64,000 nucleotides of DNA from an uncultured Clostridia bacterium (GTDB taxonomy: Bacteria > Bacillota > Clostridia > TANB77 > CAG-508). The position numbers and the translations under genes were made by a program. The DNA lies in contig CAKPPS010000001.1 in the NCBI GenBank assembly GCA_934177795.1, positions 48,485-112,484 on the forward strand. The letters run 5' to 3'. This document shows, piece by piece, positions 1 to 64,000 of the stretch. Every line of letters starts with the position of its first letter. The stretch's first letter is position 1. The notes beneath the pieces are model-generated. The model was given only the letters and a program-made list of their open reading frames with translations, searched no databases and was not told the origin of the DNA.

Positions 1-79
1 GTTTAATTTTAGTAATATAGTTTATATTGAAAGAAGAAAATATACTTATTCTTTAGATGAAGATAATAATAAATTAATA

Positions 80-1330
80 TTGATACCCCATTCAAAGGAA
101 ATAAATGAGTTTTCTATAGTAAAAGAATTAATGGGAAAATGGATATATTTAAAAGGAGATGAACTTGTTAATTTTAGTGCTTTGCTTGGTTATGGCCATG
201 TACATAGAGGTAATATGTGTTTTGATATAACATGTCTAGTTAGATATTTTCCTGATTTTAATAAAAAAGTGCAAAAGCCTGGTACTTTTAAATCTATAAG
301 TTTTTCTTCATTAGCAATAGATTATTTTATTGGGCATAAAAATGGACTATTAGATAAATCTATAAATATATTATCTAAGTTTAAGAATGATGAAGACAAT
401 GATGATGAAATCGAGGAGCCTAAAAAACATAAATTTATTTATAAAGGAAATGAATATAATTTATACTTTATGACTATAGGAAGATTTGAATTTGAAAAAA
501 GATTTCCGTTTAATATTTTTTCAACATTAAATATTGAAAGTTCTAAGAACATAAATCTTGATGAATTATATGATTTAGTTAATTTGATTAGACTATTTTT
601 ACAATTTATATCAAATAGAAGAGTTATAGACATTGATGAGATATTCATAATGAAAGAAAATGAGAGTTTTGATTTTAATGGAACAGTTAAACTAAATAAT
701 TTTAAATTAATGGAACCAAGCAAATGGAATATAATAACTTATGATTTAATTAAAGATAATTTGAGTAACTTACTACAAGAAATTGCAGACAATAATATTT
801 GCTTTAGATCTTTATTTAATTATGAATCAGATAAAATAAATTCAGTTGATATAATGAATATATGCGCTAGTTTTGAAAGTCAATTTAATAATACATATCC
901 GAATTTCAAAAATAAAGATTTTAAAAAAGTAAAGAAGGAAATTATAGAATATTTAAAAATAATGCCTAATAACTATAATACATCTGAATTAGAAGAAATG
1001 AATAATATTACAAATGGAATAAAAAATTATAATGATACGTTAAAATCAAAGTTACAATATGCGTTAGAAGAATTTATAAAAATTTATGAATCTGGCGGTG
1101 GAAAAGTAAATTTTGATTTTGGTAAAGATTATATTAATATGCCAAATAGATTTAAGAATGCTAGAAATGCATTAGACCATGGTAATGTTAAGTATGAGCT
1201 ATCAAATCAAGAATATTTTGATGTTAATTTAGTTAGAGCTATAATTTATATGATGATTTTGAAAAAAATCAAGTTGTCAGACGAACAGATTAAAATGTGT
1301 ATAAGAAAAATTATAAAAGGAATAGAGTAG
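80..1330 (+). CDS. Hypothetical protein with C-terminal HEPN-like Rx4H motif; candidate ApeA/Abi-type defence RNase (5' end may lie upstream of the window)
   Basis: 416-aa ORF from TTG-80, with the frame open back to nt 2. The C-terminal ...RFKNARNALDHGN... fits HEPN R-x4-H. No other family recognised. Lies in the island left of the tRNA-Leu remnant. Confidence 0.45.
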   Translation: MIPHSKEINEFSIVKELMGKWIYLKGDELVNFSALLGYGHVHRGNMCFDITCLVRYFPDFNKKVQKPGTFKSISFSSLAIDYFIGHKNGLLDKSINILSKFKNDEDNDDEIEEPKKHKFIYKGNEYNLYFMTIGRFEFEKRFPFNIFSTLNIESSKNINLDELYDLVNLIRLFLQFISNRRVIDIDEIFIMKENESFDFNGTVKLNNFKLMEPSKWNIITYDLIKDNLSNLLQEIADNNICFRSLFNYESDKINSVDIMNICASFESQFNNTYPNFKNKDFKKVKKEIIEYLKIMPNNYNTSELEEMNNITNGIKNYNDTLKSKLQYALEEFIKIYESGGGKVNFDFGKDYINMPNRFKNARNALDHGNVKYELSNQEYFDVNLVRAIIYMMILKKIKLSDEQIKMCIRKIIKGIE

Positions 1331-1369
1331 TATTATATAAATGTTTGAAAGTAATTAAAAGAAAAAAAC

Positions 1370-1392
1370 GAGTAGTTCGCTAAGAACTACTC
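1370..1392. terminator. Bidirectional stem-loop between convergent genes
   Basis: gagtagttc-gcta(a)-gaactactc, 9-bp perfect stem between the 80..1330 (+) and 1482..2220 (-) genes. Confidence 0.5.
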
Positions 1393-1481
1393 TTAATCTT
1401 CTTAATGCCGATGTAAAAATCACATGGCTTAATTTAATTAGATTATACTATATAATATGGTTAAAGTCAATAAAAATATAC

Positions 1482-2220
1482 TCATTTTGTAAAAAGTTGA
1501 ATCATTTTTTTATCTAGAAAATCTAAACTAGAATTAGATAAATGTACTCCAGCTAATAAGTCTTTAGATGTTTTAGGATAGTAAATTCGTTGCTTACTAA
1601 TAGTTGTAATTTGATTAAGTAATGCAATACTTCCTTTTTTCATTTTAGTAATTTCAGTTTCAAACTTTTTTAAGAATTCAAGTTCTTGAGATAATATAGG
1701 AAGTTGTTCTAATTCATCTTGTATATCTTCATATTTTTCAATTTTGTTTTTACTAATAGCAGATAACTTATTAAAAGTATCATTAAAATTTTTCTGAAAT
1801 TTATTATATAAAATAGTATAAATTTCTTCTCCTAGATTTACAGTATTGTCATAATATGTTTTATTTTCCTTAATAGAAGTAAGTGGGATTACATTTAATG
1901 TGCCAAATGATGGTTTATCATCTTTATTAAGTACAATGCAATAATGTAATCCACCTAATTCTCCGACCTACATTAAATCCTAAATTGGCTTTTATAATAT
2001 CTCCACGTTTATATCTTTTTAATTTAGTAGAATCAAAAGATTTTTCTTCATCATGATAATTAGCAAAGTCATTAATCCAATAAGCTAAAATATCAGATTT
2101 TTTATATTCTTCTAAATCTATATGTTTTTCAAAACTTTGGTTTAATCGTTTTAAGCATAAATCCTTATGATTTATAGAATTTATTTTTATATTTTCAATA
2201 TCATTATTAGTATTATTCAT
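1482..2220 (-). CDS. PemK/MazF-fold toxin-like protein (~245 aa), readable only with a +1 shift at in-frame CGG (C at 1965); would be called a frameshifted pseudogene under standard rules
   Basis: 0-frame: ...YKRGDIIKANLGFNVG then CGG. The +1 frame continues GELGGLHYCIVLNKDDKPSFGTLNVIPLTS... and stays open to TGA at 1482 (checked codon by codon). The RGDI...G.E.GG...VL pattern resembles the MazF/PemK fold. Confidence 0.5.
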
Positions 2221-2520
2221 AAATTTACCGCCCTTCTAAAAACATTTGTTCTATTATATCATCTATTACGATAAAAGTCTATATTTTTTGAAATATTTTT
2301 TATTTTGCTATAGGCAGTATCTGTTATACTTAAAAATTATATTTTCTAACAAAATTAATTCAAGTTTCTAACACTTTTGAAATTTTTCATAAAACTTAAA
2401 AAACTCAAAAAGTAAATATAGAGTAAGTATTTGCTTTAAAAACACTTACAGCAACAACGATTTTATAAAACACTAAAAATCAATAACAATTAATAAATAA
2501 AGAACTCAAAACTGTACTTA

Positions 2521-2567
2521 GAAACCAGTGCCACGGCGTGGGGGTTCGAGCCCCTTCATCCGCACCA
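2521..2567 (+). other. tRNA-Leu 3'-terminal fragment (variable arm, T-arm, acceptor 3' strand, ACCA); putative att remnant
   Basis: ...gccacggcgtGGGGGTTCGAGCCCCTTCATCCGCACCA closely resembles Firmicute tRNA-Leu 3' ends (cf. ...cgtgggggttcaagtcccctcacccgcacca). No matching 5' acceptor strand (GCGGATG) or D-arm lies upstream. Confidence 0.7.
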
Positions 2568-2607
2568 ATGACGTATTTGTTCAAACTATTAGAACAGATA
2601 ATACCAA

Positions 2608-2642
2608 AATCAATCAGAAAATAAATCGGATTGATTTTTTTC
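2608..2642 (+). terminator. Rho-independent terminator after the tRNA fragment
   Basis: aatcaatc...gattgatt stem followed by a T7 run. Near-duplicate of the terminator at 4565..4597. Confidence 0.6.
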
Positions 2643-2855
2643 TGTTTAAAAACAATATTAAAATCATCCAAAACGAAAGGATGGTGTTAAGATTGAAAAT
2701 AATTAAACAAGAATTACAATTTGAAGAATGTCTAAAGCAGAGACTTGAATTTAATAGTATAAAATTAAAGAAATGAGAATGTCAATTAAAAAAATTTCTT
2801 TAATTTTATAGACATTTAAAAAAATAAATAGTATATTTATAGTATATTATAAAGT

Positions 2856-2966
2856 ATGGAGGAAAAAATATTGGATAAACCAAATAAAGAAATGAAAGAA
2901 GAAATAGAAACATCTCAAGAACAGTCAGCTGTGGTTCAAGATTCTAAAATGAGTTTAGAAGCTTAA
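2856..2966 (+). CDS. Small ORF (36 aa) overlapping the next gene by TAATG
   Basis: ATG-2856 ... TAA-2966 overlaps ATG-2966. Weak RBS. Acidic and Lys-rich, no homology recognised. Confidence 0.25.
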   Translation: MEEKILDKPNKEMKEEIETSQEQSAVVQDSKMSLEA

Positions 2967-4059
2967 TGAATTTAGCTCCAAAGCCAATTGATGAATATAA
3001 TGAAGACAGCAGAATGGACTATTTAGATAGACTATTTTCTGGACTAAAGGATATGGAATTTAAATTTAAGGCAATTGTAAGAAGCTTTAATATGGAAGAA
3101 CAATTGGAAGATAGTTTTAATACTTATTTTGATAGAGCGAAAAAAGAACTTTCTGAATTAGGATATGGTAGTAAAAATGAAAGTCTTCAGAAAATTTATC
3201 AAAAAATATTTGCAGATATGAAACCAGAGTTATTGGAGAAGGCTAAGCAAACTTTTTTGCGGATACACAATGTATGGAGGGCTAGGGGAGACATCTAGTA
3301 TGATAAATGATGTAGAAAGTATAAATGAATTGCTTCATATTACTCATTCATCAATCATAAATGATGATGAACTTCTACAATCTATGCCAGTTTTAGAAAC
3401 TAAAAAAAATTCATTTGGTTATGATATAACTTTATATGGTGAAGAAAATGAAGTTTCAAAAGGAATATTTTTAAATCTTCCTCTTGATTTAGATGTAGGA
3501 TATACTGATATAGTTTCTATGAAAGATCGAACATTAATGATGGTAAGAGATAGAGGGCATGCTTTAACTATAGATATAGATTCTAGTGATAAGGATAATG
3601 TAGATGTTAGATATTTTGTACCTAAAATATGTAATTTAGATATGGTAAAGGCTCTACCAGGAATTAACGAGAGCAGTATTACTCAAAATGGAGCAAGCGG
3701 TTTTTTTGTTTCAACCCAAAAAGATATTTCTGAAAGTATATCTAGTTTTATTGCTAATGTTCCTACTGATATGGATATACCTGAAATCAGAATGAATGAA
3801 ATAAACATAGTAGAAACGTTTGATAAATCAGAAATATTTGGAAATTCACGGAAAAGCAATACAAAAGGAAAACGAAGAACTAATAGATAACAAAAATACA
3901 ACTCCATTTACTATCAATGATGCTAAGAGCTTAGCTACTAGTAGAAAATTTAGTAAAATAAAAGAAATGTTTTCTAAATTTAAAGAATTTATAAAGTCAA
4001 AATCTAGTGTACTAAAATCAAAAGGAGAAGATAAAGAAAACTATGATCAAAGTAGATGA
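2966..4059 (+). CDS. Hypothetical protein (~363 aa) assembled from three ORF-track pieces via two in-frame CGG/+1 sites (C at 3260 and 3849)
   Basis: ...KQTFL-CGG then +1 GGA TAC ACA ATG... joins ORF 2966..3298 to 3270..3890. ...FGNS-CGG then +1 GGA AAA GCA... joins it to 3820..4059. Length 1094 nt = 3n+2. Confidence 0.5.
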
Positions 4060-4522
4060 TATTGCCAAAGAAACTTTAGATATTTTAAAATATTTTAATT
4101 CTGATTTTGTATCTAAAATACCAAATAAATTTTTAGAAAATTTAAAAATGATAGCTGAAACATCTCAAATTGCTGTAAATATAGATAGGGATAAAAAATT
4201 GGAAGAACAAGAAATAACTGAGGATTGTAAAGATTTGATATCTTTAATTTATTATAGTTATGTAGCAAATGAAAATGATAAAAAAGAAATTTTAAAATGT
4301 TGGAATAAAAATGAGCAAAAATATCAAAATGAATTAAATGAAAAATATAATGCTAATGATATTTTTAAAAATATTCACAATAAGGTAAAAACACATACTG
4401 ATATAACTGAAAAAAGTGAACATTCTAATTTGCCTCAGATAGTTGAAAATCATAGCTTTATTAAAAGTATTTGGAAGAAGATAAAAGGATTATTTAATAT
4501 GAATAATAATGAAAAAAACTAA
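4043..4522 (+). CDS. Hypothetical protein (159 aa)
   Basis: ORF overlaps the upstream stop by 17 nt and is followed by a terminator. No family recognised. Confidence 0.55.
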   Translation: MIKVDDIAKETLDILKYFNSDFVSKIPNKFLENLKMIAETSQIAVNIDRDKKLEEQEITEDCKDLISLIYYSYVANENDKKEILKCWNKNEQKYQNELNEKYNANDIFKNIHNKVKTHTDITEKSEHSNLPQIVENHSFIKSIWKKIKGLFNMNNNEKN

Positions 4523-4564
4523 TATTTTACAAGACAAGAAGACAATTAATTTGAATTACAGATA

Positions 4565-4597
4565 AAAAATCAATCAGAAATGATTGATTTTTTTTGA
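4565..4597 (+). terminator. Rho-independent terminator
   Basis: aaaaatcaatca-gaaa-tgattgattttt, 12-bp stem plus T-run. Confidence 0.75.
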
Positions 4598-4655
4598 GCC
4601 CAAAACAAGATATTAACAAAATTATAAAATATTTATTGTAATTTATTAAAATCAG

Positions 4656-4740
4656 GTTTACTTATTATGTAAAAAGATGTATAATGAATGTAGTAACTAT
4701 TGAATTTTTCATATGGGCATTGCCCAAAAGGAGAAAAATT
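4656..4740 (+). promoter_or_regulatory. Sigma-A-type promoter plus 13-bp palindrome in the leader (copy A of a repeated unit)
   Basis: TTTACT(4657-62)-17 nt-TATAAT(4680-85); palindrome TGGGCAtTGCCCA 4714-4726 abutting RBS AAAGGAG. About 80% identical to the reverse complement of 12572..12660. Confidence 0.6.
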
Positions 4741-5211
4741 ATGAATAATATGAAAGAAACACTCAAAAAAGCAGGTTATAACGTATCAACAAAAAATCAA
4801 GAAGAAGAGAACGTGGTGGAAACACCAGTCTATCGGAAAGTTGATTTTGCATCATTAACAAAAAAAGAACAAAAAAGAATGGTGCATGATGAAACATGGC
4901 GTCTCGAGAACAAGATTCCATACATGTGGGAAGAGTTCGCGATGCGTATCGCACAATACAACTTTCTGAATCCAGAAAATCCGATTACAGACGATTTTCT
5001 GATGAGAGTTGTAAAACAAGGAGAAAAGATGGATATCTGGGGTGATGATGCGTATTACTGTTGCAATCTTCGAACTCATAATAGTGATACAAACTATCGA
5101 AGTTTGGTGGCTTTGATGGGGGAAGAGCTTGTAAAGGAAATGGAGAGCTTCGGCGTAAGCTGGGGATATTATGCTTTAGTATATGATGAAATTGCCAGAA
5201 AAAAATGGTAA
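4741..5211 (+). CDS. Hypothetical cytosolic protein (156 aa), GC-richer than its surroundings
   Basis: ATG-4741 lies 7 nt after GGAG (the ORF-track start at 4684 would include the promoter). Contains an ordinary in-frame CGG codon (4834). Locally elevated GC by eye. Confidence 0.6.
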   Translation: MNNMKETLKKAGYNVSTKNQEEENVVETPVYRKVDFASLTKKEQKRMVHDETWRLENKIPYMWEEFAMRIAQYNFLNPENPITDDFLMRVVKQGEKMDIWGDDAYYCCNLRTHNSDTNYRSLVALMGEELVKEMESFGVSWGYYALVYDEIARKKW

Positions 5212-5239
5212 TTTTAAAGAGCTTAAATTTTTTTCAGAG

Positions 5240-5275
5240 CAAAGAGGTTAGTGAATACTAGCCTCTTTGTTTTGA
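5240..5275 (+). terminator. Rho-independent terminator
   Basis: caaagaggtta...tagcctctttg stem followed by TTTT. Confidence 0.6.
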
Positions 5276-5571
5276 AAAATTTACTAAAAAATAATAGATA
5301 GGAAAATAATAAAATTAATACATAGTATTGAAAGAATAATCATTTACTTTTGAAAGTTATTGTAAATGTTGAAAATGTAATATTTGATAAAATTATTCTA
5401 AACAAAAATAAAAAAGTATTGTCAAAAAAAATCGTTTATGGTAAGATTTTATTAAATCATACTTTTATATCATATGAAAGAGGAGGTGGAAAATAAAGTA
5501 TATTCACCTATTGCAGATTTTGGTGGGTGAATTATTTCTTGTTGTTATGAGTAATTTATAAGGAGGACAAA

Positions 5572-6066
5572 ATGACACAGTTAACAAATGAAATGATAAT
5601 CCAAAGTCTTAACAAAAATTTTGTTTTTATGAGATTAGATTTTATATTATCGGCAATAATTTTACTAGTCTTTGGAATCATATATTTTTTGAAAGGAAGA
5701 AGAGAACAAAATTCTAGAAGAAAAAAAGGCATAATAATAGGTGTGATTTTTATTGCATTTTTAATGGGAGTTCCAGCATTTAAAAATTCTCTAAAATATA
5801 GTGCAATACAATCTTCGATAAAAAATAACTGCTTTGAAGTAGTAATTGATACTGTAGCAAGAACTGATTTTACTACAGCTGATGGAGATACAACCTACTA
5901 TGTTTATCTAACCAATAATGGAAAAATGCCTGTTAGCCAAAATACATATTATCATATTTCTTCTGGAGATTCAGTATATGTTGTAATTGCAAAAGGTAGA
6001 TTTGGAGGAAAATATCCAACAGGACAACTTTATTTAACAAGTGAATACCAATATGTTAATAACTAA
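5572..6066 (+). CDS. Membrane protein, unknown function (164 aa, two predicted TM helices)
   Basis: RBS AAGGAGG 7 nt upstream. Hydrophobic stretches LDFILSAIILLVFGIIYFL and GIIIGVIFIAFLMGV. Confidence 0.6.
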   Translation: MTQLTNEMIIQSLNKNFVFMRLDFILSAIILLVFGIIYFLKGRREQNSRRKKGIIIGVIFIAFLMGVPAFKNSLKYSAIQSSIKNNCFEVVIDTVARTDFTTADGDTTYYVYLTNNGKMPVSQNTYYHISSGDSVYVVIAKGRFGGKYPTGQLYLTSEYQYVNN

Positions 6067-6111
6067 AAAAGAAGGAGGGAAAACCTTCCTTTCTTTTTTA
6101 ATTTGAATATA

Positions 6112-6651
6112 TTACAAATCAATTGTTATATTTTGTTTTGTATTTTCATTAATTTGAAATAAATATTCTTCATTAAATCCAAATAGCATTGCTATAAGAT
6201 TATAAGGAACAACATGAATTTTTGTATTATATTTTGTTACATCATTGTTATATAATCTTCTAGCAGCTTGTAACTGACTTTCTATTTTAGACAAATTCTT
6301 TTGAAGTTCTAAAAATTGCTCACTTGCTTTTAAATTAGGATAAATTTCAGCTACAGCTAATATTTTATTAATTTGATTATTTAATTCTTCACTAACTTTT
6401 AGGTCTTTTGTTTCATTATATTGAGTTCTCAATTTTATTATTTTTTCAAAAGTTTCTTTTTCATAATTCATATAACCTTTTACAGTGTTTACTAGATTAG
6501 GTATTAAATCAAATCTTTGTTGTAAGTAAACATCTATACAGCTTTTTGATTGTTTTATTTTTATTTTTAATTTAGTTAAACTATTATATTGAACAACTAT
6601 TAATATTATTAAAACAAATAAAATAATTATTCCTATAATTGGTAATGACAT
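6112..6651 (-). CDS. lemA: LemA family protein
   Basis: N-terminal TM helix, then ...YNSL..L...I..S.S.IDV.LQ.R.DLIPNLV..VKGY..YE...F..I...R... typical of LemA. Confidence 0.8.
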   Translation of the reverse strand: MSLPIIGIIILFVLIILIVVQYNSLTKLKIKIKQSKSCIDVYLQQRFDLIPNLVNTVKGYMNYEKETFEKIIKLRTQYNETKDLKVSEELNNQINKILAVAEIYPNLKASEQFLELQKNLSKIESQLQAARRLYNNDVTKYNTKIHVVPYNLIAMLFGFNEEYLFQINENTKQNITIDL

Positions 6652-6664
6652 AATAGTATTCCTC

Positions 6665-7654
6665 CTAATTATTGTATTCTGTATCTTTTATAAGTTGAAT
6701 CAATTTATCTGTTAATGTAAATGTAAAATCTAGCATTCTATAATATTTATATAATGTTGATTTATCTAAAGAAGATTTCATAACATTAGCAGTTTCAAAC
6801 ATTTCTCCTGACATAAATCTTATATATATTAGACTATTTTTTATGGTTAGCTCATATTCCATATTCATTTCTTTTTGAAATTCAATCAATAATTGCATTA
6901 TATCTGCTGTTAATAATTGCATTGCAATTATTTTGTCGGAACAATATACATCAAATATTTTTTCAAATTCTTGTGAATCTAGTTCAACTCTTAGTTTATC
7001 AAAAGGAAGTTTAGAACTAAAAGTTCTAGCTAATATATTTTTGTCTTTTCTATCTTTTCTTAAATATAGACTTGCGTTGAAAGGCTTAGGTGTTTCAACT
7101 TTTGACAGAATCCCACAAAATAATGTATGATATTGTATATTACCATTCTTATCGGTAGTTTCATATTCAGTTAAAACTTCTGACATTGAAAAATTGCAAT
7201 TGTTTTTTAATATACCTTGCATTAAGTCTTCCGAACTATATCTATCATATTTTTCAAATTCAGCATCAATGTATGAAGATGAACTTATTCCTTTGCAAGG
7301 ATAGTAATTAATGTTTTCTTCAAAAGAGTCTAATAAGGCTTTTACAACTTTTGTTTTAAAATCATTTTTATATTGAGTTATTTTAGAGTTTTGGCCTTTT
7401 GGCGTTGCTTTTATATAAATAAGAAAAGCAATAACGATATAGATAAATATTATAAAATTAGCAATTTCATCATTAGGATAAAATGTTTTATATAAAAAAG
7501 AGTGTAATACAAATCCGATGATAATTAATATAATTATTATAGTTATATTTCGTATAGTTTCATTTTTTGCTTTAAATCTTGAAATTTCTAAATCTTCAAA
7601 ATTATTTTCGACGATTTTAGAATAAATTTGTTCAAATTTTTCATTACTATTCAT
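6665..7654 (-). CDS. DUF3137-like membrane protein (common LemA partner)
   Basis: 329 aa with two central-N TM helices, immediately upstream of lemA in the same operon. This pairing is typical for DUF3137. Confidence 0.5.
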   Translation of the reverse strand: MNSNEKFEQIYSKIVENNFEDLEISRFKAKNETIRNITIIIILIIIGFVLHSFLYKTFYPNDEIANFIIFIYIVIAFLIYIKATPKGQNSKITQYKNDFKTKVVKALLDSFEENINYYPCKGISSSSYIDAEFEKYDRYSSEDLMQGILKNNCNFSMSEVLTEYETTDKNGNIQYHTLFCGILSKVETPKPFNASLYLRKDRKDKNILARTFSSKLPFDKLRVELDSQEFEKIFDVYCSDKIIAMQLLTADIMQLLIEFQKEMNMEYELTIKNSLIYIRFMSGEMFETANVMKSSLDKSTLYKYYRMLDFTFTLTDKLIQLIKDTEYNN

Positions 7655-7727
7655 TTTTTTACCTCAAATTACTTTTTTATTCTATTATAACATATATTGA
7701 AAATATTAGAGTGATTTTTTATAAAAT

Positions 7728-8552
7728 TTATATTTTATAATTTTTTTCTATAGGTAACCACCATTCTGTATGATTTTTATAATAAACCTCTATTTCTGGA
7801 ATATTTTTTATGTTATATCCAGAATAAGGTATCCAATTTTTGTAAACATAGAAACTTAGATTAGACATAGCTTCACCACTAATTTCTTTTACATTAAAAA
7901 TAGCCCATGTTGATTTTGGAATAGTAAATTTGGTACTATTAAAAAAACATTTTTGTGAAGCTATATGATATTTAGCTGTTTGAGGACTAGGAAAAAAATT
8001 ATCATATTCAATAATTCCAAAAGTGGTATCAGTAAAAAGTTCTATATAATCATTATTAGATTCTAAATTTTTCCAAAACTTAGGAGCAATGACTTTAATG
8101 TCTGGTAGTTTACATTCTTTTGAAATAGTATAGAAATGCAGTTCATCTTTTTTTTGTATCTTAAAATCAAGTTCAATATTATTAGAGGTGTTATTAGTAA
8201 AAGTGAATGGAGCAAAATTTTTTAGGTATTTAGAATTTTGTTTTACTTCACTTGGCTTTATACCATGAAATTTTTTGAATGCTCTTGAAAATGAAATAGG
8301 AGAATCATAGCCATATTTTAAACTTAAATCTATTATTTTAATTTTAGAGTTTATAAGTTCAAGGCCAGCCATACTCAATTTTCTATTTCTAATATATTCA
8401 GTAAGAGAAATTCCAGTTATAAAGTTAAAAATTCTATATAAAGAATATTCATTAACGCATAAAATCTGACAAATTTTTTCTATTGATATTTCATAAGTTA
8501 AATTGTCTTCTATATATTTAATTACTTCATTTAATCTATCGAAATTATTCAT
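7728..8552 (-). CDS. AraC-family transcriptional regulator with C-terminal GyrI-like effector-binding domain
   Basis: N-terminal double HTH (...YSLYRIFNFITGISLTEYIRNRKLSMA...YDSPISFSRAFKKFHGIKPSE) plus a ~150-aa C-terminal domain, as in the Rob/BmrR-type architecture. Confidence 0.75.
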   Translation of the reverse strand: MNNFDRLNEVIKYIEDNLTYEISIEKICQILCVNEYSLYRIFNFITGISLTEYIRNRKLSMAGLELINSKIKIIDLSLKYGYDSPISFSRAFKKFHGIKPSEVKQNSKYLKNFAPFTFTNNTSNNIELDFKIQKKDELHFYTISKECKLPDIKVIAPKFWKNLESNNDYIELFTDTTFGIIEYDNFFPSPQTAKYHIASQKCFFNSTKFTIPKSTWAIFNVKEISGEAMSNLSFYVYKNWIPYSGYNIKNIPEIEVYYKNHTEWWLPIEKNYKI

Positions 8553-8673
8553 ACTTTTATACTCCGTAAAAAATTTATACTAATTATAACATAAAACTAA
8601 CTTTAATGATATCGAAAAAGTTAAGAAATTTACTTACAAAAATGTATAATTAATTTGTGGAGGGATATTGTAA

Positions 8674-9324
8674 ATGGAATTTTCAGAAGTTATTAAAAAC
8701 AGACTAACAACATTAAATTATACAAGCAAAAAAATAAGCGAGGAAAATATGAACCAAATTATAGAAAGTGCAATAATTGCACCATCAGCTAAAAATAGAC
8801 AGCCATGGAGGTTTTATATATTAACAGATGAACAAAAAAATTATATTGCAGATAAAATGGAAAATTGGATAAATAATACAGGTTTGGTAACGACAATAAA
8901 AAGAAGTGCAAATTTAATAAAAAAAGTAGGAAATTGTATTTTGATTTATAGTGATAAATGGGATTCAAATAATGTTGATAAAATTAAAAATCCTCAAAAG
9001 TTGTTAAATGGTGAAGATATTGAAAATATGGTAATAATGCATGATTACTATTTTGACAGAATTAAAGCAGATACATTATCTGTTGGAGCAGCAGTAGAGC
9101 ATATTGTCTTAAAAGCAACTGAATTAGGAATAGATACAACTTGGCTTTGTGATGTTTTATTTATAGATGATGTTATAAATGAATATTTAGGATTAAAAGA
9201 TAAGGAATTAATGTGTGGAGTTGCATTAGGATATAGAAATAAAGCAAACCTAAAAAAAGGAAGATATAAAAAAGAATTTTTAATAATAGGGGAAGAAAAT
9301 GAAAGAAAAAAACTTTGTAAATAG
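8674..9324 (+). CDS. Nitroreductase-family flavoprotein
   Basis: ...APSAKNRQPWRFYILTDE... signature. 216 aa, divergent from the AraC gene. Confidence 0.75.
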   Translation: MEFSEVIKNRLTTLNYTSKKISEENMNQIIESAIIAPSAKNRQPWRFYILTDEQKNYIADKMENWINNTGLVTTIKRSANLIKKVGNCILIYSDKWDSNNVDKIKNPQKLLNGEDIENMVIMHDYYFDRIKADTLSVGAAVEHIVLKATELGIDTTWLCDVLFIDDVINEYLGLKDKELMCGVALGYRNKANLKKGRYKKEFLIIGEENERKKLCK

Positions 9325-10492
9325 TATAAAAGTTAATTTACCTAATTCAGAAGAAAAAGAAGTTTTAAGGAAAATAGCTGGATTTGATAAAAAGCTTCAA
9401 CATAAAACATATAAAAATGTGAAAAAACATGATGAGTTAATAGTTCATATTAGAGAAAATATATATGGTAATAGAAAAGTAATACAGGCGCAGTTTAAAA
9501 CATTGGGATGTAGAATGAAAAAGGCTGGTTCCTGTTGGAATTGTAATTATGGAGTTAGTGATAAATGTTTGATTACGCCACAACAATATATAAAAGCATT
9601 TAAAAGAGGTTTAGAAAATATAGATGGAGATGTATTAGTATTAGAATCATTAGGAAGTATAACAGATCCCAAAGAATTTGATGATAATGTATTTAAAGAA
9701 ATAATAAGAACTTCAATAGAAAATGAAAAATTTAAACATATATTAATAGAAACACATTTAAGTCAAATTTCTGAAGAAATTGTACAGTATATAGCCAAAA
9801 TAAACAATGGAAGAAAACAAATTGGATTTGAAATAGGTATTGAAGATATGAATCCTGAAAATAGAAAATTAATAAATAAAATTGGAGTTCAAAATAATAA
9901 ATTAACTGAGGTTTATAATATGCTACAAAAATATGGGGTAAGTTTAGGAATAAATTTAATTTATGGATTTCCATTTATGAATGAACAAGAAAGGATAGAA
10001 GCTGTTGTAAAATCAGTAAAAAATATTAATAGGGACTTACCAGAAGCGGAAATAGTTTTATTTTTGATGAGTGTTAAGGAAAATACTATTATGGAATATA
10101 TGCAAAAAAATGGAATGTATAAGCCAGCAAACCCATGGGGATTAGTAGAAACAACAAAAGAAATTTTGGAAGATGAGAATATTCAAAATTTAATTACTTT
10201 TTCATGGTTTGGAGAAAAGGAAGATCCGTATATTCACGAACAAACTTGTTATACTTGTACACAGTGTAAATCATTAATAATAGATTTTTTTAGAAAAGTA
10301 AATGGAACATTTAATCGAAAGGAAAGAAAAAAATTGTTAGAAAATTTATTAAAAAAAGCTGAAAATTTAGAATGTGGGTGTTATAATAAATTTCAAGAAA
10401 AACTTAAAGAAAGTGACGGTAAAAACCCTAAAATTAGATATGAAGAATTTATTGGAAAGGTAAATAAATTAATAGATAATGAAAGAGAATAA
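9299..10492 (+). CDS. Radical-SAM-type enzyme with CX7CX2C motif (TIGR01210-like)
   Basis: ...LGCRMKKAGSCWNCNYG... cluster motif and TIM-barrel-like core (LESLGS...ETH...G.E). 397 aa. Confidence 0.6.
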   Translation: MKEKNFVNSIKVNLPNSEEKEVLRKIAGFDKKLQHKTYKNVKKHDELIVHIRENIYGNRKVIQAQFKTLGCRMKKAGSCWNCNYGVSDKCLITPQQYIKAFKRGLENIDGDVLVLESLGSITDPKEFDDNVFKEIIRTSIENEKFKHILIETHLSQISEEIVQYIAKINNGRKQIGFEIGIEDMNPENRKLINKIGVQNNKLTEVYNMLQKYGVSLGINLIYGFPFMNEQERIEAVVKSVKNINRDLPEAEIVLFLMSVKENTIMEYMQKNGMYKPANPWGLVETTKEILEDENIQNLITFSWFGEKEDPYIHEQTCYTCTQCKSLIIDFFRKVNGTFNRKERKKLLENLLKKAENLECGCYNKFQEKLKESDGKNPKIRYEEFIGKVNKLIDNERE

Positions 10493-11469
10493 TTTTTTAA
10501 ATAAAGATTTAATACGGATGGCATATTAAAGAAAAAAGAAAACAGGGTTTTACAAATAAAAAGTATAGTACATTTTTTGATGGAAAAGTATTACAAATAT
10601 GTTTCTATAGTAAAGGTTGTAAATATAGTAAATGTGGTAATTGTATAATGTGTGATTATGGAAAAACAAGAAAAAAGAATTTAAAACCAAAAGATATTAA
10701 AAAAATTTTAAATAAAGTATTTAATAGTATGAAAAAATTTCCCGAAGTGTTGCTGATAAATAGTTTGGGAAGTATTTTTGATACTGAAGAAATGCCAATA
10801 GAAAATATAAATATTTTACTAGATGAATTGTCTAATATCAATATAGATGTGATTGTATTTGAAACACATTATTTAACTATAAATGATTCAATACTTCAAT
10901 TAATAAAACAAAAATTGTATAATAAAGATGTGGTAATAGAACTTGGACTAGAAAGCAGTAACGAGAAAAAAAGAAAAAAATGTTTAAATAAACATATAAA
11001 CAATAAAAATTTTATCAATAAAGTTAAATTAATAAAGTTATATGGTTTTGAAGTGGAAGTAAATGTTATTTTTGGTATGCCTTTTTGTACAGTTAAAGAA
11101 CAAGAAATAGACACTATAAACAGTATAAATTGGTGTTTTAAAAATAATATTGATAAAGTAAATTTATTTCCTATTAATATAAAACCATATACTTTACTAT
11201 ATAAGCTATATGAACAGAGAAAGTATTTTCCAATTTCACATAGAGATTTTATTGAAGTATTACATAAAATTTCTAAAGAATATATTAACAAAATTTATCT
11301 GTGCTGGTATGGTAATAGAGAAATAATATATGATAAAAATAAAACAATTTTTCCAAAGTGTAATGATAGTGAATATCAAATATTTATGAAATTTTACAGA
11401 GAATTTAATATGACTAGAAATGCAGAAAAAAGAATGAAGTTATTAAAACAAGTAAAGTTCAAAATATGA
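10479..11469 (+). CDS. Second radical-SAM paralogue (CX7CX2C), readable only with a +1 shift at in-frame CGG (C at 10515)
   Basis: ATG-10479 MKENNFLNKDLI-CGG, then +1 GGA TGG CAT... gives GWHIKEKRKQGFTNKKYSTFFDGKVLQICFYSKGCKYSKCGNCIMCDYG. The N-terminus MKENNF parallels MKEKNF of the upstream paralogue. The ORF-track start at 10648 would delete the Cys motif. Confidence 0.55.
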
Positions 11470-11534
11470 ATTTATGTTTTGAGATGATTATTATATATAT
11501 TTGTGAAAATGGAGGCCTGTAGCATTGATTACAA

Positions 11535-11858
11535 TTATATTATATTTTTTATATATTTTAATATTATAAAAAATATAATATTAAAAAATAAGCATACTAG
11601 TGTTTCTAAGTATTCTTTTGATAAATCAAATTTAAATAATTTTAGAACAAGTGATAAAATTAATCCTATAAGGCAGAATACAAGTAAATTACTATATTTA
11701 AAATTTTGATGTACACAAGTCTTTAATATAACTTTTGCAAGAAATATTGAAGCTATAATAAATAGCATATAAAATAAATATCCATATAATCCCAACTCAA
11801 ATATACCTCCAAGTAATATACTGAAAACTTGCGGTTTGTGTTTGATTGACCTTCGCAT
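11535..11858 (-). CDS. Small membrane protein (107 aa, 3 TM)
   Basis: Strong RBS (GAGGAGG) 5-6 nt upstream of ATG-11858. Hydrophobic throughout. Confidence 0.55.
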   Translation of the reverse strand: MRRSIKHKPQVFSILLGGIFELGLYGYLFYMLFIIASIFLAKVILKTCVHQNFKYSNLLVFCLIGLILSLVLKLFKFDLSKEYLETLVCLFFNIIFFIILKYIKNII

Positions 11859-11943
11859 GAAAAGTCCTCCTCGTTAAAAATAAATTAATATATATAAATT
11901 ATAACATAAACAATAAAAAAATATATTTAATTTGGAGATAAAT

Positions 11944-12075
11944 ATGGTTTGAGTATTATATGTAGTTGCAGGAGTATTTCTTGCAATGATGGCAAAAACA
12001 GCAGTTAAAGTTGCAACTGAATCAATTGGAGATTATGGAGTAGACTTCTTAATAGATAAAAGATTTGAAATATAA
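11944..12075 (+). CDS. Possible small membrane peptide with an in-frame TGA at codon 3
   Basis: GGAG 6 nt upstream of ATG-11944. Reads ATG GTT TGA GTA TTA... = MV*VLYVVAGVFLAMMAKTAVKVATESIGDYGVDFLIDKRFEI, followed by a strong hairpin. Confidence 0.3.
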
Positions 12076-12111
12076 GATTTACAAATAAATTATTTATGAA
12101 ATTAAAAAAAT

Positions 12112-12151
12112 AACTAACCAGATGCAAGAATTTACTTGCACCTGGTTAGTT
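12112..12151. terminator. Bidirectional terminator hairpin
   Basis: aactaaccagatgcaag...cttgcacctggttagtt, 16/17-bp stem between convergent genes. Confidence 0.7.
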
Positions 12152-12163
12152 GGGAGGAAAATT

Positions 12164-12571
12164 CTATAAAGAATTTTCTACTTGAAATTTAAAAAATTTA
12201 GTATATGTTTGAGAAATGACATTATACAGTTCAGTCATTGTCTCTGTTGATGGATTTTCTTCATACGCTTGTTTTGCTTCCATATATTTTTTCATATCTT
12301 CAGTTTGAAGAAAATCGGCTGCGTTTTCTTTTACACTTTGCTCTAAATCAGCAGACATTTCTTTCATGTCTGTATCAGAGTACTGTAAAACTACGGCAGG
12401 TTTTGTCAGTATTATAAAGTTTTCATTGTCAGCTAGCTGATGTATTGAGTATATTCCTCCTAAAATGAAAGAATTTACCAATAATAATACTAATCCAAAA
12501 AATTTTACAGCCCGTATGATATCTTCTTTGCTTACAGTGTTTTCTTTTTTCATAGTGTCTTCGTTATTCAT
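12164..12571 (-). CDS. Membrane-anchored hypothetical protein (135 aa), GC-richer
   Basis: One TM helix (FFGLVLLLVNSFILGGIYSI). Contains an ordinary in-frame CGG codon (12514..12512). Driven by copy B of the repeated promoter unit. Confidence 0.6.
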   Translation of the reverse strand: MNNEDTMKKENTVSKEDIIRAVKFFGLVLLLVNSFILGGIYSIHQLADNENFIILTKPAVVLQYSDTDMKEMSADLEQSVKENAADFLQTEDMKKYMEAKQAYEENPSTETMTELYNVISQTYTKFFKFQVENSL

Positions 12572-12660
12572 AGTTTTTCCTCCTTTTGGGCACTGCCCAT
12601 AAAAAAATAATAAAATAGTAACATATATCCATTATACCATTTTTTACATAATAAGTAAAC
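12572..12660 (-). promoter_or_regulatory. Sigma-A-type promoter plus 13-bp palindrome (copy B, inverted relative to copy A)
   Basis: On the minus strand: TTTACT(12659-54)-17 nt-TATAAT(12636-31); palindrome TGGGCAgTGCCCA (12587-12599); RBS AAAGGAGG. Confidence 0.6.
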
Positions 12661-12741
12661 TACTTTTCGATTTTTTAAAAAAGTTATATTAAAGAGCGAA
12701 AAACACTTGAATTATAGCTGTTTTTATGATAAAATATTAAC

Positions 12742-13000
12742 TGCATAAATAAATAAAACCAAATAGAAAGCAAAGTATATATATTACAAGTTTAAAAGAG
12801 AAAATGGTCATTGGCTGGAAACCATTAAATAGAGAGTATATAGAAATTTCACTTTTTAGGTTCTTTTTTGAATAAAGTAGAAGAAGACGGTTGAACCGTT
12901 AAAACTATAATGAGGTTAGCTATATGCTAATAAACTTAGGTGGTACCACGAATAATAACCATTTCGTCCTAAAAATATATAGGGAGAAGTGGCTTTTTTT
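12742..13000 (+). promoter_or_regulatory. T-box leader (Phe specifier) of the pheST operon
   Basis: Promoter TTGAAT(12707)-17-TAAAAT(12730). AGAGA-like box. Specifier candidate TTC-A at 12848-51. T-box core aacttaGGTGGTACCACGaa at 12933-50. Terminator aaccatttcgtcct/agggagaagtggctt plus T7. Confidence 0.75.
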
Positions 13001-13056
13001 ATGGGAAATGCCAATGTTTAAATTTTAAATAAAATTTAATAAAGGATGTTGATAAT

Positions 13057-13386
13057 ATGGTTGATGAAGGAAAATGTATTGAATATTATTTTGATTCAAA
13101 AACTTTTACAAAGGAAGAATTAATAAAAAATATAGAAGAAGCTCAAATAGAGTTTCCAAATAAAAAAATCGAACCAGAATTGTTTTTAAATCAATGGGGA
13201 GTATATATATTAAAAATTAATTTTAAAGACAAAATAAAATATATGACAGAAATAAAAAGAAAAAGAACAGACAAAAAGGTGAAAAATTTAATTCAAAAAA
13301 ATCAAAAGGTTAGTAAAAAAAGAATGTCTTTATTTAATAGAGAATATGGAAAATATAAAAATTCTGGAGAATACAAACCGATATAA
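13057..13386 (+). CDS. Small basic hypothetical protein between the T-box and pheS
   Basis: 109-aa ORF whose stop overlaps the pheS ATG (TAATG). Weak RBS. No family recognised. Confidence 0.35.
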
Positions 13387-14423
13387 TGAAAGGAATAAAA
13401 AAGATGAAAGAACAAATAGCACAAATCAAAGAAAAGTCAGTTAAAGAGATTAAAGAAAGCCAAAATCTAAAAGAATTGAATGAGGTTAAAGTAAAATATT
13501 TAGGTAAAAAAGGTGAGTTAACAGCTATACTAAGAGGAATGAAAGATTTAACACCAGAGGAAAGACCAGTAGTAGGAAGTTTAGTAAATGAAGTTAGAAC
13601 TGATATAGAAGAATTAATAAAAAAAATGGAAGAAGAATTTAAAAAAAGAGAATTAATAAATAAATTGCAACAAGAAGATATAGATGTAACTGCACCAAGC
13701 AAAAAAATTAGCTTAGGGTCTATACATCCAATAACACAGATAATAGAAGAAGTAGAAGAAATTTTTCTTGGAATGGGATATAAAATTGCAGATGGACCAG
13801 AAGTGGAAAAATCAATATATAATTTCGATAAATTAAATACACCACCAGATCATCCAGCTAGAGATTTACAAGATACTTTTTATATAACTGAAGACATAGT
13901 ATTAAGAAGTCAGACTTCACCTGTTCAAGCTAGAGTTATGGAAAATCAAAAACCACCTATAAAAATAATATGTCCAGGAACAGTCTATAGATCAGATAGT
14001 GTAGATGCAACACATTCACCAGTATTTCATCAAGTTGAAGGACTAGTTGTAGATAAAAATATTTCTATGGCAGATTTAAAAGGAACTCTAGAAATGTTTG
14101 CTAAAAAATGCTTAGGAGAAAATACGAAAATAAGATTTAGACCACATCATTTTCCATTCACAGAGCCATCAGCAGAAGCGGATGTTTCATGCTTTGTATG
14201 TGGAGGAAAAGGCTGCAGAGTATGCAAAGGTGAAGGATGGATAGAGTTATTAGGTTGTGGAGAAGTACATCCTAATGTTTTGAAAAATTGCGGAATAGAT
14301 TCAGATATATATTCAGGATTTGCTTTTGGATTCGGTGTAGAGAGAATAGCAATGGCTAAATATGGAATAGATGATATGAGATTATTATTTGAAAATGATA
14401 TAAGATTTTTAAAACAATTTTAA
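13386..14423 (+). CDS. pheS: Phenylalanine--tRNA ligase alpha subunit
   Basis: Class II aaRS motifs (...HPARD.QDTFY..., [27 protein letters not shown]). The start may instead be ATG-13404. Confidence 0.95.
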
Positions 14424-14453
14424 TGTAAATACAAAATATAAGGGAGGATTTTA

Positions 14454-14789
14454 ATGGGACTTTTCAGAAGAAAGGAAAAAGAATATACATTAGGAGAAGC
14501 AATGAAATTACTGGGAACAGAAAAATATGCTAATTTTATGCCTGTAGAAGTTGAACCAGGAAAACCGGAAACTAAATATTGGTTAAGGGAAGAACAAAGA
14601 GAAAAAGAACCTAATGCTATAAAAAGAAATAGTTTCTTAGACGAGTTATCAGGTAATGGAGAATATAGAAAATTAGATAATGGAAGAATAGTAAGTGCAA
14701 GTAATAAACCAGGAAGAGTTGTAAGATGCAATAATTATAAAACGAGTAAAAATTATCAAAGAAAATATGGTACAGGTATGAGCTTGTAA
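14454..14789 (+). CDS. Hypothetical protein inserted between pheS and pheT (111 aa)
   Basis: Strong RBS AGGGAGG 7 nt upstream. No family recognised. Followed by the stem-loop at 14798..14818. Confidence 0.5.
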   Translation: MGLFRRKEKEYTLGEAMKLLGTEKYANFMPVEVEPGKPETKYWLREEQREKEPNAIKRNSFLDELSGNGEYRKLDNGRIVSASNKPGRVVRCNNYKTSKNYQRKYGTGMSL

Positions 14790-14858
14790 GCAAAATAATG
14801 GTTTATAGGTGAAACCATAAAAACCTAAATATTATTACAAATAGAAAAGGAATAAAAA

Positions 14859-17279
14859 ATGAAAGCAAGCAGAGAATGGTTAGAGGAATATAGTGATATA
14901 GATGTAAGTACAATAGAACTTGGGGATATATTAACAATGACAGGTTCTAAAGTAGAAACTATTGAACAAAAAGGAAATGAAATAAAAAATGTTGTGGTTG
15001 GAAAAATATTAGAAGTAACAAAACATCCAGATGCAGACAAATTAGTGGTTACTAAAATAGATGTTGGTAATAATGAAGTTGTACAAGTAGTAACTGCTGC
15101 AACTAATATAAAAGTTGGCGAACCAGGACAAATTGTTCCAGTAGCTAAAGATGGAGCAGAATTGCCTAACAATATTAAAATAAAAACAGGAAAATTAAGA
15201 GGAATAGAATCACAAGGCATGATGTGTGGAATGGAAGAATTGGGAATAGAACCAGCCAATTATCCAGATAAAGTAGTAAATGGTATATTTATATTAGACG
15301 ATGAATACGAAAAATATATAGGAAAAAATATTGTAGATGTATTAGAGTTAAAAGAAGATATTATAGATTTTGAAATAACTCCTAATAGACCAGATTGTTT
15401 ATCTATAGAAGGATTAGGTAGAGAAACAGCTATTTCTTTAAATAAAGAATTTAAGAATCCTAGAAAAAATATTGATGAATTGCAAGTTATAGATAAAAAT
15501 GAAATCGAAGGATTAAAAGTAGATATTACAGCACCAAACTTATGTTACAGATATATTGCTAGAATAGTAAAAAATGTAAAAATAGGACAATCACCTAAAT
15601 GGATGAAAAGAAGGTTAAATGCTTGTGGAATAAGAAGTATTAATAATATAGTTGATATCACAAATTATGTAATGCTAGAAATGGGACAACCAATGCATGC
15701 ATTTGATATTAATTCTATAGAAGGAAAACATATAACAGTTAGAAGAGCTAAACAAAACGAAAAAATAACAACATTAGATGAACAAGAGAGAGTTTTAGAC
15801 GAAACAGATTTAGTTATAGCAGATGAGAAAAAACCAGTAGCAATAGCTGGTGTAATGGGAGGATTAAATTCAGAAATTGAAGCAGACACAGAAACAGTTG
15901 TATTTGAATCGGCAGTTTTCTATGGAGGAGCCATTAGAAAAACAGCAAAAAAAGTGGGATTAAGAACTGAAAGCTCTTCAAGATTTGAAAAAGGATTATC
16001 TCCAGAAAATGCTTTAAGAGCAGTAAATCGTGCTGTGGAACTAGTAAAAGAACTTGGCATAGGTGAAGTTGTTGAGGGAAAAATAGATATCTATCCAACT
16101 AAACAAAAAACAAATAAAGTAAAATTAGATTATGATAAAATTAATGCACTATTAGGAACAAATATAAAAAAAGAAGAAATGATTGATATCTTAAATAAAT
16201 TAGATATAAAAGTACAAGATGATATAGCAATTGCACCATATTTCAGAACAGACATAGAGCAATTAGCAGATATAGCAGAAGAAGTATTAAGATTTTATGG
16301 ATATGATAAATTGGAATCAACATTGATAAAATGTGATACTACATTAGGAATTAGAAATAAAGAACAAAAAATAGAACAAAAAATTAAAGAAGTATTAGTA
16401 AATAATGGACTATCTGAAGTATATACTTATGGATTTTTAAGTGAAAAAGACTTAGAAAAATCAAATATCAATGAAGAATTGAAAAAAACATGTATTACAA
16501 TTCAAAATCCATTAAGTGAAGAATTTAAGCTAATGAGACCATCAACAATTCCTAGTATGATGCAAATATTAGCGAATAATGCTAATAAGAAAAATCAAGA
16601 TGTAAGATTATTTGATATCTCACGAAGCTATAAAAATATAAATAAAGAAATAGAAAACGGAGAAGTACCATTACAAGAAAATATTTTAACAATAGGAATG
16701 TATGGACAAGATATTGATTTTTATGTACTAAAAGGAATTATAGAAAACATTTTAGATGCTAATTATATAAATAGATATGAAATAGAAAAAGAAAAAGAAA
16801 ATGGTTCATACCATCCAGGAAGATGTGCAAATATAAAAATTGGAAAAGATATAATAGCAACATTAGGAGAAGTACATCCAATAGTACTTAATAATTATGA
16901 AATAGAAAAAAGAGTATATCTAGCAGAGGTTAATATTACAAAGTTAGAAAAATATTCAAGAAAAAATAAAAAATATGTAGAAGTACCAAAATTTCCAGCA
17001 ATAGAAAGAGATATAGCAATTATTGTAGATGAAAAAATAGAAGTTGGACAAATAGAAAAAATTATAACTAAAAAAGGCAAAAAATTATTAGAACAAGTAA
17101 AATTATTTGATATTTATAGAGATGAAAAGATAGGAAAAAACAAAAAGAGTATAGCATATTCATTAATATTTAGAGATGCTAAAAAAACATTGAATGATGA
17201 AGAAATTAATGGAATTATGAATAATATAATATCTGAATTAGAAAAAACATTAAATGCAAAATTGAGAGATAGGAATTAA
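14859..17279 (+). CDS. pheT: Phenylalanine--tRNA ligase beta subunit
   Basis: 806 aa with an N-terminal tRNA-binding domain (KHPDADKL), B3/4, B5 and FDX-ACB domains. Confidence 0.95.
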   Translation: MKASREWLEEYSDIDVSTIELGDILTMTGSKVETIEQKGNEIKNVVVGKILEVTKHPDADKLVVTKIDVGNNEVVQVVTAATNIKVGEPGQIVPVAKDGAELPNNIKIKTGKLRGIESQGMMCGMEELGIEPANYPDKVVNGIFILDDEYEKYIGKNIVDVLELKEDIIDFEITPNRPDCLSIEGLGRETAISLNKEFKNPRKNIDELQVIDKNEIEGLKVDITAPNLCYRYIARIVKNVKIGQSPKWMKRRLNACGIRSINNIVDITNYVMLEMGQPMHAFDINSIEGKHITVRRAKQNEKITTLDEQERVLDETDLVIADEKKPVAIAGVMGGLNSEIEADTETVVFESAVFYGGAIRKTAKKVGLRTESSSRFEKGLSPENALRAVNRAVELVKELGIGEVVEGKIDIYPTKQKTNKVKLDYDKINALLGTNIKKEEMIDILNKLDIKVQDDIAIAPYFRTDIEQLADIAEEVLRFYGYDKLESTLIKCDTTLGIRNKEQKIEQKIKEVLVNNGLSEVYTYGFLSEKDLEKSNINEELKKTCITIQNPLSEEFKLMRPSTIPSMMQILANNANKKNQDVRLFDISRSYKNINKEIENGEVPLQENILTIGMYGQDIDFYVLKGIIENILDANYINRYEIEKEKENGSYHPGRCANIKIGKDIIATLGEVHPIVLNNYEIEKRVYLAEVNITKLEKYSRKNKKYVEVPKFPAIERDIAIIVDEKIEVGQIEKIITKKGKKLLEQVKLFDIYRDEKIGKNKKSIAYSLIFRDAKKTLNDEEINGIMNNIISELEKTLNAKLRDRN

Positions 17280-17291
17280 GTTAAAAAAGAT

Positions 17292-18119
17292 ATGAATAGA
17301 ATAAAAATTAGTTCAAAACTAAAATTAATTCAAAAAATATTAGACAAAATGAAAGAGGATCATGTAAGTGAATGTTCGGCTCAATGTTCATATTATACTA
17401 TTTTATCATTTATACCATTTATTATATTGGTAATAACGCTAGTTCAATATACAGGAGTTGAGCCTCAAACATTATTTGATGCAATATCTAAAGTTATACC
17501 AGATAATATGAATGAAATGGTATTAGGAATTGTGCAAGAAGTATATTCTAAATCTATTGGTACAATCTCTGTATCAATAATATTCACTATATGGGCAGCA
17601 GGAAAAGGGCTGTTTGCTCTGGCAAGTGGGTTGCATTCAGTTTATCATACAGATAATGGTAAAAGCATTTCATATATTTATATGAGGATAAAAGCCTTTT
17701 TTGAAACTATTTTGTTTATTGTACTAATTGTTATGGGATTAACAGGATTAGTATTTGGAAATAGATTAATTACATTGTTTCAAAAATATTTTGGAGAAAT
17801 AGACAATTATAATATAATATTATCAGTAGTAACACAAATTGGATTTGTGTTACTTACATTTAATATATTTTTATTATTATATAAGTATATGCCAAAACAT
17901 AGAGTTTCTTTTAAAAGTCAAATATATGGAGCAGCATTTGGAGCAATATCATTAAATATAGTATCATTTATATTTTCAAAATATTTAGATATTTTTAAAG
18001 GATTTTCTATAACTTATGGGAGCTTGACAACATTAATGTTAATTATGATGTGGACTTATGCTTGTTTTTATATAATATTTTTAGGAGCAGAGATAAACAA
18101 ATTTATATCACAACACTAA
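17292..18119 (+). CDS. YihY/BrkB-family membrane protein
   Basis: ...AQCSYYTILSFIPFIILV... with 6 TM helices, typical of the YihY family. Confidence 0.75.
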   Translation: MNRIKISSKLKLIQKILDKMKEDHVSECSAQCSYYTILSFIPFIILVITLVQYTGVEPQTLFDAISKVIPDNMNEMVLGIVQEVYSKSIGTISVSIIFTIWAAGKGLFALASGLHSVYHTDNGKSISYIYMRIKAFFETILFIVLIVMGLTGLVFGNRLITLFQKYFGEIDNYNIILSVVTQIGFVLLTFNIFLLLYKYMPKHRVSFKSQIYGAAFGAISLNIVSFIFSKYLDIFKGFSITYGSLTTLMLIMMWTYACFYIIFLGAEINKFISQH

Positions 18120-18131
18120 TATGGAGGAAAA

Positions 18132-18821
18132 ATGGAAGAAATAAAATTATATATACTAATCTTTTTTATATATGCAATAGCTGGTTGGATAATGGAAACA
18201 ACAACAATTTCTATAAGAAATAAAAAATTTGTAAATAGAGGTTTTTTAGTTGGACCAATATGCCCAATATATGGATATGGAGTTGTATTAGTAAGTGTAT
18301 TACTAAAAAAATATCAAGAAGATATGGTTGCAACATTTTGTATGTCAATTATTATATGTGGATTATTAGAGTACTTCACGAGCTTTTTTATGGAAAAAAT
18401 ATTTAAAGCTAGATGGTGGGACTATAGCCAAAAGAAATTTAATATAAATGGAAGAATATGCCTAGAAAATCTAGTATTATTCGGTATAGCTAGTTGTATT
18501 ATTGTATATATAGTAAATCCGTTTATTATAGGAAAAATTAATCTAATACCACAAAATATACAAAGCTTAATAATAATAATATTGTTATTAATCCATGTTG
18601 TAGATAATATAATTTCATATAAAATTATACTTAATTTAAAACAAGTATCTAAAGAAGTAAAAGATAATACAATTGAAATATCAGAGAAAGTTAGAAAGAT
18701 TATTCACAACAAATCAATATTTCATAGAAGACTTGTTGATGCATTTCCTAATATAAAAGACAAAGTTGAATTTAAAAAATGGACTTTAAAAGAAAAAATA
18801 GAAAATTTAAAAAGAAAATAA
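18132..18821 (+). CDS. Polytopic membrane protein (PF06541-like, putative ABC-transporter type IV)
   Basis: ...AGWIMETTT...GPICPIYGYGVV... pattern with multiple TM helices. Confidence 0.5.
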   Translation: MEEIKLYILIFFIYAIAGWIMETTTISIRNKKFVNRGFLVGPICPIYGYGVVLVSVLLKKYQEDMVATFCMSIIICGLLEYFTSFFMEKIFKARWWDYSQKKFNINGRICLENLVLFGIASCIIVYIVNPFIIGKINLIPQNIQSLIIIILLLIHVVDNIISYKIILNLKQVSKEVKDNTIEISEKVRKIIHNKSIFHRRLVDAFPNIKDKVEFKKWTLKEKIENLKRK

Positions 18822-18888
18822 AAGTATTGACAAATTATAAAAAATGGTGTAAAGTATATTAGCATTACATATTAAGGGGTAGTTATAT

Positions 18889-19257
18889 ATGGATAAAAAT
18901 GTAAAAATCAGTATATTATGTGATTTATATGGAAATCTTTTAACAGAGAAACAGATAAAATTCATAGATGACTATTATAACAAAGATTTATCTTTATCAG
19001 AAATTGCGGAAAACAATGGAATAACACGACAAGCAGTTAGAGATAGCATAAAAAAGGTAGAAAAAAAATTACTGGATTACGAAGAAAAACTTTTATTTAT
19101 GGAAAAAATGTCAGAAAATGAAGGTAAATTAAAAGATATTTTTATAAAGCTTGATGAAATTAAATGTGCTGATGCAAAATCAGAAAAAAATTTATTGCAA
19201 GCAAAAAATATACTTAAAAGTTTAATTATGGATGGAGTTGAATTTAATGGCTTTTGA
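18889..19257 (+). CDS. ylxM: YlxM/UPF0122 putative DNA-binding protein
   Basis: HTH ...LSLSEIAENNGITRQAVRDSIKK..., directly upstream of ffh as in other Firmicutes. Confidence 0.85.
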   Translation: MDKNVKISILCDLYGNLLTEKQIKFIDDYYNKDLSLSEIAENNGITRQAVRDSIKKVEKKLLDYEEKLLFMEKMSENEGKLKDIFIKLDEIKCADAKSEKNLLQAKNILKSLIMDGVEFNGF

Positions 19258-43004: not shown

Positions 43005-44018
43005 TTGAAAAAGACAGTTTATTATTTTATTGCAATTTTATTTTTATGTTTTATTTTACCAGCATTATTAACGAACACAAAAACAAAGCAATCATCAAAT
43101 GATGAAATAGTAAATACCGAAGATAATTCAATGATAAGTGCAAAAAAAGATGGATATACCTATAACAAGTATGGAGTTATAAAATTATTACATAAAAAAA
43201 CAAATGAAGTAGAAGAGGTAGAAATAGATAAATATTTGTGTAATGTAGTATCAGCAGAAATGCCAGTTGATTTTGAAAAAGAAGCATTAAAAGCTCAAGC
43301 AATAGTAGCTAGAACATATACAATATACAAAATAAATAACAAAAAACATGATAACGCAGATATATGTGATGATTCTACTTGTTGCCAAGCATGGGTAGAC
43401 AAAGAGGAACGATTTAAAAGATGGGAAAGTGATGTTGAAAATAAATGGAACAAAATAGAACAATGTGTAGATGAAACAAAAGGAAAAATTATAACATATC
43501 AGAATCAACCAATTAATGCATTTTTTCATTCTAATAGTGGAGGCAAAACAGAATTACCAACTGATGTATGGGGAGGAAATAGTTCCATTCCATATTTGCA
43601 AGTCGTAGAGACTGCAGGAGAAGAAGGATACAAACAGTATAGTTCAGAAGTAGAAATTACAAATCAAGAACTTTTAGATAAGTTGAAACAAAAATATTCA
43701 GATATCCAAATTGATTTTAGCAATGCAGAAGATATAAAAATTTTAGAATATACAAGTAGTGGAAGAGTAAAAACAATAAAATTCGGAAATCACAATCTTT
43801 CTGGAACAGAGGTTAGAAGTCTATTAAGCTTAAAGTCTACTAATTTTGAAATTGAAAAACAAGAAGAAAAAATAAAATTTATTGTAAAAGGATATGGACA
43901 TGGAGTAGGAATGAGTCAAACTGGAGCAGATAGTATGGCCAAAAGTGGTTCAACAGCAGAGGAAATAATAAAACATTTTTATACAGGAGTAGAATTAACA
44001 GATGTTAATTCAATATAA
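43005..44018 (+). CDS. spoIID: Stage II sporulation protein D
   Basis: TTG start. ...EALKAQAIVARTY...FHSNSGGKTE...GYGHGVGMSQTGA... Confidence 0.9.
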   Translation: MKKTVYYFIAILFLCFILPALLTNTKTKQSSNDEIVNTEDNSMISAKKDGYTYNKYGVIKLLHKKTNEVEEVEIDKYLCNVVSAEMPVDFEKEALKAQAIVARTYTIYKINNKKHDNADICDDSTCCQAWVDKEERFKRWESDVENKWNKIEQCVDETKGKIITYQNQPINAFFHSNSGGKTELPTDVWGGNSSIPYLQVVETAGEEGYKQYSSEVEITNQELLDKLKQKYSDIQIDFSNAEDIKILEYTSSGRVKTIKFGNHNLSGTEVRSLLSLKSTNFEIEKQEEKIKFIVKGYGHGVGMSQTGADSMAKSGSTAEEIIKHFYTGVELTDVNSI

Positions 44019-44124
44019 TTTATAACAAAATATAATTGTATATGTATAATTCTCTAAAATAAGGAAATACTTGTAATAACAAGTATTTTTATACTAAAGT
44101 TATTAAAACATAGAGGAGGATTAT

Positions 44125-44964
44125 ATGAGAAAAGATAGCAAATTAAAAAATAATACAGCATTATATATTGCTGGAGGAGTAGGGATTTTAGCGATTATAG
44201 TTATAGGATTACTAATGTATAGCCATAAGATAAAAGAAAATGTAAAAGATGAAACCATGTCATTAGAAAAGATGACAACAGTGATAGGAGAAAATAATAA
44301 TTCTACAGAAAAAAATAATACTGAAACAGAAAGTGCTAGTACAGAGCTAGGAAAAACTGTAGAAGAAAGTAAAAATGAAATAAATGAAAAAAATAATACT
44401 GTAAATAATACTACAAACACAAACAATACGAGTAATAAAGTTAATAAAAATACTAAAAGTAAAAATATTACTAATAATACCAATGTAAATTCTTCAACAT
44501 CAGCAAAATCAACTACAACTGTACCAAAGGAAGAAAAAAATGCAGAACAAAAACAAACATTAGCATTTCAAAAACCAGTTGAAGGTGATATTATGCAAGA
44601 ATATGCTCAAGAAAATTTAGTATATTCTAAAACTTTAGAAGAATGGACAACACATAATGGAATTGATATCAAAGCAGATAAAACAACAGTAGTAAAAGCA
44701 GCAGAAGCTGGAACAGTAAAATCAATAAAAAATGATCCACGATATGGGCTAACAATTGTAATAGAACATGATAGCACATATCAAACAGTATATTCTAATT
44801 TATTAACATCTGAATTTGTTGTTGAAGGAGAAAAAGTAGAAAAAGGACAATCTATAGGAACTGTTGGAAATAGTGCAGTCTTTGAAGTTGCAGATGAGCC
44901 ACATTTGCATTTTGAAATATTAAAAAATTCTATACAAGTAGACCCTAATATTTATTTAAAATAA
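44125..44964 (+). CDS. M23-family peptidoglycan metalloendopeptidase (SpoIIQ-like position)
   Basis: TM anchor, Asn-rich linker, HNGIDI...PHLHFEI LytM motifs. Confidence 0.8.
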   Translation: MRKDSKLKNNTALYIAGGVGILAIIVIGLLMYSHKIKENVKDETMSLEKMTTVIGENNNSTEKNNTETESASTELGKTVEESKNEINEKNNTVNNTTNTNNTSNKVNKNTKSKNITNNTNVNSSTSAKSTTTVPKEEKNAEQKQTLAFQKPVEGDIMQEYAQENLVYSKTLEEWTTHNGIDIKADKTTVVKAAEAGTVKSIKNDPRYGLTIVIEHDSTYQTVYSNLLTSEFVVEGEKVEKGQSIGTVGNSAVFEVADEPHLHFEILKNSIQVDPNIYLK

Positions 44965-45029
44965 TTTGACTATAAAATATATGTGTGATAAAATATTTTG
45001 GTAATATTTAAATAAGAAGAGGGAAAAAT

Positions 45030-46121
45030 ATGAAATTAGGAATAGTAGGATTACCAAATGTAGGCAAAAGTACATTATTTAATAGTATAACAAAAGCAGG
45101 AGCAGAGTGTGCAAATTATCCTTTTTGTACAATAGAACCAAATGTGGGAATTGTACCAGTTCCAGATGAAAGATTAGATGTATTAGCTAAAATGTACAAT
45201 CCACAAAAAGTAACTCATGCAGTTATAGAATTTGTAGATATTGCAGGATTAGTTAAAGGAGCAAGTAAAGGAGAAGGCCTAGGAAACAAATTTTTATCAC
45301 ATATAAGAGAAACAGATGCTATATGTGAAGTTGTCAGATGCTTTGAAAATTCAGATGTTGTTCATGTAGATGGAAATGTAAATCCAATAAGGGATATAGA
45401 AACAATTAATTTAGAACTTATATTTGCTGATATAGAAACTGTTAATAAAAGATTAGATAAAGCAAAAAAGAATTTAAAGGCTGACAAGAAATACCAAGAA
45501 GAAATTGATTTGTTACAGAAAATAAAAGACAATTTAGAAGAAGGAAAACCAGCCAGAGTTTTAGAATTTAATGAAGAAGAACAAGCATTAGTAAAAGAAA
45601 TGTTCTTATTAACAACTAAACCAATATTATATATAGCAAATGTATCAGAAGAACAATTAGCAGAAGAAAAAACAGATCCAGTAATAAAACAAGTAAGAGA
45701 CTATGCTAAAAATGAAAAAGCAGAAGTTATACCATTATGTGTAAAAGTTGAAGAAGAAATATCAGGACTAGAAGAAAATGATAAAAAAGAAATGTTAGAA
45801 ATGATGGGAATAGATGAATCAGGACTTGATAAAGTAATAAAAAAGAGTTATGATTTATTAGGCTTAATGTCTTTTCTAACAGCAGGAGAACCTGAAGTAA
45901 GAGCATGGACAATAAAAAAAGGAACTAAAGCTCCACAAGCAGCGGGAAAAATACATTCAGATATAGAAAGAGGTTTTATAAAAGCAGAGGTAGTATCATT
46001 TAAAGATTTAGTGGAACAAGGTTCAATGTTGCAAGCCAAAGAAAAAGGATTGGTTAGAGCAGAAGGAAAAGAATATGTTATGAAAGATGGAGATATAGTT
46101 TTATTTAAATTTAATGTGTAA
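45030..46121 (+). CDS. ychF: Redox-regulated ATPase YchF
   Basis: GIVGLPNVGKSTLFN..., TGS C-terminus. Confidence 0.95.
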   Translation: MKLGIVGLPNVGKSTLFNSITKAGAECANYPFCTIEPNVGIVPVPDERLDVLAKMYNPQKVTHAVIEFVDIAGLVKGASKGEGLGNKFLSHIRETDAICEVVRCFENSDVVHVDGNVNPIRDIETINLELIFADIETVNKRLDKAKKNLKADKKYQEEIDLLQKIKDNLEEGKPARVLEFNEEEQALVKEMFLLTTKPILYIANVSEEQLAEEKTDPVIKQVRDYAKNEKAEVIPLCVKVEEEISGLEENDKKEMLEMMGIDESGLDKVIKKSYDLLGLMSFLTAGEPEVRAWTIKKGTKAPQAAGKIHSDIERGFIKAEVVSFKDLVEQGSMLQAKEKGLVRAEGKEYVMKDGDIVLFKFNV

Positions 46122-46314
46122 TAAATTTGTAAAATAAAAAAATATAAAAACTATTGACTAATAAAAAAAATAAGTGTAATATAAAAATAAATTTAGAAAA
46201 GAACAAATGATAAATAGTATGTCTATACCACTTGCAATTAATTTATAAAAGTGTTATAATAATAATTGTTGAGATAAAAATAGGAATATACTATTTGAAG
46301 TAAGGAGAGGTAAT

Positions 46315-46710
46315 ATGAAAAAATCAATTATTTTAAAAAAATTTTTAGTAATTTTAATGGCTATGCTTATTGCATTAACAGTTGTTACATCAACATCATC
46401 AGTATATGCAGCAGATGATGACGATGATTTAGGTATTGAAGAATTAGATGATACAAATACTAATAATAACACAAATAATGCAAATAATAATACAAATCAA
46501 GCAAACAATAATACAAATGGTACAAACAATAATACAAATAATGTACAAAATTTAAACTCATTAAATAATACTACAAATAATAATATAAATGCGAATTTAC
46601 CAAAAACAGGAATGGGAGATTCTTTACCAACAGTATTATTAGTTGTTGTATTTGGAATTTCAGCTATATATGCATATAAAAAAGTTAGTGATTATAGAAA
46701 TATTGATTAA
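46315..46710 (+). CDS. Small LPXTG-anchored surface protein with Asn-rich repeats
   Basis: Signal peptide, (N)NNTN repeats, LPKTG plus a TM helix and a basic tail. Confidence 0.8.
   Translation: MKKSIILKKFLVILMAMLIALTVVTSTSSVYAADDDDDLGIEELDDTNTNNNTNNANNNTNQANNNTNGTNNNTNNVQNLNSLNNTTNNNINANLPKTGMGDSLPTVLLVVVFGISAIYAYKKVSDYRNID
46455..46545 (+). repeat. Imperfect tandem aataatacaaat-type coding repeats (Asn/Thr-rich)
   Basis: Repeated aat aat (a/g)ca aat units inside the LPXTG gene. Confidence 0.5.
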
Positions 46711-46726
46711 TTAAAATTGAAGATGT

Positions 46727-47428
46727 TTAAACATCTTCAATTTTTGCTTTTATTATAATTCTATTTCCAGAAAAATTATTACAAGTAACTAAAGTTAATT
46801 CTTTATTGTTAGTTTCTAAAGTATAAATAGGAGAAAAATCATTTTCTTTAACCTCATAATTCTTAAAAACAGTGTATTTAAAAGAATTATTAGAGTTATC
46901 TAAAATAAAAATTTCACTATTTATTTTTAATTTCATAATTTTACTAAAAAATTTATTATTATTATAATTATGTCCAGCAATACATAAATTATAATCATAA
47001 GAATTTTTGGCTTCTGAAGGCAATTTACCAAAAAATTTACAAGGAGAAGATTTTAATAATTCATCTGTAAGACCATTAAAAATAGGATAAGAAAGTCCAA
47101 TAGAAGGTATCTTGATAATTCCTATTACATAATTGGCTGGAAGATTTGAATTACTTTGACTATTATTTTTTTTAAAAGAAGAATTATCATTATATAATTG
47201 GGTTATATTATAATTAGAAATCAATAAATTAGAAAGATTTTCTTTTGAATTTAAAGAGATTTTATAATAAAAAAAACAAAAAGAAATTATTATAATAGCC
47301 GTAATAGAAAGAATTAATTGAATATTAAATCTTTTTTTAACATTTTTTTTATTATTGTTAGATAATTCTAAATCACTTTCTTGGTCTATTTTATTTTTGT
47401 TTAAATCAGTATTAATAATTTGATTCAT
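46727..47428 (-). CDS. Sortase
   Basis: N-terminal TM helix, ...IAGHNY..., ...LTLVTCN... catalytic Cys motif. Convergent with its likely substrate. Confidence 0.85.
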   Translation of the reverse strand: MNQIINTDLNKNKIDQESDLELSNNNKKNVKKRFNIQLILSITAIIIISFCFFYYKISLNSKENLSNLLISNYNITQLYNDNSSFKKNNSQSNSNLPANYVIGIIKIPSIGLSYPIFNGLTDELLKSSPCKFFGKLPSEAKNSYDYNLCIAGHNYNNNKFFSKIMKLKINSEIFILDNSNNSFKYTVFKNYEVKENDFSPIYTLETNNKELTLVTCNNFSGNRIIIKAKIEDV

Positions 47429-47558
47429 AATATGACTCCTATTAGATGTTATAAATTATAATATTTTGTTATATAATAGTATCTCCAAAGAAAAGAAAAA
47501 TATAAAAGAAAATATTGTAACAACAGGTTTTTAATAATATTTACAATTATTTAAAAAT

Positions 47559-48539
47559 GTGATAGAATCGTGTAGATATATAAAGGAAAGAAGGAATTAT
47601 AATTTGGAAATACGAGTTTTAGCCATTATAAACCCAACATCAGGACGAGGAAATATAACAGGATATGTAGAGCAAATAAAAAAATATTTAGAAAAACAAA
47701 ATATGACAGTAAAAGTAAAATTTACCAAAAAAGAATATAATGCTAGAAAAATCGTTATTAATAATATAGAAGAGACAGATTTAATACTAGTTTGTGGCGG
47801 TGATGGAACATTTAATGAAACAGTGTCAGCACTAATGGAATTAGAAACTAAAGATATTAGTATTGCATATATCCCAATGGGAACAACAAATGATTTAGCT
47901 CAAAGTCTAAAAATACCAATAAAAGATATATCAGTAACTAAAAACTTATTAAAATCAAAAGCCAAAGTATTAGATGTTGGCAAGTTTAACAATAAATATT
48001 TTTGTTATGTAGCAGCTTTTGGAATTATAACAGATGTAGCATACAAAACGTCACAAAAAGCCAAAAATAAATATGGTAGATTAGCATATTATTTAAGAGC
48101 AATTGGGGAATCATTTAGAATAAGAAAATATAAGACAAAAACTAAAATAAAATTCGATGATGAAGAAATAGAAGGAGAATTTATTTATGGTGGGATAAGC
48201 AACTCTGAATCAATAGCAGGATTTAAATGGTATAATCAAGAAGATATTAGTTTAGATGATGGAAAATTCGAGGCACTTTTTATAAGAAAACCAAAAAGAA
48301 TATCTGGATATTTTAGATTGTTGAGTGATTTTAAAAATAAAGACTATATGGCAAATAGAGATTTTGTTTATTTTAAAGCAAATAAAATCACAATTACAAC
48401 AGCAAAAAATGTAGATTGGACAATAGATGGTGAATATGCAGGAAACTTGAATTTTGTAAATATAGAAAATTGTAATAAAGCGATTGAGTTAGCGATTTGT
48501 GATAGTGCTAAAAAGCAAATAGATAGTAGAAAGGAATAA
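47559..48539 (+). CDS. YegS/BmrU-family lipid (diacylglycerol) kinase
   Basis: ...[11 protein letters not shown]...PMGTTNDLA... The start is possibly downstream (TTG ~47605). Confidence 0.85.
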
Positions 48540-48543
48540 AAAA

Positions 48544-49653
48544 ATGAGTAAATATTATTTTACATCTGAAAGTGTTACAGAAGGACATCCAGACAAATTA
48601 TGTGACACAATTTCTGACAGCATACTAGATGAATATTTAAAAGGAGATGCTCAATCAAAAGTGGCTGTAGAAACATTTGCATCAGGTAATAAAATAGTAA
48701 TAGCAGGTCAAGTAACATCTAAAAAAGATATAGAAATAGAACAAATAGTAAGAAATAAAATAAAAGAAATCGGATATGATAATAAAGATACAGATATAGA
48801 CTATAAAACATGCGAAATAGAAGTAAACATAGAAAGACAGAGTCCAGATATTGCATTAGGAGTAGACAATGGTGGAGCAGGAGACCAAGGAATAATGTTT
48901 GGGTTTGCATGTGACGAAACTCCAGAATTTATGCCACTTGCAATATCTATGGCACATAAGTTGGCTAAGAAATTAACAGCAGTACGAAAAAATAAAGAAA
49001 TAAAATATTTAAGACCAGATGGAAAAACACAAGTGACAGTAGAATATGAAGATGATAAGCCTAAAAGAATAGAAAATATATTAATTTCTGCACAACATGA
49101 AGAAAACATTAGCCAAGAAAAATTAAAAGAAGATATTATAGAAAAAGTAATAAAAAAAGTAATTCCTTTAGATTTGATAGATTTTAATACCAAAATATAT
49201 ATAAATCCAACAGGAAGATTTGTTATTGGAGGTCCACTGGGAGACACTGGATTAACTGGAAGAAAAATAATTGTTGATACTTATGGTGGTTATAGCAGAC
49301 ATGGAGGTGGTGCCTTTTCAGGAAAAGATGCTAGTAAAGTGGATAGGTCAGCAGCATATATGTTAAGACATATTGCTAAAAATATAGTTGCAAATGGATA
49401 TGCAAAAAAATGTGAAATACAAATATCGTATGCAATAGGAATGGAAAATCCTTTATCAATAAATGTTAATACATTTGGAACAGGAAAAATATCTGAAAAT
49501 GATTTGGTAAATAAAATAGAAGACAAATTTAATTTAACACCAGCAGGAATTATTAAATACCTTGAATTAGATAAACCAATATATTCAAAAACTACTAATT
49601 ATGGACATTTTGGAAAAGAAGGACTAACATGGGAAAAATTAATAGAATTTTAA
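48544..49653 (+). CDS. metK: S-adenosylmethionine synthase
   Basis: ...[16 protein letters not shown]...GAGDQG...GGGAFSGKD... Confidence 0.97.
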
Positions 49654-49689
49654 AAGAAGATTATAAAAAATAATGAATGGAGAAAACAA

Positions 49690-50379
49690 ATGTTAAAGAA
49701 AATAGTAGAAAAAAATTATAAATGGATTATCATCTTCCTTTGTTTGATAATAGTGATTATGATGTTAGAAGATATATTTGAAAATGAACAACTAAAAATT
49801 GATGTATTTATATACAAATTAGTGGTTTTAAATCTTAGAAATCAACAACTAACAGCTCTGATGAAAATTGTAACCAATTTGGCTTCAGCTTATGTGTTGA
49901 TAGCAATAGCAGTAGCATCGATACTTTTTATAAAAAATAAAATTATAGGTATAAGTATAACATCTAATTTAGTTATTGTAACATTATTAAATCAACTGTT
50001 AAAGCGTATAATACAAAGACCAAGACCAGAAGGATATAGACTAATTACAGAAAATGGATATAGTTTTCCATCTGGACATTCTATGGCAAGTATGGCATTT
50101 TATGGTTTTATAATATATCTAATATGGAAATTAGTAAAAAATAAAAAAATTAAATATTTAGAGACAGGAATATTAGGAATATTTATATTTTTGATAGGAT
50201 TTAGCCGAATATATTTAGGAGTTCATTATGCAAGTGACGTGGTTGGTGGATTTGCAATATCAATAGCCTATTTAATAATGTTTACAAATATAATAAAACC
50301 AAAATTACAAAATAAGAAGGAAATAAAAATGATAAATAAAAATAAATTTGAAAATATTAAAAAAAAAATAAAAAACTAA
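49690..50379 (+). CDS. PAP2-family phosphatase (BcrC/undecaprenyl-diphosphatase-like)
   Basis: KRIIQRPRP...PSGHS...SRIYLGVHYASD, the three PAP2 motifs. Confidence 0.85.
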   Translation: MLKKIVEKNYKWIIIFLCLIIVIMMLEDIFENEQLKIDVFIYKLVVLNLRNQQLTALMKIVTNLASAYVLIAIAVASILFIKNKIIGISITSNLVIVTLLNQLLKRIIQRPRPEGYRLITENGYSFPSGHSMASMAFYGFIIYLIWKLVKNKKIKYLETGILGIFIFLIGFSRIYLGVHYASDVVGGFAISIAYLIMFTNIIKPKLQNKKEIKMINKNKFENIKKKIKN

Positions 50380-50723
50380 TAAATAGTTTTAGATACGCAT
50401 TATGTGGCATAAAGACAGCATGGAAAACAGAAGACAATTTAAAAATACATTTTTTTATTATGCTAATGGTAATCATAGCAGGAGTTATATTAAGAATAAA
50501 TACAACAGAATGGAGTATAGTTTTAATATTATTTGGACTAGTAATATCTTTAGAATTAATCAATACAGCTATAGAAAATGCAGTTGATTTAGTAACAGAA
50601 GAATATAATGAAAAGGCAAAAAATGCTAAAGATATTGCGGCAGGAGCAGTACTGTTTTCAGCAATAATTGCAGCAATTATTGGTTTTATTATATTTTTAC
50701 CAAAAATTATTAATATTATATAA
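50361..50723 (+). CDS. dgkA: DgkA-family diacylglycerol/undecaprenol kinase; no canonical start codon for the full-length frame
   Basis: The frame is open from 50361: KKNKKLINSFRYALCGIKTAWKTEDNLKIHFFIMLMV...SLELINTAIENAVD...AKDIAAGAVL. The first ATG is at 50460, inside TM1. The frame begins within an A10 run at the end of the PAP2 gene. Confidence 0.7.
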   Translation, partial: KKNKKLINSFRYALCGIKTAWKTEDNLKIHFFIMLMVIIAGVILRINTTEWSIVLILFGLVISLELINTAIENAVDLVTEEYNEKAKNAKDIAAGAVLFSAIIAAIIGFIIFLPKIINII

Positions 50724-50751
50724 TCTGAGATTTGACAGTTATAAAAGAGTA

Positions 50752-50797
50752 AAAGACTGATAACCTTTGACTTTAAAGGATTTCAGTCTTTTTTTAT
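50752..50797 (+). terminator. Rho-independent terminator
   Basis: aaagactga...tcagtcttt plus T-run. Confidence 0.7.
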
Positions 50798-51294
50798 TAT
50801 TATAGCAATAATATGTTAGGTAAAATCAACAAAAAATTGACAAAAAGTAAAAAAATTTTTGCATAAAAACACTTTTGGTTTTATATATGAAAATAGGGAT
50901 TTACAGGCTTTTTGGCTAATTTTGCATATCATTAAATATATTTTAAGAATGTTTTTAATCTACTCATTGATAATTTTCCTTTCATTTCCAAAACTCTTAT
51001 TATTTTACAAATATTATATCAAAAAGTCAACATAATTTTCAATAAGTAATGAAAAATTTTGCCTGTAACCGAAACTTAAATAAAAAAGTAAAAAAGACTT
51101 GAAAAAGTATAAAGATATAATGTATAATTTAAAAGACAACAAAAGTCAAAAGAAAATAGCAATAAAAATAGTCAAGTACATTGAAAAAAGAATATCTTGG
51201 TTTAAAGTCAGAAAAGTATTGTATTTGACTACAAAAAAATTGCAAAGAAAAAAGTAAAGAAGAAAAAAATAAAAGGAAGGGAGAAACAAAAGAA

Positions 51295-52263
51295 GTGAAA
51301 GAAAGTAAAATAAAAACAAACAAAGGTATAACATTAATAGCTTTGGTGATAACGATCATCGTGTTATTAATATTAGCAGGAGTAACAATAGCAGTATTAA
51401 ATGGAGACAATGGAATATTAACTCAAACAACTAATGCAAAAATGGAAACAAGAGGGGCGAATGTAGAAGAAGCAAAAAACTTATGGCTTATGGAAAAAAA
51501 ACTAAATTCAGCAAAAAGTTTAGATGATGTATTAGAAGAATTGAGAGAACAAGGGTTATTGACAAATGATGAAGTAATAGAAATAAAAAGAAGAGGAAAA
51601 ATAAAAATAGGAAGTAGAACAATTATATTTGAAAAAAAAGTTGAATTAGTAGCTAAAGTTATGTATGATCATTATTATAATAAATATGGGATAGCGGTAG
51701 GATTTAAAGATTATCAAGTACATTCAGATATCGGAATAACAAAAAAAGATTTTAAAAAAGAACAGATAGAAGGAGAAATAATAGATCCTGATGGTAATAA
51801 AGCATTAATATCAACAGATGATATAGAAGTTGACCAACATGGAGATGGACTTTTTAAATCATATGCCTATATATACGAAATAACTCAAAATGGTAGTTAT
51901 ACATTTGAATTTTTAGAAAATGATAAAGAAACAACGGGGAACATTACAATAACAATAGATGAGAATCATCCATGTATAGTTGAATCTTGGGGCTTAGAAT
52001 GTAAGACTATGTTAGCAGGTATAGGAAATTTTGTGAATCCTGAACAAGCAAGAGCAGAAAACGCAATATATAGAGAAGGGTATGATGGGCCAGAAAGTTT
52101 TGATCTGACACAACATTTAAAAACAACAGACTATTATCCTAAATTTAATGAGGAGGTAAAACAGCTAGATCTATCTATAGATAAAGAGCTAGATGCAGAT
52201 ATTATTTTGACTTATAATGGAAAAGAATATGTTACAAAATCAGATTTCTGGATTCCAATGTAA
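51295..52263 (+). CDS. Pseudopilin-like protein (prepilin-type N-terminal hydrophobic segment)
   Basis: GTG start. ...KGITLIALVITIIVLLILAGVTIAVLNGDNGILTQ... class-III-signal-like N-terminus with a variable C-terminal domain. Confidence 0.65.
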   Translation: MKESKIKTNKGITLIALVITIIVLLILAGVTIAVLNGDNGILTQTTNAKMETRGANVEEAKNLWLMEKKLNSAKSLDDVLEELREQGLLTNDEVIEIKRRGKIKIGSRTIIFEKKVELVAKVMYDHYYNKYGIAVGFKDYQVHSDIGITKKDFKKEQIEGEIIDPDGNKALISTDDIEVDQHGDGLFKSYAYIYEITQNGSYTFEFLENDKETTGNITITIDENHPCIVESWGLECKTMLAGIGNFVNPEQARAENAIYREGYDGPESFDLTQHLKTTDYYPKFNEEVKQLDLSIDKELDADIILTYNGKEYVTKSDFWIPM

Positions 52264-52285
52264 AAAATTGAATTTATAAGTAAAA

Positions 52286-52325
52286 AAATCACTGTTCAGC
52301 TATTGACAAGACAGTGATTTTTTTG
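52286..52325 (+). terminator. Rho-independent terminator
   Basis: aaatcactgt...acagtgattt plus T-run. Confidence 0.75.
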
Positions 52326-52471
52326 ATATAATATATGTACTAAATTGCTCGTTCCTCGCAATGGTATAAATGAATAAAAGTGGAAAAAAATTGAAAATAT
52401 GGTAAACCTCGTGTATAATATAATTATGTAACTTGATAGTTGCAAATATATTAAACAGGAGGTTTTTTGAA

Positions 52472-53054
52472 ATGACAAATGAACAAATAATAAGCAAAAT
52501 GAAAGATGTGCTAACAAAAGAAGAGTTAAGCACTTTTTTTAATGCTTGTGAAAATTACATGTATAAAACGATATTTATGATGATATATGGAAGTGGATTA
52601 AGAGTATCAGAGGCAGTAAATTTAAGAATAGAAGATATAGATAGTAGAAAAATGAGAATATTTGTAAGAGCAGGAAAAGGAGGAAAAGATAGATATACAG
52701 TATTACCAAAAACAAGTTTAGAAATGTTAAGAAAATATTACAAAATGTACAAACCAAAACATCCAGAAGGATATATATTTTTAAATAGAGAAGGAAATAG
52801 ATTAAAAATAGAAAGAACAAGAGTATTTTTTAGAAGGTATAGAAAGAAAGCAAAAATAGATAACAAATTTGTAATTCATAGTTTAAGGCATCGGATTTGC
52901 AACAGATTTGATAGAAAGAGGAGCAAGTATATTAGAAGTAAAAGAATTAATGGGACATAGTAATATACGTAGTACAATGGAATATATACATGTAGCAAAA
53001 ATGGAATTATCAGTAGAAAATCCATTAGACGAATTTATGAAAGGAAAGAAATAA
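52472..53054 (+). CDS. Tyrosine recombinase (catalytic domain only, ~193 aa), readable only with a +1 shift at in-frame CGG (C at 52892)
   Basis: ...GSGLRVSEAVNLRIEDID...GKGGKDRYTVL...VIHSLRH-CGG. The +1 frame gives GFATDLIERGASILEVKELMGHSNIRSTMEYIHV (the H-x-x-R ... H ... Y motifs complete only after the shift). ATG-52472 lies after AGGAGG. Confidence 0.75.
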
Positions 53055-53057
53055 GAA

Positions 53058-54172
53058 ATGACAAACATACAAAAAATATTAGAAATAGGATTAGAAGAAT
53101 ATTTAGAAAGAAATAAAACAATAGGATATAAACAAAAGGTAATAAAAGCAATAAGAAATTGTAAAAGTGACAAATTAGGAGCCCATAAGTATGTATGTGA
53201 TGAGTGTGGATATGAAGAAATAGCATATAATTCATGTAGAAATAGACATTGTCCAAATTGTCAAACAGGAAAAAAGTTAAAATGGATAGAAGCAAGAAAA
53301 GAAGAAGTGTTAGATATAAAATATTATCATGCAGTATTTACAATACCAAGCGAAATATATAAAATAGCAATACAAAATCAAAGTGAGATATATAAAATAA
53401 TGTTTAAGGCATCAGCAGAAACATTACAAGAACTAGCAAAAGATAAAAAATATTTAGGAGGAGAAATAGGATTTTTTAGTATATTACATACATGGGGACA
53501 AAATTTAATGTATCATCCACATATACATTGTGTAGTAACAGGAGGGGGGCTAACAGAATTAGGAAAATGGGTAGAAAAAGAAGAAGATTTTTTCATACCT
53601 GTAAAAGTAATGTCTAGGAAATTTAGAGGAAAGTTTTTAAGCTATCTAAAAGAAAGCAAAATTGATTTTTACGGAGAAAATAAAGAGTTAGAAATCCAGC
53701 AATATATAATGAGCTAATAAATAAAATGTATAATAAAGAATGGATAGTATATTGCAAAGAGCCATTTCAAAATGCAAATAGTGTAATCCAATATTTAGGG
53801 AGATATACACATAGAGTAGCAATTTCAAATGAAAGAATAGTAAAAGTAGAAGAAGAAAAAGTAACTTTTAAATGGAAAGATTACAAAGATAAAAACAAGA
53901 TGAAAGAAATGACAGTAGCAGTAGAAGAATTTATTAGAAGATTTTTGATACATATATTACCGCCCAAATTTATGAAGATAAGATATTATGGAATATTAGG
54001 AAACAGAAATAAAAAGAAAAAATTATTAAAATGTAAAATCTTAACAAGAACAAAAATATACAAGAAAAAAGAGCTTCCCGCTCTCGAACTACTAAAGAAA
54101 GTGCTAGGAAAGGACTTTAACTTATGTCCACACTGTAAAAAAGGTCATATGTTAATTCCAAATACTAGCTAA
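53058..54172 (+). pseudogene. IS91-family transposase with a -1 frame break near 53691-53696 (A-run one base short)
   Basis: Zn-binding N-terminus CDECGYEEIAYNSCRNRHCPNCQ. ...HTWGQNLMYHPHIHCVV... C-terminal KEWIVYCKEPF...YLGRYTHRVAISNERI lies in frame -1. gag tta gaa atc -> expected gaN aat cca gca. Confidence 0.75.

Positions 54173-64000: not shown

What the first reader, a model, noticed from the sequence alone, without database searches (positions are those of the whole stretch)
4656..12660. Two inward-facing copies of one ~90-bp promoter/palindrome unit bracket an 8-kb accessory block and drive GC-richer orphan genes
4656-4745 (+) and 12566-12660 (-) align from the -35 to the start codon. 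The first 20 nt (gtttacttattatgtaaaaa) are identical, and both have TTTACT-17-TATAAT, a 13-bp palindrome TGGGCA-N-TGCCCA abutting the RBS, and ATGAATAA. The two downstream proteins (156 aa cytosolic; 135 aa single-TM) are unrelated to each other. They look GC-richer than the host, and they are the only genes in the window that use CGG as a plain sense codon. The arrangement could be a small regulon under one palindrome-binding repressor (or a leader RNA hairpin occluding the RBS). It could also be the inverted termini of an acquired element enclosing LemA/DUF3137, AraC, nitroreductase and two rSAM genes.
Basis: seen in the sequence. Interest (0 to 1): 0.65.

Follow-up and report, generated by a model that had tools for sequence, protein, structure and literature searches.

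The report
Duplicated promoter-leader on two acquired genes
Two unrelated, foreign-looking small genes in this gut Clostridia genome carry diverged copies of one promoter-plus-leader module, whose promoter belongs to a previously undescribed class with a fixed spacer that heads many small stand-alone gene cassettes in related bacteria; the two copies are not the ends of a mobile element.

Summary
The two units are real: 84% identical over about 95 nt, with the 13-bp palindrome and the 20-mer found nowhere else in the window. They are paralogous copies of a sigma-A promoter plus 5' leader. Each heads a single-gene cassette that ends in its own terminator and has unusual base composition (protA, protB).

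The promoter belongs to a fixed-spacer class, TT[G/T]ACTT[T/A]TTATGTAAAA-N3-[G/T]G-TATAAT. I found it at 39 loci in uncultured gut Clostridia. There it precedes unrelated, mostly small genes that are GC3-richer than their neighbours and often end in a terminator. Homologues of protA keep this promoter type. Three leaders carry a GC hairpin next to the ribosome-binding site, each with a different sequence. That favours an RNA structure over a repressor operator.

The 8 kb between the units is not a mobile element. There is no target duplication and no recombinase, the inner genes have host-like composition, and the strain-specific breakpoint lies at 11960, not at a unit.

The claim that only these two genes use CGG is wrong.

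Side finding: in other strains an IS1202-family insertion sequence sits 17-18 bp upstream of the -35 box of each unit. Across 18 independent sites it does the same at promoters in general. This supports both units being promoters.

The parts
4639..4655 (+). 17 bp directly upstream of the -35 box of unit A. In strain contig L083 an IS1202-family IS ends exactly here.
4657..4685 (+). Promoter of unit A: -35 TTTACT (4657-4662), 17-bp spacer carrying TTATGTAAA in the class register, -10 TATAAT (4680-4685).
4686..4740 (+). 5' leader of protA (inferred; transcription start not mapped), with hairpin and GGAG ribosome-binding site (4730-4733).
4714..4726 (+). Palindrome/hairpin TGGGCATTGCCCA. The core is a 5-bp GC stem with a 3-nt loop, about -7 kcal/mol. 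It abuts AAAAGGAG.
4741..5211 (+). protA, 156 aa, soluble and all-alpha. It belongs to a small uncharacterised family (7 representatives among 1.84 billion proteins). GC3 is 0.354.
5241..5274 (+). Intrinsic terminator of protA (AAAGAGGTTAG...CTAGCCTCTTTGTTTT). The homologous cassettes in L087 and L153 have similar terminators.
11960..12075 (+). Remnant of the 3' end of a PfkB-like kinase gene. The gene continues beyond this point in strain contig L082. Homology with L082 stops at 11960, which marks a strain-specific breakpoint inside the 'block'.
12112..12151 (-). Intrinsic terminator of protB (17-bp stem followed by a T-run).
12164..12571 (-). protB, 135 aa, with an N-terminal membrane helix followed by a helical bundle. 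Known only from this species (variants at 100% and 67% identity). GC3 is 0.23.
12572..12630 (-). 5' leader of protB (inferred), with hairpin TGGGCAGTGCCCA (12587-12599) and GGAGG (12579-12583).
12631..12659 (-). Promoter of unit B: -35 TTTACT (12659-12654), spacer with TTATGTAAA, TGG-TATAAT (extended -10; 12636-12631).
12660..12676 (-). 17 bp directly upstream of TTTACT of unit B. In strain contig L085 this stretch is duplicated on both sides of the inserted IS (AAAAAATCGAAAAGTAG).
12753..12974 (+). T-box leader of the pheS-pheT operon, divergent from unit B. Synteny with relatives starts here and runs rightwards.

Best explanation
The two units are diverged paralogous copies of one expression module: a sigma-A-type promoter, a leader of about 55 nt with a short GC hairpin just 5' of a strong ribosome-binding site, and the first three codons. 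Each heads a stand-alone single-gene cassette (promoter, leader, small ORF, intrinsic terminator) whose coding part has foreign-looking composition.

The promoter part belongs to a fixed-spacer class, TT[G/T]ACTT[T/A]TTATGTAAAA-N3-[G/T]G-TATAAT. The class occurs about once per 200 kb in related uncultured gut Clostridia. It typically heads small, GC3-richer, terminator-closed genes of unrelated sequence, resembling phage 'morons'.

Inferred, not shown:
- The invariant spacer motif TTATGTAAA, which sits in a fixed register, is a binding site for a regulator encoded elsewhere. ProtA and protB would then be co-regulated with other cassettes of this kind.
- The hairpin acts at the RNA level, as an mRNA 5' stabiliser or as an insulator of the ribosome-binding site. 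It is not a sequence-specific operator.

The 8 kb between the units is ordinary variable chromosome, not an element bounded by the units.
For: Paralogy of the units.

Cassette structure. Both genes have their own promoter and terminator and atypical GC3.

ProtA homologues at 31-58% identity sit in unrelated contexts: an element with a serine recombinase and a lysin, a site next to the gpr spore protease gene, and a sortase/HipA region. Most keep the promoter type:
- L087 TTGACTTTTTATGTAAAATATGGTATAAT;
- L086 TTGACTTTTATGTAAA...;
- L153 TTTACAATATTATGTAAATGTGATACAAT;
- L159 TTGATTTTTTATGTAAAGTATGGTAAAAT;
- L158 carries the reverse complement, TTTACATAAA.
The terminators of L087 and L153 are similar too.

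The promoter class. A pattern search found 39 loci, all in uncultured Clostridia MAGs. All are preceded by TT[G/T], which the pattern did not require. Conservation stops sharply at the -35 and -10 boxes. In an unbiased 1.18 Mb from relatives plus the window, 7 of 36 TTATGTAAA copies lie in the exact promoter register, against 0-1 for six control 9-mers. Generic -35/-10 sites show no such spacer.

Properties of class members:
- a perfect GC hairpin ending 7-28 nt before the start codon in 12 of 40, against 24 of 889 control genes (odds ratio 15, p=4e-9), all with different sequences;
- a terminator within 120 nt of the stop in 17 of 35, against 8.8% of controls (p=4e-9);
- GC3 above the locus mean in 27 of 29, median z 2.0;
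- diverse downstream genes among ordinary chromosomal neighbours.

Both units behave as promoters. An IS that inserts 17-18 bp upstream of -35 boxes (13 of 18 independent flanks) sits at that position next to unit A in L083 and next to unit B in L085.

The block is not an element.
Against: No transcription data exist, so the transcription starts and leaders are inferred.

The class was collected with a pattern that fixes most of the spacer, so its true variability is under-sampled. Some of the 39 loci are orthologous (for example L100/L127 and L101/L126), which inflates the counts.

No candidate regulator recurs next to class promoters. The conserved spacer might simply make a very strong sigma-A promoter.

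Only 3 of the 7 protA-family leaders and 30% of class leaders have the hairpin, so it is common but not obligatory. Its function was not tested.

Only 64 kb of this genome is available, so the number of copies of the full 95-nt unit is unknown.
Confidence: 0.6

Rival explanations
1. The 13-bp palindrome is the DNA operator of a dimeric repressor, possibly the AraC/GyrI-like protein at 7728-8552. That repressor would block transcription of both genes as a two-member regulon.
For: The palindrome is perfect and is conserved in both units while the flanking leader has diverged. It occurs only at these two sites in 64 kb. A regulator gene lies between the units.
Against: Homologous and class-related leaders have palindromes of unrelated sequence at the same position. 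That is what selection on structure produces, not selection on sequence. The L083 variant TGTCCA breaks the DNA symmetry but keeps a G-U pair. With a 1-nt centre, the half-sites are unusually close together. AraC-type proteins normally bind direct or longer repeats (general knowledge). The motif is absent from 80 related pheS loci and from the GTDB species representatives.
Confidence: 0.12
2. The hairpin nucleates a longer helix in which the upstream U-run pairs with AAAAGGAG. This would occlude the ribosome-binding site, as in a fourU-type thermometer or another translational switch.
For: The minimum-free-energy folds of both leaders extend the GC stem with U:A and U:G pairs onto the ribosome-binding site, at -9.5 and -9.6 kcal/mol.
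Against: The z-scores are only about -1.7, and U-runs and A-runs are everywhere in a 26% GC genome. Other class leaders with hairpins (L087, L100, L102, L110) have no pyrimidine run placed to pair with the ribosome-binding site.
Confidence: 0.12
3. The units are the inverted termini of an acquired or invertible 8-kb element carrying LemA/DUF3137, AraC, nitroreductase and radical-SAM genes.
For: The units are the longest inverted repeat in the region and they face inwards. The whole region is absent from the pheS neighbourhoods of relatives.
Against: The evidence against this reading:
- The bases flanking the units do not form a direct repeat.
- The block holds no transposase or recombinase.
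- The inner genes have host-like GC3 of 0.08-0.15; only protA and protB deviate.
- The genes to the left of unit A (80-4522) are equally non-syntenic.
- Strain L082 diverges from the window at 11960, inside the block.
- No hybrid A/B units were seen in four strain contigs.
- The repeat consists of a promoter, leader, ribosome-binding site and start codon.
Confidence: 0.04
4. There is no dedicated regulator. The fixed spacer is a near-optimal constitutive sigma-A promoter (T-tract after the -35 box, A-tract, TRTG -16 motif). It would be kept because cassettes that arrive by horizontal transfer must bring a strong self-sufficient promoter. The similarity of A and B would be plain duplication.
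For: The consensus contains perfect or near-perfect -35, 17-bp spacing, TRTG and TATAAT. Cassette-like genes need their own signals. No regulator gene recurs nearby.
Against: Sigma-70-type factors do not normally read the central spacer bases ATGT, yet these are invariant and register-locked. Generic strong promoter-like sites in the same genomes lack the motif. The motif is not found in front of ribosomal or other highly expressed housekeeping genes in the window. L158 carries the motif flipped, which suggests a symmetric binding site.
Confidence: 0.25

Closest known systems
Phage 'morons': autonomous promoter-gene-terminator units inserted between conserved genes (Hendrix and colleagues; from general knowledge)
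   Same: Both are single genes with their own promoter and terminator and with nucleotide composition unlike their neighbours. Homologous cassettes turn up in unrelated genomic contexts, including a recombinase/lysin-bearing element (L087).
   Different: In the window the cassettes lie in a chromosomal variable region with no phage genes. Many cassettes with unrelated ORFs share one nearly invariant 29-bp promoter, which is not a described property of morons.
Promoter propagation or duplicated regulatory modules in bacteria (homologous promoters in front of non-homologous genes)
   Same: The same promoter-leader sequence is found upstream of two unrelated genes in one genome.
   Different: Here the copy extends through the ribosome-binding site and three codons. 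The promoter core recurs across many species with no conserved flanks, so simple copying of a DNA segment does not explain the class.
5' stem-loop and strong ribosome-binding-site mRNA stabilisers in Firmicutes (aprE and ermC leaders, cryIIIA STAB-SD, SP82 polypurine stabiliser; from general knowledge)
   Same: A small stable hairpin and/or a strong AAAGGAGG element lies in the leader directly before the coding region.
   Different: The hairpin here is about 30 nt from the inferred 5' end rather than at the end. No decay data exist.
preQ1-II riboswitch (Rfam RF01054)
   Same: Both have a hairpin immediately 5' of AAAGGAGAAA-ATG. Both units give weak hits to the model.
   Different: The scores are 23.5 and 18.3 bits against a gathering threshold of 47. 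The alignment runs into the promoter, no pseudoknot partners are present, and the downstream genes are not queT-like.
TnGBS / ISLre2 / ISKra4 elements, which insert 15-17 bp upstream of sigma-A promoters (PMC3942029). This comparison concerns the IS seen next to the units in other strains.
   Same: Insertion occurs at a fixed short distance upstream of the -35 box of many different promoters.
   Different: The IS here encodes an ISNCY_2/IS1202-family transposase with an rve-type DDE domain, has TGT...ACA ends and makes 17-18-bp duplications. It is not a Mutator-like transposase. The two IS1202-family surveys held in the library report no target for the long-duplication subgroups (PMC10132070; bioRxiv 10.1101/2022.12.17.520857).

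Membership tests
Sigma-A (sigma-70-type) promoter | -35-like and -10-like hexamers 16-18 bp apart | tested here: met
   TTTACT-17-TATAAT in both units. Unit B also has TGn before the -10 box.
Sigma-A (sigma-70-type) promoter | Functions as a promoter in vivo (mapped transcription start) | not testable with these tools
   Only indirect support is available. A promoter-targeting IS sits 17-18 bp upstream of both units in other strains.
Fixed-spacer promoter class TT[G/T]ACTT[T/A]TTATGTAAAA-N3-[G/T]G-TATAAT (defined here) | TTATGTAAA starting 8 nt after the first base of the -35 box, with the -10 box at +23 | tested here: met
   Both units are in register. They differ from the 29-mer consensus at 6 positions (A) and 3 positions (B).
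Moron-like autonomous cassette | Own promoter and own intrinsic terminator around a single ORF | tested here: met
   The same holds for 17 of 35 class members.
Moron-like autonomous cassette | Composition unlike the surrounding genes | tested here: met
   GC3 is 0.354 and 0.23 against a window mean of 0.136. The class median z is 2.0.
Moron-like autonomous cassette | Located within a prophage between conserved phage genes | tested here: not met
   There are no phage genes around either cassette in the window. Only the L087 homologue lies in a recombinase/lysin context.
Transposon or IR-bounded mobile element | Target-site duplication outside the terminal repeats | tested here: not met
   The flanks ...AAAATCAG (left of unit A) and TACTTTTC... 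(right of unit B) do not match.
Transposon or IR-bounded mobile element | Encodes a transposase or recombinase | tested here: not met
   Pfam finds LemA, DUF3137, AraC/GyrI, nitroreductase and two radical-SAM proteins, with no recombinase.
Transposon or IR-bounded mobile element | Presence/absence polymorphism with junctions at the repeats | tested here: inconclusive
   No complete strain genome is available. The short strain contigs show a breakpoint at 11960 and IS insertions outside the units, none at the unit edges.
dif/Xer site (dif module boundary) | Two 11-bp arms separated by a 6-bp spacer | tested here: not met
   TTATGTAAAAA resembles a XerD arm. However, the left half GGTTTACTTAT overlaps it with no spacer, and the 11 bp that would be the XerC arm do not end in ATAA (read; consensus sites from PMC10132070).
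preQ1-II riboswitch RF01054 | Score at or above the Rfam gathering threshold | tested here: not met
   23.5 and 18.3 bits against 47.
Repressor operator | Palindrome sequence conserved among co-regulated or homologous promoters | tested here: not met
   The sequence is the same only in the two paralogous units. Homologous leaders carry different palindromes.
IS1202 family, long-duplication (ISTde1-like) subgroup. This test concerns the IS in L083 and L085, not a window feature. | About 1.5 kb, TGT...ACA ends, IS1202/ISNCY-type DDE transposase, 15-17-bp duplication | tested here: met
   The IS is 1538 bp with TGT...ACA ends. It matches NF033594 at E=2e-121. Duplications are 17-18 bp. Placement in the ISTde1 subgroup by phylogeny was not tested.

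The most novel reading that the evidence does not exclude
The 29-bp fixed-spacer promoter combines a promoter with an operator and defines a clade-wide regulon in uncultured low-GC gut Clostridia. A single regulator encoded elsewhere (by the host or by a mobile element) reads TTATGTAAA in the spacer. It thereby controls a floating pool of horizontally exchanged single-gene cassettes: toxSAS-like RelA_SpoT proteins, holins and many orphan proteins with new folds, such as protA. ProtA and protB are two members of this pool in this genome.
Probability: 0.3. Interest if true: 0.7.

Novelty: new variant of a known kind. Interest (0 to 1): 0.5.

Why it matters
By itself the pair is an ordinary case of two genes sharing a duplicated promoter-leader. 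It matters for three reasons.

First, it exposes a promoter class whose spacer is conserved base for base across species and in front of unrelated genes. That points to an undescribed regulatory site, and it gives a simple sequence handle for finding recently acquired single-gene cassettes in a poorly known group of gut bacteria.

Second, the cassette proteins include confidently folded families with no known structural relatives.

Third, the strain comparison shows an abundant IS1202-family insertion sequence landing 17-18 bp upstream of -35 boxes. That would give a target to an IS subgroup for which the published surveys found none.

Tried and rejected
1. Hairpin plus ribosome-binding-site pattern in the GTDB species genomes: one hit (L001), inside a GC-rich coding region, so a chance match.

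2. Unit-specific promoter pattern: no hit in the species genomes, and one metagenome contig, which is the same locus in another strain.

3. BLAST of both units against 80 pheS neighbourhoods of relatives: nothing.

4. Riboswitch: Rfam at gathering thresholds finds only the pheS T-box. The weak preQ1-II hits are rejected.

5. dif/Xer site idea, prompted by TTATGTAAA and by the IS1202-family IS: rejected because there is no spacer and no XerC arm. The IS turned out to target promoters in general, not the 20-mer.

6. Function of protA and protB:
- no Pfam, PHROG or PADLOC family at meaningful E-values;
- no relatives in phage or plasmid records, in IMG/VR or in the species genomes;
- the AlphaFold model of protA is confident (pLDDT 87) but has no PDB or BFVD analogue.

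7. Literature search for the 29-mer or parts of it: no paper.

8. The IS is not in the window or in the other loci.


Full report
OBSERVATION. The sequence is as described. Region 4656-4745 (+) and region 12566-12660 (-) align with 84% column identity and three small indels. The first 20 nt, GTTTACTTATTATGTAAAAA, are identical and occur only at these two places in 64 kb, even when 3 mismatches are allowed. TGGGCANTGCCCA occurs only twice, against 0.03 expected. Both units carry TTTACT-17-TATAAT, then AAAAGGAG(G) and ATGAATAA. Together they form the longest inverted repeat in the first 20 kb. The downstream proteins share no similarity.

ProtA has the highest GC3 of the 68 ORFs in the window: 0.354 against a mean of 0.136 (sd 0.045). 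ProtB, at 0.23, lies about 2 sd above the mean. The CGG statement is wrong, because six other ORFs also carry one CGG each.

ORGANISM AND SYNTENY. PheS (13386-14423) is at most 87% identical to proteins of uncultured gut Clostridia MAGs, with Clostridium sp. CAG:343 at 83%. The species itself is not among the GTDB representatives. Gene order matches the relatives from the pheS T-box (12753-12974) rightwards. Nothing to the left of 12.7 kb matches, and that includes the genes to the left of unit A. In the closest long contig (L007) a different 107-aa gene sits divergent from the T-box. The space upstream of the pheS leader is therefore a variable slot, and the non-syntenic region is not bounded by unit A.

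OTHER STRAINS. Four short contigs come from the same species.
- L084 equals the window from 11708 to 12768.
- L082 has unit B nearly unchanged in front of a protB that is 67% identical. It diverges from the window at 11960, where it continues with a PfkB-like kinase gene of which the window keeps only a remnant.
- L083 has unit A with protA (94% identical) and the palindrome variant TGGGCATTGTCCA, which keeps a G-U pair.
- L085 has unit B with the same protB variant as L082.

There are no hybrid units, and no breakpoint coincides with a unit edge. The block holds no recombinase, its genes have host-like GC3, and the outer flanks do not form a target duplication. The 'termini of an acquired element' reading is therefore not supported.

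THE protA FAMILY KEEPS THE MODULE. ProtA is nearly an orphan. It has one cluster among 5.8 billion proteins by word search and seven representatives among 1.84 billion by full HMMER. It has no relative in the GTDB species genomes, IMG/VR, phage records or plasmid records. Its AlphaFold model is confident (pLDDT 87) and all-alpha, with no PDB or BFVD analogue.

The homologues lie in unrelated contexts: an element with a large serine recombinase and a lysin, a site next to the gpr spore protease gene, and a sortase/HipA region. Their upstream regions nevertheless show the same promoter type:
- L087 TTGACTTTTTATGTAAAATATGGTATAAT;
- L086 TTGACTTTTATGTAAA...;
- L153 TTTACAATATTATGTAAATGTGATACAAT;
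- L159 TTGATTTTTTATGTAAAGTATGGTAAAAT;
- L158 carries the reverse complement, TTTACATAAA.

Three leaders (the window, L086 and L087) carry a GC hairpin next to the ribosome-binding site, each with a different sequence: TGGGCATTGCCCA, CCCTATAGGG and TGCCAAATGGCA. The terminators of the window, L087 and L153 are also alike. The cassette is thus inherited from promoter to terminator as one unit.

A PROMOTER CLASS. Searching ACTTWTTATGTAAAANNNKGTATAAT found 39 loci in the GTDB species genomes, all in uncultured Clostridia MAGs, and one IMG/VR contig. All are preceded by TT[G/T], which the pattern did not require. Conservation ends abruptly outside the 29 bp.

In an unbiased 1.18 Mb (pheS loci of relatives plus the window), 7 of 36 copies of TTATGTAAA lie in the exact promoter register. 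Six control 9-mers gave 0-1. Generic TTKACW-N17-TATAAT sites show no such spacer. Matches with up to 5 mismatches occur about once per 200 kb.

The downstream genes are diverse: four RelA_SpoT proteins, a CarD-IspD-IspF operon, a Dp-1-type holin, a radical-SAM protein and many small orphans. The neighbours are ordinary chromosomal genes.

Compared with control genes, class members more often have three properties:
- a perfect GC hairpin ending 7-28 nt before the start codon, in 12 of 40 against 24 of 889 (odds ratio 15, p=4e-9);
- an intrinsic terminator within 120 nt of the stop, in 17 of 35 against 8.8% (p=4e-9);
- GC3 above the locus mean, in 27 of 29, with median z 2.0.

Some loci are orthologous, so the effective numbers are somewhat lower. 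No paper in the library contains the 29-mer or parts of it.

MECHANISM. Shown: the units are paralogous promoter-leader modules on two stand-alone cassettes, and the promoter belongs to a register-locked class.

Inferred: sigma-70-type factors do not read the middle of the spacer, yet it is invariant, and it occurs flipped in L158. The spacer motif is therefore most likely the site of a regulator encoded elsewhere. A rival view is that it is merely an optimal constitutive promoter.

The hairpin keeps its position and its pairing but not its sequence. That argues for an RNA (or structural) role, such as protection against 5' decay or insulation of the ribosome-binding site, rather than a repressor operator. 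Folding gives a core of -7 kcal/mol and a possible extension onto the ribosome-binding site (-9.5 kcal/mol, z about -1.7). This extension is weak and is not seen in other class leaders. Weak preQ1-II hits (23.5 and 18.3 bits against a threshold of 47) run into the promoter and are rejected.

SIDE FINDING. In L085 a 1538-bp IS sits directly upstream of unit B. It has TGT...ACA ends and an ISNCY_2/IS1202-family transposase (E=2e-121). It is flanked by a 17-bp duplication that ends at TTTACT. In L083 the same IS (99.7% identical) ends 17 nt before GTTTACT of unit A, in the opposite orientation.

I first suspected that the IS targets the shared 20-mer. Twenty further insertions of close relatives (L133-L152) show otherwise. 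In 13 of 18 unique flanks on the transposase-proximal (left) end there is a strict -35/17/-10 promoter at offset 17 or 18, three more flanks are near misses, and the duplications are 17-18 bp. The IS therefore lands just upstream of -35 boxes in general. This is independent support that both units are promoters.

This target choice is published for the Mutator-like TnGBS, ISLre2 and ISKra4 elements (PMC3942029). The two IS1202-family surveys found no target for the long-duplication subgroups (PMC10132070 and bioRxiv 10.1101/2022.12.17.520857).

VERDICT. The pair itself is ordinary. The promoter class and cassette architecture it reveals, and the promoter-seeking IS seen beside it in other strains, are the parts worth following up.

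Noticed in passing
L085:122-1659; L083:1-365; L133-L152 (not in the window; targets correspond to window 4639-4655 and 12660-12676): An abundant 1538-bp IS inserts 17-18 bp upstream of the -35 box of sigma-A-type promoters. It has an ISNCY_2/IS1202-family transposase of 419 aa (more than 3,900 close relatives in metagenomes), TGT...ACA ends and an outward-facing TTGACA at the tip of its right end. It makes 17-18-bp duplications. A strict promoter lies at that offset in 13 of 18 independent flanks. The two IS1202-family surveys in the library report no target for this subgroup.
   Followed up: partly
window 11960-12075 (+): Truncated 3' remnant of a PfkB-like kinase gene with an internal deletion. 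The gene continues in strain contig L082, and homology with L082 stops at 11960. This marks a strain-specific rearrangement inside the 'block'.
   Followed up: partly
window 13057-13386 (+): A 109-aa ORF with no Pfam family lies between the T-box leader and pheS. It is conserved in 37 of the 80 related pheS loci (up to 74% identity), so it is probably a real gene co-transcribed with pheST.
   Followed up: no
window 80-1330 (+) and 1927-4522: A protein with an Apea-like HEPN domain is followed by several orphan ORFs, three of which carry the rare CGG codon. The region to the left of unit A looks like a defence or accessory islet and is as non-syntenic as the block itself.
   Followed up: no
window 8674-11469 (+): A nitroreductase gene overlaps a 397-aa radical-SAM gene. 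After a 155-bp gap comes a second, weaker radical-SAM-like ORF (273 aa, below the Pfam cut-off). An AraC/GyrI-like regulator lies divergent from them. This may be a small modification or peptide-maturation cluster. It was not analysed.
   Followed up: no
window, all ORFs: Arginine is encoded almost only by AGA. CGG appears 8 times in 68 ORFs, and CGC once.
   Followed up: partly
L100, L101, L126, L127 (and next to the IS in L133, L134, L139): RelA_SpoT-domain proteins of about 330 aa, resembling small alarmone synthetase toxins, are recurrent cargo of the fixed-spacer promoter. Each has a GC hairpin just before the ribosome-binding site.
   Followed up: no
L158:~400-440: In one protA homologue the spacer motif appears as its reverse complement (TTTACATAAA) in the same register. 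This hints that the site is read as a near-palindrome, TTTAYRTAAA.
   Followed up: no
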